Origin: an uncultured Muribaculaceae bacterium
GTDB taxonomy: Bacteria > Bacillota_I > Bacilli_A > RF39 > UBA660
NCBI GenBank assembly: GCA_964587565.1
Contig: CAZPLK010000002.1
Coordinates: 56,725 to 120,724, forward strand
Length of the DNA stretch: 64,000 bases
Reading direction: 5' to 3'
Below the pieces are notes generated by a model that was given only the letters and a program-made list of their open reading frames with translations, was not told the origin of the DNA and made no database searches. Below are positions 1-64,000 of the stretch, piece by piece. How positions within the stretch are numbered: position 1 is the first letter of the stretch; every line of letters starts with the position of its first letter. A program made the translations under genes and the position numbers.

Positions 1-16
1 ACAATAATATTTAATT

Positions 17-994
17 CTACTTTATTTTTTTGTAATATGTTTTTCCTCTTTCAAGTTCTGTTTCATCAAATAATTCTTCTATCGTTACAAATTCATAACC
101 TTTTTCATTTAAAATTGGCAACACATGTTTTACAATATCTATTGTAGGCTTATATAAATCGTGCATCAAAATAATCGAACCATCCTCTATGTTTTCTAAT
201 ATTATTTCTACACCCTTCTCACTATTCCTATGTTCCCAATCTCTAGTATCTATACTCCACATAATTAATGGAAATTCAACATTTTTCTTCACATTATTAT
301 TAACACTTCCATATGGTGGTCTAACAATTGTTTGTGTAACATTATATTGTTTTAATAAATGTTTTGTTTCTTCTAAAATTTGTTTTAACTCTTCACTACT
401 CATTTTAGTAAAATCTTCATGATTTGATCCATGGCTCCCTATTTGATGTCCTTCCTCCTTTATTTTTTTTATAATATAACCATATTCTTTTATGCGAGAA
501 CCAACAACAAAAAATGTAGCACGTGCATTGTTTTCTTTTAATATTTCTAATAATTCCTCAGTATATATACTTGGTCCGTCATCAAAAGTAAGTGCTACTT
601 GTTTTAATTCCTTTTGCATTTCTTGCTCTAATGAACTATCATTTAATTCTTCTTCTAGTTTAGACTCAGTAACCTCTTCTTTAATTACTGCTTTATTTAA
701 AAAATCTGATTCAATTACTTTTTGATTGTTTTCAATATCAACTTTTAACTTTTCATTAACACAATCATTTAAACTTTCATTATTTTCAATAATATTATCT
801 ACTATATTATTTATATCCAAATCTAAATCAACAATATTATTTACTGGTACAACTACATCAATATTTTTAATATATTTATTATATAAATTTTCAAAAATGA
901 TTATTATTTCTTTTTTCTTTTTGGTAGTTACTGATAAAATTAATGTAACAGCAACTGATATTGATATAAATTTATATTTTTTTTGATTTTTCAT
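17..994 (-). CDS. Membrane-anchored polysaccharide deacetylase (NodB homology domain)
   Basis: N-terminal TM helix. NodB motifs TFDDGP and GSHGSNH, and the C-terminal half is typical of peptidoglycan/chitooligosaccharide deacetylases. Confidence 0.8.
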   Translation of the reverse strand: MKNQKKYKFISISVAVTLILSVTTKKKKEIIIIFENLYNKYIKNIDVVVPVNNIVDLDLDINNIVDNIIENNESLNDCVNEKLKVDIENNQKVIESDFLNKAVIKEEVTESKLEEELNDSSLEQEMQKELKQVALTFDDGPSIYTEELLEILKENNARATFFVVGSRIKEYGYIIKKIKEEGHQIGSHGSNHEDFTKMSSEELKQILEETKHLLKQYNVTQTIVRPPYGSVNNNVKKNVEFPLIMWSIDTRDWEHRNSEKGVEIILENIEDGSIILMHDLYKPTIDIVKHVLPILNEKGYEFVTIEELFDETELERGKTYYKKIK

Positions 995-1060
995 AACACA
1001 CCTCTAAATTTTAAATATTATAACACAATTTAAATGTTTTTTAAATAAAAAGAAATATGA

Positions 1061-2482
1061 TTAATTACATATTTCCCCGTCTAATGACCAAGTTTTTACA
1101 TTCGTTATTTTTACATTAACAATTTTACCTATGTATGATTGATCTCCTTTTACATTAACCCTTTTCATAGTTTCAGTATAGCCGTAAAGTACATTTTTAT
1201 CTCTTTCAGTTTTATCTTCCAACAAAACAGGCACTATTTTATTTAAATACTTTTGGTTTGCTTCATTAGCATAATTATTTACTAATTTATTTAACTGTTG
1301 TAATCTTTTATTTTTAACATTTAATGGAATATCATCAAACATCTTAGCGGCTGGTGTACCATCCCTTTTAGAAAAGATAAACGTAAATGCAGAATCAAAT
1401 TTACATTCATTGACAATTTCTAATGTCTCATTAAAATCTTCATCAGTTTCACCAGGAAATCCTACTATAATGTCAGTGGTTATAGATACATTAGGTATTT
1501 GTTTTTTAATTTTATTATATAGTTCTAAATAAGATTCCTTTGTATACCTTCTCCCCATTAATTTAAGAATATTGTTAGAACCAGATTGAATCGGCAAATG
1601 AATATAAGGCATTATATTTTTATGTTTACTAATTATCTCAATCATTTTATCAGTAAAATCCCAAGGATGACTTGTGACGAAACGTATTCTATTAATACCT
1701 GTTTTAGCTACATCTTCTAATAAATTTTCCATTCGATATTTTATATTTAAATCTTTACCGTAAGCGTTTACATTTTGACCTAGTAAAGTTATTTCTTGAT
1801 ATCCTTCTTTAACTAAATCATTAATCTCTTTTATTATATATTTTGGTTCTCTACTTCTTTGTTTTCCCCTTGTATAAGGCACTATACAATAAGTACAAAA
1901 CTTATCACAACCATACATTACATTTATCCAAGCTTTATATGGACTTTCTCTTTTAACTGGTATATTTTCATATACATCACCTTCAATACTTAACACTTCA
2001 ATTTCTAATTCTTTTTTAGCTAAGGATGTTAATAGTATGTTTGGTAAATTGTGAATGTTGTGAGTCCCAAATACGATATCTAACCAACTATATTTAGTTA
2101 ATATTTTATCAACAACTACTTCTTCTTGTGCCATACATCCACATATACCAGCAATCAAATGTGGTTTTTTTTCTTTTAAGTGTTTAATATAACCAATAGC
2201 ACCAAATACTTTATCATGAACATTTTCTCTTATTGCACATGTATTTAATAAAATTAAATCGGCATCATCCATCGTATCAACTTCAAAAAAATTCATATCT
2301 TCTAACATCGCTTTAATTTTTTCAGTATCATGTTCATTCATTTGACAACCATATGTTTTTATATAATAAGCTCGATTCAAACCGATTTTTTTCATTTCTT
2401 CAGTTATTTTATAACTATCAGTTATAACTTCAACTTCTTCATTTGTTCTTTTTCGTGCCGCTAAAAAATTAGGTAATTTCAT
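1061..2482 (-). CDS. miaB: tRNA-i6A37 methylthiotransferase MiaB (radical SAM)
   Basis: YIKTYGCQMNEHDTE UPF0004 N-domain, radical SAM CDKFCTYC motif, TRAM-like C-terminus. Start moved to the ATG (MKLPNFL) at 2482 inside the tracked ORF. Confidence 0.9.
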   Translation of the reverse strand: MKLPNFLAARKRTNEEVEVITDSYKITEEMKKIGLNRAYYIKTYGCQMNEHDTEKIKAMLEDMNFFEVDTMDDADLILLNTCAIRENVHDKVFGAIGYIKHLKEKKPHLIAGICGCMAQEEVVVDKILTKYSWLDIVFGTHNIHNLPNILLTSLAKKELEIEVLSIEGDVYENIPVKRESPYKAWINVMYGCDKFCTYCIVPYTRGKQRSREPKYIIKEINDLVKEGYQEITLLGQNVNAYGKDLNIKYRMENLLEDVAKTGINRIRFVTSHPWDFTDKMIEIISKHKNIMPYIHLPIQSGSNNILKLMGRRYTKESYLELYNKIKKQIPNVSITTDIIVGFPGETDEDFNETLEIVNECKFDSAFTFIFSKRDGTPAAKMFDDIPLNVKNKRLQQLNKLVNNYANEANQKYLNKIVPVLLEDKTERDKNVLYGYTETMKRVNVKGDQSYIGKIVNVKITNVKTWSLDGEICN

Positions 2483-2553
2483 TGTATCACTTCTTTTCTT
2501 TTTACTTCTTATAGATATTAACACAATATCTATAAGAAATCAACATTTTACCA

Positions 2554-2586
2554 TAAAAAAAGTAGTGCTAAATTTCTTGCACTACT
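2554..2586 (-). terminator. Rho-independent terminator after rnj
   Basis: 8-bp stem AGTAGTGC/GCACTACT (2561-2568 / 2579-2586) followed on the minus strand by a T-run. Overlaps the rnj stop codon. Confidence 0.6.
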
Positions 2587-4214
2587 ATTAATATCATAGG
2601 CCTTGAACCTGTTTTTTTATATAAATATTTGCCCAATTTATCACGAATATCTGATTTAATATTATTAAAATCAATATATTTATTTTTAGTGTTTTCCTGA
2701 ATAACTTTTAATGATATTTTTTCTGCTTCTTTTATTAATTCAGTATTATCTTTAACAAATATAAAGCCTCTTGTTAATATTTCAGGGCCAGCTAATATTT
2801 GCTTGTTTTTTCTTGATACGGTAGCAGTTACAAGAACGATACCATTTTCACCTAATGATTCTCTATCCTTTAAAACTAACTCCCCTATATCACCTACTGT
2901 TTTACCATCAATTAAAATATCATCTACTTTTACTTTATCATTAGAATCTAATAGTTCACCATTAGAAAAAGTAACAACTTGTCCATTTAATTTTAAAAGA
3001 ATGTTACTCTCATGTAGCCCAACTTTTTTAGCGATTTCACCATTAGCTACTTGATGCCTATATTCTCCAATAACCGGAAAGTAATATTTTGGTTTAATTA
3101 AATCCAACATCAACATTAAATCTTCACTTGATGCATGATGTTCTAAATACTTCTTAGAAGACAATAACACTAAATTAGCACCTATTTTTGAAATTTGGTC
3201 AAATAATCTTGTTGCACTCTTTTCTAAACCTTCATATATTGGAGCAGCAAAAACAACTGTATCATCTTCATTAATTTTAACAAAACGATCATAACCTCTA
3301 ACAATCCTTGAAATGTTTGAATATGGTTTTTCACGCTCATCTGATATTAAAATCACAACATTTTTATCACTAGCACGCTGAATTGAAGCTATTTTTCTTT
3401 TATCAAAACTAATGTACTTCATATCAATTGCCTTTATTATAGAGTTTTGTAGCCTTTTACCCACAATCACTATCTTTCTATTTGTTTTACTAACTTCATC
3501 TAACAACTCTTGAATTCTATATAAATTATTTTGAAAAGTATTAAATAATATACGACCATTATTTTTATTCAATGTTTCTCTAATAATTGATGAAGTTCGG
3601 TGATTTGGAGAAGTAAACCCTGTTTTATCTGCGTATATAGATTCACCTAATAAACAAAGCACACCTTGTTTTCCAATATAGGCTAATTTGCCTATATCTG
3701 TTTTATATGGTCCACTCATCGTTGGATCAAACATAAAATTACCAGTATAAAATATAGTTCCTGATTCAGTATATAAAACATATCCAACCGTATCTGGCAC
3801 TGAATGCGTTAAACTAATTGGAAAAATACTGTTTTTACCAACTTTCATCTTACGGTGAGGACGTATCACATTTAAATTACTTGTTTTCATACCTTCATCA
3901 ATTAGTTCGTTTCTAACCATTTCTAATGTAAATTCTGTACCATAAATTTTTAAATCTGGTATATCTATCAAAATATCAGGTATAGCCCCCATATGTTCAT
4001 CATGACCGTGAGTTATAAATAATCCAACAATCCTTTTTTTATTTTTAATTAAATAATCATAATTAGGTATAATATAATCTACACCTAACATTTTATCATC
4101 GGCATATTTTAACCCTGCGTCAAATACAAATATATCTTCATCAACTTCAACAATATACATGTTTTTTCCTTTTTCGTTTAATCCACCTAAACTAAATATT
4201 TTTATTTTACTCAT
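2568..4214 (-). CDS. rnj: Ribonuclease J (beta-CASP metallo-beta-lactamase)
   Basis: HGHDEHMG metallo-beta-lactamase motif. Full-length (~550 aa) similarity pattern to Firmicute RNase J1/J2. Confidence 0.9.
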   Translation of the reverse strand: MSKIKIFSLGGLNEKGKNMYIVEVDEDIFVFDAGLKYADDKMLGVDYIIPNYDYLIKNKKRIVGLFITHGHDEHMGAIPDILIDIPDLKIYGTEFTLEMVRNELIDEGMKTSNLNVIRPHRKMKVGKNSIFPISLTHSVPDTVGYVLYTESGTIFYTGNFMFDPTMSGPYKTDIGKLAYIGKQGVLCLLGESIYADKTGFTSPNHRTSSIIRETLNKNNGRILFNTFQNNLYRIQELLDEVSKTNRKIVIVGKRLQNSIIKAIDMKYISFDKRKIASIQRASDKNVVILISDEREKPYSNISRIVRGYDRFVKINEDDTVVFAAPIYEGLEKSATRLFDQISKIGANLVLLSSKKYLEHHASSEDLMLMLDLIKPKYYFPVIGEYRHQVANGEIAKKVGLHESNILLKLNGQVVTFSNGELLDSNDKVKVDDILIDGKTVGDIGELVLKDRESLGENGIVLVTATVSRKNKQILAGPEILTRGFIFVKDNTELIKEAEKISLKVIQENTKNKYIDFNNIKSDIRDKLGKYLYKKTGSRPMILIVVQEI

Positions 4215-4302
4215 GTTTCCTCCTTTCTTTTTCTAAAAAAGCCTTATTAATTATAACAAAAAAAAAGGAATTAGTCCATTTAAATTGAAATAAATAAGGA
4301 AT

Positions 4303-4944
4303 TTACTCCATGCTTATTTTTAACTTATTAATTTGTTCTTGGTAATTACTACCATTTGTAATATAACTACCAACTACAATAATATCAGCTTTTTTACAAT
4401 ACTTTATTGTTTTATTGTTTATTCCACCATCTACTTGAATTACATAATCATAATTGTTTTTCTTTTTCAAAGTGTTTAAATTATCAATTTTTTCTACTAT
4501 GTCCGTAATAAATTCCTGTCCACCGTAACCCGGTTCCACACTCATAATAAGTACTAAATCAATAATTGGCAAATATGGTAGTAATAGATCAATAGATGTC
4601 TCAGGCTTAATTGAAACACCTACATTAATATTGTTATTTTTTATATAATCTATTATCTTTTTAGGATCTTGTACTGCCTCTAAATGAAATGTTATGTATT
4701 TTGGTTTTAACACTTTAAAATCATCGACATATTTAATAACATTATTTACCATTAAATGGATATCTTTTGGTTTAGTTGTATTTTTTAATATAGGTATTAT
4801 TTCATCAATTGTGTATGTAAAATTTTCAACAAATTCGCCATCCATTATATCTAAATGTAAATAATCAATACTAGTTTTATCTAAAATTTCAACATTTTTC
4901 TTTAAATTTTCTTCAATCGACAAAAAAGATGCTGATATTTTCAT
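4303..4944 (-). CDS. rpe: Ribulose-phosphate 3-epimerase
   Basis: Start MKISASFLS...DYLHLDIMDGEFV, plus the VEPGYGGQEF motif. ATG at 4944 is preceded by GAAGAGGG; the tracked GTG start lies inside that RBS. Confidence 0.9.
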   Translation of the reverse strand: MKISASFLSIEENLKKNVEILDKTSIDYLHLDIMDGEFVENFTYTIDEIIPILKNTTKPKDIHLMVNNVIKYVDDFKVLKPKYITFHLEAVQDPKKIIDYIKNNNINVGVSIKPETSIDLLLPYLPIIDLVLIMSVEPGYGGQEFITDIVEKIDNLNTLKKKNNYDYVIQVDGGINNKTIKYCKKADIIVVGSYITNGSNYQEQINKLKISME

Positions 4945-4945
4945 T

Positions 4946-5782
4946 TTATCCCTCTTCACTAATAAATTTTAAATAATTGTCATAACGACTCTTTAATATT
5001 GTTGAGTTATTAACCATATTTTTAACTGCACAAGTTTCCTCATATTGATGCATGCAATCTTTATATTGACAATCATGTCTATGAATATTAAATTCAATAA
5101 AATTATCTCTAATGTCACTCTTATCCATCCCGTCAAAATTCACAGCTGAAAATCCAGGGGTATCTGCAATTAAACCACCCAAAGTACTTATTAGCTCAAC
5201 ATGTCTAGTTGTATGTTTACCTCTTCCTAAAGCTTTTGATATAGGGGCAGTTAAAATATTTAAATTTTTGTCAAGTTTATTTAATAGTGTAGATTTTCCA
5301 ACTCCACTTTGTCCCGTAAAAACTGTTATCTTATTTTTAAAAATATTTATTAAATTTTCTAGTTCATTATTATAATAAACTTGATACCCTATATTTTTAT
5401 AATATTCTACATAAACTTTTAAGTTTTCTTTCTCTTCATTAGTAGCTAAATCTAATTTCGTAAAACAAATAATTGGTTGAATATTATTATACTCAATTAT
5501 TACTAGCAATTTATCTAATAAATTTGTTGAAAATTCTGGTTCTTTTACACTTGTAACTATAACAGCTTGATCGACATTAGTTATTGCTGGTCTAACTAAT
5601 TCATTTTTTCTTTTTTTAACCTCGACTATTAATTTTTTTTCAAGATCCACCTTAACAATATCGCCAACTGTTGGACGAATGTTTAATTTTCTAAATGTTC
5701 CTCTTGCTTTACAGATATAAATTTCATCATTTATAAGAACTGAGTAGTCATTACTTATTAACTTAACAATTATACCTGACAT
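4946..5782 (-). CDS. rsgA: Ribosome small-subunit-dependent GTPase RsgA (YloQ)
   Basis: Circularly permuted GTPase motifs (TKLD, GQSGVGKSTLLN) and a C-terminal Cys/His zinc knuckle (CQYKDCMH..C). Confidence 0.9.
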   Translation of the reverse strand: MSGIIVKLISNDYSVLINDEIYICKARGTFRKLNIRPTVGDIVKVDLEKKLIVEVKKRKNELVRPAITNVDQAVIVTSVKEPEFSTNLLDKLLVIIEYNNIQPIICFTKLDLATNEEKENLKVYVEYYKNIGYQVYYNNELENLINIFKNKITVFTGQSGVGKSTLLNKLDKNLNILTAPISKALGRGKHTTRHVELISTLGGLIADTPGFSAVNFDGMDKSDIRDNFIEFNIHRHDCQYKDCMHQYEETCAVKNMVNNSTILKSRYDNYLKFISEEG

Positions 5783-7494
5783 TATTCACCCCCAGGTAAT
5801 AAATCATCAATTGGATCTTCTGCTTCAATTGGTTTTGCAGCTACAATTAATTTTAAAGTGGCATCTTTCATTACCCTACTCTTAGGCGGACGACTTTGGG
5901 AAATAATTTGTCCCTCTTTATAGTCATTTGTTTCTTTATATTCAATTATTAGTTCTATGTGATATTCATTAGCAAAAGCTTCAACATCCTTTATTGACCA
6001 ACTTTCATTAACAAAATCTGGATATTCAGTAATAATATCCGCAATATACAAGGTAACTGTGTCACCCTCTAATATTTTTGTTCCTACATCAGGCTTTTGT
6101 TCAATTATTATATTTTCCTTGTGCTTTGTAATATCTTCTACTTGCTTTTTTTCGGTTAATACATAAAAACCTTGTGTTTCAAGAAGTGCCTTTATTTCAA
6201 ATATGTTCTTTCCTTTATAATTTTCTAATATTAATCCTGCTTCACCTAAAGAAATGTATATCGTTATAAAATTACCTTTTTTAACTGTACTATTAAACTT
6301 TGGACTTGTTCTTGTTACTTTCCCTTCTTCTATGTCGTTATGGTTCTCCTCTTTAATTTCAGTGTTAACCTTAAGGCCTAAATCATTTATAACTTTTTCT
6401 GCCTCTTCTACAGTCATATTAGAAACATTTGGAACTCTTATTTCAGGTACTGCTGTAAATTTAGGCAACAAAATTAACATAATTAAAAATATTGCCATTA
6501 ATCCAATCGCTGTACCTGATAAAATCATAAGTGTATTGTTTATTTTTTTATCATCCTTATTTGTTTTTTCAGTTTCAGTTTTAACACTTTCTTTCAAGAG
6601 AGGCATAACTTTCGTTGCCTCTAAATCATTTTCTGAATATTTATAAACCAACCTTTTAACATTAGTGTTTTCAGGTGATAAAGCACTTTCTATATCCGAG
6701 TACATTTCTGTTACATTATTATATCTGTTTTTAGGATTTTTTGCACATGATTTTAATATTATATTTTCAATACTCTGTGGTATATCTGGGTTTTGTTTTC
6801 TTACACTTGGTATTTGCTCTTTCATTTGTTTAATTGCTATTTCAACAGCATTTTCTCCCCTAAAAGGAATTTTGCCTATTATTAATTCATACATTAATAT
6901 TCCCAAAGAATATATATCGCTCTTTATTGTAGCGACATTACCATTAGCTTGTTCTGGTGGTAAATAATGAACAGAACCCATAACTGAATTAGTTTGTGTT
7001 AATTCATTACTATTAAGAGCCATAGCAATTCCAAAATCAGTAATTTTTAATCGCCCATCATCTAAAATTAAAACATTTTGGGGCTTAATATCACGATGAA
7101 TAATATAACCATCATGGGCGTGTGCGATTGCACTTGTAAGTTGTAACATTATGTCTATTACTTCTTGAACAGTAAGAGCACCTCTTCTTTTAACTAAACT
7201 TTTTAAGGTATGTCCATCTATATATTCCATAACAATAAAGTATTTTCCATCATCTTCACCAACGTCGTACATTTCAACAATATTCGGATGGTTAAGTGAA
7301 CTAGCCGAAATAGCTTCCCTTTGAAAGCGTCGTACAAATTTTTCATCATCTGCTAAATCACCGCGTAAAATCTTAACTGCTACTTTTCTATCTAAAATAG
7401 TATCTAAGGCCAAGTAAACATTTGCCATGCCACCTTCTCCAATAAGCCTTATTATTTGATATCTGTCATTAATTTTTTGACCTTTTATTATCAT
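5782..7494 (-). CDS. prkC: Ser/Thr protein kinase with PASTA repeats (PrkC)
   Basis: Hanks kinase motifs (VAVK, HRDIKPQN, DFG), a central TM helix, and extracellular PASTA-like repeats. Overlaps the prpC stop by 4 nt. Confidence 0.9.
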   Translation of the reverse strand: MIIKGQKINDRYQIIRLIGEGGMANVYLALDTILDRKVAVKILRGDLADDEKFVRRFQREAISASSLNHPNIVEMYDVGEDDGKYFIVMEYIDGHTLKSLVKRRGALTVQEVIDIMLQLTSAIAHAHDGYIIHRDIKPQNVLILDDGRLKITDFGIAMALNSNELTQTNSVMGSVHYLPPEQANGNVATIKSDIYSLGILMYELIIGKIPFRGENAVEIAIKQMKEQIPSVRKQNPDIPQSIENIILKSCAKNPKNRYNNVTEMYSDIESALSPENTNVKRLVYKYSENDLEATKVMPLLKESVKTETEKTNKDDKKINNTLMILSGTAIGLMAIFLIMLILLPKFTAVPEIRVPNVSNMTVEEAEKVINDLGLKVNTEIKEENHNDIEEGKVTRTSPKFNSTVKKGNFITIYISLGEAGLILENYKGKNIFEIKALLETQGFYVLTEKKQVEDITKHKENIIIEQKPDVGTKILEGDTVTLYIADIITEYPDFVNESWSIKDVEAFANEYHIELIIEYKETNDYKEGQIISQSRPPKSRVMKDATLKLIVAAKPIEAEDPIDDLLPGGE

Positions 7495-8231
7495 TCATTG
7501 TCACCATCCTTCAAATAACATGCAATTGATATATTATCAGTACCACCACGATTATTACTTTTTAAAATCATTTTATTTAACTTATCTTCTAATGTACTTT
7601 TTTCATTTAATACTCGACTTATTTGATCATCATCTAACATATTAGTTAAACCATCACTACAGAGTAAAACTCCATCTATATCTACTTCAACATCAAATAT
7701 ATCCATTTCAACCTTTGTTGTTGCACCAAGTGCCCTCATTAATACATTTTTCTTAGGATGATCTTTTGCTTCTTCCTCGGATAATTCCCCTGAATTAACT
7801 AATAAATTTACTAAAGTATGATCCACTGTTATTTTGTGCAGTTTTTTATTTTTAAAAACAAACCCTGAACTATCACCTATATTTCCAAACAACAAATACT
7901 CATCTGTTTTTAAACAAAGTACTAAAGTTGTTCCCATTCCTAAGCTTGTAGGGTTTTGCTCTGCATACTTACATATTAAAATATTTGCCTCACTAACAGT
8001 ATCTTTTAACCAATTAATTGCTTCTTCCTTAGTACCAATACTGCTTAACTCTTTAAATCTTTTACCTAAATGAGTTATCGCAATACTAGAAGCAATTTCA
8101 CCAGCTCTATGCCCTCCCATCCCGTCAGCTACAAGTAGTAAGTATTCGTTATTATTATTTTTCACAATAGTAACGCTATCTTCATTATGATCTCTAACTT
8201 TACCAGAATCAGTTATATAAAAAAATTCCAT
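7491..8231 (-). CDS. prpC: PP2C-family Ser/Thr phosphatase (PrpC/Stp)
   Basis: ADGMGGH and DGLTN PP2C motifs. Conserved position upstream of prkC. Confidence 0.9.
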   Translation of the reverse strand: MEFFYITDSGKVRDHNEDSVTIVKNNNNEYLLLVADGMGGHRAGEIASSIAITHLGKRFKELSSIGTKEEAINWLKDTVSEANILICKYAEQNPTSLGMGTTLVLCLKTDEYLLFGNIGDSSGFVFKNKKLHKITVDHTLVNLLVNSGELSEEEAKDHPKKNVLMRALGATTKVEMDIFDVEVDIDGVLLCSDGLTNMLDDDQISRVLNEKSTLEDKLNKMILKSNNRGGTDNISIACYLKDGDNE

Positions 8232-9256
8232 TATTGGCCCTCCTTATAATTCGCACGAAGTTGCCCACATGCTGCCATTAAATTTGATCCAAACTCTTTT
8301 CTAATTGTTACATTTATGTTGTTTTTTTTAAGTATATCATAAAACTTAAACATTGTTTCTTTTGTACTTTTCCTATACGATTTATTGCTTGTTTCATTAT
8401 ATGGGATTAAGTTCACATAACAATTTAATCCTTTTAAAAGTTTAGCAAGCTCAATTGCATTTTCTTCACTATCATTAATATTTTTAATTAATATATATTC
8501 AATCGTTACCCTTCTGTTAGTAATATTTATATACTTTTTAATAGCATCTATTAATTTAGATATATTATAAGCTTTATTAATAGGCATTAGTTTATTTCTA
8601 ATATGATCATTGGGGGCGTGAAGAGAAATAGCCAAGTTAACTTGTTTTCCATCTTCAATAAATTGTTCGATTTTAGGTACAACTCCGCTAGTTGATACAG
8701 TTATGTGTCTTGCACCTATATTTATTCCTTTGGGATTATTTATTACATTTATGAAGTTAATTACATTTTTATAATTATCAAATGGTTCTCCAATACCCAT
8801 TAAAACTATGTGTGAAATTCTCAATTTTAAATCAGCTTCAATCATTAATATTGGCAATAACATTTCACTTACTTCTAAGTTTCTTATTTTTTTCAATCTT
8901 CCACTTTCACAAAAAGTACAAGCCATATTACAACCTACTTGGGTTGAAATACATAAGCTATTGCCATAAGGATGCTGCATTAAAACTGCTTCAATTGTGT
9001 TTTCGTCATTTAATTTAAAAAGATATTTATAAACATCTTCACCTTGTTGTTTTTCTGCTATTATTAACTTCGGTATATAAAAATCATCTTTTATTTTTTT
9101 AAGTAATTGTTTATTAATATTATTTATTTCAGTAAAATCATTTATCCTTTTTTTGTATAACCATTCATAAATTTGAATGGCTCTAAATTTTTTTTCATTT
9201 ATATTAATAAAGTACTGTTCCAACTCTTCAATTGTATAATTATATATATTATTCAT
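8231..9256 (-). CDS. rlmN: 23S rRNA/tRNA A2503 C2-methyltransferase RlmN (radical SAM)
   Basis: GCNMACTFC radical SAM cluster motif, a C-terminal conserved Cys (AACGQL), and operon context with prpC-prkC. Confidence 0.9.
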   Translation of the reverse strand: MNNIYNYTIEELEQYFININEKKFRAIQIYEWLYKKRINDFTEINNINKQLLKKIKDDFYIPKLIIAEKQQGEDVYKYLFKLNDENTIEAVLMQHPYGNSLCISTQVGCNMACTFCESGRLKKIRNLEVSEMLLPILMIEADLKLRISHIVLMGIGEPFDNYKNVINFINVINNPKGINIGARHITVSTSGVVPKIEQFIEDGKQVNLAISLHAPNDHIRNKLMPINKAYNISKLIDAIKKYINITNRRVTIEYILIKNINDSEENAIELAKLLKGLNCYVNLIPYNETSNKSYRKSTKETMFKFYDILKKNNINVTIRKEFGSNLMAACGQLRANYKEGQ

Positions 9257-9323
9257 ATTTACACCCTATTACAATTATAACAAAAAAAGGGAAAATTAAA
9301 AAGATATCTAGTACCTTTTTAAT

Positions 9324-10472
<1,149 letters not shown>

Positions 10473-10494
10473 TTATTTTCTCATCTTTTTCAAT

Positions 10495-10528
10495 AGAAGC
10501 AAAAAAGTTGATATCGATACCAACTTTT
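10495..10528 (-). terminator. Rho-independent terminator after the 689-aa pilin-like gene
   Basis: Near-palindrome AAAAGTTG-ATATCGATAC-CAACTTTT immediately after the stop codon at 10532, followed on the minus strand by TTTTGCTTCT. Confidence 0.6.
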
Positions 10529-10531
10529 ATA

Positions 10532-12601
10532 TTAATATTCAACACCCTTATCATCTTCTTGATAAGAGAATTCGCCACTTGTATATGTAGTTTTATTACC
10601 TAAAATATCTTGTGCTTCAATTGTAAGAAAGTATATGTATCCTTTTTCCATTTTTACTGAAACTATACTATTTGTAGTTAGATCTATCCAATCATTTGAT
10701 CCACCAACAGGGGGTTCATTTAGTTTAAAAGATTTCCAACGATACCTAGCAAATTCTATTGTGCTGTTATCAGTTATATCAACATTTATCAAATATCTAG
10801 AAGTATAATTACAAATCGGAGGCATAGTGCCAGGCGGCTTAATACAACTTCCATTTGGATTAATAGTTATTCTAGGTCCTTCATTATCAATACTAAATGC
10901 ATTACTCCCTATTATTTTTTCGTTCCCAGCAGTATCAACCGCTTTTATCCACAAATAATAATTTCCTGTTTCTTTATCAGGCGTACTTATCGTGGCATTA
11001 TTAGATATTGTTTTATTAAAACTATTACTATTTGGTGGATTAGTTGACTTTGTCCACTGATAATAAATATTATTTATTGATCCATATGGCGAGTTAACAT
11101 TTACTTTTGTACTATGTGATTTTTTGAAATTAATGTCTCCATTTGGGCTAAATGAAATTTGAATACCTTCGTCAGTTACATTAAAAGCATTACTTCTTTC
11201 AATCGCAGTATTTCCTTCCACATCTTTTGCCATAACCCACAAATAATAACTCCCTGTTCCTCCTTTTGGTGTTGAAACAGTTTGCCCATTTGTGAAGGTT
11301 ATATTAAAATTACTTTCTTTTGGTGTTGCAGTACTGCTACTCCACAAATATTTTAAACTATTTAAATCTATTGCACTATGTTCGTCTGAAACAGTAATTT
11401 GTGTTTCATGAATTGGTGCAATAGAACTACTACCATTTGGGCTAAATGATACATTTGGTGGGATATTATCAGAAACAACAACTTTTCTAGAAACTTCGGT
11501 AATTTTATTTAAACTATTTGCCACCTTGTACCAAACTGTATATGATCCCACTCTATTGATATTAACATTTGAAGAAATGGATACTATATTAGTTAAGTCA
11601 CCATCATTTTTATCCAAAGCAATTACGCCAGCATCGCGATAAGTTTCACCCAAATTAATTACAGTTGGATTACTTCCTTTTAATTCAATAGTTGGATAAC
11701 TTGGATTAACAACAGTTATAGATCTATTTTTTTGTGTTTTATTTCCTGATGAATCGGCAGCAGTATATGTTATAAGATAAACCCCAGGTAAAGCACTTAT
11801 GTTTCCGGATACTTTCACATTAATAACTTCACGGGAATTATCAGAAACTTGGACACCATCCATATAATTAAAATTAGCAACTTCATCAACAGATAAAGTC
11901 GTATTTAATGGAATAGTTAATGTTGGGGGTTTGGTATCTCTTACTGTCACAGTTCTTATAACAGAAGACTTGACACCATTATATTCAGCTGTATATGTAA
12001 TTTTATACTGTAATAAAAAACTAGTATCTACTTTATTAACAATATTGTTATTTGATCTAATTTCTGTTTCTACATCATACAATAAAGAGCCATTAGGTTC
12101 TCTAGCAGACGCACCCTTTTCTATATACTCCTCATTTATTTCAACAATTTCATGAGCTTCACCGTTTAAAACAACTATTGGTGAGTCATAATTTATTATG
12201 TTATTTACTCCACCAGAATCTTCAACAATTTCATAATTCAATGAATTAACACCACGGATTATTAATATTTCCATATCATTCGGGAATTGTTGCTTATTTC
12301 TTGGATCTTTTATATCATCTTTTACAAATTTACCAACTTTTAATTGGCCTAAAGTCAATGTTATTTTTTCACCTTCGTTTTCTGGTAATAAATCAACATT
12401 ACTAGCAGCCCAATCTTTTGCTGCACTTTCAATAGTTGAGAGTTGTGCTGAGTATAATTCTTCCCTACTTTGTCTAACTACCCTATCAATTGCTGGTATC
12501 GCGACAAGTGAAATTATACCTATTATAAGTATTACTGCTAGCAACTCAATTAATGTAAATCCTTTACTTTTTTTAAAATTATTTGTTTCTTTACTACTCA
12601 T
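10532..12601 (-). CDS. Modular type IV pilin-like protein, 689 aa (prepilin signal + pilin head + 6 beta-sandwich modules)
   Basis: Leader MSSKETNNFKKSKG|FTLIELLAVILIIGIISLVAIPA (Gly-1, Phe+1, Glu+5). Three DUF5011-like ~78-aa modules, two ~98-aa modules of a second type, and a Cys-containing cap module. AGGAGG RBS lies 5 nt upstream of the ATG. Confidence 0.8.
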   Translation of the reverse strand: MSSKETNNFKKSKGFTLIELLAVILIIGIISLVAIPAIDRVVRQSREELYSAQLSTIESAAKDWAASNVDLLPENEGEKITLTLGQLKVGKFVKDDIKDPRNKQQFPNDMEILIIRGVNSLNYEIVEDSGGVNNIINYDSPIVVLNGEAHEIVEINEEYIEKGASAREPNGSLLYDVETEIRSNNNIVNKVDTSFLLQYKITYTAEYNGVKSSVIRTVTVRDTKPPTLTIPLNTTLSVDEVANFNYMDGVQVSDNSREVINVKVSGNISALPGVYLITYTAADSSGNKTQKNRSITVVNPSYPTIELKGSNPTVINLGETYRDAGVIALDKNDGDLTNIVSISSNVNINRVGSYTVWYKVANSLNKITEVSRKVVVSDNIPPNVSFSPNGSSSIAPIHETQITVSDEHSAIDLNSLKYLWSSSTATPKESNFNITFTNGQTVSTPKGGTGSYYLWVMAKDVEGNTAIERSNAFNVTDEGIQISFSPNGDINFKKSHSTKVNVNSPYGSINNIYYQWTKSTNPPNSNSFNKTISNNATISTPDKETGNYYLWIKAVDTAGNEKIIGSNAFSIDNEGPRITINPNGSCIKPPGTMPPICNYTSRYLINVDITDNSTIEFARYRWKSFKLNEPPVGGSNDWIDLTTNSIVSVKMEKGYIYFLTIEAQDILGNKTTYTSGEFSYQEDDKGVEY

Positions 12602-12621
12602 TTTTTCCTCCTATTATATTA

Positions 12622-12650
12622 ATTATATAATCACATTTATTTATTGTCAA
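12622..12650 (-). promoter_or_regulatory. Consensus sigma-A promoter of the 689-aa pilin-like gene
   Basis: Minus strand reads TTGACA (12650-12645), a 17-nt spacer, then TATAAT (12627-12622). The AGGAGG RBS follows. Confidence 0.65.
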
Positions 12651-12671
12651 AAAAACTCACATATATTGTGT

Positions 12672-12707
12672 AAAGTAAAAGAAAAGATCACCTCGTAGTG
12701 ATCTTTT
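12672..12707 (-). terminator. Rho-independent terminator after the ~1599-aa pilin-like gene
   Basis: Stem AAAAGATCAC/GTGATCTTTT (12682-12691 / 12698-12707) with a 6-nt loop. The minus strand continues TTTTCTTTTAC. Confidence 0.7.
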
Positions 12708-12717
12708 AATAGTTTAC

Positions 12718-15700
12718 CTAACAAAAACATATTCCTCCACCCGGCGGACAACAAGGATCATCTGGGGATTTTGATCTATATAAATTACTTATAAAAGTTG
12801 ACTTATTTCCAAGTGAATCGGTTGCTATAATTTTTAATCTATATGATTCATCCAATATTATTCTAGGAGAATTTATTATTCCATTAGCTGGTAACATAAA
12901 TAGTGGATAGTTTTCTTCCCCAGTTTTTACCCAACCATAAGAGGCCGATGGTATAAATACCGGACTACTTATTATAACTTTCACCTCGTATTCAGGTTTA
13001 TAGTTACAATCTGACCCTCCCAGTGATTCTGGGAAATAATTGTTTGGAGTATCGCCCAAATCAGGAAACTTTGGATCATGAGGAACAGTTGGATCTATTG
13101 GCGTAGGCGGCCTTGAGGTTTTACAAGAACCGTTTGGATCAACCTTTATAGTTGGTCCAGTATCAGCCACGCGGAAACCAACACTTCTAGTAGTTGTTAC
13201 GTTTCCGATCTCATCCTCGGCACTAATCCATAAATAATATATCCCAGTTACATTGGATGGCGTTGTTAATTTGGTTCCTTTTGCAGATAATTTATTAACG
13301 AAATCTGACCTAGACGGAGTTGATGTGCTATTAGTCCAAAGATAATATAAACTACCTAAATCTGAATGTTCATCCAAAATAGATACTGTAACATCATGAC
13401 TCCTTGCATACGTATTATAATTATTTGAATGAGTGAAAGTTACCTCTGGTGGAGTATTATCAATATAAAATGCATTAGTTCTTTTCTTTGCAACATTACC
13501 AGCAGTGTCTTTTGCTATTACCCACAAATAATATTTACCAGTCACATTAGAAGGTGTCATAATATTGGCATTATTATTGAATGGGGAAGTAAATACTGCC
13601 TCAATAGGTTCAGCCATTGATGTAGACCAAACAAATTTTAAACTAGCATTATTTACACTACTATGAGCATCTGTTACAGATACTTTAACACTTCTAGATC
13701 TAGCATATGTTGTGTTACCTGTTGTATCAAAATTTATAACAGGTGGTACATTATCTATTACCATTACTGTTCTTGTGGCAGTAGTTTGATTATTGGAAGA
13801 ATCTGATACCTTGTAAGTTATAGTGTAATTCCCTGGTCTATTAACGTTTACTGTTCCAGTAACTGCAATTTTATGAGTTATATCACCATCAACATCATCC
13901 ATGGCAGTAGCTCCAGCATCAACATATGTTGTGCCAACATTAATTAAAACAGGATTACTTCCCTTTAATGTTATTACAGGTGCTGTATTATCCGCAACTA
14001 TTACTGTCCTTACAACAGGTGTAGCATAATTACCGCTGCTGTCAGCTGCCTTATAAGTTATTTTATATGAGCCTGGTACATTAACGTTTACAGTTCCAGT
14101 TGCTGTTGCAACTATATTTGTATCAACATTATCAGTCACCGTAACACCAGGATCCATGAAGCTTGAACCTAGATCAATACGCATGTTTGCACTACCTTTT
14201 AATGTTATCACAGGGGGAATATTGTCTAAATTAAATGCGTTACTTCTTTCAATTGAAGTATTTCCAACAGAATCTTTAGCTAATATCCATAAATAATATC
14301 TCCCACTAGCACCTGAAGGTGTTACAATCGTATTCCCATTAACAAATGAGCTAGAAAAACTTCCTTCACTTGGTGTTGATGTACTTGTACTCCACAAATA
14401 TTTTAAACTGCTTGTATTTACATTACTGTGAGTATCAGTAACTGTTACTTTTGTACTATGACTTTGTTTATATGTACTATTACCTTTCGAACTAAACGAT
14501 ATTACTGGTGGTACATTATCAACTACATTTACTGTCCTTTTAGCTGTTGCTTTATTACCAGCGGTGTCAGATACAGTATACGTTATAGTGTATGTACCTG
14601 GTATATTTATATTTATAGTTCCGCTTGTTGTTATTCGCGATGTAATATTACCATCCACATTATCAGTCGCTGTTGCTCCAGCATCAGTATATGTTCCTCC
14701 TACATTTAGAGTAACTATAGAGTCTCCATTTAACGTTATTACTGGTTTAGTATTATCTAGTCTAAACACATTACTTCTTTGAATTTTTCTATTTCCTGCA
14801 GTATCTTCTGCTAGTATCCATAAGTAATAATTTCCACTTACTCCTGTTGGAGTAGATATTGTACCATTATTATTAAAGTTAATTGTAAAACTACTTACAC
14901 TTGGTGTTGATGTACTTGTACTCCATAAATATTTCAAACTACTTGTATTTACTTTACTGTGAGCATCCGTAACTGTTACTTTTGTACTATGACTTTGTTT
15001 ATATGTACTATTACCATTTGTACCAAATGATATTACTGGTGGTATATTATCAACTACATTTACTGTCCTTTTAGCTGTTGCTTTATTACCAGCTGAATCG
15101 GATACAGTATACGTTATTGTATATGTACCAGGTATATTTATGTTTACAGTTCCACTTGTTGTAATATTATTTGTTACATCTCCATCAACGTCATCAATTG
15201 CAGTTGCACCTTCATCTTTATAAGATGTCCCTACATTTACTATTGCTGGATTACTCCCTTTAATGGTTATTACAGGTGCCTCACTATCAATTACAACAAC
15301 AGTTCGCTTAACAGGCGTAGCGACATTACCAGCCGAATCAGATACATTATAAGTTATTGTATATGTACCAACTTTATTAATATTTACAGAACCTGATACT
15401 ATTATTTTATTTGTAATATTACCATCAATATTATCACTAGCTGTCGCACCGGGATCTTGGAATGTACTTCCCCTATTAATAGTCATAGATGAACTACCAG
15501 TTAGTGTTATTACTGGTTTAACATTATCTAAATTAAAAGCATTACTTCTTTGAATAGAGGTGTTACCAGCTTTATCTAAAGCTTTTATCCATAAATAATA
15601 TGTTCCAGTTTGATTACTAGGTAATGAAAGGTTACTTTCGTTTGTAAACGAATTTGTAAATAATTGTTCATTTGGTGTAGTTGTACTTACATGCCATAAA

Positions 15701-17517
15701 TATCTTAAATTTCCATTATCAACGCCACTGTGAGCATCAGTAACCGTTACTTTTGTATTATGATTTTGTTTATATGTACTATTACCATTTGGGCTAAACG
15801 ATATTACTGGCGGTATATTATCAACTACATTTACTGTTCTTGTTGCAGTCGATACCGTTCCAGCACTGTTTTTAACAGTATAAGTTATCTTATATGATCC
15901 TATTACATTCATATTTATAGTTCCGCTTGTTGTAATATTTGAAGTTATATTACCATCAATCGCATCAGTCGCTGTCGCGCCTGGATCTTTATATGAAGTA
16001 CCAACATTAACGGTCATTGGGTTTTGACCTAATAAATTTAAAGTTGGTGCTGTATTATTTAATTTAAAGACATTAGTTCTTTGAATTTTAGTATTGCCTG
16101 CAACATCTGAAGCTTTTATCCATAAGTAATAATCACCAGTTACATCCCTTGGTGTATTAATAGTGCCATTGTTAGTAAATGTATTAGTAAAATCCCCTTC
16201 TTTTGGAGTTGAAGTTGATGTACTCCATAAATATTTTAAACTTTGATTATCCACAATACTATGAGCATCTGTTACTATTACCTTTGTACTATGATTTCTT
16301 GCATATTTTGAATTACCATTTGGTTCAAATGCTATAACCGGTGGAATATTATCAACTACATATATTGTCCTTACAACAGTTGTTGTATTACCAAATTTAT
16401 TAGTTACAGAATAAGTTACATTGTAAGTACCTGGTCTACTTGGATTTATATTTGTATTAATTAACACTTTATTTGTCAAATTACCTTCACTTTTATCATG
16501 AGCTGTAAACCCAGGCTCCATATATGAAGTGTCAACGTATATAGATAAGGGATTATTCCCTTTTAAAACAATTTCCGGATGACTAGCACTTATTACCGTA
16601 ATATACCTTGTTTTTTTAGTTTCATTTCCTGATGGATCTTTAGCTATATAAGTGATTAAATACTGCCCTGGCATGGTGCTTAAATTTCCTTTTACCTCAA
16701 CAGAAACATCACCTAATGAATTATCTGACGTTTTTACACCTTCCATGAAATCAAAACTTGCAACTTCTTCATCAAATATAGTTATATTACTTGGTATAGT
16801 TAAAACCGGTGGAATTGTATCTTTGATTGATACAGTTCTTACAACCGAAGAACTCCTGCCATCATGAGTAACGGTGTATATAACTTTATATTGTGTAAGT
16901 TTATTAGTTTCAATATTTGAAACAGTTTTATCATTTAATTTAATGACAATATCTATATTATCTAGAAGCACACCATTTGGATCCCTTGCCTCTGCACCTT
17001 TTTCATTATAATAGGAATTTATTTCAACAATCTCATGAGCTAAACCATTTAAAACAATAGTTGGAGCATCATAATCAATTTCGTCATCTACTCCACCTGA
17101 ATTTTCGATGATTTCATATTTATAACTATTCATAACGCGATGAACAACTATTTCCATATCATTTGGAAATAGTTTCCTATTTCTAGGATCTTTTATATCT
17201 TTTTGGACAAATCCACCCTTTTTTAATTGACCAAGAGTTAATGTGATTTGTTCGCCATCATTTTCAGGTAAAAGTGTAGGATATGTTGAAGACCAACTCT
17301 TAACCCCTTCTTCAATATTATCCATTTGAGTTTGGTACAACTCTTCCCTACTTTGTCTCATCAATCTTCCAACAGTCGGAACTACAATAACTGAAACGAT
17401 ACCAATAATAAATATCACCGCTAGTAGTTCAACTAAAGTAAAAGCCTTTTTAATTTGTTTTTTAGAATTTTCATCTATTATTCTTTGATTAATTTTTTTT
17501 ATAATATTTTTCAACAT
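12718..17517 (-). CDS. Giant modular type IV pilin-like protein, ~1599 aa (prepilin signal + pilin head + 16 beta-sandwich modules + Cys-rich tail)
   Basis: ...QIKKA|FTLVELLAVIFIIGIVSVIVVPT (Ala-1, Phe+1, Glu+5). The N-terminal ~330 aa are paralogous to the 689-aa neighbour. It has 9 DUF5011-like modules, 6 modules of a second ~98-aa type and a cap module, and ends in PDDPCCPPGGGICFC. The likely start is the ATG at 17517 (AAAGAGG RBS); the tracked TTG at 17535 lies upstream of that RBS. Confidence 0.8.
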   Translation of the reverse strand: MLKNIIKKINQRIIDENSKKQIKKAFTLVELLAVIFIIGIVSVIVVPTVGRLMRQSREELYQTQMDNIEEGVKSWSSTYPTLLPENDGEQITLTLGQLKKGGFVQKDIKDPRNRKLFPNDMEIVVHRVMNSYKYEIIENSGGVDDEIDYDAPTIVLNGLAHEIVEINSYYNEKGAEARDPNGVLLDNIDIVIKLNDKTVSNIETNKLTQYKVIYTVTHDGRSSSVVRTVSIKDTIPPVLTIPSNITIFDEEVASFDFMEGVKTSDNSLGDVSVEVKGNLSTMPGQYLITYIAKDPSGNETKKTRYITVISASHPEIVLKGNNPLSIYVDTSYMEPGFTAHDKSEGNLTNKVLINTNINPSRPGTYNVTYSVTNKFGNTTTVVRTIYVVDNIPPVIAFEPNGNSKYARNHSTKVIVTDAHSIVDNQSLKYLWSTSTSTPKEGDFTNTFTNNGTINTPRDVTGDYYLWIKASDVAGNTKIQRTNVFKLNNTAPTLNLLGQNPMTVNVGTSYKDPGATATDAIDGNITSNITTSGTINMNVIGSYKITYTVKNSAGTVSTATRTVNVVDNIPPVISFSPNGNSTYKQNHNTKVTVTDAHSGVDNGNLRYLWHVSTTTPNEQLFTNSFTNESNLSLPSNQTGTYYLWIKALDKAGNTSIQRSNAFNLDNVKPVITLTGSSSMTINRGSTFQDPGATASDNIDGNITNKIIVSGSVNINKVGTYTITYNVSDSAGNVATPVKRTVVVIDSEAPVITIKGSNPAIVNVGTSYKDEGATAIDDVDGDVTNNITTSGTVNINIPGTYTITYTVSDSAGNKATAKRTVNVVDNIPPVISFGTNGNSTYKQSHSTKVTVTDAHSKVNTSSLKYLWSTSTSTPSVSSFTINFNNNGTISTPTGVSGNYYLWILAEDTAGNRKIQRSNVFRLDNTKPVITLNGDSIVTLNVGGTYTDAGATATDNVDGNITSRITTSGTININIPGTYTITYTVSDTAGNKATAKRTVNVVDNVPPVISFSSKGNSTYKQSHSTKVTVTDTHSNVNTSSLKYLWSTSTSTPSEGSFSSSFVNGNTIVTPSGASGRYYLWILAKDSVGNTSIERSNAFNLDNIPPVITLKGSANMRIDLGSSFMDPGVTVTDNVDTNIVATATGTVNVNVPGSYKITYKAADSSGNYATPVVRTVIVADNTAPVITLKGSNPVLINVGTTYVDAGATAMDDVDGDITHKIAVTGTVNVNRPGNYTITYKVSDSSNNQTTATRTVMVIDNVPPVINFDTTGNTTYARSRSVKVSVTDAHSSVNNASLKFVWSTSMAEPIEAVFTSPFNNNANIMTPSNVTGKYYLWVIAKDTAGNVAKKRTNAFYIDNTPPEVTFTHSNNYNTYARSHDVTVSILDEHSDLGSLYYLWTNSTSTPSRSDFVNKLSAKGTKLTTPSNVTGIYYLWISAEDEIGNVTTTRSVGFRVADTGPTIKVDPNGSCKTSRPPTPIDPTVPHDPKFPDLGDTPNNYFPESLGGSDCNYKPEYEVKVIISSPVFIPSASYGWVKTGEENYPLFMLPANGIINSPRIILDESYRLKIIATDSLGNKSTFISNLYRSKSPDDPCCPPGGGICFC
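14371..14632 (-). repeat. Copy 1 of a recent ~531-bp-offset intragenic duplication
   Basis: Aligns by eye to 14902-15163 with about 22 mismatches in ~262 nt. The offset of 531 bp equals 177 codons, i.e. one short plus one long module. Confidence 0.8.
14902..15163 (-). repeat. Copy 2 of a recent ~531-bp-offset intragenic duplication
   Basis: See 14371-14632. Protein level: ITTSGTVNINIPGTYTITYTVSDSAGNKATAKRTVNVVDNIPPVISF...STYKQSHSTKVTVTDAHS versus the near-identical downstream copy. Confidence 0.8.
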
Positions 17518-17547
17518 CAGCAATACCTCTTTCAATCGTATATTTCA

Positions 17548-17576
17548 ATTATATATTTTATGTAGAAAATTGTCAA
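17548..17576 (-). promoter_or_regulatory. Consensus sigma-A promoter of the giant pilin-like gene
   Basis: Minus strand reads TTGACA (17576-17571), a 17-nt spacer, then TATAAT (17553-17548). Confidence 0.65.
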
Positions 17577-17594
17577 TAAAACACATAGAAATAA

Positions 17595-18941
17595 CTACAT
17601 ATTTTTTAAATATGTAGTTATTTTTTCTAACTGCATTTTTCGGGACCCTTTTATTAAAATAATACAATTACTTAAATCCATTTCTTTCAAATGATTTACT
17701 AATTGAACATTATCTTGAAAGTGATAATATTTTCTTTTTAATACTTTCATTTCTTCTCCTACTAAAAGTACTGTTTTATTATGAATCCTCTTTAATTTTC
17801 TATGAATTTTTTTATGAATAATTTTACTGTATTTCCCGAGCTCTAAAATATCTCCTAAAATTATTATTTTGTGTAATGGATGTTTTTCTAATAAATTTAA
17901 CACACCTATTAATGATTCATAACTAGAATTGTAACAATCTTCAATTAATATATTATTTTTTCTAAGTTTTTGCACATTCATTCTTTTATCAATTGCTTTA
18001 AAATTTCCAATTCTTTTTAATATATCTTTAATAGGAATTTTATAAATTAATCCTACTTTTATTGCCAATAATACATTAGTAATTAAATGAATACCAGGGA
18101 TATTAAATACAACATCATACTCTTTATTTTCTACTTGTATTTGAAAAGTAGTTTTATCAAAGTACTGCTTAATATTGTAAGCAATTAAATCATTACTCTC
18201 TTTCAACCCACACTTAAAAATATTAAAATTTTTATACTTGTGTTTTTTTAAAAATTTATCATCACCATTAATAACTATAACACCTGAATTCATACCACTT
18301 AATATTTCTAGTTTTGATTTAAAAATATTTCTTACTGAACCTAAATTACCTATATGAGATGTGCCTATATTTGTAATTACTGAAGTAGTAGGTTTACACA
18401 ATTCCGATAGTTGCTTTATCTCCCCTTTGTGATTCATTCCTAGTTCCATTACCACTATATTATGTTTCTCATTTAATTCAAACATTGTTTTAGGAACCCC
18501 TATATGATTATTATTACTTTTTTTACTCTTTAACACGTTGTAATTTGTAGACAATATATATGATATTAAATCTTTAGTAGTAGTTTTACCAACACTACCT
18601 GTTACTGCAATTAGTGGTATATTATATAGTTTTCTTTTATAATCAGCTATATTAATTAACACTTCATATGTGTTTTTAACTTTTATTATAGGTACTGATG
18701 TTTCAAAACCTATATTCCTTTCAGTTATAATTGCACCAGCACCTTTATTAAGTGCATCTTTGATATAATCATGACCGTCATATTTTAAACCAACAATTGC
18801 AATAAATAAATCACCATTTTTTATTAATCTACTGTCTAATCTTATTTTTTTTATTTTATTGAATTTAGGATTATATTCATTAATAATCTTTCCTTTACAT
18901 ACCTCTAGCAAACTTTTAATTTCCATTAAATCACCTTTCAT
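17595..18941 (-). CDS. murF: UDP-MurNAc-tripeptide--D-alanyl-D-alanine ligase MurF
   Basis: Mur ligase P-loop GSVGKTTTKD and overall MurF layout. An alternative start (ATG at 18926, MEIKSLL) is equally plausible. Confidence 0.85.
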   Translation of the reverse strand: MKGDLMEIKSLLEVCKGKIINEYNPKFNKIKKIRLDSRLIKNGDLFIAIVGLKYDGHDYIKDALNKGAGAIITERNIGFETSVPIIKVKNTYEVLINIADYKRKLYNIPLIAVTGSVGKTTTKDLISYILSTNYNVLKSKKSNNNHIGVPKTMFELNEKHNIVVMELGMNHKGEIKQLSELCKPTTSVITNIGTSHIGNLGSVRNIFKSKLEILSGMNSGVIVINGDDKFLKKHKYKNFNIFKCGLKESNDLIAYNIKQYFDKTTFQIQVENKEYDVVFNIPGIHLITNVLLAIKVGLIYKIPIKDILKRIGNFKAIDKRMNVQKLRKNNILIEDCYNSSYESLIGVLNLLEKHPLHKIIILGDILELGKYSKIIHKKIHRKLKRIHNKTVLLVGEEMKVLKRKYYHFQDNVQLVNHLKEMDLSNCIILIKGSRKMQLEKITTYLKNM

Positions 18942-18984
18942 CGACTATCCTTAATACATCTTATTCAGTTTGATAAAAATAACA

Positions 18985-19017
18985 ATAAAAAAATGACTAA
19001 TCCATATATTTAGTCAT
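18985..19017 (-). terminator. Rho-independent terminator after yneF
   Basis: Stem ATGACTAA/TTAGTCAT (18993-19000 / 19010-19017) overlapping the stop codon, followed by a T-run on the minus strand. Confidence 0.6.
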
Positions 19018-19224
19018 CGTTTTCATCATTTGGTTAATCTGTTTTTGGCTTGGTGTTCGTCCCATTTGCTGCATCATTGCTCTTATCATTTGTTCATTTA
19101 TAGGTGGATTTTGCTTCATATATTTTTTCATGTAATTACGAGCTATAAAAAAACCTATTAAAGCTCCACTAATTAATCCAAATATTACTTTTAATAAATC
19201 CATTAAAAAGGCTGTCCAATTCAT
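18997..19224 (-). CDS. yneF: UPF0154 family small membrane protein (YneF-like)
   Basis: N-terminal TM helix, then [42 protein letters not shown], matching my recollection of B. subtilis YneF. Conserved position after tkt/sirA. Confidence 0.8.
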
Positions 19225-19298
19225 TATATCATCCTTTCTATATACTAATTTTACTAAATAATATTATTTTAATCAAGGTTTATATTAATTATATTCAC

Positions 19299-19709
19299 TT
19301 ACCTTAAAGTTATTATTTGTTTAGACAACCAAAAATAATCATTGTTTTCAAAATCACATATAAATACATAATTACTATATAAATTCAATATCCAAAAAAA
19401 ATAAGGAAAATTTGAATTAGTAATAATTACTAATGTTGAATAATTAACAAATAATAAACTTGCCTCTTTTTTTGTTAAATATAAAAATTTATTATTGTTA
19501 TTTTTAATATTAGGAATAGTTAATAGTATTTTAATGAAATTTTTAGTATTATATTTATTACACATTTGCTTATATAAACTAATGGGATGATTTATATTTG
19601 AATTTTTATAATTATAAAGTTGATATAAACTAACATATAATTCTTTTAAGTTAAACTCATAAAGTGATGCCACTTCCTTTTTTATTACAAATGCATAATA
19701 TTTTCTCAT
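19299..19709 (-). CDS. sirA: SirA (YneE)-like protein, putative sporulation inhibitor of replication
   Basis: Sits between tkt and yneF, exactly where sirA lies in B. subtilis. The N-terminus MRKYYAFVIKKEVASLY resembles the recalled SirA start MERHYYTYLIKEEFANHY. Similar size (136 aa). Confidence 0.5.
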   Translation of the reverse strand: MRKYYAFVIKKEVASLYEFNLKELYVSLYQLYNYKNSNINHPISLYKQMCNKYNTKNFIKILLTIPNIKNNNNKFLYLTKKEASLLFVNYSTLVIITNSNFPYFFWILNLYSNYVFICDFENNDYFWLSKQIITLR

Positions 19710-19751
19710 CGTATCACCTATATTATTGTATTATTTTTTTTATTAAATTTT

Positions 19752-19786
19752 TGTAGAAAAAAGAATAATTTTAAACATTATTCTTT
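19752..19786 (-). terminator. Rho-independent terminator after tkt
   Basis: 10-bp stem AAAGAATAAT/ATTATTCTTT (19760-19769 / 19777-19786) overlapping the tkt stop codon. The minus strand continues TTTTCTAC. Confidence 0.6.
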
Positions 19787-21802
19787 ATATTTTTGTAATA
19801 TTCTATTTTTAATTTGAGTATATGTGAAATCACAATAATTTAAAACTTCTTCCCTCGTTCCGCTTATTCCATAATTACTAATTGTAATTAAATCACTTTC
19901 ATCTTTTACAAAGCGATGCCAACCGAAAGAGGAACCAGCTTCTATTACAATAGTTTTTACATTTGATGGTAACAATCTCTGTTTATATAAGTCCGTTTGC
20001 TCTAAAAATAGTTCCATTGAAGGCATGCTAACTACTCTTAAATCAATATTATGAGTTTCATATATTTCAACGGCAATATTATATGATGTCCTAACTTCAC
20101 TACCAGTTGCAATAATAATACCATCTAGTCTTTCCCTTTCAGCCTTAACTACATAAGCACCATATTTAACTCTTGATGGATCAGTTGTCCTTAATATTTC
20201 AACATGATTTCTTGATGCAATTAAACAATTTGTTCCTTTATTATTTAGTATTTCATGCCAGCAACCAACTAATTCCTTGGCATCAGCAGGTCTAAACACA
20301 TTAACATCAGGAGTTGATCTTAACATAGCTAATTGTTCAATCGGTTGATGAGTTGGACCATCCGGTCCTATTGAAATAGAGTCATGTGTATATATATAAG
20401 TAACAGGTAAATTCATCAATGCAGATAATCTTATCGATGGTTTTTGATAATCAGCAAATGATAAAAAAGTTGAACCAAATGGCCTAAAACCTGTCAATGC
20501 TAATCCATTTAATATTGCAGCCATTGCATGCTCACGAACACCAAACCAAATGTTTTTACCATTATAGTTTTCCTTAGTTATATCGGGTTGAGTATGTAAA
20601 TAAGTTTTAGTAGAAGTTCCTACGTCTGCACTACCGCCAATAAAAGTATCTATTTTTTCACTTAACTTTAACATTATTTTACCATTAATATCGCGTAAAG
20701 AGTCTTTTTCAAACATTAAATAATCCCACCCCATACTTACAACATCAATGTTAAAACGACTTGTTACTACATTGTTAAATAAATTATAATCACCACGATA
20801 TTTACTTTCTACATATTCTTTATAAATATCATCCCATTCATAAAAATATTTTTGGTATCGTTTACTAACTTCTTTTCTAAAATAGTCTAACGTACCTTTA
20901 GGTATATAAAATTTATTCTCGGGCAAATGAAGTTTCTGTTTTAATAATAATGTTTCTTTATCACCTAAAACTTTTCCATGCACCTCATGAGTTCCTTCAA
21001 GCGATGTACCTTTACCAATAGTTGTTTTAATTTCAATAATAGTTGGTTTTGATGATGATTTAGCACGATTAATTGCTCGATTAATTGCTGATAAATCTTC
21101 ACCATTTCTTACTAATTCCGTATTCCATCCCATAGATTTAAAACGTTCCAGTACATTTTCATCAAATGAATTTGATGTAGGCCCATCTAAACTTATATCA
21201 TTAGAATCATATAACACTATTAAGTTGTTAAGACATAGTGTTCCCGCTAATGATGCAGCTTCATATGATATACCTTCCATTAAATCACCATCACCACATA
21301 ATACATAAACACGGTAATCAAAAACAGACTTATTTGAACCAAATATTTTTTTATTATCTGTCGTACCATATTTTTCATTATTAATTTTTCCACCTAATGC
21401 CATCCCAACAGCGCTAGCAATTCCTTGCCCCAATGGTCCAGTGGAAATATCTACTCCACTTGTTACACCGTATTCTGGATGACCTGGTGTAGGAAAACCA
21501 CTTCTTCTAAATTTTTTTAAATCATCCAAAGATATATTAAAACCAGCCATATACAACATAGCATACAATAATGCTGAACCATGCCCCGCTGACATTACAA
21601 AACGATCTCTATTAATCCAACTTGGATCAACTGTACTATATTTTAAATGATTTTTGTATAAAGTATACATTATAGGAGCAGCACCAAGTACTATACCAGG
21701 GTGTCCACTGCCTGCCTCATTTATCATATCAATTGCTAATCCTTTTAAATAATTAATAGCCATCTCATCAAAACTAATCTTTGTATTTTGTTGATTTCTC
21801 AT
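19778..21802 (-). CDS. tkt: Transketolase
   Basis: GHPG, GDGDLMEG (ThDP-binding) and conserved pyrimidine/C-terminal domains, ~670 aa. Confidence 0.95.
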   Translation of the reverse strand: MRNQQNTKISFDEMAINYLKGLAIDMINEAGSGHPGIVLGAAPIMYTLYKNHLKYSTVDPSWINRDRFVMSAGHGSALLYAMLYMAGFNISLDDLKKFRRSGFPTPGHPEYGVTSGVDISTGPLGQGIASAVGMALGGKINNEKYGTTDNKKIFGSNKSVFDYRVYVLCGDGDLMEGISYEAASLAGTLCLNNLIVLYDSNDISLDGPTSNSFDENVLERFKSMGWNTELVRNGEDLSAINRAINRAKSSSKPTIIEIKTTIGKGTSLEGTHEVHGKVLGDKETLLLKQKLHLPENKFYIPKGTLDYFRKEVSKRYQKYFYEWDDIYKEYVESKYRGDYNLFNNVVTSRFNIDVVSMGWDYLMFEKDSLRDINGKIMLKLSEKIDTFIGGSADVGTSTKTYLHTQPDITKENYNGKNIWFGVREHAMAAILNGLALTGFRPFGSTFLSFADYQKPSIRLSALMNLPVTYIYTHDSISIGPDGPTHQPIEQLAMLRSTPDVNVFRPADAKELVGCWHEILNNKGTNCLIASRNHVEILRTTDPSRVKYGAYVVKAERERLDGIIIATGSEVRTSYNIAVEIYETHNIDLRVVSMPSMELFLEQTDLYKQRLLPSNVKTIVIEAGSSFGWHRFVKDESDLITISNYGISGTREEVLNYCDFTYTQIKNRILQKYKE

Positions 21803-21855
21803 TATTCCACCTCTATTATTAGTATACCAAAATAAAATATAATAATAAAGATTAA

Positions 21856-22002
21856 TTAGTAGTCGTTAATAGTTATTTGGATATTTTCATTGTTTTTTTC
21901 TAACTCTTCCATTTTCCTAACATTCACCGAGTCAAAATAAATTATAGTAACAACAAAAATCATAAAACTGATCACCATCTTATTTTTTAATAATTCTAAC
22001 AC
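21856..22002 (-). CDS. Untracked 48-aa single-pass membrane protein, candidate SOS-induced cell-division inhibitor (YneA/SosA-position analogue)
   Basis: Hand-translated: GTG start at 22002, 6 nt after GAGGAGGGG. Product MLELLKNKMVISFMIFVVTIIYFDSVNVRKMEELEKNNENIQITINDY, ending in TAA at 21856-21858. Divergent from lexA, with a LexA box in its promoter spacer. Confidence 0.55.
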   Translation of the reverse strand: MLELLKNKMVISFMIFVVTIIYFDSVNVRKMEELEKNNENIQITINDY

Positions 22003-22025
22003 AATACCCCTCCTCTATTAAACAC

Positions 22026-22054
22026 AATATATCACGAACGTTTGTTTGTGTCAA
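22026..22054 (-). promoter_or_regulatory. Sigma-A type promoter of the small divergent ORF (SOS-controlled)
   Basis: Minus strand reads TTGACA (22054-22049), a 17-nt spacer, then TATATT (22031-22026). The spacer contains LexA box 1. Confidence 0.6.
22035..22048. promoter_or_regulatory. LexA (SOS/Cheo) box 1
   Basis: CGAACGTTTGTTTG, compared with the Firmicute consensus CGAAC-N4-GTTCG (GAAC-N4-GTTY). Confidence 0.75.
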
Positions 22055-22062
22055 CCTCAAAA

Positions 22063-22076
22063 CGAACAAATGTTTG
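22063..22076. promoter_or_regulatory. LexA (SOS/Cheo) box 2, overlapping the lexA -35
   Basis: CGAACAAATGTTTG. Overlaps the TTGACT -35 of lexA, consistent with autoregulation. Confidence 0.75.
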
Positions 22077-22102
22077 ACTTTTTTGTAAAGTTATGTTAAA
22101 AT
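22074..22102 (+). promoter_or_regulatory. lexA promoter
   Basis: TTGACT (22074-22079), a 17-nt spacer ending in TGT (extended -10), then TAAAAT (22097-22102). Confidence 0.6.
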
Positions 22103-22131
22103 TTATTTATAAATATAAGTAGGAGGTGTTT

Positions 22132-22749
22132 ATGACAAAGTTAACTAGTCGTCAAAATGAAATTTTACAATATATAAAAAAATACATAAATGAAAATGGG
22201 TATCCCCCTACTATTAGGGAAATTGCTAAAGCTATGGGTGTTTCATCTACGGCTACAATCCATGCCCATTTATGTAATTTAGAAAAAAAAGGTGTTATTA
22301 AAAAAGAAAACACGAAAAATCGTGCAATTGAACTTTTAGTAGAAAATGAATATTTGAATACTGAACAAGATGTTGTAAAGGTACCTCTTTTAGGAAAAAT
22401 AACAGCCGGCTCACCAATTGAGGCTATTGAAAATCCTAATGACTTCTTTCCATTACCTAGCCATTTAATTCCAAGTAATAAAGAAGTATTTACTTTATTA
22501 GTAGAAGGCGATAGTATGATCAATGTTGGGATATATGATGGAGATACCGTTATTGTTGAAAGATGCAATAATGCCTACAATGGTAATATTGTTGTTGCTA
22601 TGACCGATGAAAATGAAGTTACCCTTAAAACTTATTATAAAGAAAAAGATCACATCAGATTGCAACCTGAAAATGATCATATGGAACCAATAATAGTACA
22701 CAACATTACAGTTTTAGGGCGCGCTATTGGATTATATAGAAAATTATAA
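22132..22749 (+). CDS. lexA: LexA SOS repressor
   Basis: N-terminal winged HTH (GYPPTIREIA) and C-terminal S24 peptidase with GDSM and the catalytic Lys region. ATG at 22132 lies 5 nt after AGGAGG; the tracked GTG overlaps the 3' end of that RBS. Confidence 0.95.
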   Translation: MTKLTSRQNEILQYIKKYINENGYPPTIREIAKAMGVSSTATIHAHLCNLEKKGVIKKENTKNRAIELLVENEYLNTEQDVVKVPLLGKITAGSPIEAIENPNDFFPLPSHLIPSNKEVFTLLVEGDSMINVGIYDGDTVIVERCNNAYNGNIVVAMTDENEVTLKTYYKEKDHIRLQPENDHMEPIIVHNITVLGRAIGLYRKL

Positions 22750-22780
22750 AAGTTAGTTTAAAACTAACTTTTTTTATTTG
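22750..22780. terminator. Bidirectional terminator between lexA and the rhomboid gene
   Basis: Stem AGTTAGTT/AACTAACT (22751-22758 / 22762-22769) flanked by an A-run and a T-run. Confidence 0.65.
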
Positions 22781-22800
22781 CGATATATTAACAATCCTTT

Positions 22801-23952
22801 TTATATTCCAAAAAACGCTAAATATACTAAAAATACAGTGAACATTGCTGTCATTACCCAACCGTTAACCTTATCCGAAGTGGTTGATTTATACTTAACA
22901 CCAAGTGCCATTGAAATTAATACTCCACCAATCAACCCTCCAATATGTGCAGCGTTGTTTATCCCTGGCAAACTAAATCCAATTAATAAATTTATTAATA
23001 TTAATGGTATTATTTGTGATCTTATTACAGAGCCTAAATATACACGATAATGATATCCAAAATATAATAATGCTCCTAAAAGCCCAAAGATGGAACCGGA
23101 TGCCCCAGCACTTACACCATCAAAAAACAACATAGATAATAAACTTGATGTAATTGCACTAAAAAGGTATATTACAATAAATTTAGTTTTTCCATAAAAA
23201 CTTTCAAGTTGAGGACCGATTATATATAATGCATAATTATTAAAGGCTAAATGGAAAATATCTATATGTAAAAATGAACTAGTAATTAATCGATAATAAT
23301 CACCCGCAAGTATGTATTTTGGAAAACTAGCCCCAAAATTAATTAAAGTTTCAACATTTCTACTGCCATTACCAAATAAATACATCATTAAAAATAGTAT
23401 TAAATTAATTGCTATTATTATTAAAGTAACAATTGGTTTTTCCATTTTAAAAATATCTTCAGCCCGTCTTGCATCTTCTTCATTTTTTTTGTTAATATCT
23501 TTTGTTAATTTCATAAACAATTCGATTCCTTTTTCTTTATAATCTGTTTTAAAAGGTAGTTTTGGAAAGTTTTCTAAAATAACTTTTTCTTTTTTTAAAT
23601 CATCGATTTCTTTAATATTAATACATGTAATATCATTAGGCTTTAATTGAAGTTCTACATTTTCACCTAAATTTAAAAATATGTTTAATGTATTAATATT
23701 GAGTGATAAAGTTTTTTTCTTAATATCTTTCATAATTCTACTAGTTTTATATATGTCATAATTTAATTGTTCTTTATTATGTATGTAATTAGAAGTAATT
23801 CTAATTATTTGATAATCGTTATTTAAATTTTCTAACCAAATTTCTTCTTTAGCACCATGTAATACAATTGGATTATATCCTTCCTCAGTTATAAAATAAT
23901 GTAATAGTTTTATTACTAAATCATCACCTTCATTTTGAATTATTTGATTCAT
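22801..23952 (-). CDS. Rhomboid-family intramembrane serine protease with N-terminal cytoplasmic domain (GluP/YqgP-like)
   Basis: Multi-TM C-terminal half with the GASGSIFG catalytic Ser motif and the AHIGG catalytic His motif. Confidence 0.85.
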   Translation of the reverse strand: MNQIIQNEGDDLVIKLLHYFITEEGYNPIVLHGAKEEIWLENLNNDYQIIRITSNYIHNKEQLNYDIYKTSRIMKDIKKKTLSLNINTLNIFLNLGENVELQLKPNDITCINIKEIDDLKKEKVILENFPKLPFKTDYKEKGIELFMKLTKDINKKNEEDARRAEDIFKMEKPIVTLIIIAINLILFLMMYLFGNGSRNVETLINFGASFPKYILAGDYYRLITSSFLHIDIFHLAFNNYALYIIGPQLESFYGKTKFIVIYLFSAITSSLLSMLFFDGVSAGASGSIFGLLGALLYFGYHYRVYLGSVIRSQIIPLILINLLIGFSLPGINNAAHIGGLIGGVLISMALGVKYKSTTSDKVNGWVMTAMFTVFLVYLAFFGI

Positions 23953-24002
23953 AATATCACCACTTTCTAATTTATGACTAGTTTATTTTATGTTTATTTA
24001 AA

Positions 24003-24905
24003 TTATTGTTTATTGACTAAATTCATAACTTTTATAAACTCACTTGGCAAATCACTAGTAAACTCCATATATTCATTAGTGCTTGGATGAATAAAGCCTA
24101 TTGTTTTTGCGTGTAAACACTGACCTGTTTCATCAATTGTTTTTTTTCTACCATATAATGGGTCATTTACAACCGGATGTTTTATATATTGGAAATGAAC
24201 TCTTATTTGATGAGTTCTTCCAGTTTCTAAACTAACTTCTACTAAAGTTGTTTTCTCAAATCGCTTTATTACCTTAAAATGAGTAATAGCATCTTTACTA
24301 TTATGAGAAGTAACAGTTAATTTTTTACGATTATTTAAATCCCTTCCAATTGGAGCGTCAATTGTGCCAGTTTGATTATTTATAATTCCCCAAACTAATG
24401 CGTAATATTTTCTCACCATAGTTTTGTCTTTTAATTGTTTAGCAATAAATTTATGACTTTCATTATCTTTAGCAACTACTACTAGTCCTGTAGTTTGAGA
24501 ATCTAAACGGTGGATAATTCCTGGCCTTAACTTTCCATTAATATCACTAAGATTATCAAAATGATATAATAAAGCATTTACTAGCGTTCCACTTTCATTA
24601 CCAACTGCTGGATGCATAACTAAGTCTTTATGTTTGTTAATTATTATAATACAATCATCTTCATAAATAACATTTAAATCTAATTTTTCAGCACATACTT
24701 TTATTTTGTTATCTTTAATTCTTTTTATAATAATAACATCACCATTTTTTAAAATATAACTGTTTTTAACACTCTTATCATTAACTAATATATTTTTATC
24801 ATTAATTAACTTTTGTATTTGGTTGCGACTAATATTCAGTTTTTCAATTAAATATGTATCAATTCGTTTGTTATCATCATTATGTTCTACTATTATTTTC
24901 TGCAT
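24003..24905 (-). CDS. rluD: RluA-family 23S rRNA pseudouridine synthase (RluD-like)
   Basis: S4 domain, then the HRLDSQTTG catalytic Asp motif. ATG at 24905 follows AGAGGAG. Typical lspA-rluD pairing. Confidence 0.85.
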   Translation of the reverse strand: MQKIIVEHNDDNKRIDTYLIEKLNISRNQIQKLINDKNILVNDKSVKNSYILKNGDVIIIKRIKDNKIKVCAEKLDLNVIYEDDCIIIINKHKDLVMHPAVGNESGTLVNALLYHFDNLSDINGKLRPGIIHRLDSQTTGLVVVAKDNESHKFIAKQLKDKTMVRKYYALVWGIINNQTGTIDAPIGRDLNNRKKLTVTSHNSKDAITHFKVIKRFEKTTLVEVSLETGRTHQIRVHFQYIKHPVVNDPLYGRKKTIDETGQCLHAKTIGFIHPSTNEYMEFTSDLPSEFIKVMNLVNKQ

Positions 24906-25359
24906 TTTTTTGCTCCTCTTTAAATATTTCAATTATTAAAAAGAATATTGAAATTACAATAAAACAATCCGCAAAATTAAAAACTGGAAAGTCGTAATTG
25001 AAAACAGTAAAATCTAAAAAATCTACAACATAACCTAATATTATACGATCAATTAAATTACCCATAATACCCCCAATTAAAGTACCTAATATTAATATGT
25101 TTTTATTATTTAAAACCTTATTTTTTATAAAATAATAATATATTAAAATTATTGACATAATTGCTACAACTATTAAAAACAAATCATTTCCTTCTAAAAT
25201 ACTCCAAGCAGCACCAAAATTTCTCACATAGGTGATAGAAAAAAATGATTTGATAATATTTGTACTATCAAATAAATTCATTTTTATAGTAACTATATAT
25301 TTTGTCAATTGGTCTATTATTAAACACAATAAACTAATTAATGTTAATTTTTTATACAT
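24880..25359 (-). CDS. lspA: Lipoprotein signal peptidase (signal peptidase II)
   Basis: Four TM segments. Conserved NxGAAWS-like (NFGAAWS) and FNFAD motifs. Confidence 0.9.
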   Translation of the reverse strand: MYKKLTLISLLCLIIDQLTKYIVTIKMNLFDSTNIIKSFFSITYVRNFGAAWSILEGNDLFLIVVAIMSIILIYYYFIKNKVLNNKNILILGTLIGGIMGNLIDRIILGYVVDFLDFTVFNYDFPVFNFADCFIVISIFFLIIEIFKEEQKNAENNSRT

Positions 25360-25412
25360 TCATCTCACCAACAACATTATAACATGAAATAATTTAATAA
25401 TAAAGTTGGATA

Positions 25413-25446
25413 ACAATTAAAAAAGATAAGTTTTAACTTATCTTTT
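25413..25446 (-). terminator. Rho-independent terminator after the FMN-bind lipoprotein gene
   Basis: Stem AAAAGATAAG/CTTATCTTTT (25421-25430 / 25437-25446) overlapping the stop codon. The minus strand continues TTTTTAATT. Confidence 0.6.
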
Positions 25447-25903
25447 ATTCAGCTTGGGCAATAGCATCTTTAACAGCAGCATATAATGCATCAATTTTCA
25501 TTGTAACACCACTTATTGAATCAGTAATTGATTTATCGTCGTCTGTCCACTCAATAAAATCTAATTTTTGTTTTTCTACTATTGCACTTTCTAGTGCTTC
25601 AACTTGTTCAAACCATTCCTTTGAAATAGGGGATGCAATTCTCATTCCATAATCTTCACCTAATGTTTTTTTAGTAGTTATTACCCCATCCTTTTCAAAT
25701 GTTGTATCTAAATAAACTGACTTAATGTTCCCGTTTGAGTCAACATAAACAACTGCTGTAGCAACACTGTTACTTCCTCCATAATTATCAAGAGCACTAC
25801 CGAAATATGTTCCTTCTTTATATATACCTTCATCTTCTATTTTAGTACACCCAGTTATAACCATTAATGCGACTAACATTAAAATTAAAATTCTTTTCTT
25901 CAT
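25445..25903 (-). CDS. FMN-binding domain lipoprotein (predicted flavinylation substrate)
   Basis: Lipobox LMVITGC. The C-terminal DSISGVT matches the Dxx(S/T)G(A/V)(T/S) flavinylation motif of FMN_bind domains. An ApbE gene lies upstream in the same operon. Confidence 0.7.
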   Translation of the reverse strand: MKKRILILMLVALMVITGCTKIEDEGIYKEGTYFGSALDNYGGSNSVATAVVYVDSNGNIKSVYLDTTFEKDGVITTKKTLGEDYGMRIASPISKEWFEQVEALESAIVEKQKLDFIEWTDDDKSITDSISGVTMKIDALYAAVKDAIAQAE

Positions 25904-25943
25904 TTAATTCCCTCCTACATTACATTAAAATTATATATGATAT

Positions 25944-26453
25944 TTAATTGTTTTGCAAATCATTTTCAAAATAATTTACCATTTCTTTACTTATTTTACC
26001 CACAATCATCCCCGTTGGTATTGAAAATAATAATAACCACGGTAAATAATAGATCATACTTACTGATTTCAAAACAATTATAGCAACTATTATTTGCCCA
26101 ACACTATGAAAAATTGAACCAATTATACTCACACCAATTATAGAAAGTGGTGTAAATTTTTTAGCACAATACATAGTAATTCCACTAAATAATGCACCCG
26201 CCAAGCTAAATGTAAATGTTTGACTAAAAAGCCCCGTTCTTAGTATACCCATTAAAAATACTCTTAAAACTGAAACATATAACGAATCTTTAAAAGAATA
26301 ATAATATAAAACAAACAAAATCACAGTATTAGCGAGTCCCAATTTGAGACCGGGTATGTGACCACTAAAAAATGGTATAGTACTTTCTATTAATGCTAAA
26401 ACAACAGAAAGCGCTAATAACATTGATAATTTAATATGTTTTTCTAATTCCAT
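25944..26453 (-). CDS. Gx transporter family membrane protein (Hpre_diP_synt_I-like)
   Basis: Five or six TM helices. The IESTIP....IPGLKLGLANTVIL signature is typical of this family. Confidence 0.7.
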   Translation of the reverse strand: MELEKHIKLSMLLALSVVLALIESTIPFFSGHIPGLKLGLANTVILFVLYYYSFKDSLYVSVLRVFLMGILRTGLFSQTFTFSLAGALFSGITMYCAKKFTPLSIIGVSIIGSIFHSVGQIIVAIIVLKSVSMIYYLPWLLLFSIPTGMIVGKISKEMVNYFENDLQNN

Positions 26454-26461
26454 AATTTCAC

Positions 26462-26836
26462 CTATTTTACAACAGCATCTAATTCTGTAGATGCTTCTAT
26501 TACAATAATTATTTTATTTGGTAAACAAACTATTGTTTCATATGTCTCTTTAATCCAACCTTGTTTTGAACATAAATTTAACGGACTATTTTCCTCTTCT
26601 ACCATTATTTTATTTCCATCAACTTTAATAATTACATCACCATTATATCCCTTAACACTAAATGTTTTTGACTTGCTATCCATTAAAGGAATAGATAACA
26701 ACAATTCATTTTCATAATAAACTTTGGCAATCTTCTCGCCATTACTTTTATTAAAAACAATTGATAATAATATAATAATAGAAAACACAATTATAAATAT
26801 TATTAAACTAATATCACTTTTGTTCATATTTTTCAA
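26462..26836 (-). CDS. NusG domain II-containing membrane-anchored protein (DUF1312)
   Basis: N-terminal TM helix. The conserved C..GWI....IVCLPNKIII motif is characteristic of DUF1312/NusG_II. Confidence 0.7.
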   Translation of the reverse strand: MKNMNKSDISLIIFIIVFSIIILLSIVFNKSNGEKIAKVYYENELLLSIPLMDSKSKTFSVKGYNGDVIIKVDGNKIMVEEENSPLNLCSKQGWIKETYETIVCLPNKIIIVIEASTELDAVVK

Positions 26837-27815
26837 AACCTTTACTTTTAATTATTTTATCATTATTAGAATACCAAATAGCTTCTACATTATCAATTGA
26901 AGATACAAATTCAACGCCATCTTCAATCGGCATTAAAAATAACAAAGTTGTCAACACATCGTTTAATTTACTATCATTAGATATAACTGTAACACTTTGC
27001 ATATAATCACCCGGAAATAAAGTTTGGGGATTAATTATATGATTATACCTTTTATTTTCATATTCATAAAATCTTTCATAACTGCCACTTGTAGCTATAG
27101 ATATATTTTCACCTTTAACAACAACTAAATTCTCATGAGGATTTTTAGGATGCCTAATTCCAATTTTATATAAATCTTTTCTATATTTATCTCCAACTAA
27201 AACATGTCCACCAGCGTTAATTAGAAACTTATTAAATCCATTATCTTTTAAATGTTGGCCCACGACATCAGTAGCATATGCTTTTGCAATCGCACCTAAG
27301 TCAATATTAGGTTTATTATTTAATATTTTGTTGTTTTCTAATAAAACAACTTGTTTTGTCGTATTCATCGCTTCTTTCAATTCTTTTTCAAAAGGAATGC
27401 CATCTTGTTTTTCAATATGATTTTTCCAAATATCAATAACATTACCTATTTCAATATTAAATACACCTTTACTTTTTTCTTTCCAAACCAAACTATACTC
27501 TAAAAGTTCATATAATTTATTATCTATTGTTAAGAACTCATCTTTACTATCATTATTATTAATATAATAAATATTTTCAATATTATCATAAGCATTAAAA
27601 CGATCCGTTAAGTAATGGTATTCTTTATATATATTATCTACTTCTTCTAATATTTTTTCTGCTTTTTTATCTTTCGTATAAATTTTTACATTTATATATG
27701 TATCCATATAAAAATAATTTTTGTTATAAACCGTTACTTTGTTCTCATAATTTAAAAAAATATATATTAATATTAAAACAACAATAACACTTATAAAAAA
27801 TATATGTTTTTTCAT
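26814..27815 (-). CDS. apbE: FAD:protein FMN transferase (ApbE family)
   Basis: N-terminal membrane anchor. ApbE-like core (FYMDTYINVKIY..., IDLGAIAKAYATD, NAGGH, ATSGSYERF). Confidence 0.85.
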   Translation of the reverse strand: MKKHIFFISVIVVLILIYIFLNYENKVTVYNKNYFYMDTYINVKIYTKDKKAEKILEEVDNIYKEYHYLTDRFNAYDNIENIYYINNNDSKDEFLTIDNKLYELLEYSLVWKEKSKGVFNIEIGNVIDIWKNHIEKQDGIPFEKELKEAMNTTKQVVLLENNKILNNKPNIDLGAIAKAYATDVVGQHLKDNGFNKFLINAGGHVLVGDKYRKDLYKIGIRHPKNPHENLVVVKGENISIATSGSYERFYEYENKRYNHIINPQTLFPGDYMQSVTVISNDSKLNDVLTTLLFLMPIEDGVEFVSSIDNVEAIWYSNNDKIIKSKGFEKYEQK

Positions 27816-27875
27816 AGTACCACCTGATTTATTATAACAAATTTAACAATGTAAATCTACTAATAATATTTAACA

Positions 27876-27904
27876 TTAAAAAACCAAAACATATAGTTTT
27901 GGTT
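27876..27904 (-). terminator. Rho-independent terminator after ylmC
   Basis: Stem AACCAAAAC/TTTTGGTT (27882-27890 / 27897-27904), followed by a T-run on the minus strand. Confidence 0.65.
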
Positions 27905-27910
27905 GTAAGT

Positions 27911-28138
27911 TTAAAAAGTCATTTTTACTAAAATTACATCTTCTCCAATTTTTTCAATTTGACTCCACTCTATTTCTATTTCATCTTTCATTGTAAACAT
28001 TGAAACAATAAATTTACTTTTTTCAATAATTAATGATTTCATGTTTCCATCTTTATTAATAATAATATCAATGATGTTCCCAATTTTTTTACCGTCAACT
28101 ACATTTACGACATCTTTATCTTGTAATTCTGATAATCT
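27911..28138 (-). CDS. ylmC: YlmC/YmxH family sporulation protein (PRC-barrel)
   Basis: MRLSELQDKDVVNVVDGKKIGNI signature. ATG at 28138 follows AGGTGA. Lies downstream of sigG, as in Bacilli. Confidence 0.8.
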   Translation of the reverse strand, partial: RLSELQDKDVVNVVDGKKIGNIIDIIINKDGNMKSLIIEKSKFIVSMFTMKDEIEIEWSQIEKIGEDVILVKMTF

Positions 28139-28185
28139 CATTTTAATCACCTAATTAATTATATTAAAAATTAATTATATAATGA

Positions 28186-28962
28186 TCATCCTATTAATTT
28201 TCTCAAATCTTCCAATGCTCCTTTTTCTAATCTAGATATTTGTGCTTGAGATATTCCTATTTCTTTTGCTAACTCAACTTGAGTTTTCCCCACCATATAT
28301 CTTGAGTAAATTATATATCTTTCTTTTTCTTTAAGCTTGTTCAAAGAGGAACTAAGTGCAATGTAAGACTCTTGGTCGTAATAATACTTATTGTTATCCC
28401 CTAATTGATCAGCCAAATATATTGTATCACCTCCATCGTTATATATAGGTTCAAACATGCTAATTGCATCTTTCATCGAGTTTAATGCGTAATTAACTTC
28501 ATATTCAGTTATATTCAATTCCTTAGCAATCATTTCAGCACTTGGTTCTTTACCTAATTTATTGGTCAGTTTTTCTTTTGCTGTTAAAGCTTTATACGCA
28601 GTATCTTTTATACTTCTAGCAATCCTAACACTGTTATTATCCCTTAAATATCTTTTAACCTCACCTAAAATCATTGGAACTGCATATGTTGAAAATCTCA
28701 CCTCGTGTTTTAAATCAAAATTATCTATAGCTTTTATTAATCCAATACACCCCACTTGAAATAAATCATCCATATTATCAGTACGATTTTGAAATCTTCT
28801 TAATATGCTTAAGACTAATTTTAAATTTCCATTTACTAGTTCTTCTTTTGCTAATTGATTACCGTTTTGAAATTCAATGAATAATTTTGTCATTTCTTCA
28901 TTAGTTAAAACTTTAATATCCGCAGTATTCACGCCACTAATTTCAACTTTGTAGCGTGCCAT
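28186..28962 (-). CDS. sigG: Sporulation sigma factor SigG (sigma-G)
   Basis: N-terminus MARYKVEISGVNTADIKVLTNEEM...AKEELVNGNLKLVLSILRRF is typical of sigma-G/F. The 259-aa length matches B. subtilis sigma-G (260 aa), and regions 2-4 are intact. ATG at 28962 follows AAAGGAG. Confidence 0.85.
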   Translation of the reverse strand: MARYKVEISGVNTADIKVLTNEEMTKLFIEFQNGNQLAKEELVNGNLKLVLSILRRFQNRTDNMDDLFQVGCIGLIKAIDNFDLKHEVRFSTYAVPMILGEVKRYLRDNNSVRIARSIKDTAYKALTAKEKLTNKLGKEPSAEMIAKELNITEYEVNYALNSMKDAISMFEPIYNDGGDTIYLADQLGDNNKYYYDQESYIALSSSLNKLKEKERYIIYSRYMVGKTQVELAKEIGISQAQISRLEKGALEDLRKLIG

Positions 28963-29018
28963 AAAAAAATCTCCTTTCACCTTTTATAATGGTGAATTTA
29001 GAGATTTTTTATTCATTA

Positions 29019-29765
29019 TTAAAATTTATATCTTAAATTTTTTCTTTTTATTAATTTTTTCTGCTTATCAAAATCTATTGAAATTTTAATGTTATTGACC
29101 AAATTATTAATAGATGTACTATAAGGGTTATGTAACATTAAAAACTCTTCACATGGATAATCATTAATAATATTACCGATCATTTTAATATAATTTAATT
29201 TTACAATTTCATCTTTTTTAGTTACATCATTTATTATTTGAAATGATTCATCAAAATCAAAACAAACTCTACCAGTGCTTAACTCTTCTTTTGTTTCTAA
29301 AAATATTGAGTAATTGTCATTGAGTAGCATTTTAATAATAAATTGATCTAATTGATGATATTCCCAAAAGTTTTTTGAAAAGTGTTCCTTTAAAGATTTT
29401 ATTAACAATCTATATATGTATTGATCATAAAACTGCTCAATCATTTGATACGCATAAATATATTTATATAAGTCAGCTTTAGTTTGTATATTTGAATTGT
29501 TATATTCCTTTATTAATTCCTTTTTTATTGTTAATAAATCTTTTAATTGTTCAGTAACCTTTAATTGTATTTTATAATACTTTTTATTTTTTTTCTTATT
29601 AAAATCATGAAACTCCATTAAATGTTTATAACATTGATCCATTAAATCTATTGTTAAAGGTATTAAAAGTGGAACAACGGATGAAATATCAATGTTTTGA
29701 TATTCTAATAACTTTAGTCTTTTTTCCTTTGATAAATAAAAATTATTAATTGTTTTTTCGTTCAT
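29019..29765 (-). CDS. Hypothetical cytoplasmic protein, 248 aa, no recognised domain
   Basis: Long ORF with an AAAGGAG-type RBS. Lys/Tyr/Ile-rich with helical character. I recognise no motif. Confidence 0.5.
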   Translation of the reverse strand: MNEKTINNFYLSKEKRLKLLEYQNIDISSVVPLLIPLTIDLMDQCYKHLMEFHDFNKKKNKKYYKIQLKVTEQLKDLLTIKKELIKEYNNSNIQTKADLYKYIYAYQMIEQFYDQYIYRLLIKSLKEHFSKNFWEYHQLDQFIIKMLLNDNYSIFLETKEELSTGRVCFDFDESFQIINDVTKKDEIVKLNYIKMIGNIINDYPCEEFLMLHNPYSTSINNLVNNIKISIDFDKQKKLIKRKNLRYKF

Positions 29766-29795
29766 TTTTTCTCCTTTTTAAAAAATTACTACGAA

Positions 29796-31397
29796 CTACT
29801 TACTAATTTTTAATATTTCATATATATCATCCGAATCACAATAAACAACATTCAACTTCATACCCTCTTCAATAAATGGTAATATGTTTGGGTTTACTTT
29901 TATTGAAACCTTATATTTATTATTTAAATTATCTAAAAAATAATAGTATGAAGTGCCATCAATAATTGCTGTTTTAATCGAAGATATAGTTATCTTTTCC
30001 CATACCATGTCCTTTTCATCTATAATGTTTAAATCATTACCTAAATAATTTTGTGCTGCTTTTTTGATACCTTCTTTTGCATCTGTAACAACTACCTTTT
30101 GATAATCTACGACATCAACAAATGCGTACATCTTTACTAAACCGGCATTATCTTTTAATGATAATAAATAAGTAGGCTTGTTATTTAAATTAATTAGCAA
30201 CGGAAATGTTGCACGATAATTCATTTGCTGTACTTGACCTTCTGCACTTGCCATTGCTGAGAATTCTTCTGCACCAGACACTGGATAAAACACAGTATTT
30301 TTAGTTCTTAAATTTGTCAATATAAATCCTATATTTGATTCATCAGTAGCTACAGATGTAATTCCTGTATACAAATAAACATCATCATTCATCACTGTAT
30401 AATTATACCCTTCTGTGGTTGCAATAACTCCTTTTTGTCCAAACACTGAATTAATATAGCCTTTTTCATATTTACCCCAGTCGTTAACTTGTTCTAAAAT
30501 AAGCTCTGTAGGGTAAACATGATCAATCCAAGATGGTATTTCACCCACTTTATATTTTGTTGTTTCACCAGTAATTGGATCTAAAGTTACAACGCCTGTT
30601 ACATCTCGCCTTAAACCAACTCCTGCATAAGATAATGTCGGTATAACCCAAAATGGATTGCCGTTGTTATCTATTTCAAATTCGTGTTTACCAAAAATTT
30701 TAGTTGGATATTCAAACCTTAATTTTCTATATAAATTTTCATTAAATAAAGCAGATGGCATATATCTCATACCTTTATCTAAACGTACCAACTCCGCCTT
30801 ACCAGTAACTGAGTTTAAAATAATATACCCTTTTACGCCTTCTTTCCTATTAGTAAAATATTTAATAACATTTGCATATTCTAAAGGTGTTACCCTAACT
30901 ATATCATTAAGATAATTTATTTGGGTGTATAAACTTGAGACAGAAAACTGAGATACTAAATCTGTCATTTGTCCCATAACCCTATCTCCTAGTTTTTGAC
31001 TTGAATCCTTATCCAATAAAGGCAAAGAATTAAAATCAACCTCACTAACATCCTTTTCAAAAATCCCATCTTTTACTACTTCTATTCTTTTATAGTATTT
31101 ACTTGCACTGAAAAATGGGGCATTTATAATATTAATTACTAAAATTAATATAAACACAATGGGAATAGATAACAATAAAGAATGCTTTTCATTAAGTTTT
31201 TCCATTTTTTTAAAATTAACAATTATATTATTGTTAAACTTTAAATTTAATAATTGATCTATTATATAATAAGACACAATAATTATTAAAACAAAAGGAT
31301 AAAACTCTGGTGCACTAAAATTAATAGGTGGTAACATAATATAGTAGAAGAAAATACCTATTAACATAGTTAAAATTATAGTTTTTATTTTTTTCAT
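29796..31397 (-). CDS. Hypothetical membrane protein, 533 aa, with large extracytoplasmic domain
   Basis: Three N-terminal TM segments and a ~420-aa soluble domain. GGAGG RBS. I cannot assign a family confidently. Confidence 0.55.
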   Translation of the reverse strand: MKKIKTIILTMLIGIFFYYIMLPPINFSAPEFYPFVLIIIVSYYIIDQLLNLKFNNNIIVNFKKMEKLNEKHSLLLSIPIVFILILVINIINAPFFSASKYYKRIEVVKDGIFEKDVSEVDFNSLPLLDKDSSQKLGDRVMGQMTDLVSQFSVSSLYTQINYLNDIVRVTPLEYANVIKYFTNRKEGVKGYIILNSVTGKAELVRLDKGMRYMPSALFNENLYRKLRFEYPTKIFGKHEFEIDNNGNPFWVIPTLSYAGVGLRRDVTGVVTLDPITGETTKYKVGEIPSWIDHVYPTELILEQVNDWGKYEKGYINSVFGQKGVIATTEGYNYTVMNDDVYLYTGITSVATDESNIGFILTNLRTKNTVFYPVSGAEEFSAMASAEGQVQQMNYRATFPLLINLNNKPTYLLSLKDNAGLVKMYAFVDVVDYQKVVVTDAKEGIKKAAQNYLGNDLNIIDEKDMVWEKITISSIKTAIIDGTSYYYFLDNLNNKYKVSIKVNPNILPFIEEGMKLNVVYCDSDDIYEILKISK

Positions 31398-31460
31398 AAC
31401 TAACCTCCTACTATTCAGTATAGCACTTAATTATATGTTTTTAAAGTACTATTAAATATA

Positions 31461-32195
31461 TTATGTTTTAACTAGTGTTTTTATTTTTTTAATTACTTTT
31501 TTCTCAATTCTAGATATGTATGACTGACTTATATTTAATAAATTTGCAACATCTTTTTGTGTCATTTCATTACAGTCATATAACCCATAGCGCAAAATCA
31601 TAATTTTTTTATCTCTACTATTTAATTTATTTATTTCATTATATAGCATTTCTTTTTCTACTTCTTCTTCAATACTTTTAGTTACAATATCAGGATCAGT
31701 TCCCAATATATCTTCTAAATGTAATTCATTACCTTCACCATCAAAACTTAAACTATCTTCTAAACTTATTTCTCCTCGCCTTCTTTTATTTTTCCTTAAA
31801 TACATTAAAATTTCGTTATCTATACATCTTGATGCGTAAGTAGCAAGTTTTATATTTTTATCAAGCTTATAAGTGTTAACACCTTTTATTAAACCAATTG
31901 TACCAATACTAACTAAATCCTCTAAATCAATTTTTGTGTTATCATACTTTTTAGCTAAAAAAACTACTAATCTTAAATTGTGTTCTATAAGCTTAGCACG
32001 GGCTAGTTCATCACCTTCATCTGCCTTTTGAACATATTTTACCTCTTCCTCTTTAGAAAGTGGTTCAGGTAACTTGTCTGAACTACCGACATAAAACAAA
32101 GCATTTTTAACATTGAAAAAATCTAATAATAAATTAATTAATTTTTTTATATTATCCCTCCAATATTTTATGATGTAATATACAACCCACATCAT
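31461..32195 (-). CDS. sigE: Sporulation sigma factor SigE (pro-sigma-E)
   Basis: A pro-sequence, then FYVGSSDKLPEPLSKEEE...LIEHNLRLVVFLAKKY, typical of sigma-E. The start is uncertain: the ATG at 32195 overlaps spoIIGA by 44 nt. Confidence 0.85.
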   Translation of the reverse strand: MMWVVYYIIKYWRDNIKKLINLLLDFFNVKNALFYVGSSDKLPEPLSKEEEVKYVQKADEGDELARAKLIEHNLRLVVFLAKKYDNTKIDLEDLVSIGTIGLIKGVNTYKLDKNIKLATYASRCIDNEILMYLRKNKRRRGEISLEDSLSFDGEGNELHLEDILGTDPDIVTKSIEEEVEKEMLYNEINKLNSRDKKIMILRYGLYDCNEMTQKDVANLLNISQSYISRIEKKVIKKIKTLVKT

Positions 32196-32943
32196 CTAAA
32201 CCCATTTCATTTTCAATAATACCTACTAAAAAATTGGTTTTTTCTCCATGTTTAAACACTTTAATCTTATAAGGTATTATACATGTCAAAATTCCATTAT
32301 AATTTACAGTATTATAAGGTACAACAACAGTTTTAAATATATCGATATTATTTTTAATATAACTTTTGTGCAACAAAATAATTGGTTTTTTAAAAAATGG
32401 ATCAATTAATTTATTGCCTGTGTCTAGAAAACCATTGACTTCGACATGAATATCTTTTGTTAAATATATTTTAACTTTATAATAATTTGAATAATTATTT
32501 TTTAACACGAGTCCTTGCTTTATATAATTATATATAATAATTGGTGATAATATTACTAGTAAAATATAATTAACACTTAACCCATTATGGAAAAATACCA
32601 ATCCATCTTGCTTATACGAAAATTGAACATTTAAATAATATAAAAAACCACCTAATAATATACTAGCTGTATAAAAGTATAATAAATTATTTAAAGTGTA
32701 TTTAATATTTACATAACCAAATGATATTATAATCATTAATATACTAATAATAACCTTAAATAAAAATAGTTGAAGTGAGGTTATTTTTATAAATAATACA
32801 AAAACGCTTAAACTGCCAATTACGGCACCATAAAATAAATTTAATACTTTTGTTCTTCTTCTTAATAATATCGATACACTAATTAACAGCAAAAAATCAA
32901 AACAAAAATTTAATATAAAAATTAAATCAAGATACAGTATCAC
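32152..32943 (-). CDS. spoIIGA: Sigma-E processing aspartic peptidase SpoIIGA
   Basis: Five N-terminal TM helices and the FLDTGN catalytic Asp motif. Located immediately upstream of sigE. Confidence 0.85.
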   Translation of the reverse strand: MILYLDLIFILNFCFDFLLLISVSILLRRRTKVLNLFYGAVIGSLSVFVLFIKITSLQLFLFKVIISILMIIISFGYVNIKYTLNNLLYFYTASILLGGFLYYLNVQFSYKQDGLVFFHNGLSVNYILLVILSPIIIYNYIKQGLVLKNNYSNYYKVKIYLTKDIHVEVNGFLDTGNKLIDPFFKKPIILLHKSYIKNNIDIFKTVVVPYNTVNYNGILTCIIPYKIKVFKHGEKTNFLVGIIENEMGLDDVGCILHHKILEG

Positions 32944-32961
32944 ATTATCACCATTTTAATT

Positions 32962-32989
32962 ATAAAAAAAAGACACAATTTATTGTGTC
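32962..32989 (-). terminator. Rho-independent terminator after ftsZ
   Basis: Stem GACACA/TGTGTC (within 32972-32989), followed on the minus strand by an 8-nt T-run. Confidence 0.6.
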
Positions 32990-32997
32990 GTTTTATC

Positions 32998-34056
32998 TTA
33001 TAAACCTCTTTTTCTTAAAAAAGTCGGTATTTCTGCTTCGTTAGTTACATCTTCAATTTCTTGATGTAATTCATCTCTTCTTGTATAAGGATGGAAAAGT
33101 GGTTCTCCTTCTTCTTCAAATCCGGTAGCAATCACTGTGACAATTATTTCATCACTTAAATTTTCATTAATAACTGCACCAAATATAGTGTTTATATCAG
33201 TATTAGAAGCAGCTCTAATAGTTTCTACAACTGTTTCAACCTCTGAAAGTGCTAAATTAGCACCACCAGTAACATTAATAATAGCATCAGTTGCACCATT
33301 GATACTAGTTTCTAATAATGGGCTTGAAACAGCTTGACTTGCAGCTTCACCAGCTCTGTCTTCACCAACACCGATACCTATACCAATTAGTGCATTACCT
33401 TTGTTTTCCATTATCGCTTTAACATCTGCAAAATCTAAGTTAATTAAACCGGCGACGGCAATTAAATCGGAAATAGATTGAACACCTCTTCTTAATACAT
33501 TATCTACTTCTTTAAAAGAATCTAATAATGGTGTTGATTTATCTACTATTTCGCGCAATCTGTCATTAGGTATTACAATTAAAGTATCAACGTGTTTCTT
33601 TAACTCTTCCAAACCTGCTATGGCTCTTTCCATTACCTTTTTCCCTTCAAATGTAAATGGTTTAGTTACAATTCCAATCGTTAAAGCACCTAATTCTTGA
33701 GCAATTTCAGCAATAACCGGAGCAGCACCTGTTCCAGTTCCACCACCCATACCACAAGTAACAAAAACCATATCAGCACCACTTAGTGAATTTTCTATTT
33801 CTTCTTTCGATTCTAAAGCAGCATCACGGCCAATTTCAGGTTTTGCACCTGCTCCTAAACCTTTTGTTAATTCAACACCCAATTGTATTTTTAACGGTGC
33901 TTGAGAATTGTTTAACACTTGCAAATCAGTATTTGCAACTATAAAGTCAACACCTTTCACACCTGATTCAATCATCCTATTAACAGCGTTGTTCCCACCA
34001 CCGCCAACACCAATAACTTTTATTTTTGCTAATTGATCCATCTCCAAACCAAACAT
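32998..34056 (-). CDS. ftsZ: Cell division protein FtsZ
   Basis: [10 protein letters not shown] tubulin signature and the C-terminal IPTFLRK tail. AAGGAGG RBS. Confidence 0.97.
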
Positions 34057-34068
34057 AACTTTTCCTCC

Positions 34069-35316
34069 TTATTCACTCCAAAAATATCCAAAAACTTTTC
34101 CTAACATTGAGTCATTTGATATATTAATAATATTTTTTTTCGTTGAAGATAATTCTTCAACATCATCCTTGCTAAACATTGAATACTGTTTATCTCTTAA
34201 TTTTAGTTTATCAATAAAATAAACAATATTACCAATAGCAGAAGAATATTTATTATCTCTAAGACCAACAACTTTTATATTACCAATTATAGCACATTTT
34301 CCGAAAACATCATCAACAATATATTTAAAATGTTCAATATTACTTAAACCACCAGTTATAATTATATACTGAATCTTTCTATTTGTTAAGAGATTTATTT
34401 CCTTTTTTGCTAAAGTCAATATTTCTTCTAATCTAGACATAACAACTTCTGACACTTCGTATTGATTAATAGCAATTATTTCGTTGCTTTTTGTTGCTAC
34501 TTCATAAAAATCATTGACAGAAGCATATAATTTATGAGCAAGGGCGAAGTTCTCTTTTATTTTAACCGCCTGATCATTATTGATTTTATATATATATGAA
34601 ATATCATTATCTACATGATTGCCGCCTAATCCGATAATCGAACTTTTTACAACTATATCTTTATTGTACAATGATACTGATGTAATTTCAGACCCTATGT
34701 TTATAATTGCACCAATTTGGTTTTCCGTTTGTGCTGTTTTAAAAGCATATATATCACCGATATTATTTAGCGAAATATCTTCAACGGCAATTCCTAAATT
34801 TTCTATTAAACTAACTACCGAATATATGTTTTTCTTAGGTGTTGTTACTAAAATTGATCTAGTACTTAATTTATTTCCCTTTTTATTTTTAGGATCTTTT
34901 ACCGGTTCATTCCCATCAATTGAAAAATCAATAGGTATAACTGTTACTAATTCTTTATCAGGTTTCATTTTTGTTTTAACAGCTTCATGCAAAACCCTAA
35001 TAATATCATCACCTGTTATAATATTGCCTTCACCTTTTATATCTATTTGACCTTCAGCATAAATATACTCAGCAAAATAACTAGGAACTGATGCAATCAC
35101 CCTTTTAATTCTAACACCTAGCATAATTTCAACTTCGCTTAAAGCCTTTCCTAAAGCTTCTCTAGCTTTATTAACATCTGTTATTACTCCTTTTTTTATG
35201 CCAGATGATCTTACAGAAGATGCGGCAAGTAAATTTAATCTGTTTTTAAAAAGTTCACAAACTACAACTTTAATTGTATCGGAACCAATATCAACACTAG
35301 TATAAATTTTCTTCAT
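34069..35316 (-). CDS. ftsA: Cell division protein FtsA
   Basis: Actin-like ATPase fold motifs (VDIGSDTIK, GGLSN). Located directly upstream of ftsZ. Confidence 0.93.
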   Translation of the reverse strand: MKKIYTSVDIGSDTIKVVVCELFKNRLNLLAASSVRSSGIKKGVITDVNKAREALGKALSEVEIMLGVRIKRVIASVPSYFAEYIYAEGQIDIKGEGNIITGDDIIRVLHEAVKTKMKPDKELVTVIPIDFSIDGNEPVKDPKNKKGNKLSTRSILVTTPKKNIYSVVSLIENLGIAVEDISLNNIGDIYAFKTAQTENQIGAIINIGSEITSVSLYNKDIVVKSSIIGLGGNHVDNDISYIYKINNDQAVKIKENFALAHKLYASVNDFYEVATKSNEIIAINQYEVSEVVMSRLEEILTLAKKEINLLTNRKIQYIIITGGLSNIEHFKYIVDDVFGKCAIIGNIKVVGLRDNKYSSAIGNIVYFIDKLKLRDKQYSMFSKDDVEELSSTKKNIINISNDSMLGKVFGYFWSE

Positions 35317-35400
35317 ACCACCATCTCCTTGTTAGCCTAAAATAATTATACTATATATTTTTTAAAAAGTAAAAGATTTTATTGAATTATAAGCCTTTTA

Positions 35401-36084
35401 TTAATTATCTATAATTGTAAAATGATTACCATAATCAAGGTGTAAAATTCCTTTTTTATTTTCAAATTTTTTTATAATATCTAAATAACTATTGATACTA
35501 GAAAATTTATCTAATGTTATATATACGTAATTACCATCATTCATATAAAATAGAAATCTATTACTCTCAACATCATTTGGAGCGTATTCAATTTCAGAAA
35601 TTCGTTGTAGTATACATTGATCAACAATACGAATTTTTTCAACAAAACTTTTATATTTAGTATCAGGTACAACATTTATTAATGTAGGAACCGTAAATTT
35701 TTGTTCTACTTCTTTACCATCATACAAAATTGTTTTGTTGTTTATCCTATTTATAAACATAGGATAGTTTTCTTCAACAGAAATATAAACTTGATTAAAC
35801 CCTTTTTTATAAACTTGAGCATCTAAAATATAGTCATTTTTTAACAACCGTTTTTTTACCATTATAGATAAACTTTTAAAAGCTGGTGGATAATTGTTAA
35901 TTTTTGCAATTTCTATTATTTGTTGATCAGAAATTATTTCATTATTTTCAATATATATATTTTTAATAGGAAGAGTAGTTACTTTTTTAATGCTTACACA
36001 AATGAAAAAAAGAATAAGCAAACAAAAAAACACTTTTCTTAAATTTAACTTTCGTTTTTTACGTCTAACATTCTTTTGTTTCAT
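35401..36084 (-). CDS. divIB: Cell division protein DivIB/FtsQ (POTRA domain)
   Basis: Basic N-terminus, a single TM helix and a POTRA-like region (IKNIYIENNEIISDQQI). Lies between murB and ftsA. Confidence 0.75.
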   Translation of the reverse strand: MKQKNVRRKKRKLNLRKVFFCLLILFFICVSIKKVTTLPIKNIYIENNEIISDQQIIEIAKINNYPPAFKSLSIMVKKRLLKNDYILDAQVYKKGFNQVYISVEENYPMFINRINNKTILYDGKEVEQKFTVPTLINVVPDTKYKSFVEKIRIVDQCILQRISEIEYAPNDVESNRFLFYMNDGNYVYITLDKFSSINSYLDIIKKFENKKGILHLDYGNHFTIIDN

Positions 36085-36091
36085 ACTATCC

Positions 36092-36988
36092 CTACTCTAC
36101 AATTTCTTGTTCTATTATTAAATCTACATTAAATTTATTTTTGACATCCGTTTTAATTTTATAAATCAATTCTTTTATATCTTTACCACTACCATAATTA
36201 GGATTGATAATAAAATTAGCATGTTTATTACTAACTTTAACATTGTTAATAACTTTACCTTTATAACCAACAGCCTCAACTAATCTCCATGCAAAATCTC
36301 CTTCTGGATTTCTAAACACGCTACCAGCACTTGGATGCTCTAATGGTTGAGTCATTAATCGCCTTTTCTTGCGTTCTTCAATCAAATCCATAATTATAGC
36401 AGGTTTTCCCTTTTTAAGTATAATTGTTGCTTCTAAGCATATATAATCTTCATTTTTTTGCAAATAAGAAGTTCTGTACTTAAATTGTAAATCTTTATTG
36501 TATAATGTTTTAATTTCAAAATTAGGAGTTAATACTTTAACTTCACTTATTATATATCCCATGTCTGATTTATATGCACCAGCATTCATATATACAGCAC
36601 CACCAATTGTTCCTGGAATACCTACAGCAAATTCAAAACCAGTCAATCCAGCTTTGGAAACTTGATATGCAATTTTAGACAAATTATAACCAGCACCAAC
36701 AGTAATTTTTGTATCTTCTATTTCAACATTATTAAATTCAGATAGTTTTATTAAAATACCATCGTAATAATCAGTAGCAAAAATTAAATTGCTACCATTT
36801 CCAATAACTTTGTATTTTATATTATTATTTTTAATATACTTAATAAGTTCAACTAATTGCTCCACTTTACTTGGATATACGACTACTTTTGCAGTACCAG
36901 ATAATTTATACGTAGTGTAATCTTTTAACAATACATCCGTTTTAATTTTACCACATTTTAATCTTTTCAAATCATTTATAATATTCAT
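36092..36988 (-). CDS. murB: UDP-N-acetylenolpyruvoylglucosamine reductase MurB
   Basis: FAD-binding domain (GNGSNL) and the C-terminal SAGSVFRNP and SNKHANFIIN motifs. Confidence 0.93.
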   Translation of the reverse strand: MNIINDLKRLKCGKIKTDVLLKDYTTYKLSGTAKVVVYPSKVEQLVELIKYIKNNNIKYKVIGNGSNLIFATDYYDGILIKLSEFNNVEIEDTKITVGAGYNLSKIAYQVSKAGLTGFEFAVGIPGTIGGAVYMNAGAYKSDMGYIISEVKVLTPNFEIKTLYNKDLQFKYRTSYLQKNEDYICLEATIILKKGKPAIIMDLIEERKKRRLMTQPLEHPSAGSVFRNPEGDFAWRLVEAVGYKGKVINNVKVSNKHANFIINPNYGSGKDIKELIYKIKTDVKNKFNVDLIIEQEIVE

Positions 36989-36991
36989 AAA

Positions 36992-38074
36992 TTACTTCCT
37001 ATCTATTAAATTTATAATAATTTCATATATTTTTGTAGCACTATTATTAACTTTCAAATAATTTAAGTTTTTTTGCATACTTTGCAACCTCTTATGATCA
37101 TTAATTAAACTATCTATAGTTCTAACTAATATATCACCTTTTAAATCTTTTTCCTCAATCAACACTGCCCCATCTTGTTCAACTAAATTCATAGCGTTTT
37201 TAAATTGATGATTATTTGGAACATATGGGCTTGGTATTAATATAGAAGGCAAGTTTAGTGATATTATTTCGCTCAAAGTTGTAGCTCCACATCTAGTAAC
37301 AATTAAATCAGCATTTTTCATCATTCTCGTTTGTTGTTCAATATATGGTTCAATGAAAACATTTGAAGGAAGTTTATGTTTTCTAACTTCTTTGTAAGAT
37401 TCTTTTCCAGTAACAAAAAGTACTTCATAATTTTTTCCGTTGAATAATTGCATTGTTTTAATTAAAAATTCACTAACTTTTATTGAACCTAAAGAACCCA
37501 TCACTACATAAACTAATTTTCGATTAGTACTTAAATGAAAATCTTCTTTTTTAAAAGCTGGTTGTTTTATTGCATCTTCACCGCATGGATTACCAGTAAA
37601 GTAAGTTTTTTCGTTAGGAAAATATTTTAATGAAGATTCAAACGACACACCAATACTAGTTGCGTGCTTACTCAAAAACAAATTAGCTTTACCTGGAATA
37701 CTATTTTGCTCATGAATAAATGTTTTATATCCTAATTTTTTAGCAGCATATATAACAGGTACAGTTACATAACCTCCAAAGCCTATAACTATATCTGGGT
37801 TAAATTCTTTTATTATTTTTTTGCACTCATAATAACTATTAAATACTGTTTTTAATGTTTTTATGTTTTTCCAAACTTTTTTCCTATTAAACCCATAAAT
37901 TTCAATTGTTTCAAATGGAATATCATATTTAGGTATTATATCTTTTTCCATTCTATTATGAGTACCAATATATAAAAATTCACTTTCAGGATTTTCTTTT
38001 TTTATTTTATTTATCATCGCTAATGCGGGATATATATGCCCCCCAGTTCCACCAGCACTTACTATGACACGCAT
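36992..38074 (-). CDS. murG: Undecaprenyldiphospho-MurNAc-pentapeptide GlcNAc transferase MurG
   Basis: GGTGGHIYPALA N-terminal motif and GT28 family layout. Confidence 0.93.
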   Translation of the reverse strand: MRVIVSAGGTGGHIYPALAMINKIKKENPESEFLYIGTHNRMEKDIIPKYDIPFETIEIYGFNRKKVWKNIKTLKTVFNSYYECKKIIKEFNPDIVIGFGGYVTVPVIYAAKKLGYKTFIHEQNSIPGKANLFLSKHATSIGVSFESSLKYFPNEKTYFTGNPCGEDAIKQPAFKKEDFHLSTNRKLVYVVMGSLGSIKVSEFLIKTMQLFNGKNYEVLFVTGKESYKEVRKHKLPSNVFIEPYIEQQTRMMKNADLIVTRCGATTLSEIISLNLPSILIPSPYVPNNHQFKNAMNLVEQDGAVLIEEKDLKGDILVRTIDSLINDHKRLQSMQKNLNYLKVNNSATKIYEIIINLIDRK

Positions 38075-38150
38075 AAGATCACATCCTATTATTATTATAT
38101 CATAATTATATGCAATTACAATTCATTTTAAGAGTTAAAAAACTTTGGTT

Positions 38151-38549
38151 TTACCCAAAGAATCTTTTAATTTCAATTTCAGCATTTAAAGTCGAATCTG
38201 ATCCGTGAATTAAATTTTCAGTAGTATTAAAAGCGTAATCTCCCCTAATAGTTCCAGGCATCGCTTCACTACATTTAGTTGGTCCCATTAAATTTCGCAT
38301 TCCCAAAATCACATCAGGACCTTCTACAATCATTCCAATAACAGGCCCAGATGTCATAAAATCTACTAATTCGGGAAAAAATGGTTTATCTATTAAATGA
38401 GAATAATGATCTTTTAATATATCGTTTGATAAATTAAACATTTTCATTTCAGATATAACATATCCTTTATTTTCAATTCTACTAATAATTTCACCAACTA
38501 ATTTCCTTTTGATTGCATCTGGTTTTAACATTATATAAGTTTTTTCCAT
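38151..38549 (-). CDS. ndk: Nucleoside diphosphate kinase
   Basis: MEKTYIMLKPD...NLIHGSDS (catalytic His). ATG at 38549 follows AGGAGG. The 21-codon upstream extension in the ORF track runs through the RBS. Confidence 0.9.
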   Translation of the reverse strand: MEKTYIMLKPDAIKRKLVGEIISRIENKGYVISEMKMFNLSNDILKDHYSHLIDKPFFPELVDFMTSGPVIGMIVEGPDVILGMRNLMGPTKCSEAMPGTIRGDYAFNTTENLIHGSDSTLNAEIEIKRFFG

Positions 38550-38728
38550 ACATACCTCCTCTAATATCAAAAGTATAACATATATTTTTTCATTTTCAAC
38601 CATTTTAAACATATATATATGTTTAAGTGCATTAAATTATATAATAATTTTCATTTTTAAATACTTTTTGCACTAAAAACTGTATTTTTTCAAAAAATTG
38701 TGCAATAATACTTTTAGGTGGTAGTATT

Positions 38729-38968
38729 ATGATTGGAAAAATCTTGAGAAAAATGCGCTTAGACAATAATTTCAGTCAAAACGAGTTAGCAAAGAAGCTA
38801 TTGGTAACACAAACAACCTTAAGTGGTTGGGAACGTAGTTATAGACAACCTACATTTGAATCAATAGAAAAAATTGCTAACTATTGTAATTATTCAATAA
38901 TTTTTAAAAATAACATTACAAACGAAATTATAGATTCTAAAACTATACTTAGAAATGATGAAAATTAA
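38729..38968 (+). CDS. XRE-family HTH transcriptional regulator, 79 aa
   Basis: HTH_3 pattern FSQNELAKKLLVTQTTLSGWERSYRQP. Stand-alone plus-strand gene. Confidence 0.75.
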   Translation: MIGKILRKMRLDNNFSQNELAKKLLVTQTTLSGWERSYRQPTFESIEKIANYCNYSIIFKNNITNEIIDSKTILRNDEN

Positions 38969-38980
38969 TTTTAAGTATTG

Positions 38981-39012
38981 AAAAACTCTACAAATCATGT
39001 AGAGTTTTTTTA
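38981..39012. terminator. Bidirectional terminator between the XRE gene and ftsK
   Basis: Stem AAAAACTCTAC/GTAGAGTTTTT (38981-38991 / 38999-39009) with A/T runs on both sides. Confidence 0.7.
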
Positions 39013-41214
39013 TTCATCAGATTCTAACTGATATAAAATTTCTCTTGGTCTTGGTCCATTACTAGGTCCTACTATACCTCTTTCTTCCATTAAGTCCATA
39101 ACTCTTGCTGCTCGGTTATATCCTATCCTAAATTGTCTTTGAATAAGTGATATACTTGCTCTATTATTTTTTATAACAAATTCTACAATTTCATTGTATA
39201 AAGGCTCTTCATCTGCACCTTGTTCATCAATCATTGTTGTAGCTCTTAATTCTTCTTCAGTCATTAAAAGTGTTTCATCATATCTTGCTTTTTGCTGTTC
39301 AACAGTATGGTCTACAACCTTTTTTATTTCTTCTTCAGATATAAATGTGCCTTGAATTCTTGTAGGAATATTTTCACCCATTGGTATAAAAAGCATATCG
39401 CCTCTTCCTAACAATTTTTCTGCACCAGACATATCTAAAATAGTTCTTGAATCTATTGCACTACTAACGGCGAAAGATATTCTAGATGGAATATTAGCTT
39501 TTATTAATCCAGTAATAACATCTGTAGAAGGCCTTTGAGTTGCAACAATTAAATGTATACCTGCCGCTCTTGCCATTTGAGTTATTCTAAGTATTGAATC
39601 TTCTACCTCTTTTGCAGCTACTAACATTAAATCAGACAATTCATCAATTATAGCCACTATATAAGGTAGTCTTTTTGCATCACCTTCACCTAAATTTTTA
39701 CCATGTTTTTTTTCTAAATATTTATTATACCCAGCAATATTTTTAGTACCACTTTCACTAAACAAATCGTAACGACGTTCCATTTCAGCAACTATTTTTT
39801 TAAGTGCAGTATTAGCTAAACGTGGATCTGTTACAACAGGGGCTAATAAATGTGGAACTCCGTTATACATGTTTAACTCGACCTTTTTGGGGTCTATTAA
39901 TAATAACTTTACTTCATCTGGCCTTGTTCTCATCAACAATGATACAATCATACTATTAACACATACGGATTTACCACTGCCAGTGGCACCAGCAACTAAT
40001 AAGTGAGGAGTTTTATTTATATCAAAATATATAGGTTTTCCCATAATATCTTTTCCAAGGGCAACAATTAATTTAGTATCATCTAATCTTTTTGGTATGT
40101 TTTCCAATATCTCTCTAACAGTTACCATCGAAATATGTTTATTAGGAAGTTCAATCCCTATTGTATTTTTGCCTGGTATTGGCGCTTGTATTCTTACATC
40201 TTTAGCAGCAAGTGCTAAAGATATTTCACGGTGAATACTTAATATTTTATTAACTTTTGTTCCGGCTTTGATTTCTAATTCATATTGGGTAACAGCTGGT
40301 CCAATATTTACAGCTACTACTTTACCATTAATATCAAAATCAGCTAAAACTTGTTCAAGTAACTTCATATTATCTTTTACTTCTTCATGATTTTTATTAG
40401 TTTTACCCTGGGTTGGCTTTGGTAATAAACTTAGTGGTGGAAAAACATATTTTTCACTAGTTTTATTTGTTAACTGTTCATCTTTAGAAGTTTCATCTAT
40501 AACTTCATTGTTAGTTTCCTTTGAAGTTTCACTATCATGAACATTTATTATTTCATCTACACTTGTAATAATAACCTTTTTATCTTTTTCAAAATTTGAT
40601 TCTGCTTTTTTTACTTCTTCAACTATTTTAGCATTCTTAAATTTAAAGATAATACTTTTAACTTTTTTATGTACAGAAGTTATAATATCAGAGACCGTAA
40701 TTTCAGTTAACATTATTAAACCACAAATAGCTAGCGCAAAAACGATAACTAAAGTTCCTTCATATGCAAATAAGTATACACTTATAATAGCAAATATCGC
40801 CCCTAAAATACCACCACCTTGAATTGAATCAACATTATTAATTGAAATCATAAAATTATCTGTAGTATTTAATAAAATATCAATACCTTTTAAATTTGTT
40901 TCTTGAATATATTTTATATGAGAATATAAAAGTATTGATATAACTAAAATATAAAAACCTAATGCTTTGATTGTAAAGTAATTTGGCCTTTCCCTTTTAA
41001 TCATAATGTAAACACCAATTATTAATACAAATGATAATAAAATTCCATACCAAGTGCCTACTAAAAAAGCTGCAAAAGCGGCGACAAAATTCCCAAACTT
41101 ACCATATTGTCCAAATCCAATTATTGATAAAATAATGTATAACAAACCTATTAAACCAGTTTGAAAACCAGTGTTACTTTTTTTAATATCCTTTTTTTTC
41201 TTTTTTTTGGCCAT
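39010..41214 (-). CDS. ftsK: DNA translocase FtsK/SpoIIIE
   Basis: Four N-terminal TM helices, a linker, the motor domain with Walker A GATGSGKS, and a C-terminal gamma winged-helix (QRQFRIGYNRAARVMD). Confidence 0.93.
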   Translation of the reverse strand: MAKKKKKKDIKKSNTGFQTGLIGLLYIILSIIGFGQYGKFGNFVAAFAAFLVGTWYGILLSFVLIIGVYIMIKRERPNYFTIKALGFYILVISILLYSHIKYIQETNLKGIDILLNTTDNFMISINNVDSIQGGGILGAIFAIISVYLFAYEGTLVIVFALAICGLIMLTEITVSDIITSVHKKVKSIIFKFKNAKIVEEVKKAESNFEKDKKVIITSVDEIINVHDSETSKETNNEVIDETSKDEQLTNKTSEKYVFPPLSLLPKPTQGKTNKNHEEVKDNMKLLEQVLADFDINGKVVAVNIGPAVTQYELEIKAGTKVNKILSIHREISLALAAKDVRIQAPIPGKNTIGIELPNKHISMVTVREILENIPKRLDDTKLIVALGKDIMGKPIYFDINKTPHLLVAGATGSGKSVCVNSMIVSLLMRTRPDEVKLLLIDPKKVELNMYNGVPHLLAPVVTDPRLANTALKKIVAEMERRYDLFSESGTKNIAGYNKYLEKKHGKNLGEGDAKRLPYIVAIIDELSDLMLVAAKEVEDSILRITQMARAAGIHLIVATQRPSTDVITGLIKANIPSRISFAVSSAIDSRTILDMSGAEKLLGRGDMLFIPMGENIPTRIQGTFISEEEIKKVVDHTVEQQKARYDETLLMTEEELRATTMIDEQGADEEPLYNEIVEFVIKNNRASISLIQRQFRIGYNRAARVMDLMEERGIVGPSNGPRPREILYQLESDE

Positions 41215-41263
41215 ATTTACCTCCTGATCACATATTAATTATACCATAAGTTTAAATAGTCAG

Positions 41264-41298
41264 CAATTAAAAACATTTGCTTTATACAGCAAATGTTT
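41264..41298 (-). terminator. Rho-independent terminator after the RDD gene
   Basis: Stem AAACATTTGC/GCAAATGTTT (41271-41280 / 41289-41298). The minus strand continues TTTTTAATT. Confidence 0.65.
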
Positions 41299-41303
41299 AG
41301 TTT

Positions 41304-41828
41304 TTATGTTTCTCTAAAAACATATGTATTAGCAATAATATCATGTAATGATTGTTTATGTTCATGAAATATAATTATTAAATATCCAACTCCTAAAGTT
41401 AAACATGTTAACAATTTATATATATTTCTTTTTAATGAAATTAATAAACTAATTGGTCTATTTAAACTATCTCCAACACTCATCTTAAAGAGCTGCTTTC
41501 CGATAGTTGCCTGTTTATCAGATATTTCAAAAGCAACATTATAAATAATCATTAAAATAACACCAAATACGTATAAAATTATTTTTAACGTTGATTCTTG
41601 AATTTTAAACATTTTTATAGGAATAAGTGCTACTAAAACAAATGAAATTACGGTCCAAATTATTAATATAATGAAAAAATCTATTAAAGTAGCAACAAAT
41701 CTGCTTAAAAAATCAGCATTATTAATTCTATTGAATTTTAATGATTCATCGATAACATTACCACAATTATTACATTTCATTTCAAAATTATTATTACCTG
41801 TTAAACAATTAGAACAAATTATTTCCAT
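41304..41828 (-). CDS. RDD-family membrane protein with N-terminal zinc-ribbon
   Basis: CSNC...CNNCG zinc ribbon, then an RDD-like segment (RFVATLIDFFII) and 3 TM helices. Confidence 0.7.
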   Translation of the reverse strand: MEIICSNCLTGNNNFEMKCNNCGNVIDESLKFNRINNADFLSRFVATLIDFFIILIIWTVISFVLVALIPIKMFKIQESTLKIILYVFGVILMIIYNVAFEISDKQATIGKQLFKMSVGDSLNRPISLLISLKRNIYKLLTCLTLGVGYLIIIFHEHKQSLHDIIANTYVFRET

Positions 41829-41837
41829 AAATTCACC

Positions 41838-43061
41838 TTATTTTTGTAATTGTTCTTCTATTCTTAGCAATTGATTATATTTACTTACCCTATCAGTTCT
41901 ACATAAAGATCCAGTCTTAATTTGACCCAAATCAAGCCCTACTGCAAAATCAGATATAAATGTATCTTCAGTTTCACCACTTCTGTGTGAAATTACTGTT
42001 TTATAATTATATTTTTTTGCAATATTAATTGTCTCAATCATTTCTGTAATAGTCCCTATTTGATTTGCTTTTAATAAAATAGAATTACAAACACCTTTAT
42101 CTATACCATCTAAAAATATTTCTTTGTTTGTAACAAACAAATCATCACCAACTAATTGAATATTACCTAACTTATTTGTCATTATTTTAAAACCTTCATA
42201 ATCATCTTCATGAAGACCGTCTTCAATTGATGTAATTGGATAATCATTGACTAATTCAACATAATAATCTACTAATTGTTCATTAGTTAATTTCTTGTTT
42301 TCGCTTTTCAGTACGTATAATCCATTTTCATAAAATTCACTTGCTGCAACATCTAGTGACAACGTAACATCTTCTTCTAATTTATAACCTGACTTCTTTA
42401 CCGCCTTACAAATCAAATCTAAAGCTTCACGATTACCCTTTAAATTAGGAGCAAAGCCACCTTCGTCTCCTACTGATGTATTATAGCCACCATCTTTTAA
42501 AACCTGTTTTAAAGTATGAAAAATTTCTGTTCCTATTCTAAGTCTTTCTTTAAAAGTAGAAGCGTGAGGTATAATCATAAATTCTTGGAAATCTAAGTTA
42601 TTATCAGCGTGTGCCCCACCATTAATTATATTCATCATCGCTTCTGGTAATGTGGTACCATCACCAATATAGCGATATAAAGGTATATCATTATATTTAG
42701 CTGCTGCTTTTAAGACTGCTAAAGAAACACCCAATGTCGCATTAGCACCTAATTTACTCTTATTAGGTGTACCATCTAAATTTATTAATATATTATCAAT
42801 CTCTTCTTGATTAGTTGCGTCTTGACCAATTAATTGTGGTTTAATTATCTTATTGACATTTTTAACTGCTTTTAAAACTCCTTTTCCATGATATCTTTTT
42901 TCGTTGTCCCGAAGCTCTAGTGCTTCTTTTGAACCTGTTGATGCTCCAGAAGGGACACTTGCTCTGCCCATAGTACCATTTTCTAAAATAACATCTACTT
43001 CAACTGTCGGATTCCCACGTGAATCCAATATTTCTCTTCCTACTATATTTGCTATTTTCAC
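41838..43061 (-). CDS. eno: Enolase (phosphopyruvate hydratase)
   Basis: [24 protein letters not shown] and KTGS..R.DR.(S/A)KYNQLLRIE motifs. GTG start with a GGAGG RBS. Slightly short (407 aa). Confidence 0.93.
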
Positions 43062-43131
43062 TTTATCTATCCTCCTAATATACTTATATTATAACACTTC
43101 ATCATTGATTTATAAACTCTTTTAATATTAG

Positions 43132-43160
43132 TTGACATTATTTGCAATATATTTTAAAAT
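43132..43160 (+). promoter_or_regulatory. Sigma-A type promoter of the 158-aa hypothetical gene
   Basis: TTGACA (43132-43137), a 17-nt spacer, then TAAAAT (43155-43160). An AAAGGAG RBS precedes the ATG at 43184. Confidence 0.55.
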
Positions 43161-43183
43161 AAAGTTAATCAAAAGGAGTTAAT

Positions 43184-43660
43184 ATGAAAGAATTTAATGA
43201 ATCTGTTTTATCTTTTATTATTATAGGTGATAACAATAACAAGAAATTTGATGGTGTACTAAAATACAACGGTCAAAAAAGTGGCTTTTTCTATCACAGG
43301 GATTCTATTTGGGATTTAATTAGAAGTTTCAGAAATTTAGGTTATTATATTGATAATGTTAATAGCTCTATTATTACAGAAGCTGGTTATGATCTAATTA
43401 CTAAAGGTCATATTTTGTTTTGCAACTGTACTATAGATGATAATTATTTTGGTTATTTATTTTTACCTAATAAGTTAACAAATGGACAAATAGAAGCATT
43501 ACAAAAATTTGAAAATATATTAAATCAATTTGAAACTTTACATATTATGAAAGTAGATCCCAATAACTATGAATTTTTAAACTCAAACGAGCACTCTTAT
43601 AACTTTAATATTAAAGATCTAACAATAGAGGAAAAAAGCATAAAGCAAAATAAAATGTAG
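43184..43660 (+). CDS. Hypothetical protein, 158 aa, no recognised domain
   Basis: Good promoter, RBS and terminator. Plus-strand singleton between eno and murD. I recognise no motif. Confidence 0.55.
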   Translation: MKEFNESVLSFIIIGDNNNKKFDGVLKYNGQKSGFFYHRDSIWDLIRSFRNLGYYIDNVNSSIITEAGYDLITKGHILFCNCTIDDNYFGYLFLPNKLTNGQIEALQKFENILNQFETLHIMKVDPNNYEFLNSNEHSYNFNIKDLTIEEKSIKQNKM

Positions 43661-43680
43661 GTTACCCCTACATTTTTTAT
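43652..43680. terminator. Bidirectional terminator between the hypothetical gene and murD
   Basis: Stem AAAATGTAGG/CCTACATTTT (43652-43661 / 43667-43676) spanning the stop codons of both convergent genes. Confidence 0.65.
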
Positions 43681-44999
43681 TTTAAATTTTCAACAGCCGT
43701 TTTAAAATCCATTCCCCTTGTTTCAAAGTCTGCGTATTGATCCCATGATGCACATGCAGGACTTAATAGTACAACATCGCCGTCTTCAGATAAGTTATAA
43801 GCGGCTTTAACAGCATCAGGTAATTTTTCTAGTGCCACACAATCAATATTTATTTTAGTAGCAAACCTTTTAATTCTTTCTCTTGTTTCACCAAATGATA
43901 TTATCCCTCTCACATTTTTCAAATGACTTTCTAACTCATCAAATGAATGCCCCCTATCTAAACCGCCTAACAGCAAAATAATAGGTTTATCAAATGACGA
44001 TAGTGCCACTTGCGTTGATATAACATTTGTGGATTTGGAATCATTATAAAATTCCCTTCCATTTATTTTTTTTACATATTCAAGACGATGTTCAACACCA
44101 CTAAACCTTTTTAACACTTCTTTAATCATTTCATTTGTAACCCCAAATTGCTTTGAAGCAATTATACTACACATTATATTTTCGTAATTATGATTACCTT
44201 TTACTCTAATATCGTTTAAATTAATTATTAATTCATCATTATAATAAATAGAACTATTATGTATATATATATCACCTTTTACATTACTTGAAAAATAGAT
44301 TTTTTTAGGCTTAATATTCCCCACTATATCTTTATCATTCATATTAATAATAGCAACATCATCTTCTTTACAATTATTAAATATCATTAATTTATGTTTA
44401 ATATAGTTTTCATAAGTTTTAAAAAAATCTAAATGCGTTTCAGTTAAATTAGTAATCATTGCTATATTGGGGCGAAAGTTTTTAAAGTCATGCAATTGTT
44501 GTGCTGATATTTCAAGAACAACAATATCTGACTTTTGAATATTTGATAATATGGCACTAAATGGTATACCTATATTTCCACCAATATGTACCCTTTTACC
44601 TGTTTCCTTTATTAGTTCGTAAGTTAATGTTGTCGTTGTCGTTTTACCATTTGATCCAGTTATACCAATGATTTTTACATCATCAGGTAATAAATTATAC
44701 GCAACTTCCATTTCATTAACAACGCTTATATTTAATTTATTAGCATATAAAATACATTTGTGTTCATATGTTATTCCAGGATTTTTTATAACATAATCAA
44801 AAGTATCATCCAATACTTTTTCCGGCTCAGACGTTATAATAACTTTTGCTCCCATTTTTTTTAACTCTTCAACATGTTCCTTTTTTTGTTCCTTTGCATC
44901 AGTTATAACAACTTCGTTATTTCTATTCAATAAAACTTTAGCTACTTCATAGCCACTTCTTGCCATTCCTAAAATAAATATTTTGTTATTTTCATACAT
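43677..44999 (-). CDS. murD: UDP-N-acetylmuramoylalanine--D-glutamate ligase MurD
   Basis: GMARSG N-terminal Rossmann motif and the GSNGKTTT P-loop. ATG at 44999 follows GGAGGGTGA. Confidence 0.92.
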   Translation of the reverse strand: MYENNKIFILGMARSGYEVAKVLLNRNNEVVITDAKEQKKEHVEELKKMGAKVIITSEPEKVLDDTFDYVIKNPGITYEHKCILYANKLNISVVNEMEVAYNLLPDDVKIIGITGSNGKTTTTTLTYELIKETGKRVHIGGNIGIPFSAILSNIQKSDIVVLEISAQQLHDFKNFRPNIAMITNLTETHLDFFKTYENYIKHKLMIFNNCKEDDVAIINMNDKDIVGNIKPKKIYFSSNVKGDIYIHNSSIYYNDELIINLNDIRVKGNHNYENIMCSIIASKQFGVTNEMIKEVLKRFSGVEHRLEYVKKINGREFYNDSKSTNVISTQVALSSFDKPIILLLGGLDRGHSFDELESHLKNVRGIISFGETRERIKRFATKINIDCVALEKLPDAVKAAYNLSEDGDVVLLSPACASWDQYADFETRGMDFKTAVENLK

Positions 45000-45052
45000 A
45001 AATTCACCCTCCATTTATATTATATCACTTTATTTTTTAAAAGTTAATTAGA

Positions 45053-45087
45053 ACATAAAAAAGGTTTAAGAAATCCTTAAACCTTTT
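45053..45087 (-). terminator. Rho-independent terminator after the PNPOx-like gene
   Basis: Stem AAAAGGTTTAAG/CTTAAACCTTTT (45059-45070 / 45076-45087), followed by a T-run on the minus strand. Confidence 0.7.
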
Positions 45088-45093
45088 ATTTTA

Positions 45094-45507
45094 TTACTTT
45101 AATTCATCAACAGAAAACTTGAAAGATTTAAAGTTTGTATAAATATATACGTTTTTCGTTATAAAAGTAATTACTGAAAAATCATAAGGATCGTCATAAT
45201 CTATTTTATATAAATCCGCAACATCAAATTCCCTATTTTTCTCTACTACAAACTTACCTTCTAACATAACACTTTGATATTTATCTTTATGATAAAAATA
45301 AATTGAGCCTTTTGGCCTTATTTTCATTTGTTTTACTTTGTATGATTCAGTTCTTGTACTAAAGTAAAATTTTTCAAAGCCATCATGTTTCATTTTTGTT
45401 AACGCGCGTACATTAGCATAACCTCTTAAATTAACGTTTCCAACAATCGCAAATTTGTTATTATCAATTATTTCTTTTGCTAAATTAATCAAATCTTTTT
45501 TCGTCAT
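45094..45507 (-). CDS. Pyridoxamine 5'-phosphate oxidase-like FMN-binding split-barrel protein (general stress protein 26-like)
   Basis: Size and pattern (…FAIVGNV..GYANVRAL…FYFST.T.S.K..Q....P..SIYF…) resemble the PNPOx-like family. Assigned from memory only. Confidence 0.5.
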   Translation of the reverse strand: MTKKDLINLAKEIIDNNKFAIVGNVNLRGYANVRALTKMKHDGFEKFYFSTRTESYKVKQMKIRPKGSIYFYHKDKYQSVMLEGKFVVEKNREFDVADLYKIDYDDPYDFSVITFITKNVYIYTNFKSFKFSVDELK

Positions 45508-45518
45508 AATCCGCTCCT

Positions 45519-46172
45519 TTATAATTTTTTACCACATAAAAAACAAGTTTCCGCTGTGCTCAAGCACTTGTTACCACAATTTGAGCATAATTTATAATTT
45601 GATAAATCAACATGCTCTACAAGTTTTTCACGTTTAACTTCTTTGATTTGTTCACCTGGTTCACTTATAACAACAGTATTATCTTCAGCCGATTTATCAC
45701 TATCGTGCCATAAAGATTGTGCATGATTATCTACATCCAAATCTATTTCCATAATTTCAATCTCTTCTACTTCTATTAATTCTTCTTTTTGTTTTAAAGG
45801 TTTTTCTTTAGAAGAACTAACATTGAATTTATACTCGGATTTGCCGAATGCCAAAATAGGATAAAATATCAATGGTATAAACATCAGACCTAATCCAAAC
45901 GTAGCCCTTTTATTAAACGCCTTTGCTAATCTAATTGAAATTTTTATAGATAAAACAAAATTAACTATTGGTATAATACTCAATAAAAAAGCCCAATACG
46001 ATATGTTTGTTATTTTAAATAAAATCATCATATTATATATTGGAATGTATGCTATCCAACCTTTATACCCAGCCTTTTCATAAATTTTATAAATCGATAT
46101 TAAATTAATAACAACAACTGATATTAAAATAAAAATTCCAGCCCATATAAAGTAAAACATTTTCCACCTCAA
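45519..46172 (-). CDS. DUF5684-like membrane protein with C-terminal zinc-ribbon
   Basis: YKIYEKAGYKGWIAYIPIYNMMILFKI signature, 3-4 TM helices, an acidic linker, and a C-terminal CSNCGNKC...CFLCG. Confidence 0.6.
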   Translation of the reverse strand: MRWKMFYFIWAGIFILISVVVINLISIYKIYEKAGYKGWIAYIPIYNMMILFKITNISYWAFLLSIIPIVNFVLSIKISIRLAKAFNKRATFGLGLMFIPLIFYPILAFGKSEYKFNVSSSKEKPLKQKEELIEVEEIEIMEIDLDVDNHAQSLWHDSDKSAEDNTVVISEPGEQIKEVKREKLVEHVDLSNYKLCSNCGNKCLSTAETCFLCGKKL

Positions 46173-46217
46173 ACTTAATTACTTATTTTTTATATTATAT
46201 CACAACTTTAATAAAAT

Positions 46218-46688
46218 TCATTCCTTATTAATAAATCTCCCACAAATAATACACATTTCACTATTACAATCATATATACAATTTTCTTCTTTTTCATTAT
46301 ATATATTTTTTATATTTAATACGTCTTTAATATATTCTTCTAATTTAGTTATTGTATAACAAGATACGGCGTGTTTCATATTTTCTGAATCCATCTTGGC
46401 AATGTGTGGTTCAACCTTTAATATATCAATCATAAATTGCCTTAACACATTGTCTCTTCTAATTATGTCCTTGGCATATAATTGTCCTTTGTTTGTCACT
46501 TCAATGAGACCTTGTGGTTCGTATACTATTAATTTCAAGTCTCTTAAAGTTTTCAACGCTTTAACTACACTTGGTTTACTATAATTTAAATAGTCGGCAA
46601 TTTTAGTTATTGTTACCTCACCTTTAACAGATATTAAATAAATTGTTTTTAAATAATCTGCCTGTGAAGCGGTTAAGTTATTATTCAT
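46218..46688 (-). CDS. DtxR/MntR-family transcriptional regulator with C-terminal Cys cluster, coupled to the suf operon
   Basis: N-terminal wHTH ([13 protein letters not shown]...[15 protein letters not shown]) and a dimerisation helix region. C-terminal extension [16 protein letters not shown] (CX3CX4CX2C). The start ATG overlaps the sufB TGA (ATGA). Confidence 0.7.
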
Positions 46689-48064
46689 CCAATTGAACCT
46701 TCCATTTCCATTTTTAACAGTTGGTTTAATTCTACTGCGTACTCCATAGGCAATTCTTTAGTGAAAGGTTCAATAAAACCCATTACAATCATTTCGTTCG
46801 CTTCATCAAATGTTAAGCCACGACTCATTATATAATACAATAGCTCCTCAGAAATCTTAGATACTTTCGCTTCATGTTCTAAAATAGAAGTACCATTTTT
46901 TACAACATTGAGTGGAATAGTATCAGACTTTGATAAATTATCTAATATTAGTGTATCACATTGCACTGTTGTTTTAGAATTATGTGCCTCTTTAGAATGA
47001 TGTATAAGACCACGATAAGTAGCATTACCTCCGTTTTTGGCAATTGATTTAGATATAATGTTAGATTGAGTATTTGGAGCCAAATGTATCATTTTAGCAC
47101 CAGCATCTTGAATTTGATTTTTATTAGATACAGCAATTGATATAGTTGTTCCAATCGCACCTTCTCCTTTTAAAATAACAGAAGGATATTTCATGTTAAT
47201 TTTAGATCCTAAATTGCCATCTATCCATTCCATAATTGCACCTTCTTCACATATAGCACGTTTTGTAACTAAGTTATATACGTTACTTGACCAATTTTGG
47301 ATTGCAGTATATCTACATTTAGCACCTTTTTTTACATATATCTCAACAACTGCTGCATGAAGCGAATCATTTGAATAAATCGGTGCTGTACAACCTTCAA
47401 TATAAGTTACCTCGGCCCCTTCATCTACTATTATTAATGTTCTTTCAAATTGTCCCATTTTATCTGAATTTATTCTAAAATAAGATTGTAACGGTTTTTC
47501 TAATTTAACACCTTTTGGAACATAAATAAAAGAACCGCCTGAAAAAACAGCACTGTTTAGAGCAGAATACTTGTTATCATTGCTAGGAACTAATTTCCCA
47601 AAATATTTTCTAACTAAATTAGGATATAATTTAATGGCACTATCAGTATCTAAAAAGATTACGCCTTTTTCTTTTAGTTCTTTTTCTAAATTATGATATA
47701 CGACTTCGGATTCATATTGTGTGGCTACTCCAGATAAATATTTATTTTCTGCTTCTATTATACCAATTCTATCAAATGTATCTTTAATAGATGCAGGAAC
47801 TTCATCCCAACTTTGCTCAACTTTTTTACTAGCTTTTAAATAATAATATATATCATTAAAATCTATATCATTTAAATTAGGCCCCCATGTAGGATTTGGT
47901 ATTTCTAAAAATTGTTCATAAGCCTTTAATCTGTAATCTAACATCCAATCAGGTTCTTTTTTTAATTTGGATATTTGACAAACCGTTTCCTTTGTTAATC
48001 CTTTTTCTAACTTTAAAACTTGCACATCACCATCATTAAAGCCGTATTGATATTTATCGTTCAT
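46685..48064 (-). CDS. sufB: Fe-S cluster assembly protein SufB
   Basis: Full-length SufB pattern (…YRGL.H…, C-terminal [16 protein letters not shown]). The start is either the ATG at 48064 or the GTG at 48073. Confidence 0.92.
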
Positions 48065-48497
48065 CTTGATCACTCAACATTTCATTTAAAGCCTGATACC
48101 CTAATGTCGCGCATTTTATCCTTGGTGGAACATTAATTATTCCTTTTAAGCTAATAGCATCGCCCAATAGTTTCTCATCATATTCAGAACCTGTAATCAT
48201 ATTATTAAAATTTTCAATAATTTCTTTAGTTTCTTTTAATGTTTTACCAATTAATAATTCACTCATCATTGATACGCTAGAACAACAAATAGAGCAACCA
48301 CTTACTTTATAACTAACATCTTTAATTGTTTTATTATTATCATCAAACAATATGTATAATGTTAATTCATCTCCACATGATGGGTTTTTCAAATGATTAT
48401 TTTTATAACAGCAAGTTACTCTTTTTTTGTTTCTAGGATTTTTTACATGATCCATTATTATATCCCTATACATTTGTTCTTCATCAAAATAAGACAT
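48054..48497 (-). CDS. sufU: SUF-system Fe-S scaffold/sulfur acceptor SufU (IscU-like)
   Basis: [14 protein letters not shown], and a conserved Cys triad including CATL-type C-terminal Cys. Located between sufS and sufB. Confidence 0.9.
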
Positions 48498-49686
48498 CTA
48501 TATAATCACCAACCTTTTTTAATACTTCAACTATTTTATCGCACTCTTTTTTTGTATTATAAAATGCTAAACTAATTCGAACGGTAGCATTAGTATTTAA
48601 TTTATTTATTGCTAATTGTGCACAATGTTGACCAGCCCTAACAATGATTTTGTTTTTATCCAAATAAGTAGCTACGTCGTGGGCATGTATATTATTAATA
48701 TTAAATGTAATTAAATTCGAATTTATATTATCCTTATTGTATATTTTAATACCTTCAACTTCATTTTCAAGTTTTGATATTAAATATTTTCTTAATTGTT
48801 TTATATAATCATTTATTTTATCTAATCCAATTGAATTAATATATTCAATCGCAACACCCAAACCAATTACTTCTGGCACCATCATCGTTCCAGCTTCAAA
48901 TTTATATGGAACGTCTTTATAAGTAGATATTTGCCTTTGAACTTCATCTACCATTTCACCACCAAAATGAATTGGTTTCATAATATTCAATAATTCCTTT
49001 TTGCCATATAATACTCCCACCCCCATAGGACCATACATTTTATGTGATGAAAATGCATAAAAATCAATATTTAATTCTTTAACATCAACTTTTTCGTGTA
49101 TAACACCTTGGGCACCATCTACTATAAAAAACGCATTACTTTGCTTAATTATTTTTGATATCTTTTTTAAATTATTTATTGAACCCATCACATTTGAAAC
49201 ATGATTAAGTGCCACAATTTTAGTTTTATCATTTAATATGCTTTTTAAATTTTCAAAAGAAACAACTCCATTTTTATCAGTTTTAACAAACTTTAAAATC
49301 GCTCCTTTTTCCTTACAAAGTTCTTGCCAAGGAATTAAATTAGAATGGTGTTCTTGATCTGAAATTATTATTTCATCTCCTTTTTCAACAATTTTATCAC
49401 CTAATGAATGAGCTACTAAATTTATACTTTCAGTTGTGCCTCTTGTGAAAATTATTTCTTCTTCTAAACATCCCAAAAACTGTGCTACTATTTTTCTAGT
49501 TTTCTCATATTTTTGTGTTACTTCATAACCTAAGCTATCAATACCACGATTTGTATTTACACTATAATTACTATAATAATCAACAATAGCATCAATAACT
49601 ATTTTTGGTTTTAATGATGTTGATGCATTATTAAAATATATATAATTTTTATTTAAAAAAGGAAAATCCTTACGATATTCATTCAT
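48484..49686 (-). CDS. sufS: Cysteine desulfurase SufS (class II aminotransferase V)
   Basis: PLP Lys motif SSHKMYGP and the active-site loop RAGQHCAQ. Confidence 0.92.
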   Translation of the reverse strand: MNEYRKDFPFLNKNYIYFNNASTSLKPKIVIDAIVDYYSNYSVNTNRGIDSLGYEVTQKYEKTRKIVAQFLGCLEEEIIFTRGTTESINLVAHSLGDKIVEKGDEIIISDQEHHSNLIPWQELCKEKGAILKFVKTDKNGVVSFENLKSILNDKTKIVALNHVSNVMGSINNLKKISKIIKQSNAFFIVDGAQGVIHEKVDVKELNIDFYAFSSHKMYGPMGVGVLYGKKELLNIMKPIHFGGEMVDEVQRQISTYKDVPYKFEAGTMMVPEVIGLGVAIEYINSIGLDKINDYIKQLRKYLISKLENEVEGIKIYNKDNINSNLITFNINNIHAHDVATYLDKNKIIVRAGQHCAQLAINKLNTNATVRISLAFYNTKKECDKIVEVLKKVGDYIDVLF

Positions 49687-50503
49687 TAATAACCCTTCTT
49701 TCTATCAAAGAAACTACTATATCTTTTAATTCAGTTGGAACATTTTTTAATAAATGACCTAATATAATTAGTCTGTTAATTTCGTTTTCATTCAATCCTC
49801 TACTTTGCATATAATATATTACTTCCTCTTCAACCTTACCATAAGAGGCAGCATGGCTCCCTAAAACATCATGCTCATTTATTAATAGTTGCGGATTAAT
49901 AGTTGCTTTACAATTATTAGTTAAAGTCAACATTTTACTCGTTTGATAAGCTTCTGCTTTATATGAATTTTTTTCAACAAAACTAACAACATCAAAAATA
50001 CACTCAGAGCCATTATTCAAAACAGCATAATTTTCCATAGCTGAGTAAGTGTATGGACTTAAATGATTAATAGTTACATTATGTTTATGCGAAATTAATT
50101 CATCACAATAATCAATTAAATTAAACTTTACATTACCATTTTTTGCATTTAAATTAATATTGTATTCAGCAGTTGCATCACTCCCTACTTCAATAAAACA
50201 AGTAGTCAGTTTACTATTTAAGTATAATTCAAAATTAATTTTTTTAGTAAAGTTCTCACCTTTTTTTAAATTTAATGAATTGTATTGAACAAAACTATTA
50301 TTATCAATTATATAATTGATTTCTTCCACATCATTATTCCCTTGGTCTATTTCATAAAGTTTTACATTTATTTTTTTCTCAACAATTACATTTACCTTTT
50401 TACAGTTTTTAAAAACTAAATGGTAATCACCACTTTTATTTATTTTTATTTCATCTAAATTTTTAATAATCATTTTTTTAACGTCTTTATTATTTATTAA
50501 CAT
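49679..50503 (-). CDS. sufD: Fe-S cluster assembly protein SufD (short form)
   Basis: C-terminal SufB/D beta-helix region (…HAASYGKVEEEVIYYMQSRGL.E.E...L). The likely ATG at 50503 (AAGGTG RBS) overlaps the sufC stop codon. Shorter than typical SufD. Confidence 0.8.
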   Translation of the reverse strand: MLINNKDVKKMIIKNLDEIKINKSGDYHLVFKNCKKVNVIVEKKINVKLYEIDQGNNDVEEINYIIDNNSFVQYNSLNLKKGENFTKKINFELYLNSKLTTCFIEVGSDATAEYNINLNAKNGNVKFNLIDYCDELISHKHNVTINHLSPYTYSAMENYAVLNNGSECIFDVVSFVEKNSYKAEAYQTSKMLTLTNNCKATINPQLLINEHDVLGSHAASYGKVEEEVIYYMQSRGLNENEINRLIILGHLLKNVPTELKDIVVSLIERRVINE

Positions 50504-51258
50504 ATAGCACCTTGTTTTGTAATTAACCAATCATATCCACTTTCCTCAAGTTTTTGTGCTAATTTATAATCTCCTGTTTTAATAATTTTTCCTTGATGCA
50601 TTACATGGACATAATTAGGTTTAACATAATCTAATATTCTTGGATAGTGAGTTATTATTAATATTGCAACATTTTGTTTATTTTCATTAAAATATTTAGA
50701 AATGTTTTCACCTACGATTTTTATAGCATCAATATCTAAACCAGAATCAATTTCATCTAAAATTATTAGTTTTGGTTTTAACATTAACATTTGGAAAATT
50801 TCATTTCTTTTTTTCTCACCACCACTGTATCCTTCATTTACATAACGTTTTGAATATTCATCTGGTATATTCATTGCTTTAGATTTATCTTTATACAATT
50901 TATAATAATCCAACAAAGATATTTGTTTTTCTTTTGTTCTTCTGGCGTTCATTGCACTTCTTAAAAAATCAACATTTGATACCCCTTCTATTTCACTTGG
51001 ATATTGCATTGCTAAAAAGATACCGGATCTAGCCCTTTTATCAACAGGCATATCTATTAAATTATTCCCTTCAAATAATAGCTCACCATTAATTATTTCA
51101 TGATTAGGGTGGCCCATGATTAAAGATGCTAATGTAGATTTCCCCGCACCATTAGTTCCCATTATAGTGTGTATTTCTCCTGCTTTTATATTTAAGTTAA
51201 CGCCTTTTAATATTTTCGTTCCATTAACTTGGGAATGTATATCATTTATTATCAACAT
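50497..51258 (-). CDS. sufC: Fe-S cluster assembly ATPase SufC
   Basis: Walker A GTNGAGKST, ABC signature SGGEKKR, Walker B LIILDE. ATG at 51258 follows GGAGG. The tracked 20-codon extension runs through the RBS. Confidence 0.93.
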   Translation of the reverse strand: MLIINDIHSQVNGTKILKGVNLNIKAGEIHTIMGTNGAGKSTLASLIMGHPNHEIINGELLFEGNNLIDMPVDKRARSGIFLAMQYPSEIEGVSNVDFLRSAMNARRTKEKQISLLDYYKLYKDKSKAMNIPDEYSKRYVNEGYSGGEKKRNEIFQMLMLKPKLIILDEIDSGLDIDAIKIVGENISKYFNENKQNVAILIITHYPRILDYVKPNYVHVMHQGKIIKTGDYKLAQKLEESGYDWLITKQGAIC

Positions 51259-51394
51259 TTTTATTTCCTCCTGTATGTTAGCCAAGGCTAACTCTTGTTT
51301 AAAATATAAGACTTCCAAAAGTCTAAGTTAATTATATATTAATATTATAGTTTTTTCAATAATTTTATAATGTTTTTTATATTTAATTTAATAC

Positions 51395-51422
51395 TTGCTA
51401 TTTTTTTTTAGTATGTTATAAT
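51395..51422 (+). promoter_or_regulatory. Promoter of the peroxiredoxin gene
   Basis: TTGCTA (51395-51400), a 16-nt spacer ending in TGT (extended -10), then TATAAT (51417-51422). Confidence 0.55.
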
Positions 51423-51431
51423 TGTATTAGG

Positions 51432-51452
51432 AAGTAGTAACCATTACTACTT
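51432..51452. promoter_or_regulatory. Perfect 9-3-9 inverted repeat between the promoter and RBS of the peroxiredoxin gene (operator or 5'-UTR hairpin)
   Basis: AAGTAGTAA-CCA-TTACTACTT, starting ~10 nt after the -10 hexamer. Confidence 0.45.
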
Positions 51453-51473
51453 TGATGAAGAGAGGAGAATATT

Positions 51474-52160
51474 ATGGAAGAGATTAAAGAACAAGAATTT
51501 TTTTCAATGCCATTAATTGGCGATGCTGCACCTAGTTTTAAAGCAGTAACAACTCAAGGGGATATTAATTTTCCTGAAGACTACAAAGGTAAGTGGGTTA
51601 TTTTATTTTCTCACCCTGCTGATTTTACTCCAGTTTGTACAACTGAATTTATGACATTTGCTAAAATGAGTGAGGAATTTAAAGAGTTAAATACTGAACT
51701 AGTAGGTTTAAGCGTTGATTCTTTATATGCACACATTGCATGGTTAAGAACAATCAAAGAAAAAATTGAGTGGAACGGTATGAAAGATATGGAAATTAAT
51801 TTCCCATTAATTGAAGACATCAAGATGGATGTTGCCAAAAAATATGGGATGATCCAACCTAACCAATCAAACACACAAGCTGTTAGAGCAGTATTTGTAA
51901 TTGATCCAAAAGGAATTATTAGGACTATTTTATATTATCCATTGAGCACAGGGCGTAATTTTGATGAATTAAAGAGAATTATTATTGCGTTACAAAAAGC
52001 TGATAAAGATGGAGTTGCTACTCCTGCTGATTGGCGACCTGGTGATGATGTTATTGTTCCACCAGCTGGTACATGCGGGGTTGCAAAAGAACGTGTAGAA
52101 AGTCAAGATGATGATGTTTATTGCCTAGACTGGTTTATGTGCTTTAAAAAAGATAAGTAA
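51474..52160 (+). CDS. Peroxiredoxin (Prx6/1-Cys-like subfamily with Cys-containing C-terminal arm)
   Basis: The FSHPADFTPVCTTE peroxidatic Cys motif. The 228-aa form has a C-terminal ...TCGVAKE...YCLDWFMC region. Confidence 0.88.
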   Translation: MEEIKEQEFFSMPLIGDAAPSFKAVTTQGDINFPEDYKGKWVILFSHPADFTPVCTTEFMTFAKMSEEFKELNTELVGLSVDSLYAHIAWLRTIKEKIEWNGMKDMEINFPLIEDIKMDVAKKYGMIQPNQSNTQAVRAVFVIDPKGIIRTILYYPLSTGRNFDELKRIIIALQKADKDGVATPADWRPGDDVIVPPAGTCGVAKERVESQDDDVYCLDWFMCFKKDK

Positions 52161-52163
52161 TTT

Positions 52164-52190
52164 AAAAAACACCAAATGGTGTTTTTTATA
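52164..52190. terminator. Bidirectional terminator between the prx and choloylglycine hydrolase genes
   Basis: Stem AAAAAACACC/GGTGTTTTTT (52164-52173 / 52178-52187). Confidence 0.7.
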
Positions 52191-53169
52191 TGTTTTTATA
52201 TATTGTTGAAGATTTTAATTTACAAAGTTGAGTAATTGTATCAGGATCAATAAAGTCTATGTTTGCCCTTAAAATTTGATTATTATAATAAGTGTTAAAA
52301 TAATAGTCGCCTGTAGATAAATTCATAAAAGATGTATATTGTGTATAATCATATGTCCCTCTTTTTGTCATAATTACACCTTTTGGAATTGTTACAGACT
52401 TCATTATATTAAAGCAAGTATTAACATTTTCTAATGTATTATCGGAAAAGTATGTATTGTTTTTAATAAAAACGGTTCTAATAAATCTAGATGGTGATGT
52501 ATAATCACCCGGGAGACCAAACGTTCCACCACCTTGCCCAAATGGTTTTAAAGTAATATTTTTTATTTCCTTTTCTTCCATTTGTATATTAGATAAATTA
52601 ATATAATTATTTAGGTTAGTTATATGCCAATCAAAATTCGGACTATTTGAGAGCACTTTAACTGGATTATCATAAATAGTTAATCCGTTTTTTGTTTGTT
52701 CAATTGTTATGCATTTATTATTTTTATCCACAATTATCCAATGTAATGGTGCTATAGAGGAAGTTATTTCATCTTCAATCCCTATTATTTGTATTTTATT
52801 TAATATTTCAATTACTTCATCAACATCACAACAATATCCTAATAAAAAGTGAACTAACTCTGTGGATCCTACACTTATGTAGTTAGAATATTGTTGCTTT
52901 TCATCGTAATGAGCCTCACCTTGAAAATATAATGATGCAACCCCTAACCCCATTTCATTCATTCCATCTACTAATATTAATTTATCCATATTTTGACCAG
53001 TTGCAATTATTTTATACTTATTGTTAAATGTATAATCATTAAATGAATTATTCCACTCATAATTTTTAGGTATGACATATATTTTTGGATCCAGTTCATA
53101 AGAAAAATCCATTGTTCTACCAAAGATAACTTCATTTTTATTTGTTTTTATTGACATCGCAGTACACAT
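52186..53169 (-). CDS. Choloylglycine hydrolase family Ntn-hydrolase (bile salt hydrolase / penicillin V acylase type)
   Basis: Starts MCTAMS (Cys2 nucleophile exposed after Met removal). GRTMDF, and ~325 aa, typical of the CBAH family. Confidence 0.85.
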   Translation of the reverse strand: MCTAMSIKTNKNEVIFGRTMDFSYELDPKIYVIPKNYEWNNSFNDYTFNNKYKIIATGQNMDKLILVDGMNEMGLGVASLYFQGEAHYDEKQQYSNYISVGSTELVHFLLGYCCDVDEVIEILNKIQIIGIEDEITSSIAPLHWIIVDKNNKCITIEQTKNGLTIYDNPVKVLSNSPNFDWHITNLNNYINLSNIQMEEKEIKNITLKPFGQGGGTFGLPGDYTSPSRFIRTVFIKNNTYFSDNTLENVNTCFNIMKSVTIPKGVIMTKRGTYDYTQYTSFMNLSTGDYYFNTYYNNQILRANIDFIDPDTITQLCKLKSSTIYKNI

Positions 53170-53280
53170 AAAATCACCTAATTAATTATATGCTTATTAT
53201 CCTTATAATAATTGTAACTTTATTGTTTTTTCCAAAAGTAATAAACAACTTAAAATAGTACACAAATACATTCAAACATA

Positions 53281-53305
53281 AGAAAACCCTTGTAAAACAA
53301 GGGTT
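53281..53305 (-). terminator. Rho-independent terminator after tRNA-Arg
   Basis: Stem AACCCTTG/CAAGGGTT (53285-53292 / 53298-53305). The minus strand continues TTTTCT. Confidence 0.6.
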
Positions 53306-53315
53306 GTTTTTATAA

Positions 53316-53392
<77 letters not shown>

Positions 53393-53438
53393 AGCATGTT
53401 CATATACGAACATATTAAGTATACAACAAACTATTAAA

Positions 53439-54404
53439 TTATTCAATAGTTTTTAATACTTTTTTTAATATTTCTTTGTTTTCAACATCAAAAACTACTT
53501 CTTTTACGCTATAATTATCTTTAATAGATAAACACACAGTATATATTACTTCTTCTAGTATTTGTTCGTTAATAGAGTCGGAAAATATACTTTTATTAAA
53601 TTTTAATTTCATAACATCATCTGTTTTTTCAACCGCAAGTAATTTAGCATTATTAGCTAAAAAACTCATTAAATTAGAATTATAAACATGACTACTACTT
53701 AGTTCATCTATTATAATTTGAACTTTTTCCCTATTATCATTTACGTATTTAGTAACTGGTACATAATAGTAATCTTCATTATATTTATTCAAATAATATA
53801 TCGTTACTTCGTTAATATCCTTATAAGTTTTAAAATCATAATTTTTATTTATACCAAATTTTCTATTTAATGTACTTGGTAAGTTTATTTTGGTTTTAGG
53901 TAACTTTGTTAATATATCACCTTCAACATATAAAATAATATTTTCGATCCCTTCAATACTTGTTAGCGTGTATATAATAGCTTCAATCATTTTTTCTTCT
54001 AATTCTTCACTTATATCTAATAGTTCTTTTGATAAATTTATTTTAAGTAAATCATTATCAAACTTTAAACTTAATATTTTCGTATCACTAGGTAGTATAG
54101 ACTTAAATCCGCTCGGTATTTTGCTTTCACCCGCTCCACCTTTTATTAAAATTTCCATTAATTCTTTTGCATTTTGTTCTACCTCCCTATTACTAACAAC
54201 AACTTCTGTTCGTCCTAAGTAATTATAACTATCTAACAAATAAATTACACTAGTATTAATATCATTATTAACGTATTCTAATTGCTGTGGATGTTTATTA
54301 TTAAAATTGGTTATATCTGGTTTGGGAATTAAGTAAATTAAAAACAATACAAAAAGTGCTGTTGATGCAAGAAAAATTTTTTTTGAAATCATCTTTTTTA
54401 ACAT
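53439..54404 (-). CDS. gerM: GerM-like protein (two GerMN domains, N-terminal membrane anchor)
   Basis: TM anchor, then two repeats with the GerMN pattern (…ELMEILIKGGAG...SILPSDTKILSLKFDNDLLKINLSKE…IYTLTSIEGIENIILYVEG). Confidence 0.65.
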   Translation of the reverse strand: MLKKMISKKIFLASTALFVLFLIYLIPKPDITNFNNKHPQQLEYVNNDINTSVIYLLDSYNYLGRTEVVVSNREVEQNAKELMEILIKGGAGESKIPSGFKSILPSDTKILSLKFDNDLLKINLSKELLDISEELEEKMIEAIIYTLTSIEGIENIILYVEGDILTKLPKTKINLPSTLNRKFGINKNYDFKTYKDINEVTIYYLNKYNEDYYYVPVTKYVNDNREKVQIIIDELSSSHVYNSNLMSFLANNAKLLAVEKTDDVMKLKFNKSIFSDSINEQILEEVIYTVCLSIKDNYSVKEVVFDVENKEILKKVLKTIE

Positions 54405-54429
54405 GTTTCACCTCTATAAAATTATATGA

Positions 54430-54451
54430 AAAAAAACGCATTTTCATGCGA
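54430..54451 (-). terminator. Putative terminator after gerE
   Basis: Short stem CGCAT/ATGCG (54437-54441 / 54446-54450) followed by an 8-nt T-run on the minus strand. Confidence 0.45.
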
Positions 54452-54456
54452 TTTTT

Positions 54457-54663
54457 TTATAATGAAAGTTCTCCAAGTCTTAACAACTCTACGACCGCAC
54501 CAGCGCGGCCTTTTACTCCTAATTTTTGCATAACATTTGATATGTGATTGCGAACTGTCTTTTCACTGATTTTTAAAGTTTGCGCGATTTCGGTAGTTGA
54601 TTTATTTTGAATAAGTAAGTCAAAAACTTCCTTTTCCCTTTTCGTTAGAATGCTTTTATACAT
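54457..54663 (-). CDS. gerE: Spore-coat gene regulator GerE (LuxR/FixJ-type HTH)
   Basis: LTKREKEVFDLLIQNKSTTEIAQTLKISEKTVRNHISNVMQKLGVKGRAGAVVELLRLGELSL is nearly colinear with B. subtilis GerE as I recall it. ATG at 54663 follows GAGGG. Confidence 0.85.
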   Translation of the reverse strand: MYKSILTKREKEVFDLLIQNKSTTEIAQTLKISEKTVRNHISNVMQKLGVKGRAGAVVELLRLGELSL

Positions 54664-54708
54664 AATTTCCCTCACTTCCTAAGTTGGGTGATTGATATTT
54701 CCTCATAG

Positions 54709-54735
54709 TATTCTATGAAAGTTACACATTTTAGT
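54709..54735 (-). promoter_or_regulatory. Putative sigma-K type promoter upstream of gerE
   Basis: Minus strand reads AC (54735-54734), a 16-nt spacer, then CATAGAATA (54717-54709). This matches the sigma-K consensus AC-16/17-CATAnnnTA. gerE is sigma-K dependent in B. subtilis. Confidence 0.45.
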
Positions 54736-54777
54736 GAGAGAATTAGCCCAAAATAAAGAACAACCCTAACAATAGGG

Positions 54778-55281
54778 CTATTTTTGAAATTTTACTGATA
54801 TATACATTTTATTTTTATAATTTTTTTGCACTGTTCGCATAATATTGTTAGCAAGCTTATTATCATGTTTATCGCTAGCTACCACTACCCTTATTTCATT
54901 ACCATCTATTTTAACAAAAGATTTAACTTTGAATTCTTCTTCAATTTGTTTTTCTATTTTTTCTTCTTCTCCTTTTGTTACATTCAATAATTTAAGTTTT
55001 TCAAATGCATTGTTTTTTTCATCTATTGAAGCATCTATATTTGTTAACACCATTCTTAAATCATTCATATTTTGTTGATATTGTTCTTCCGCTTCAATTC
55101 GAAGTGCTACTAAAATATCACTTTCTTTAATTACTACTACTTCCTCATCCTTTTTGGGCTTTTCTTCCTCTTTTAACGAATTCATTAACAATAGTTCTGC
55201 TGGCATCGTTATATAATAAACACTTAAAACTAAAATCAAACTAAATAGTGTTAAAAACCACATTCCTCTTTTGTTAATCAT
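54778..55281 (-). CDS. spoIIIAH: Stage III sporulation protein AH (SpoIIIAH-like), not in a spoIIIA operon here
   Basis: N-terminus MWFLTLFSLILVLSVYYITMP versus the recalled B. subtilis VWLLTMLSLVVVLSVYYIMSP. The C-terminus VVVASDKHDNKLANNIMRTV also parallels SpoIIIAH. GGGAGG RBS. Confidence 0.7.
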   Translation of the reverse strand: MINKRGMWFLTLFSLILVLSVYYITMPAELLLMNSLKEEEKPKKDEEVVVIKESDILVALRIEAEEQYQQNMNDLRMVLTNIDASIDEKNNAFEKLKLLNVTKGEEEKIEKQIEEEFKVKSFVKIDGNEIRVVVASDKHDNKLANNIMRTVQKNYKNKMYISVKFQK

Positions 55282-55351
55282 ATTTTTCCTCCCAGTAAGT
55301 CTAATACATTATATTAAAAAAAAATATATATATTACAAAAAATTAATAATA

Positions 55352-55379
55352 TAAAAAAAGGGATAATAAACTCCCTTTT
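55352..55379 (-). terminator. Rho-independent terminator after thrS
   Basis: Stem AAAAGGGA/TCCCTTTT (55356-55363 / 55372-55379), followed by a T-run on the minus strand. Confidence 0.65.
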
Positions 55380-55389
55380 CATTTAAATA

Positions 55390-57126
55390 TTATATATCTT
55401 TATTTATTATTTCATCTGAAATTAATTTTAAAAATTCTTCTATTGGAATTGTAACTGTTTCTTTACTACCATATTTACGGTAACTAATTAAACCAGCCTC
55501 TATTTCTTTATCACCAACAATAATTGAATATGGATATTTTTTCGTTTGACTTTCGCGCATTTTATAACTAAGTTTTTCATCCCTTTTATCAATAATTGCT
55601 CTGATTTCATTGTTTAACAATGTGTTATATATTTTTTTGGCACCTTCTAAATGATATTCATTATTAATCGGCATAACATTTACTTGTATAGGGCTTAACC
55701 AAGTTGGAAAAGCTCCACCAAAATGCTCGATTAAAACACCAATAAATCTTTCCAGTGAACCATATATTACACGATGAAGCATTACAGGTCGTTTTCTATT
55801 TCCATCTGAATCAATATACGTTAAGTCAAATCTCTCAGGCATTTGCATATCTAATTGAATAGTTCCACATTGCCAAGGTCGTCCAAGCGAATCCATTACT
55901 TTAAAATCTAACTTAGGTCCATAAAAAGCACCATCGCCAAGATTTAATTTATAATCTTTCCCAGCATTTATTACTGCTTGTTTTAAAGCTTCTTCCGCTT
56001 TATCCCAAGTTTTTATTTCACCAATATATTTATCTAATGGTCTTGTTGAAAGTTCAATCGAATAACTTAAATTAAAAACTTTATATACACGATCTATAAA
56101 ATTAATTAATCTAATTACTTCTTCTTCTACTTGATCTTCTGTCATAAATAAATGTGCATCATCTTGTGTAAAGTTTCTAACTCTAAATAAACCACTTAAA
56201 GCGCCGCTTGCTTCATGTCTATGAACAAGTCCTAACTCACCAACACGCAAAGGTAAATCCCTATACGAATATAAACTATTTTTATAAACTAACATTCCAC
56301 CTGGACAATTCATTGGTTTTATAGCATATTCTTTATTATCAATTTCAGAGATATACATATTTTCCTTATAATTATTCCAGTGACCTGATAGTTCCCATAA
56401 ATCCCTATTCAACATTATGGGTGTATTTATAAATTGATATCCTTCTTTAATATGTTCTTCATACCAGTAATTTTCCAAGTTTCGCTTTAAAATCATACCA
56501 TTAGGTAACCAAAATGGAAAACCCGGACCATATTCACTAATCATAAATAGTTCTAAATCACGCCCCAATTTACGATGGTCTCTTTTTTTAGCCTCTTCAA
56601 GCCAATTTAAATGTTCTTCAAGCTTCTCTTTAGAATCAAAACATATGCCGTAAACTCTTTGTAGCATTTTATTATTAGAATCCCCTTTATAATATGCGCC
56701 ACTTACTTTTAATAGTTTAAAGTGTTTTAATTCCTTAGTACTTTTCACGTGTGGACCGCGACATAAATCAATAAATTCTTCTTGTTGATATGCGGAAATA
56801 ATCTCTTTTTCATCCATATTACTTATTAATTCAATTTTATAATTATCATCTTCAAACATTTTTAATGCTTCTTTTTTTGTTAATTCAATTCTTTTTATTA
56901 ATTTATTGCTTTTGACTATTTTTTTCATCTGCTTTTCTATTTCTTCTAACATTTCTTCAGTAATTACTTCATCACCAATATCAATATCATAGTAAAATCC
57001 TTCTGAAATTACTGGCCCTACCCAGAAAAGAGCATTTGGGTACATTTTCTTAATTGCATGTGCTAATAAATGTGCACAACTATGATTTAAAATACTTAGT
57101 TTTTCATCTTCCTTTATATTTATCAT
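55390..57126 (-). CDS. thrS: Threonine--tRNA ligase lacking the N-terminal TGS domain
   Basis: Starts in the editing (second additional) domain with HSCAHLLAHA. Class II catalytic core and anticodon-binding domain are present. 578 aa, versus ~640 aa for TGS-containing enzymes. GGGAGGGG RBS before the ATG at 57126. Confidence 0.93.
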   Translation of the reverse strand: MINIKEDEKLSILNHSCAHLLAHAIKKMYPNALFWVGPVISEGFYYDIDIGDEVITEEMLEEIEKQMKKIVKSNKLIKRIELTKKEALKMFEDDNYKIELISNMDEKEIISAYQQEEFIDLCRGPHVKSTKELKHFKLLKVSGAYYKGDSNNKMLQRVYGICFDSKEKLEEHLNWLEEAKKRDHRKLGRDLELFMISEYGPGFPFWLPNGMILKRNLENYWYEEHIKEGYQFINTPIMLNRDLWELSGHWNNYKENMYISEIDNKEYAIKPMNCPGGMLVYKNSLYSYRDLPLRVGELGLVHRHEASGALSGLFRVRNFTQDDAHLFMTEDQVEEEVIRLINFIDRVYKVFNLSYSIELSTRPLDKYIGEIKTWDKAEEALKQAVINAGKDYKLNLGDGAFYGPKLDFKVMDSLGRPWQCGTIQLDMQMPERFDLTYIDSDGNRKRPVMLHRVIYGSLERFIGVLIEHFGGAFPTWLSPIQVNVMPINNEYHLEGAKKIYNTLLNNEIRAIIDKRDEKLSYKMRESQTKKYPYSIIVGDKEIEAGLISYRKYGSKETVTIPIEEFLKLISDEIINKDI

Positions 57127-57304
57127 TTTTATCCCCTCCCTTAATTTTCATTTCTTTAATCGTTTCAGCTATTTCTTGCTTTATTTTCAATATCTCTTGT
57201 TCTGTTTCAATAATATCTTCCGTACTACTTGCCTTTTTTTGTAAAGCCTGCTTCATTCTTAAATCAAATAAATCACTCCTCAATTTATTATAAATTTGTT
57301 CCAT
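57104..57304 (-). CDS. Hypothetical 66-aa charged helical protein between the T-box terminator and thrS
   Basis: The ATG at 57304 follows GAAAGGAG directly after the T-box terminator. The stop codon lies 23 nt inside thrS. Sequence MEQIYNKLRSDLFDLRMKQ...EILKIKQEIAETIKEMKIKGG is coiled-coil-like. No homologue recognised. Confidence 0.35.
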   Translation of the reverse strand: MEQIYNKLRSDLFDLRMKQALQKKASSTEDIIETEQEILKIKQEIAETIKEMKIKGGDKNDKYKGR

Positions 57305-57318
57305 TATTATCTCCTTTC

Positions 57319-57524
57319 AAAAAAACACTCCTTTTATAAGGAGCGTTTTACGCGGTACCATCCTAATTTGTACTTGATTTGATAACGGCATAACCGGAGT
57401 CATCTTTCGAGCTCAACTCATAGGTAGTAACTATTAATTTTATTTGCTAGTCTCTCATCAACACTAACTTGCTTTAAAATAAATATTTAACAATCATGTC
57501 CTAATCAATGTTTTTGTAAATATA
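57319..57524 (-). promoter_or_regulatory. T-box riboswitch leader (threonine) controlling thrS
   Basis: The minus strand contains the T-box sequence AAATTAGGATGGTACCGCG (57369-57351), followed by the terminator CGCTCCTT-ATAA-AAGGAGTG plus 7 U. Upstream are AGAGA and GATGAGA motifs and Thr codons in ...GTTACTACCTATG.... Confidence 0.85.
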
Positions 57525-57552
57525 ATTTTATCATAATTTTATTTTTTGTCAA
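57525..57552 (-). promoter_or_regulatory. Promoter of the thrS T-box leader
   Basis: Minus strand reads TTGACA (57552-57547), a 16-nt spacer ending in TGA (extended -10), then TAAAAT (57530-57525). Begins directly after the stop codon of the upstream gene. Confidence 0.6.
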
Positions 57553-59436
57553 CTATCTTCGTTTTTTATATTCCTTTATACCATGGCAATATTCCTCTTT
57601 ATACTCTTTAATAATTTTATCCTTTTCATTTAAATGAGCACTAATAATTTTCAATTGTTCTTCTAATTTATATATATCTTTATTCAAAATTTTCTCTTTA
57701 TCTATAAAAAACTTTTGGATTAATTTTTGATTTTGAAGTGCTCCATAATTTCTAACAGGTACTGTTACGGGCATACTAATAGAAAAATTATTACTTGTTA
57801 AGCCTTTATGAGTAGTTGCATAAAAAGATCGACTTGAAGGCTCTTCTAACATTTTTATAACTGCCTTTTGTAAACCAATTCCTTTTGGTGTTGGTTGTTT
57901 TACATATTTATTCATATTATATATTTTATATATACAAGGAAGCCCTAATTCATCATATGCTAATTTGGAATTACTATTTAAATAAATCATAAAAGTACTA
58001 ATGATATCTTCAGATGATATATCTTCACTTGGTTTATTATAATATTTATTAACTATTGGATTAATATTTTTTATATGGTTTTGTATATCTATTAACATAC
58101 TATGCATAGTAATCTCGTCTTTATTTTTAGAGTTTTCAATACGTCTATCATATGATTTAAAACTAAGATTACCTTTAACGTTTATAATCGCTCTTTTAAT
58201 TTCATAATTAACTAATTCAAAGCTTGGAGATAATTCAAATAAATTAGCAATAACATATTTTGGACTATTGGCTTTTAAACTAAATTGATTGTAAACTAAT
58301 TGTTCCGGGAACATTGTGATAGGACCCCCAGGTAAGTATATTGTTTTAGCCCTGTTATAAGCTTCTAATTCTAAAACACTTAATTCATTTATATAGCTAT
58401 AAACATCAGTTATATATATACCTAACAAATAATTACCATTTTCTAATTTTTCAACAGAAATGGCATCTTCACAACAAACATTTTTATTACAATCTATAGT
58501 TAAAATGGTTTTGGAAGACAAATCAATATATATTTTATTATCAACCTTTTTTAATTTTTTCAGTTCCAATAAAGCTTCTTTGCTAAATTGTTGAGCTATT
58601 CCATATTTATCATTAATGTTAGCTCTAAATTTCGAAACATTATTAAATGTAGTGTTTTTTATACTATTTACTAATATATTTAAAGCCCTAATTATTCTTT
58701 TACGTTCATTTTTACCATATTTAGAACGATTTAATTTATTTATTGTTTTATTCACAATATTTAAATAAGCTTCTCTTTCTTTTTTCGTTATATTTAATAA
58801 TTTATTATTAACTATGTAAGTAATAATTTTAGACATTGATAATAAAGCATAATCTTCTGTTAATTCATCTTTAGCAAATTCTATGTATTTTTCAATAAGC
58901 TTTCTTATATTATATTCATCTTGAAAGTGGTTATTAAAATCAACAAAATGGTTTTGAAATAATTCTTTAAAAAATTCTATATCCCTTATTTCAAACACTA
59001 ATACATCTACAATATTATCTATACTTTTATTGTTTTTTAACTTATCAATTGGATTTTCAATTTTAATTTCTTGTTTATTATTTTGCTCACTTTGTAAATT
59101 TAAATTTATTAAATCACTTACTCTTTTATATATATTTTCAACTAGTTCATAATTTTTGAAAAGTAAATTTTGAAGTTCAACTTCTTTATTTATTTCATTT
59201 AAACAATAATACAATTTTACATAATATTCATTATCTTTCAAATCAATATCAGGTTTCACTATTTTGTTTAATTTAGAATTATCACTTGCTTCAAAAATAT
59301 ATAAATTAACAAGTTCATTAACTAAATTTTTATTATTTTTTAATTTACAAATTTCAATAATTTCATCATTTGAACAATCGGGACAAGTTAAAAGCAAACT
59401 TTTAAGCATTTCTAAATTACTACTACACATACTCAC
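57553..59436 (-). CDS. RNB-fold (RNase II/R-like) protein with degenerate catalytic motifs and an unknown helical N-terminal half
   Basis: [33 protein letters not shown] aligns to the RNase R motif [33 protein letters not shown]. Later, VPVRNYGAL corresponds to SPIRRYPDL. No CSD or S1 domains recognised. Confidence 0.65.
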   Translation of the reverse strand: [627 protein letters not shown]

Positions 59437-59438
59437 AC

Positions 59439-60359
59439 CTATTTCCTTAAATTTTTACCGATAATTTGTTTTTCTTCTGTTAATTGGTTTATTCGTTCAA
59501 TTATTCTTCGAGCCTTAATTTTTGAAACACCATCTCTTGTTGTACTCAAGTGCTGTTCTAGTGTTTTCAAATCAAGATTCGATGTAAAAAAAGTTGGTAA
59601 ATGCTGTTGCATTCTATGTTGTAAAATTGGTCCAAGAATTTCATCGCGTCCCCATTCAGTAACTACCTCCGCTCCTATATCATCTATTAATAACAATTGT
59701 ACCTTTTTTATATAATTAAATTTTTCTGAAAAATCCGTTTGGAATGAACTTTTTAATTCTCTTAAAAATTCTGGCCAATATATAATTGCACTTTTAACAT
59801 TATTTTTGGCTAATTCATTAAAAAGTGCAGATATTAAATAAGTTTTTCCTGAACCAAAATTTCCATGTAAGTACAAACCTTTTTGTTCTTTATTTGGAAC
59901 ATAGTTTTTTTTGAAATTATTTAACCAAACTATAATTGGATATCTTCCTTCATCTTCCATATATATATCACTCATTTTAGCACTTTTTAACTCTTGCGGG
60001 ATATCAAATAAATATACATTTTTATAATGTTCTGTTTCTTCATTTATTTTACGCTGATACCTACAAGGACGATAACCAAATTTTAATATATTATCAATAA
60101 CAATAGGTAAATAAGCATGTCCTGTTATTTTGTTTTTGCACTCAACTATCGCTTTACATTTTTGACAATTAGCATAATCTTTACTACTTTCCTCTAATAG
60201 TGATGTATACTTCATTAAATATTTTGAATCCATATTTAATTGCTCTATTAATTGCTTAAAATATTTATTTTTTAAAGCATCATTATAATTTTTTAATAGA
60301 TTTTCTTCTATCGCTTTTTTAAGGCCCATTTCTTCGAGTTGATCAGATATTGTTTTCAT
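59439..60359 (-). CDS. dnaI: Primosomal helicase loader DnaI (AAA+)
   Basis: N-terminal zinc-binding Cys pattern (CQKC...C), Walker A GNFGSGKTYL, Walker B LLIDDIG. Confidence 0.88.
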   Translation of the reverse strand: MKTISDQLEEMGLKKAIEENLLKNYNDALKNKYFKQLIEQLNMDSKYLMKYTSLLEESSKDYANCQKCKAIVECKNKITGHAYLPIVIDNILKFGYRPCRYQRKINEETEHYKNVYLFDIPQELKSAKMSDIYMEDEGRYPIIVWLNNFKKNYVPNKEQKGLYLHGNFGSGKTYLISALFNELAKNNVKSAIIYWPEFLRELKSSFQTDFSEKFNYIKKVQLLLIDDIGAEVVTEWGRDEILGPILQHRMQQHLPTFFTSNLDLKTLEQHLSTTRDGVSKIKARRIIERINQLTEEKQIIGKNLRK

Positions 60360-60366
60360 ACTTCAC

Positions 60367-61662
60367 CTACTTGTATTCTTTTAAAATTTCTTCTATTTCT
60401 TTTCTACTAGCTTGACTAGGTTTTTTTATTTCAACTTCTTTATCAAACCATTCTGGGATTGGTTCAACACTTTTACTTATCTTCTTCTTAAATGTTTTAA
60501 TTTCACTACGTTTTTTATATTCTTTTTCAGCTAATGCCATAGCTTCTTCAACTGTTTCAACGTTACTTCTTTTCCATTGAATTGCTATTACTTCAACAAA
60601 TGTTTTTATTAATTTATTATTATTTATTTTAAGTACGTAATCTATTAATACATTAACAACACCTGGATTTAAATTTAACTCTATTAGTAAATAAGTTAAA
60701 ATATTTTTATCATTTCTTGTTAATACATTTGTGTTATTTCTACTAGCTAAAAAATCAGATGGAGCTGTTGTTTCAAATGCATAAATCATTTTTTCACGCT
60801 TGCTTGTCCCTTGTATATTTTTACGTAAATATTCTGGTTGTTTTTTATATGCTAACGATGGTAACTTTCCTCCACTTTCAAATTTAAAATAATTTTGGCA
60901 ATTAATTTTTAATAAATCTTTATCTATTCTTCTTTTTTCATTAATTGAATTTCTTATCAAATCTTCAGTATTAAAATCATCTAAACTATAAATAAAACTT
61001 AATTTATAAATAAATTCCTTTATGTCATTTGTAATACTTCTTGGATTTAATATTTCCTCAGGAATTTTACTGAAAATATTTTCTATATTAACTGGAGATA
61101 TTAGCTCTAATTGACGGTATGAGTGCCTTTTAATGTCACTTGCTAGTGTCTCAACAGGAAGTTCTGTTACTGGTTCAAACACATCATTAAATGAACTAGT
61201 AATATCTATATATCCATCTAAATTGATTTTAGGTGTTTTAAAATACTTTGTAATTCTCTCATACTCCATTTTCCCTACATTATTATATAAAACTGAATTT
61301 AATATTGGATTAGTAAAAAACTCATACGGATTTAATGGTGAATATAGCTCATAAACATAATTATTAACACTTCCTTGTTTGACGTTTGTTTTTATTAAAC
61401 CAATTGCTTCTAACATTTCACGAGCTTGTTGTAATCTTTCTAAATCAATCCTCATGCTAGACATCAAGTAATGATGAGTCCATTCAGAAGATATTAATTC
61501 CCTTTTATCTAAAAATGACCACATTGTAAAATATAAATTAGTTGCAATTCCCCCTATTATTGGTTGGTATAACATTGTTAATAAAAGGCGATCTTCGTTT
61601 CTTAATGTTGTATTATTAACTACAATGAATGTATCTGCTGGTAACAAATTAAGTTGCTTCAT
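60367..61662 (-). CDS. dnaB: Replication initiation and membrane attachment protein DnaB (Firmicute DnaB/DnaD family)
   Basis: N-terminal DnaB_2-like region (LLTMLYQPIIG..A..LY) and a C-terminal DnaD-like domain. Located directly upstream of dnaI. ATG at 61662 follows GAGGTGAT. Confidence 0.8.
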   Translation of the reverse strand: MKQLNLLPADTFIVVNNTTLRNEDRLLLTMLYQPIIGGIATNLYFTMWSFLDKRELISSEWTHHYLMSSMRIDLERLQQAREMLEAIGLIKTNVKQGSVNNYVYELYSPLNPYEFFTNPILNSVLYNNVGKMEYERITKYFKTPKINLDGYIDITSSFNDVFEPVTELPVETLASDIKRHSYRQLELISPVNIENIFSKIPEEILNPRSITNDIKEFIYKLSFIYSLDDFNTEDLIRNSINEKRRIDKDLLKINCQNYFKFESGGKLPSLAYKKQPEYLRKNIQGTSKREKMIYAFETTAPSDFLASRNNTNVLTRNDKNILTYLLIELNLNPGVVNVLIDYVLKINNNKLIKTFVEVIAIQWKRSNVETVEEAMALAEKEYKKRSEIKTFKKKISKSVEPIPEWFDKEVEIKKPSQASRKEIEEILKEYK

Positions 61663-61724
61663 ATATATCACCTCAATATTAGTTTATCATATTATATAAT
61701 TTAAAAAAAGAAAAAACAAAGTTT

Positions 61725-61946
61725 TTACCTTCTTTTTTCCTCTTTAATAGTAATATGATCTTCATAAAAAATTTGATCTGGTTTCATACTGAAAACCTTT
61801 GCGATTTTTGCTGCCATATCATAAGACAATCTTCTACGTCTATTTTCTAATTGAGAATAATATGACTTGCTTATTCCTATCTTATCTGCCAATTGTTGTA
61901 CAGTATAACCATGTCTATTTCGTATTTCTTTTAATTTAATATACAT
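61725..61946 (-). CDS. XRE-family HTH transcriptional regulator, 73 aa
   Basis: HTH_3 pattern YTVQQLADKIGISKSYYSQLENRRR. Confidence 0.75.
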   Translation of the reverse strand: MYIKLKEIRNRHGYTVQQLADKIGISKSYYSQLENRRRRLSYDMAAKIAKVFSMKPDQIFYEDHITIKEEKRR

Positions 61947-61962
61947 ATATTATTGCCCCCTT

Positions 61963-62682
61963 TTAATCAATATCAACATTATGATATATATTTTGAACGT
62001 CTTCAGCATCTTCCAATTGTTTTAACATTCTTTTAAACATCCCCAAATCTTCTTCTTTTAATTTAACAGTAGTTTTTGGGATCATAGTAATTTCTTCAAT
62101 AATGAACTCAACATTAGATATAGTATTAGTTATTGCATCCTTAATTTTAAATAATTGGTTTGGTTTTGCAAATATAGTAATAATTTCTTTTTCAACTTCT
62201 ATATCATCAATATCAATATCATTATCTATCATTATATTTAAGACTCGCTCTTCATCTAACTCTTTGAAGCTAACAACTGATAAATGATCATACATATAAG
62301 ATACACTACCATTAACCCCCAAGTTACCGCCATTTTTTGTAAGTGCTGGTCTAATATAACTTAACGCTCTGTTAACATTATCAGTTAAACAGTCTATTAT
62401 TAATGTCGAACCACTTGGTCCAAAAGCTTCATATCTAATATTATCATAATTTTCTGTCACACCACAATTAACTTTTTCAATTGCACGATTTATTATTGTT
62501 GATGGAATTTGCTCACGTTTAGCACGTTCTATCACTCTTTTTAATTCTAAGTTTGAATCAATATTAGTTCCACCTGTTTTTGCAATTTGATATATTTCTC
62601 TAGAATACATCGAATAAAGCTTTGCTTTTGCTGCACCAGTTTTTTGAATGCTTTCTTTTCTAACTGAGTAAGCCCTTCCCAT
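61963..62682 (-). CDS. yebC: YebC/PmpR family DNA-binding regulator
   Basis: MGRAYSVRKESIQKTGAAKAKLYS... is typical of the YebC family, ~240 aa. Confidence 0.88.
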   Translation of the reverse strand: MGRAYSVRKESIQKTGAAKAKLYSMYSREIYQIAKTGGTNIDSNLELKRVIERAKREQIPSTIINRAIEKVNCGVTENYDNIRYEAFGPSGSTLIIDCLTDNVNRALSYIRPALTKNGGNLGVNGSVSYMYDHLSVVSFKELDEERVLNIMIDNDIDIDDIEVEKEIITIFAKPNQLFKIKDAITNTISNVEFIIEEITMIPKTTVKLKEEDLGMFKRMLKQLEDAEDVQNIYHNVDID

Positions 62683-62740
62683 AAGTGCCTCCTTAATTTT
62701 GATATTTTACAACATTTTCATATTTAAATCAATTATTACT

Positions 62741-63409
62741 TCACTTTGCCATTTTATTTAACGCATCTTTAGCGGCTAATTGTTCAGCTTCCTTTTTCGT
62801 TCTTGCTGTTCCTTCCCCGTATATAACATCATCTATACGCACTTCAACAGTAAATATTTTTTTATGCGCTGGACCTTGTTCATTTATAATTAAATATTCA
62901 AGACTTCTTTTATCTGTTTGTACTAATTCTTGTAGTGATGATTTATAATCACTTATCAAATCAAGTTCATTAGATTCAATTAACGGTATTACATTTTTAT
63001 AAACAAATTTTTTAGCCTCTTTTAATCCTTTATCTATATATAATGCTCCTAAAAATGATTCAAATAAATCGGCAACAGTAGCTTTACGATATTTACCACC
63101 ATTTTCTTCTTCTCCTCGCCCTAGTTGAACGTGTAGGTTTAAACCTAGCTTTAAAGAATAATTATAAAGTGCTTTTTCACAAACATATCTAGCTCTTAAT
63201 TTGGTCATCGTTCCTTCGGAATGTTTAGTATTTAAATATAAATATTCACTTATTATTAATTCAAATACGGCATCACCTAAATACTCTAATCTTTCATAAC
63301 TTTCAATATTTTCTTCATTAGCATATGATGAATGAGTAAAAGCGCGTCTATACAAATCAACATTTGTAGTCACGATACCTAATTCTTTTAAAATTTCCAT
63401 TATTTTCAC
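62741..63409 (-). CDS. rnc: Ribonuclease III
   Basis: RNase III signature ERLEYLGDAV and a C-terminal dsRBD (GPAHKKIFTVEV...GEGTARTKKEAEQLAAKDAL). Confidence 0.93.
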   Translation of the reverse strand: MKIMEILKELGIVTTNVDLYRRAFTHSSYANEENIESYERLEYLGDAVFELIISEYLYLNTKHSEGTMTKLRARYVCEKALYNYSLKLGLNLHVQLGRGEEENGGKYRKATVADLFESFLGALYIDKGLKEAKKFVYKNVIPLIESNELDLISDYKSSLQELVQTDKRSLEYLIINEQGPAHKKIFTVEVRIDDVIYGEGTARTKKEAEQLAAKDALNKMAK

Positions 63410-63541
63410 CTCCTTAATTTATTGTTTATACTACTATTATAACATTATTAAAACAATATTAAAAGTATTTATATATTGTATAATTTCAATTCAAAATTTA
63501 CTTTTTATTAATTTTTTAGTATAATAATTATGGTGATATAT

Positions 63542-63778
63542 ATGAAACACTTTTTAATTTACTTAATTAAAGTGTATCAAAAAATTCCAGGTATCTTCCA
63601 CAATTACTGTAGGCATATACCAACATGTTCCAATTATGGTATTGAAGCAATTAATGAGTTTGGAAGTATTAAGGGTGGGTTTTTAACTATTAAAAGAATT
63701 TTAAAATGTAATCCTTGGGGTACACAAGGTTATGACCCAGTTATTAAAAAGGAGATAAAAAATGAAAAAAATATTTAG
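63542..63778 (+). CDS. yidD: Membrane protein insertion efficiency factor YidD
   Basis: [15 protein letters not shown] signature. ATG at 63542 follows GGTGAT. Confidence 0.88.
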
Positions 63779-64000
63779 ATTTATATTTATGTTTACTATT
63801 ATCGTATTATTATCAGGGTGTTTTAAAAGGGATAACTTAGAAGGTGTTACAATATACACTACTGTTTACCCTATCGAATATATTACTAATCGCCTATATA
63901 AAGAACATAGTAACATTCAAAGCATTTATCCCGATGGCGTTAATGTTAAAAACTATAATTTAACAGAAAAACAAATAAAAGATTATAGTAAAAGTAGTTT
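63762..64000 (+). CDS. Lipoprotein, probable metal (Zn/Mn) ABC transporter substrate-binding protein, 5' partial (runs off the window)
   Basis: Not in the ORF track because no stop codon falls inside the window. AAAGGAG RBS with the ATG at 63762. Lipobox [20 protein letters not shown]....IQSIYP resembles the N-terminus of TroA/ZnuA-like proteins. Confidence 0.5.

Follow-up and report, generated by a model that had tools for sequence, protein, structure and literature searches.

How large a cargo can a type IV filament system move across the wall of a Gram-positive cell, and could a pilin head replace sortase in anchoring fibrillar adhesins? Simple type IV filaments gain new functions by way of modular pilins, of which the characterised examples carry one grafted module. 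Both questions are raised by proteins of 1600-2700 aa that have a genuine pilin head, and also by the locus described here: two adjoining minus-strand genes between tgt and murF, with products of 689 aa and 1599 aa, in a 64-kb stretch of DNA (the window) from an uncultured low-GC spore-forming bacterium. An initial annotation of this DNA had offered two alternatives, true modular pilins or long surface stalks that a pilin-like helix merely anchors. These proved to be the right ones, and they stand below as our best reading and its main rival.

Gene 1 occupies positions 10532..12601 of the minus strand and gene 2 positions 12718..17517 of the same strand, stop codons included. The former was delimited from its open reading frame and from matches to PF07963, TIGR02532 and PF16403, the latter from its reading frame, a ribosome-binding site and matches to PF07963, TIGR02532 and nine times PF16403. 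As called, the gene 2 reading frame spans 12718-17535, but its true start is the ATG at 17517, since an AGAGG ribosome-binding site precedes this ATG and the upstream TTG falls inside that site. The resulting 1599-aa product is identical to a database protein (P0068). The flanking Tgt and MurF both exceed their NCBIfam cut-offs, which confirms the location assigned earlier; the neighbours are housekeeping genes, and mobility genes are absent. The region had been delimited as 10532-17576; both open reading frames in it are real, but position 17576 belongs to a promoter -35 element and lies outside the coding sequence. The two proteins are paralogues: identity is 44% in an alignment of 673 columns and rises to about 54% in the first 340 residues. 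A paralogous stretch of the first ~330 aa had been recognised by eye; the paralogy stood, but the conserved unit, consisting of the head and two Ig modules, is about 295 aa and not 330. The GC content of both genes is slightly above that of the flanking DNA. Horizontal transfer was considered as the cause and set aside: there are no mobility genes, and the Thr/Gly/Asn-rich composition explains enough.

The source is a metagenome-assembled genome (MAG), and repeats can mis-assemble, so that the pair might represent mis-assembled repeats or pseudogenes with a chance pilin-like motif. We find this hardly credible. The reading frames are unbroken over 2.1 and 4.8 kb, the identical protein P0068 was recorded independently, and the architecture is common to dozens of homologues from independent samples. 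The internal repeats (units of 531 and 771 nt in gene 2) have at most 87% DNA identity, and Tandem Repeats Finder reported no arrays in the genes because the module repeats are too diverged, which makes an assembly collapse unlikely.

Both N-termini show the class III pattern: a basic leader, Gly or Ala at -1, Phe or Met at +1, Glu at +5 and about 21 hydrophobic residues. The junctions are KSKG/FTLIELLAVILIIGIISLVAIP in the gene 1 protein and IKKA/FTLVELLAVIFIIGIVSVIVVP in the gene 2 protein. They follow basic leaders of 14 aa with Gly at -1 (12560..12601, minus strand, delimited from the reading frame and the key residues) and of 25 aa with Ala at -1 (17443..17517, minus strand). PF07963 scored 29.4 bits with the gene 1 protein and 21.3 bits with the gene 2 protein, which barely clears the cut-off of 21.2; the scores with TIGR02532 were 27.3 and 21.4 bits, respectively, for a cut-off of 16.3. 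The prepilin signals that had been called at both N-termini are thus above two curated cut-offs in both proteins, and together with PF16403 all the profile matches predicted in the initial annotation were found. Besides Gly or Ala at -1, both proteins have Phe1, Glu5, Gly14 and Pro22. Among 161 family members, Glu5 is present in all, Phe1 in 160, Pro22 in 116 and Gly14 in 112; position -1 is Gly in 143 and Ala in 18. Judged from their sequence, both N-termini carry genuine class III (prepilin) signals, which sit on an alpha1 helix of pilin type. The conserved residues at -1, 1, 5, 14 and 22 are tied to filament biology and not to anchoring, and hence favour a role as pilins. The Ala at -1 and the 25-residue leader of the gene 2 protein count against it; Ala at -1 was reportedly cleaved less efficiently in work on Pseudomonas PilD.

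The pilin head of gene 1 (12191..12559, minus strand) comprises an alpha1 helix (precursor residues 17-67) and a small beta-sheet (79-126), as predicted by AlphaFold2. For gene 2 the head (mature residues 1-122; 17077..17442, minus strand) was assigned from the key residues and the homologous head model, again as a long alpha1 helix and a small beta-sheet. AlphaFold2 models of the first 340 residues and of the head both have a helix of 51 residues at the N-terminus, followed by a small beta-sheet, with pLDDT values of 84 and 90. The alpha1 helix (about 60 residues) matches Geobacter PilA, a solved type IV pilin, with E = 8.6e-8, and also the solved S. sanguinis PilE1, MshA and PilA, with E values of 2.2e-5 to 9.7e-5; hhalign gave a probability of 98.8% over 62 columns with GspG-like pilins. 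This homology and the curated cut-offs passed count in favour of modular pilins. Against them counts the head model, for which a Foldseek search of the PDB returned no significant match to a solved pilin (best E 0.9). Homology to solved pilins can therefore be taken as demonstrated for alpha1 only, and the head's beta-sheet is peculiar to this family.

The N-termini also gave weak, sub-threshold matches to the GspG, ComGC, ComGD and ComGE models. This could mean that the two proteins serve a Com-type or T2SS-like system as minor pseudopilins, which capture DNA or a substrate and have no part in adhesion, and comG operons are indeed commonly kept in related reduced-genome Bacillota (PMC12786226). 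However, the scores with the equivalog models were far under the cut-offs, namely 27.7 and 23.3 bits for GspG (TIGR01710, cut-off 88.85) and 27 and 22.3 bits for ComGC (NF040999, cut-off 75). What the proteins share with T2SS GspG and competence ComGC is the class III signal and the homologous alpha1 helix; they differ from them in these scores, in their family-specific beta-sheet and in lacking any gsp or comG operon context. In addition, an Ig stalk of 15 modules is what one expects of an adhesin and not of a DNA receptor. We give an accessory role in competence or secretion only a small chance.

The remainder of each protein had been described as a stalk of 6 and 16 beta-sandwich modules, and manual dissection arrived at the same counts: three A-type, two B-type and one terminal module in the gene 1 protein, and nine A-type, six B-type and one terminal module in the gene 2 protein. 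PF16403 (DUF5011-type), presumably identical with IPR032179, matched three stretches of the former and nine of the latter. On the basis of Pfam and dissection, the gene 1 stalk (10889..12190, minus strand) consists of the three A-type (PF16403) and two B-type modules, and the gene 2 stalk (13165..17076, minus strand) of 15 modules in the order A A A B A B A A B A B A A B B. In the latter, the A modules (about 79 aa) belong to PF16403, and the B modules (about 98 aa) are Ig/PKD-like and matched no family above cut-off. AlphaFold2 modelled the first two modules of the gene 1 protein as beta-sandwiches like adhesin stalk domains, and the description of the remainder as a stalk of Ig-like modules holds. 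A Foldseek search with the 340-residue model returned Ig-stalk matches only, the modules resembling stalk domains of SraP, InlK, Rib, cadherins and RTX adhesins, and this likeness argues for adhesins.

The distal modules differ from the stalk modules and hold the sole cysteines of the two proteins. That of gene 1 (10535..10888, minus strand) has 118 aa, is B-like and contains a short Pro-rich loop between Cys586 and Cys597. The distal module of gene 2 (12721..13164, minus strand) has 148 aa and is also B-like; its Pro-rich loop is bounded by Cys1465/Cys1504, and it ends with a CCPPGGGICFC tail. Neither matched a Pfam family above cut-off.

A modular pilin is defined as an N-terminal IPR012902 pilin module followed by at least one domain that is not specific to type IV pilus biology (PMC8179133). 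Both window proteins are built in this way, from a pilin head and then PF16403 and other Ig-like modules. In outline this architecture had been catalogued before: N_methyl with IPR032179, in one or two copies, occurs in four proteins of Dataset S1 of Raynaud et al. 2021 (PMC8179133), a survey whose most extreme case has 860 aa and 12 repeats. The window proteins resemble S. sanguinis PilB (vWA) and PilC (lectin) in joining an IPR012902/PF07963 signal and a small pilin module to C-terminal non-pilin modules. The resemblance extends to a carrier-plus-effector logic, as shown experimentally for S. sanguinis PilB (PMC8179133), since the distal module is exchangeable among relatives of the window proteins, a point in favour of modular pilins. 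One of these relatives (L012) has the same base but a Fib_succ_major-like domain at its end, and the terminal domains of others are GBS_Bsp-like, Glug or ALK_LTK_GRD. However, PilB and PilC each have just one grafted module, and their genes lie in a pil locus, whereas the window proteins have 6 and 16 modules, are encoded by monocistronic orphan genes with their own perfect promoters, and are known here from sequence alone. Large minor pilins such as ETEC CofB, GspK and Thermus ComZ likewise add extra beta-rich domains to a pilin base and are thought to be located at the tip (PMC8179133); they have one or two such domains and are encoded in pilus operons, in contrast to the long repetitive stalks and orphan genes of the window.

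With Gram-positive fibrillar adhesins (SraP, Rib/Alpha-like, InlK) the proteins share a very long, Thr/Asn/Ser-rich stalk of tandem Ig-like modules (PMC9210967), here 5 and 15 of them, and a distinct terminal module distal to the anchor. They differ in the anchor itself. Fibrillar adhesins have a C-terminal LPXTG/sortase, SLH or choline-binding anchor, whereas the window proteins have an N-terminal one of pilin type, which inverts the polarity, and neither of them has a known fibrillar-adhesin anchor (LPXTG/sortase, SLH, LysM or similar). In the text of the Monzon and Bateman surveys that we searched, a prepilin N-terminus is not mentioned as an anchor class (PMC9210967).

The pair is part of a large family, so far uncharacterised, of uncultured low-GC Bacilli. 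The head is shared with thousands of metagenomic proteins, which range from head-only forms of 117-137 aa through forms of about 295 aa to giants of 900-2700 aa, and all family members come from MAGs of uncultured low-GC 'Bacilli/Mollicutes'. Stand-alone heads of 117-137 aa are abundant, the matches at E <= 1e-5 numbering 3947. Such sizes have no other evident role than that of pilin subunits, and we take them as support for a pilin function of the head. Prepilin N-termini were found in 31 of 108 large relatives, whose lengths reach at least 2728 aa. A scan of genome contigs with a 13-sequence alignment yielded 14 loci, all of them in MAGs other than that of the window, and a metagenome scan added 12 further loci. 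In a separate, exhaustive profile search, only about 10 of the top 150 matches start at the head, and most are DUF5011 giants without a pilin part. The window pair had been called an extreme case. It is longer, at 689/1599 aa, than any modular pilin described in the literature that we searched, but it is not singular in view of its longer relatives.

If these proteins are assembled into a filament, where is the machinery encoded? Motif searches of the 64-kb window detected neither a PilB/GspE Walker A nor an A24 peptidase motif, nor any prepilin motif beyond those of the two genes, in agreement with the earlier description of the genes as orphans without pilus machinery. The window was searched together with related loci that add up, with duplicates counted, to about 584 kb and represent some 20 distinct neighbourhoods; neither a prepilin peptidase nor a PilB/ComGA ATPase, PilC platform or PilM turned up, and the 12 loci of the metagenome scan were equally devoid of pilus machinery. 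A pilin locus from TANB77 was considered as a counterpart and rejected, being an unrelated clustered pilus locus (PMC11680825). Pilin-like genes of all sizes are scattered singly among housekeeping genes, including dnaE, murD, nrdDG, ruvAB and tgt, and the genomic contexts of the head-only paralogues are orphan too. The missing machinery counts against modular pilins. Conventional surface anchoring left no trace either: the window contains no sortase motif and no LPXTG protein, the C-terminal 60 residues of both proteins lack an LPXTG-type motif, and Pfam detected no anchor domains in them. The absence of this alternative anchor from the window counts in favour of modular pilins.

The same observations can be read differently. 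The prepilin N-terminus, cleaved or not, may be a sorting signal and membrane anchor of proteins that never polymerise, and the result would be a free-standing, wall-spanning stalk tethered by alpha1N, with the class III signal replacing LPXTG/sortase display. The window without sortase or LPXTG is compatible with this, as are the pilin-like genes of every size that stand singly and, in the neighbourhoods examined, never beside machinery. One MAG (JBBAFH01) encodes several unrelated giant pilin-like proteins (L014 and L038), which also points in this direction. Archaea put class III signals on surface proteins that do not form filaments, for example the sugar-binding proteins of Sulfolobus. 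On the other hand, a plain anchor needs neither an invariant buried Glu5 nor Gly14 and Pro22, nor a conserved globular head, and it would leave the head-only paralogues of 117-137 aa without a function. We consider a mere anchor to be possible, though rather doubtful.

Expression bears on the choice as well. Each gene has its own sigma-70-type promoter, TTGACA-17-TATAAT, with a perfect 12/12 match to the consensus, at 12622..12650 for gene 1 and 17548..17576 for gene 2 (both minus strand), and these are the only two 12/12 TTGACA-N17-TATAAT sites in the 64-kb window, against a chance expectation of 0.33. A terminator of its own for each gene had also been proposed. An intrinsic-terminator-like hairpin was detected by the terminator scan behind gene 2 (12682..12707, minus strand); behind gene 1, a terminator-like AT-rich palindromic hairpin with a T-run (10503..10528, minus strand) was read by eye, the scanner having passed it over because its stem has too few G-C pairs. 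The perfect promoters suggest high expression. Strong promoters of this constitutive type are more to be expected of a surface protein made in quantity than of a tip pilin present in few copies, which is a point for the mere anchor and against modular pilins. They would also suit an abundant major subunit, and since the head is complete and conserved, the giant pilins might polymerise as such, each with a radially projecting Ig stalk. This arrangement is without precedent, and stalks of 5-15 modules would crowd severely. The far smaller S. sanguinis PilB has been modelled as likely to sit at the tip, without the filament body being excluded (PMC8179133), and the head-only paralogues are more natural as shaft subunits. 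We hold polymerisation as a major subunit to be very improbable.

On balance, our preferred reading, to which we assign about an even chance, is that the products of both genes are modular type IV pilins that go into a type IV filament and are in effect fibrillar adhesins anchored by a pilin. The signal with its key residues, the fold predicted for residues 1-340, the modules, the promoters and the family with its distribution were observed or computed; from these we infer the existence of the machinery, processing, polymerisation, a filament position and adhesion, as follows. The class III signal would take the precursor into the membrane, where a prepilin peptidase, its gene lying elsewhere in the genome, would cut after the Gly or Ala at -1 and methylate Phe1. 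The pilin head, formed by alpha1 and the small beta-sheet, would then join a type IV filament or a short pseudopilus, of which head-only paralogues from this family would also be subunits; the giant pilins would most likely be terminal or sparse in it. The rigid stalk, with its 5 or 15 Ig-like modules, would extend over some 20 or 60 nm if each module measures about 4 nm, as we assume, and would push the disulfide-looped distal module past the cell wall, where it would bind a ligand. We know of no precedent for the passage of a folded stalk of ~170 kDa through peptidoglycan on a growing filament, and this counts against modular pilins.

The series from head-only through 295-aa to giant forms offers a natural system for testing the limits of assembly. 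It is tempting to speculate further that one pilin head serves as a general-purpose surface-display handle in this often genome-reduced lineage, with a single type IV system replacing sortase and LPXTG, but we regard this as unlikely. Such a handle would be shared by genes for products from 117 aa to several thousand aa, all with the same processed N-terminus and head; the giants would then be wall-spanning fibrillar adhesins built on a pilin, an anchoring class of such adhesins that would be new to the literature. The family may be a main route by which these uncultured organisms attach to particles or partners. It is abundant in anaerobic-digester, landfill and similar metagenomes, and its lineages have small genomes, that of one relative measuring 0.94 Mb.

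Both pilin-like genes lie on the minus strand of the window, gene 1 at 10532-12601 (689 aa) and gene 2 at 12718-17535 as called. Since an AGAGG ribosome-binding site stands just upstream of the ATG at 17517, we reset the start of gene 2 to that codon; the earlier TTG falls inside the AGAGG site, downstream of the -10 box, and the 1599-aa product from the ATG is identical to the database protein P0068. The flanking genes, tgt (9324-10460) and murF (17595-18941), score above NCBIfam equivalog or subfamily cut-offs, which confirms the placement of the pair in the initial annotation. Its proposal that each gene has its own promoter and terminator also held: a perfect TTGACA-N17-TATAAT lies upstream of each gene, and these are the only two such sites in the entire 64-kb window, with 0.33 expected by chance. 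Gene 2 is followed by a hairpin terminator, and gene 1 by an AT-rich palindrome with a T-run. No mobility genes were found near the pair. The pilin-like genes (window 10001-16000) have a G+C of 0.31-0.33 versus 0.23-0.28 in the surrounding genes, and a less negative GC skew (-0.12 versus about -0.27); a Thr/Gly/Asn/Ser-rich composition probably accounts for both shifts.

The G+C of the window (27%), its dcw-cluster genes (ftsA/ftsZ, murG/murB/murD) and its sporulation genes (spoIIGA-sigE-sigG and a Germane-domain protein) indicate that the organism is a walled, spore-forming, low-GC Bacillota. Between sigE (31461-32195) and sigG (28186-28980), two minus-strand ORFs of 248 and 533 aa (29019-31397) have no Pfam match, and the 533-aa product has several hydrophobic segments at its N-terminus. 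A 136-aa minus-strand ORF between murF and tkt (19299-19709) gave a sub-threshold match (23.1 bits, cut-off 26) to SirA, the sporulation inhibitor of replication.

Both N-termini scored above the curated PF07963 and TIGR02532 thresholds, and downstream of the predicted cleavage site the two proteins share F1-T-L-(I/V)-E5...G14...P22. Solved structures of type IV pili tie Glu5, Gly14 and Pro22 to the packing of subunits and the partial melting of alpha1N. An AlphaFold2 model of the first 340 residues, built with a 25-sequence family alignment (pLDDT 84), has a 51-residue helix at 17-67, a small beta-sheet at 79-126 and then two beta-sandwiches; the head modelled on its own reached a pLDDT of 90. 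Apart from two weak matches to ATP synthase subunit b, the sequence matches in the PDB were true type IV pilins or pseudopilins, among them Geobacter PilA, PilA, MshA, S. sanguinis PilE1 and, at lower strength, GspG; every pilin match runs along alpha1. Profile-profile comparison with GspG-like small pilins gave 98.8% probability over 62 columns. A Foldseek search with the head model returned no significant match among solved structures, and the beta portion of the head appears family-specific. The GspG and ComGC/D/E equivalog models scored far below their cut-offs, and an accessory role of the Com or T2SS type is among the less likely explanations of the pair.

Modules were delimited at repeating 'DNxPPxI' boundaries. 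Protein 1 consists of a 14-aa leader, a head of about 123 aa, stalk modules in the order A A A B B and a terminal module; protein 2 has a 25-aa leader, the head, A A A B A B A A B A B A A B B and a terminal module. The A module (~79 aa) matches PF16403 (DUF5011, 'Bact_surface_Ig-like', which we take to be the same entry as IPR032179), with three matches in protein 1 and nine in protein 2, and the B module (~98 aa) has no Pfam family above cut-off, only weak PKD/Ig-like matches. The prepilin-type signals, the PF16403 repeats and the counts of six and sixteen modules all agree with what the first reading of the sequence had predicted for the two proteins. At the DNA level, the stalk lengthened as units of A+B (531 nt) and A+A+B (771 nt) were duplicated; these units are now at most 87% identical. 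Given this divergence, and since Tandem Repeats Finder reported no arrays, collapse of repeats during assembly is unlikely, and we rank an assembly artefact among the less likely explanations. Cysteines are confined to the terminal module in both proteins. In protein 1, a short Pro-rich loop lies between Cys586 and Cys597; in protein 2, the Pro-rich loop between Cys1465 and Cys1504 is 38 residues long, and the protein ends in CCPPGGGICFC. The modules of the stalk are similar to stalk domains in known fibrillar adhesins (SraP, InlK, Rib, cadherins, RTX extender repeats).

With the first 226 residues as query, about 40 close homologues were found, nearly all of ~295 aa (head plus two A modules); in their alignment Glu5 is invariant, and position -1 is Gly or Ala without exception. 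The prepilin N-terminus was canonical in 31 of the 108 large relatives found with the full-length query (881-2728 aa), and a 4433-aa member falls in the 90% cluster of one prepilin-bearing giant. A few giants carry the automatic annotation 'prepilin-type N-terminal cleavage/methylation domain-containing protein', and no characterised member was found among them. With so many giant relatives, the pair is not a singular extreme case. The head also stands alone, in proteins of 117-137 aa. Five of these were combined into a profile, which retrieved 3947 proteins at E <= 1e-5, more than 100 of them at E < 1e-35 among the matches listed. Of 161 family members of all sizes, 143 have Gly and 18 have Ala at position -1; Phe1 is present in 160, Gly14 in 112 and Pro22 in 116, and Glu5 in all 161, a count that describes the set rather than tests it independently, since the selection pattern required Glu5.

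The named sources are without exception uncultured MAGs that carry the labels Bacilli, Mollicutes, Firmicutes or Clostridium, and the relatives' DNA has a G+C of 21-34%. The TPA_asm MAGs labelled 'uncultured Muribaculaceae bacterium' (relatives' loci L012, L016, L017, L020, L021 and L025) have a G+C of 24-30%, and L017 and L021 contain Firmicute sporulation genes; the label is implausible and looks like an error or a placeholder. AS20ysBPTH_155 (L013, L018), a 'Mollicutes RF9 sp.' from biogas reactors (0.94 Mb, 92.65% complete, 27.7% G+C), has at least two family members, indicating that the family persists in strongly reduced genomes.

The distal module differs between relatives on a conserved base: it is B-like with a Cys-loop in the window pair, and GBS_Bsp-like, Glug or ALK_LTK_GRD in others. 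At L012 (1-3528), both tandem genes end in a Cys-rich domain like Fib_succ_major (TIGR02145), preceded by a Cys-containing module, which shows that distal modules have been swapped on one pilin base. Such variation corresponds to the carrier-plus-effector design that experiments established for S. sanguinis PilB (PMC8179133). The kind is known and a small version of the architecture is catalogued: a survey sorted over 1,200 modular pilins into 264 architectures, and its Dataset S1 lists N_methyl with one copy (3 proteins) or two copies (1 protein) of IPR032179 (Raynaud et al., 2021; PMC8179133). The pair is not categorically new. What appears new is the scale, with 1599 aa in the window and 2728 aa or more among relatives, against 860 residues and 12 repeats in the most extreme case named in that survey. 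The stalk-plus-tip layout of fibrillar adhesins on an N-terminal pilin anchor also appears new (the portion of a fibrillar-adhesin paper searched, PMC9210967, makes no mention of the prepilin N-terminus as an anchor class), as does the sharing of one head by head-only, 295-aa and giant forms whose genes are scattered behind housekeeping genes. The pair is of note to type IV pilus specialists, and it is testable.

The initial annotation described the genes as orphans among housekeeping genes, with no pilus machinery in the window, and both statements stand. Within the 64 kb we found no further prepilin motif and no A24 peptidase, sortase or LPXTG motif; the sole match to a GspE/PilB-type Walker A was FtsK, and the ORFs not recognisable by eye bore no relation to pili. 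The pilin-like gene was likewise an orphan among housekeeping or sporulation genes in all of about 20 distinct neighbourhoods of relatives, each extending up to 10 kb on either side. It follows nrdD-nrdG (L001, L007), a glycosyltransferase (L011), secA (L038) or divIC (L039), lies between an ABC transporter and yabP-yqfD (L010) or between murD and ftsK (L040, L041), or overlaps the end of dnaE and precedes cvpA-trx-rsmE (L036, L042, L043); at L023 it flanks ruvA and ruvB. T2SSE, T2SSF, Peptidase_A24 and PilM were absent from every Pfam-annotated neighbourhood, and machinery motifs from 584 kb of relatives' DNA. Tandem pairs recur, as at L015 (718 aa with Ala at -1, then 668 aa with Gly at -1) and L012 (a large gene, then a 690-aa gene), and one MAG (JBBAFH01) has a 668-aa family member together with a 2717-aa pilin-like giant with an unrelated head.

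Three observations favour a reading in which the N-terminus just tethers a free-standing stalk: the orphan genes are scattered, the promoters are strong, and no machinery was found in the window or the neighbourhoods examined. We regard this main rival as possible and rather doubtful, since Glu5, Gly14 and Pro22 are conserved, the globular head is conserved, and head-only paralogues are abundant. Our best reading, to which we give about an even chance, is that the window proteins are modular pilins; both alternatives of the initial annotation are kept. A prepilin peptidase would process the precursor, and the head would enter a type IV filament or a short pseudopilus, probably built with the head-only paralogues; a bottle-brush filament composed of the giants themselves is less likely. 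The stalk would then carry the distal module past the wall, over roughly 20 or 60 nm if, as we assume, each module adds about 4 nm. Related reduced-genome Bacillota commonly keep comG/type IV pilus systems (PMC12786226), a pattern that lends at most indirect support to putative assembly machinery encoded elsewhere in the genome.

Some of the relatives' loci have further features. Conjugation-type genes (L039, 1-85 and 19839-20945), namely a fragment of a T4SS coupling protein and a weak T4SS_pilin match, lie near a 2272-aa pilin-like giant and are probably unrelated to it. In three assemblies (L011 13046-16465; L040 1302-4708; L041 1290-4708), a conserved block of four genes with no Pfam matches (~129, 246, 160-166 and 563-568 aa) comes immediately after the gene for a 957-aa modular pilin; several of the products start with a hydrophobic segment or signal-like sequence, and they might be accessory factors. 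One neighbourhood (L040/L041 10001-12789 and about 14660-15275; L011 21785-22874) contains a 131-aa head-only pilin followed, with overlapping start and stop codons, by a 718-907-aa pilin-like protein, and an additional 125-aa pilin between murD and ftsK, so that several pilin genes of differing sizes lie within 15 kb without machinery. The gene that overlaps the last codons of dnaE (L036 2927-3283; L042/L043 10001-10357) encodes a 118-aa head-only pilin, and the arrangement is conserved between species, with 69-98% identity at the protein level; such an overlap suggests that the pilin is translationally coupled to a replication gene.

Follow-up and report, generated by a model that had tools for sequence, protein, structure and literature searches.

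A 48-codon membrane-protein gene divergent from lexA in a small-genome lineage of the Bacilli: a LexA-boxed candidate for an SOS division inhibitor

Analysis of a 64-kb window (by which we mean the whole stretch of DNA examined, 64,000 nucleotides long) from an uncultured member of the Bacilli reveals a 48-codon open reading frame on the minus strand, divergent from lexA. Judged from its sequence conservation and from the operators beside it, this ORF is a real gene and belongs to the LexA (SOS) regulon, with DNA-damage induction itself being proposed by analogy to related systems. Its product belongs to a new family of sequences, and by comparison with the characterised inhibitors YneA and SosA these 48-aa proteins probably work in a similar way. 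Taking together its position, its regulation, its predicted topology and the presence of suitable targets in the genome, we favour on balance the view that it is a miniature division inhibitor, induced in the SOS response and acting like SosA. A small transmembrane (TM) gene opposite lexA is unsurprising to a specialist; its value lies in its size, in how broadly it varies in nature, and in the fact that a genome with four good LexA boxes only has retained it.

The small gene, its promoter and the LexA boxes

The locus contains the following features, listed by position in the window; no strand is assigned to the two LexA boxes.

19299-19709, minus strand: SirA-like ORF (PF10747, E 1.1e-4, 23.1 bits, below the 26-bit cut-off)
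19778-21802, minus strand: tkt, transketolase by Pfam, 53 nt downstream of the small gene
21856-22002, minus strand: 48-aa gene with GTG start and TAA stop; product MLELLKNKMVISFMIFVVTIIYFDSVNVRKMEELEKNNENIQITINDY
22007-22015, minus strand: Shine-Dalgarno (SD) sequence of the small gene, GAGGAGGGG (reverse complement, read directly)
22026-22054, minus strand: small-gene promoter, TTGACA (22054-22049), 17 nt, TATATT (22031-22026); 11 of 12 matches
22035-22048: LexA box 1 (Cheo-type), CGAACGTTTGTTTG, inside the spacer of the small-gene promoter
22063-22076: LexA box 2, CGAACAAATGTTTG, 28 bp from box 1
22074-22102, plus strand: lexA promoter, TTGACT, 17 nt, TAAAAT (-10 at 22097-22102), with TG; 10 of 12 matches
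22132-22749, plus strand: lexA (TIGR00498, E 6.8e-69; PF01726; PF00717)
22801-23952, minus strand: rhomboid protease of 383 aa (PF01694 plus an N-terminal extra domain), convergent to lexA

A first-pass annotation of this DNA had proposed a minus-strand ORF at 22002-21856 initiated by GTG, and this ORF is indeed present in the sequence, with the GGAGG core of its ribosome site located 6 nt before the GTG; the 9-mer GAGGAGGGG as a whole ends 4 nt before it. The predicted leader of the transcript is only about 16 nt long, and the strong SD is fully exposed within it. The same annotation had placed a LexA box in the spacer of a TTGACA-17-TATATT promoter and a second box across the lexA -35, and both assignments are borne out. 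The promoter matches at 11 of 12 positions and its -10 is preceded by TG, giving an extended -10 and a near-consensus promoter overall. Box 1 occupies 14 of 17 spacer bases, directly adjoining the small-gene -35, and box 2 (22063-22076) overlaps the lexA -35 (TTGACT, 22074-22079) by 3 nt. The pattern CGAACNNNNGTTYG has two occurrences in the 64-kb window, both of them here, against 0.03 expected, and none of 100 shuffles reaches two. The lexA product is a full-length equivalog, a self-cleaving repressor of 205 aa whose translation contains the Ala-Gly cleavage site (ITAGSP), the serine of GDSM and the lysine of TLKTYY; its true start is the ATG at 22132, the GTG at 22126 being the start of the longest listed ORF.

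Scanning of the whole genome (1.01 Mb, 27% GC, 91% complete) identifies only four sites with no more than one mismatch to CGAACNNNNGTTCG, which we refer to as good boxes. Two of these are at this locus, for lexA and for the 48-aa gene, and the other two are as follows.

C1:128211-128224: good box (at most one mismatch to CGAACNNNNGTTCG) immediately upstream of the Y-family polymerase gene (PF00817, PF11799)
C3:74154-74167: good box (same basis) just upstream of the -35 of recA

The presence of good boxes at recA and at the Y-family polymerase gene indicates that this motif is a marker of classical SOS genes; only four transcription units have such a box, the small gene among them. No good box was seen at uvrA or uvrB in the whole-genome scan with one mismatch permitted. 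The genome also contains 49 two-mismatch sites in which one half-site is intact. Among 36 loci of the same GTDB family, scanned with up to two mismatches to CGAACNNNNGTTCG permitted (4,970 nt examined, with 0.32 sites expected in total), at least one box is present between the small gene and lexA in 35 and at least two in 32, and in 27 of these 32 the boxes are spaced 27-30 bp apart. On sequence grounds, repression of the small gene by LexA is strongly supported.

Conservation of the gene and its genomic context

The reading frame is maintained in close relatives in several respects. First, all seven congeners have a 47-49-aa ORF equally far from lexA, and each begins with ATG in place of the window's GTG. 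Second, all seven have GGAGG or GGGAGG at the same distance before the start, and the promoter, in the form TTGAC-box-TGnTAgAAT, is likewise conserved in the seven. Third, the ratio dN/dS (pairwise Nei-Gojobori) is 0.08-0.33 in all 14 computable congener pairs, in which synonymous sites are near saturation, and the variable alignment columns fall 20/14/36 at codon positions 1, 2 and 3. Conservation of the frame and the balance of synonymous and non-synonymous change were the comparisons put forward in the first-pass annotation, and both came out in favour of a gene: the frame is kept in seven of seven congeners, and purifying selection is accompanied by variation biased to third positions.

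The gene extends well beyond the genus, being conserved across a large lineage of uncultured bacteria whose genomes measure about 1 Mb. A family profile was built from 19 positional homologues, and a search of 201 genomes of the same GTDB family gave matches at E<=0.01 in 119, the weak end of this list being noise; the window protein itself matches the profile at E 3.6e-18. Among the best 30 of the 119 matches, lexA is present in all 30 loci (17 of them from genera outside those used in profile building), and a divergent TM ORF lies beside lexA in 29, about 120-136 nt away after start-codon correction. When starts are corrected by the ribosome site, 36 members from this GTDB family range from 33 to 55 aa with a median of 48, and in most of them the small-gene start is located 119-136 nt from that of lexA. 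The profile under-counts the family, as three of four profile-negative genomes that were fetched have, in the same slot, a 44-47-aa TM ORF preceded by a good ribosome site (L094, L096 and L097). In one genus of the family (G016, locus L021), the 48-aa gene is replaced by one whose product has 242 aa and an N-terminal TM or signal anchor.

Searching 1.84 billion representative proteins exhaustively with an HMM returned 107 clusters at E<=1e-3, nearly all of 43-58 aa. All but one of the matches are between 43 and 82 aa long, the exception being a marginal match to a 906-aa protein (E 1.7e-4), and those of 63-82 aa align in their C-terminal part and so look like N-terminally over-extended gene calls. 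The search gave no longer relatives, whether LysM-bearing, of SosA length or of about 100 aa. Where a source carries a name it is 'hypothetical protein', from 'Bacilli bacterium' MAGs; relatives within the genus bear the label 'Mollicutes bacterium' or 'Bacilli bacterium', with a single Muribaculaceae label that probably arose in binning. Viral contigs were scanned with two patterns and phage records by one tblastn; at a sensitivity that is limited for a 48-aa query, no phage or viral copy came up.

The 48-aa gene is often overlooked, or given a wrong start, by standard gene calling. It is seemingly uncalled in the window's own genome, and public calls of its relatives (P0005, P0031, P0032, P0040, P0046 and P0047) are often N-terminally over-extended by 18-36 residues ('..LTRTxVRD..'). 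These calls apparently start upstream, within the promoter/operator region, and in the proteins inspected the extra '..LTRTxVR..' residues are the sort of sequence that translation of the operator region would give.

The order of genes in the window is lexA<>48-aa gene-tkt-SirA-like-UPF0154, in which the UPF0154/YneF-like gene follows tkt and the SirA-like ORF in a same-strand run downstream of the small gene. This matches the order in B. subtilis, lexA<>yneA-yneB-ynzC-tkt-sirA-yneF, and thus places the 48-aa ORF in the yneA slot, as the first-pass annotation had supposed from its divergence from lexA. A homologue of the SirA-like ORF, 35% identical, adjoins the small gene in locus L013. Sister families of the same class have either lexA<>57-58-aa TM ORF-tkt or lexA<>57-aa TM ORF-ynzC-like-tkt, and their 57-58-aa TM ORFs are unrelated in sequence to the 48-aa family; querying with the 57-aa ORF of one sister family yielded no named proteins. 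In family f15 (L081, L082 and L084) the slot ORF, MFNKICL...AYQLK, possibly has two hydrophobic segments and is followed by a ynzC/DUF896-like gene and then tkt, and in family f14 (L079 and L025) the slot ORF, MSFKKISEES... or its relative, is followed by tkt; LexA boxes are present at the slots of both. Family f6 has the arrangement lexA<>tkt, in which no recognisable ORF separates the two genes and the pattern used finds no box. On the other side of lexA, the rhomboid protease gene is convergent to lexA in all six congeners whose locus reaches that far and in four further loci from other genera (L017, L024, L095 and L097). In the window, it shares with lexA a bidirectional terminator at about 22751-22780.

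Could the ORF nonetheless be non-functional, either a chance ORF or a leader/uORF that serves only the transcription or translation of tkt? It is short and missed by some gene callers, and there is no terminator between it and tkt (21803-21855). These points are set against the selection on its amino acids described above, with dN/dS values of 0.08-0.33 and variation mostly at third codon positions, and against the existence of a length-constrained family of 107 representative clusters. Moreover, the gap before tkt contains TGGTATACT (the reverse complement of 21821-21829), a probable extended -10 of tkt in the window, and the corresponding gap in all seven congeners contains TGGTATAAT or TGATATAAT, an extended -10 of the TGnTATAAT type. 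This conservation suggests that tkt probably has its own promoter, with any SOS read-through being additive. Finally, the small gene also occurs at loci that lack an adjacent tkt, such as L013, L016, L017 and L023, which argues against a role as leader peptide. We regard the non-functional reading as close to refuted and assign it a very small probability indeed.

The predicted protein and characterised division inhibitors

The 48-aa protein starts with MLELLKNK, has a TM segment at approximately residues 9-23, and finishes with an acidic tail of about 24 residues ending in ITINDY. The family consensus is M-K/L-E-L-L-K-x-K, followed by about 18 uncharged residues (G/F-rich and ending T-Y), then x6-K-[LM]-E-E, a variable acidic linker, and I-x-[MI]-N-x-K at the C-terminus; the most conserved positions are K8 (93%), F13 (88%), Y22, E32, I43 and N46. 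Across the 36 members the single uncharged run has a median of 18 residues, the tail is net acidic in 24, and in 34 the positive charge is greater on the N side than on the C side. The last of these features predicts an N-in/C-out arrangement, which is probably the topology of the protein, though a juxtamembrane K-K on the C side weakens the positive-inside call. AlphaFold2, supplied with an alignment of 23 sequences, predicts one continuous helix over residues 8-46, with confidence high in the TM (pLDDT 93) and low in the tail (58-66), and conservation within the TM has no clear helical-face periodicity (100-degree signal). The single TM helix and the short tail are much as the first-pass annotation had described, the tail there being called polar.

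The product was also said to have no LysM domain, and none is found. The window protein has no Pfam or NCBIfam match at E<=1, LysM included, and a scan of 23 family members against the same two collections gave only scattered chance matches and no LysM; the tail of 24 residues is in any case too short to hold such a domain. The region has no Rfam match.

Small single-TM division inhibitors encoded adjacent to lexA, and without sequence similarity to one another, include YneA, SosA, DivS and ChiZ (PMC6851548). Inhibitors of this small membrane type are so far represented by a few cultured species and have no sequence in common, and the 48-residue family, with one TM helix and 24 residues beyond it, would be a much shorter natural version. 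It has no detectable sequence similarity to any characterised inhibitor by Pfam, by NCBIfam or in the profile search of 1.84 billion proteins.

SosA of Staphylococcus aureus is a 77-aa protein with an N-terminal TM and a C-terminus shown to lie outside (PMC6851548). Like the 48-aa protein, it is encoded divergently from lexA, is small, and has one N-terminal TM and no LysM; SosA is also under LexA control, and this control and the outside location of the C-terminus are predicted for the 48-aa protein. SosA, though without LysM, is expected from prediction to use the site on FtsW TM7 that YneA binds, via an extended helix (PMC13396833), to which the one continuous helix modelled by AlphaFold2 may correspond, and conserved juxtamembrane residues of SosA are essential (PMC6851548). 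There are also clear differences. The tail of SosA is about 47 residues long and that of the 48-aa protein about 24; no similarity to the 48-aa family is detectable, as judged by profile search, and there is no NCBIfam or Pfam match; the host is a Staphylococcus in one case and an uncultured, spore-forming, small-genome member of the Bacilli in the other; and CtpA-dependent turnover would here be only analogous. By these sequence comparisons the 48-aa protein is not a detectable SosA homologue.

YneA of Bacillus subtilis and Listeria occupies the same slot, and like the 48-aa gene has a LexA-boxed promoter and encodes an N-terminal single TM; the C-terminus of YneA is outside. The TM of YneA binds TM7 of FtsW, and its LysM domain is needed to block septal peptidoglycan synthesis, the TM alone localising without inhibiting division (PMC13396833). 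YneA thus carries an essential peptidoglycan-binding LysM (PF01476) where the 48-aa protein has none, and the operon partners of yneA, yneB and ynzC, are absent here. Homology to YneA was not detected in the profile search of 1.84 billion proteins, and this result together with the lack of LysM indicates that the 48-aa protein is not a member of the YneA family.

The first-pass annotation had called the ORF a new minimal variant, and in part this stands: it is LysM-less and shorter than both YneA (about 105 aa) and SosA (77 aa). It is not the shortest inhibitor of the kind, since SidA of Caulobacter crescentus, an SOS-induced single-TM protein that inhibits division through FtsW, has 29 aa (PMC4211646); the 48-aa protein is thus the shortest only among the lexA-adjacent Gram-positive type. 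SidA resembles it in being very small and single-TM, with SidA being SOS-induced, and differs in coming from a Gram-negative bacterium, in having its gene away from lexA, in sharing no sequence relationship with it and in being shorter still. It nonetheless illustrates that a peptide without an extracellular domain can inhibit division. DivS of Corynebacterium and ChiZ (Rv2719c) of Mycobacterium are further lexA-adjacent, damage-induced single-TM division inhibitors (PMC6851548), differing from the 48-aa protein in being actinobacterial, longer and without sequence relationship to it; ChiZ also has a LysM domain.

A proposed brake on septation and its alternatives

This walled organism possesses a full divisome, and the gene content suggests a strongly reduced (about 1 Mb) but walled, spore-forming bacterium. 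Candidate targets encoded in the genome are three SEDS proteins, five PBP transpeptidase domains and FtsZ. The FtsZ gene lies within the window at about 33082-34035, and the SEDS genes are located as follows.

C5:29407-30498: SEDS (FtsW/RodA/SpoVE) paralogue
C3:84588-85664: SEDS (FtsW/RodA/SpoVE) paralogue
C7:4-687: SEDS (FtsW/RodA/SpoVE) paralogue

PBP genes are found on C7 and C1.

A plausible sequence of events can be proposed. In undamaged cells, LexA dimers would occupy the two operators 28 bp apart; LexA on box 1 would fill the spacer of the small-gene promoter and block RNA polymerase, and LexA on box 2 would cover the lexA -35. Following DNA damage, RecA-stimulated self-cleavage of LexA would free the extended -10 promoter, itself near consensus, and the strong SD within a leader of only about 16 nt would permit rapid synthesis of the 48-residue protein. 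The lysine-rich N-terminus (of the MKELLKxK type) would remain in the cytoplasm, with one TM helix crossing the membrane and the acidic tail of 24 residues lying on the outer side. If YneA, SosA and SidA are a guide, this helix may dock on a synthase of septal peptidoglycan, the SEDS polymerase FtsW being the likeliest, and the short juxtamembrane tail, with its K-[LM]-E-E and C-terminal I-x-[MI]-N, would interfere with the synthase such that septation pauses until repair is done. Removal of the 48-residue protein would probably be by an extracytoplasmic protease; the genome has one S41 CtpA-like protease gene (C9:17847-18332), which is suggestive only. The good-box set is pared down to recA, the translesion polymerase, lexA and the 48-aa gene, and retention of the small gene in it suggests that a division brake may be core to the SOS response.

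A more specific form of this proposal can be offered tentatively, as a possibility to which we would not quite give an even chance: that the protein is a minimal natural inhibitor of FtsW-type SEDS enzymes, in which the TM would dock on FtsW, and septal synthesis would be stopped by no more than a 24-residue extracellular helix bearing the conserved K-[LM]-E-E and I-x-[MI]-N, with no peptidoglycan-binding domain. The behaviour of YneA, whose TM alone does not inhibit and whose LysM is essential, implies that 24 residues of tail may be too little, a point that weighs against the division-inhibitor reading as a whole, as do the lack of detectable similarity to characterised inhibitors, the low confidence of the modelled tail, the absence of clear periodicity in the TM and the juxtamembrane K-K on the C side. 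If this FtsW-inhibitor reading is true, no lexA-linked checkpoint effector of Gram-positive bacteria would be smaller, and the protein would offer a compact template with which to probe or inhibit SEDS enzymes. The many natural variants, with K8, F13, Y22, E32, I43 and N46 conserved, constitute a mutational map for the question of minimal SEDS-polymerase inhibition.

Two other readings accept the gene and give it a different task. The protein could be an SOS-induced small membrane protein with a role other than blocking septation, for example in modulating an envelope protease or the neighbouring rhomboid, as a sporulation checkpoint acting on SpoVE or RodA, or in membrane or cell-wall metabolism during repair. 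The reality of the gene, its LexA control and its single TM helix fit such a role equally well, and there is something further to be said for it in the three SEDS paralogues of a spore-former, in the recurrence of the rhomboid convergent to lexA (in six of six congeners whose locus reaches that far, and four loci elsewhere), and in the absence of the LysM domain that YneA needs for inhibition (PMC13396833). However, every characterised Gram-positive gene in this slot (those for YneA, SosA, DivS and ChiZ) encodes a division inhibitor (PMC6851548), and the preservation of the gene in a 1-Mb genome whose best LexA boxes are at only four sites suggests a core checkpoint role. We therefore consider a different role unlikely, while giving it some weight.

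The other reading is that of a membrane toxin, in which depolarisation would lead to dormancy or persistence and the divisome would not be targeted. TisB and DinQ of E. coli are LexA-controlled small hydrophobic peptides, and in being small, hydrophobic and LexA-controlled the 48-aa protein resembles them. These toxins depolarise the membrane and have long structured leaders and antisense RNA antitoxins, whereas the 48-aa gene has a leader of about 16 nt, no evident antitoxin RNA and a fixed place next to lexA. Such a leader with an exposed SD would appear to leave no room for the structured, processing-dependent 5' UTR of type I toxins; no conserved antisense promoter is evident, promoter-like matches being at chance level, and there is no Rfam match. 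The gene is also in single copy, fixed beside lexA and conserved over a whole bacterial family, its product has a polar acidic tail bearing conserved motifs, and the scans of limited sensitivity for a 48-aa query found no phage or viral copies. A TisB-like toxin is thus disfavoured, and we think it distinctly improbable.

With a brake on septation as the preferred reading, two lesser suggestions may be added. The 48-residue protein might also gate the sporulation septum in this spore-former with its three SEDS paralogues. As pure speculation, the rhomboid encoded convergently to lexA could be the recovery protease of the single-TM SOS peptide.
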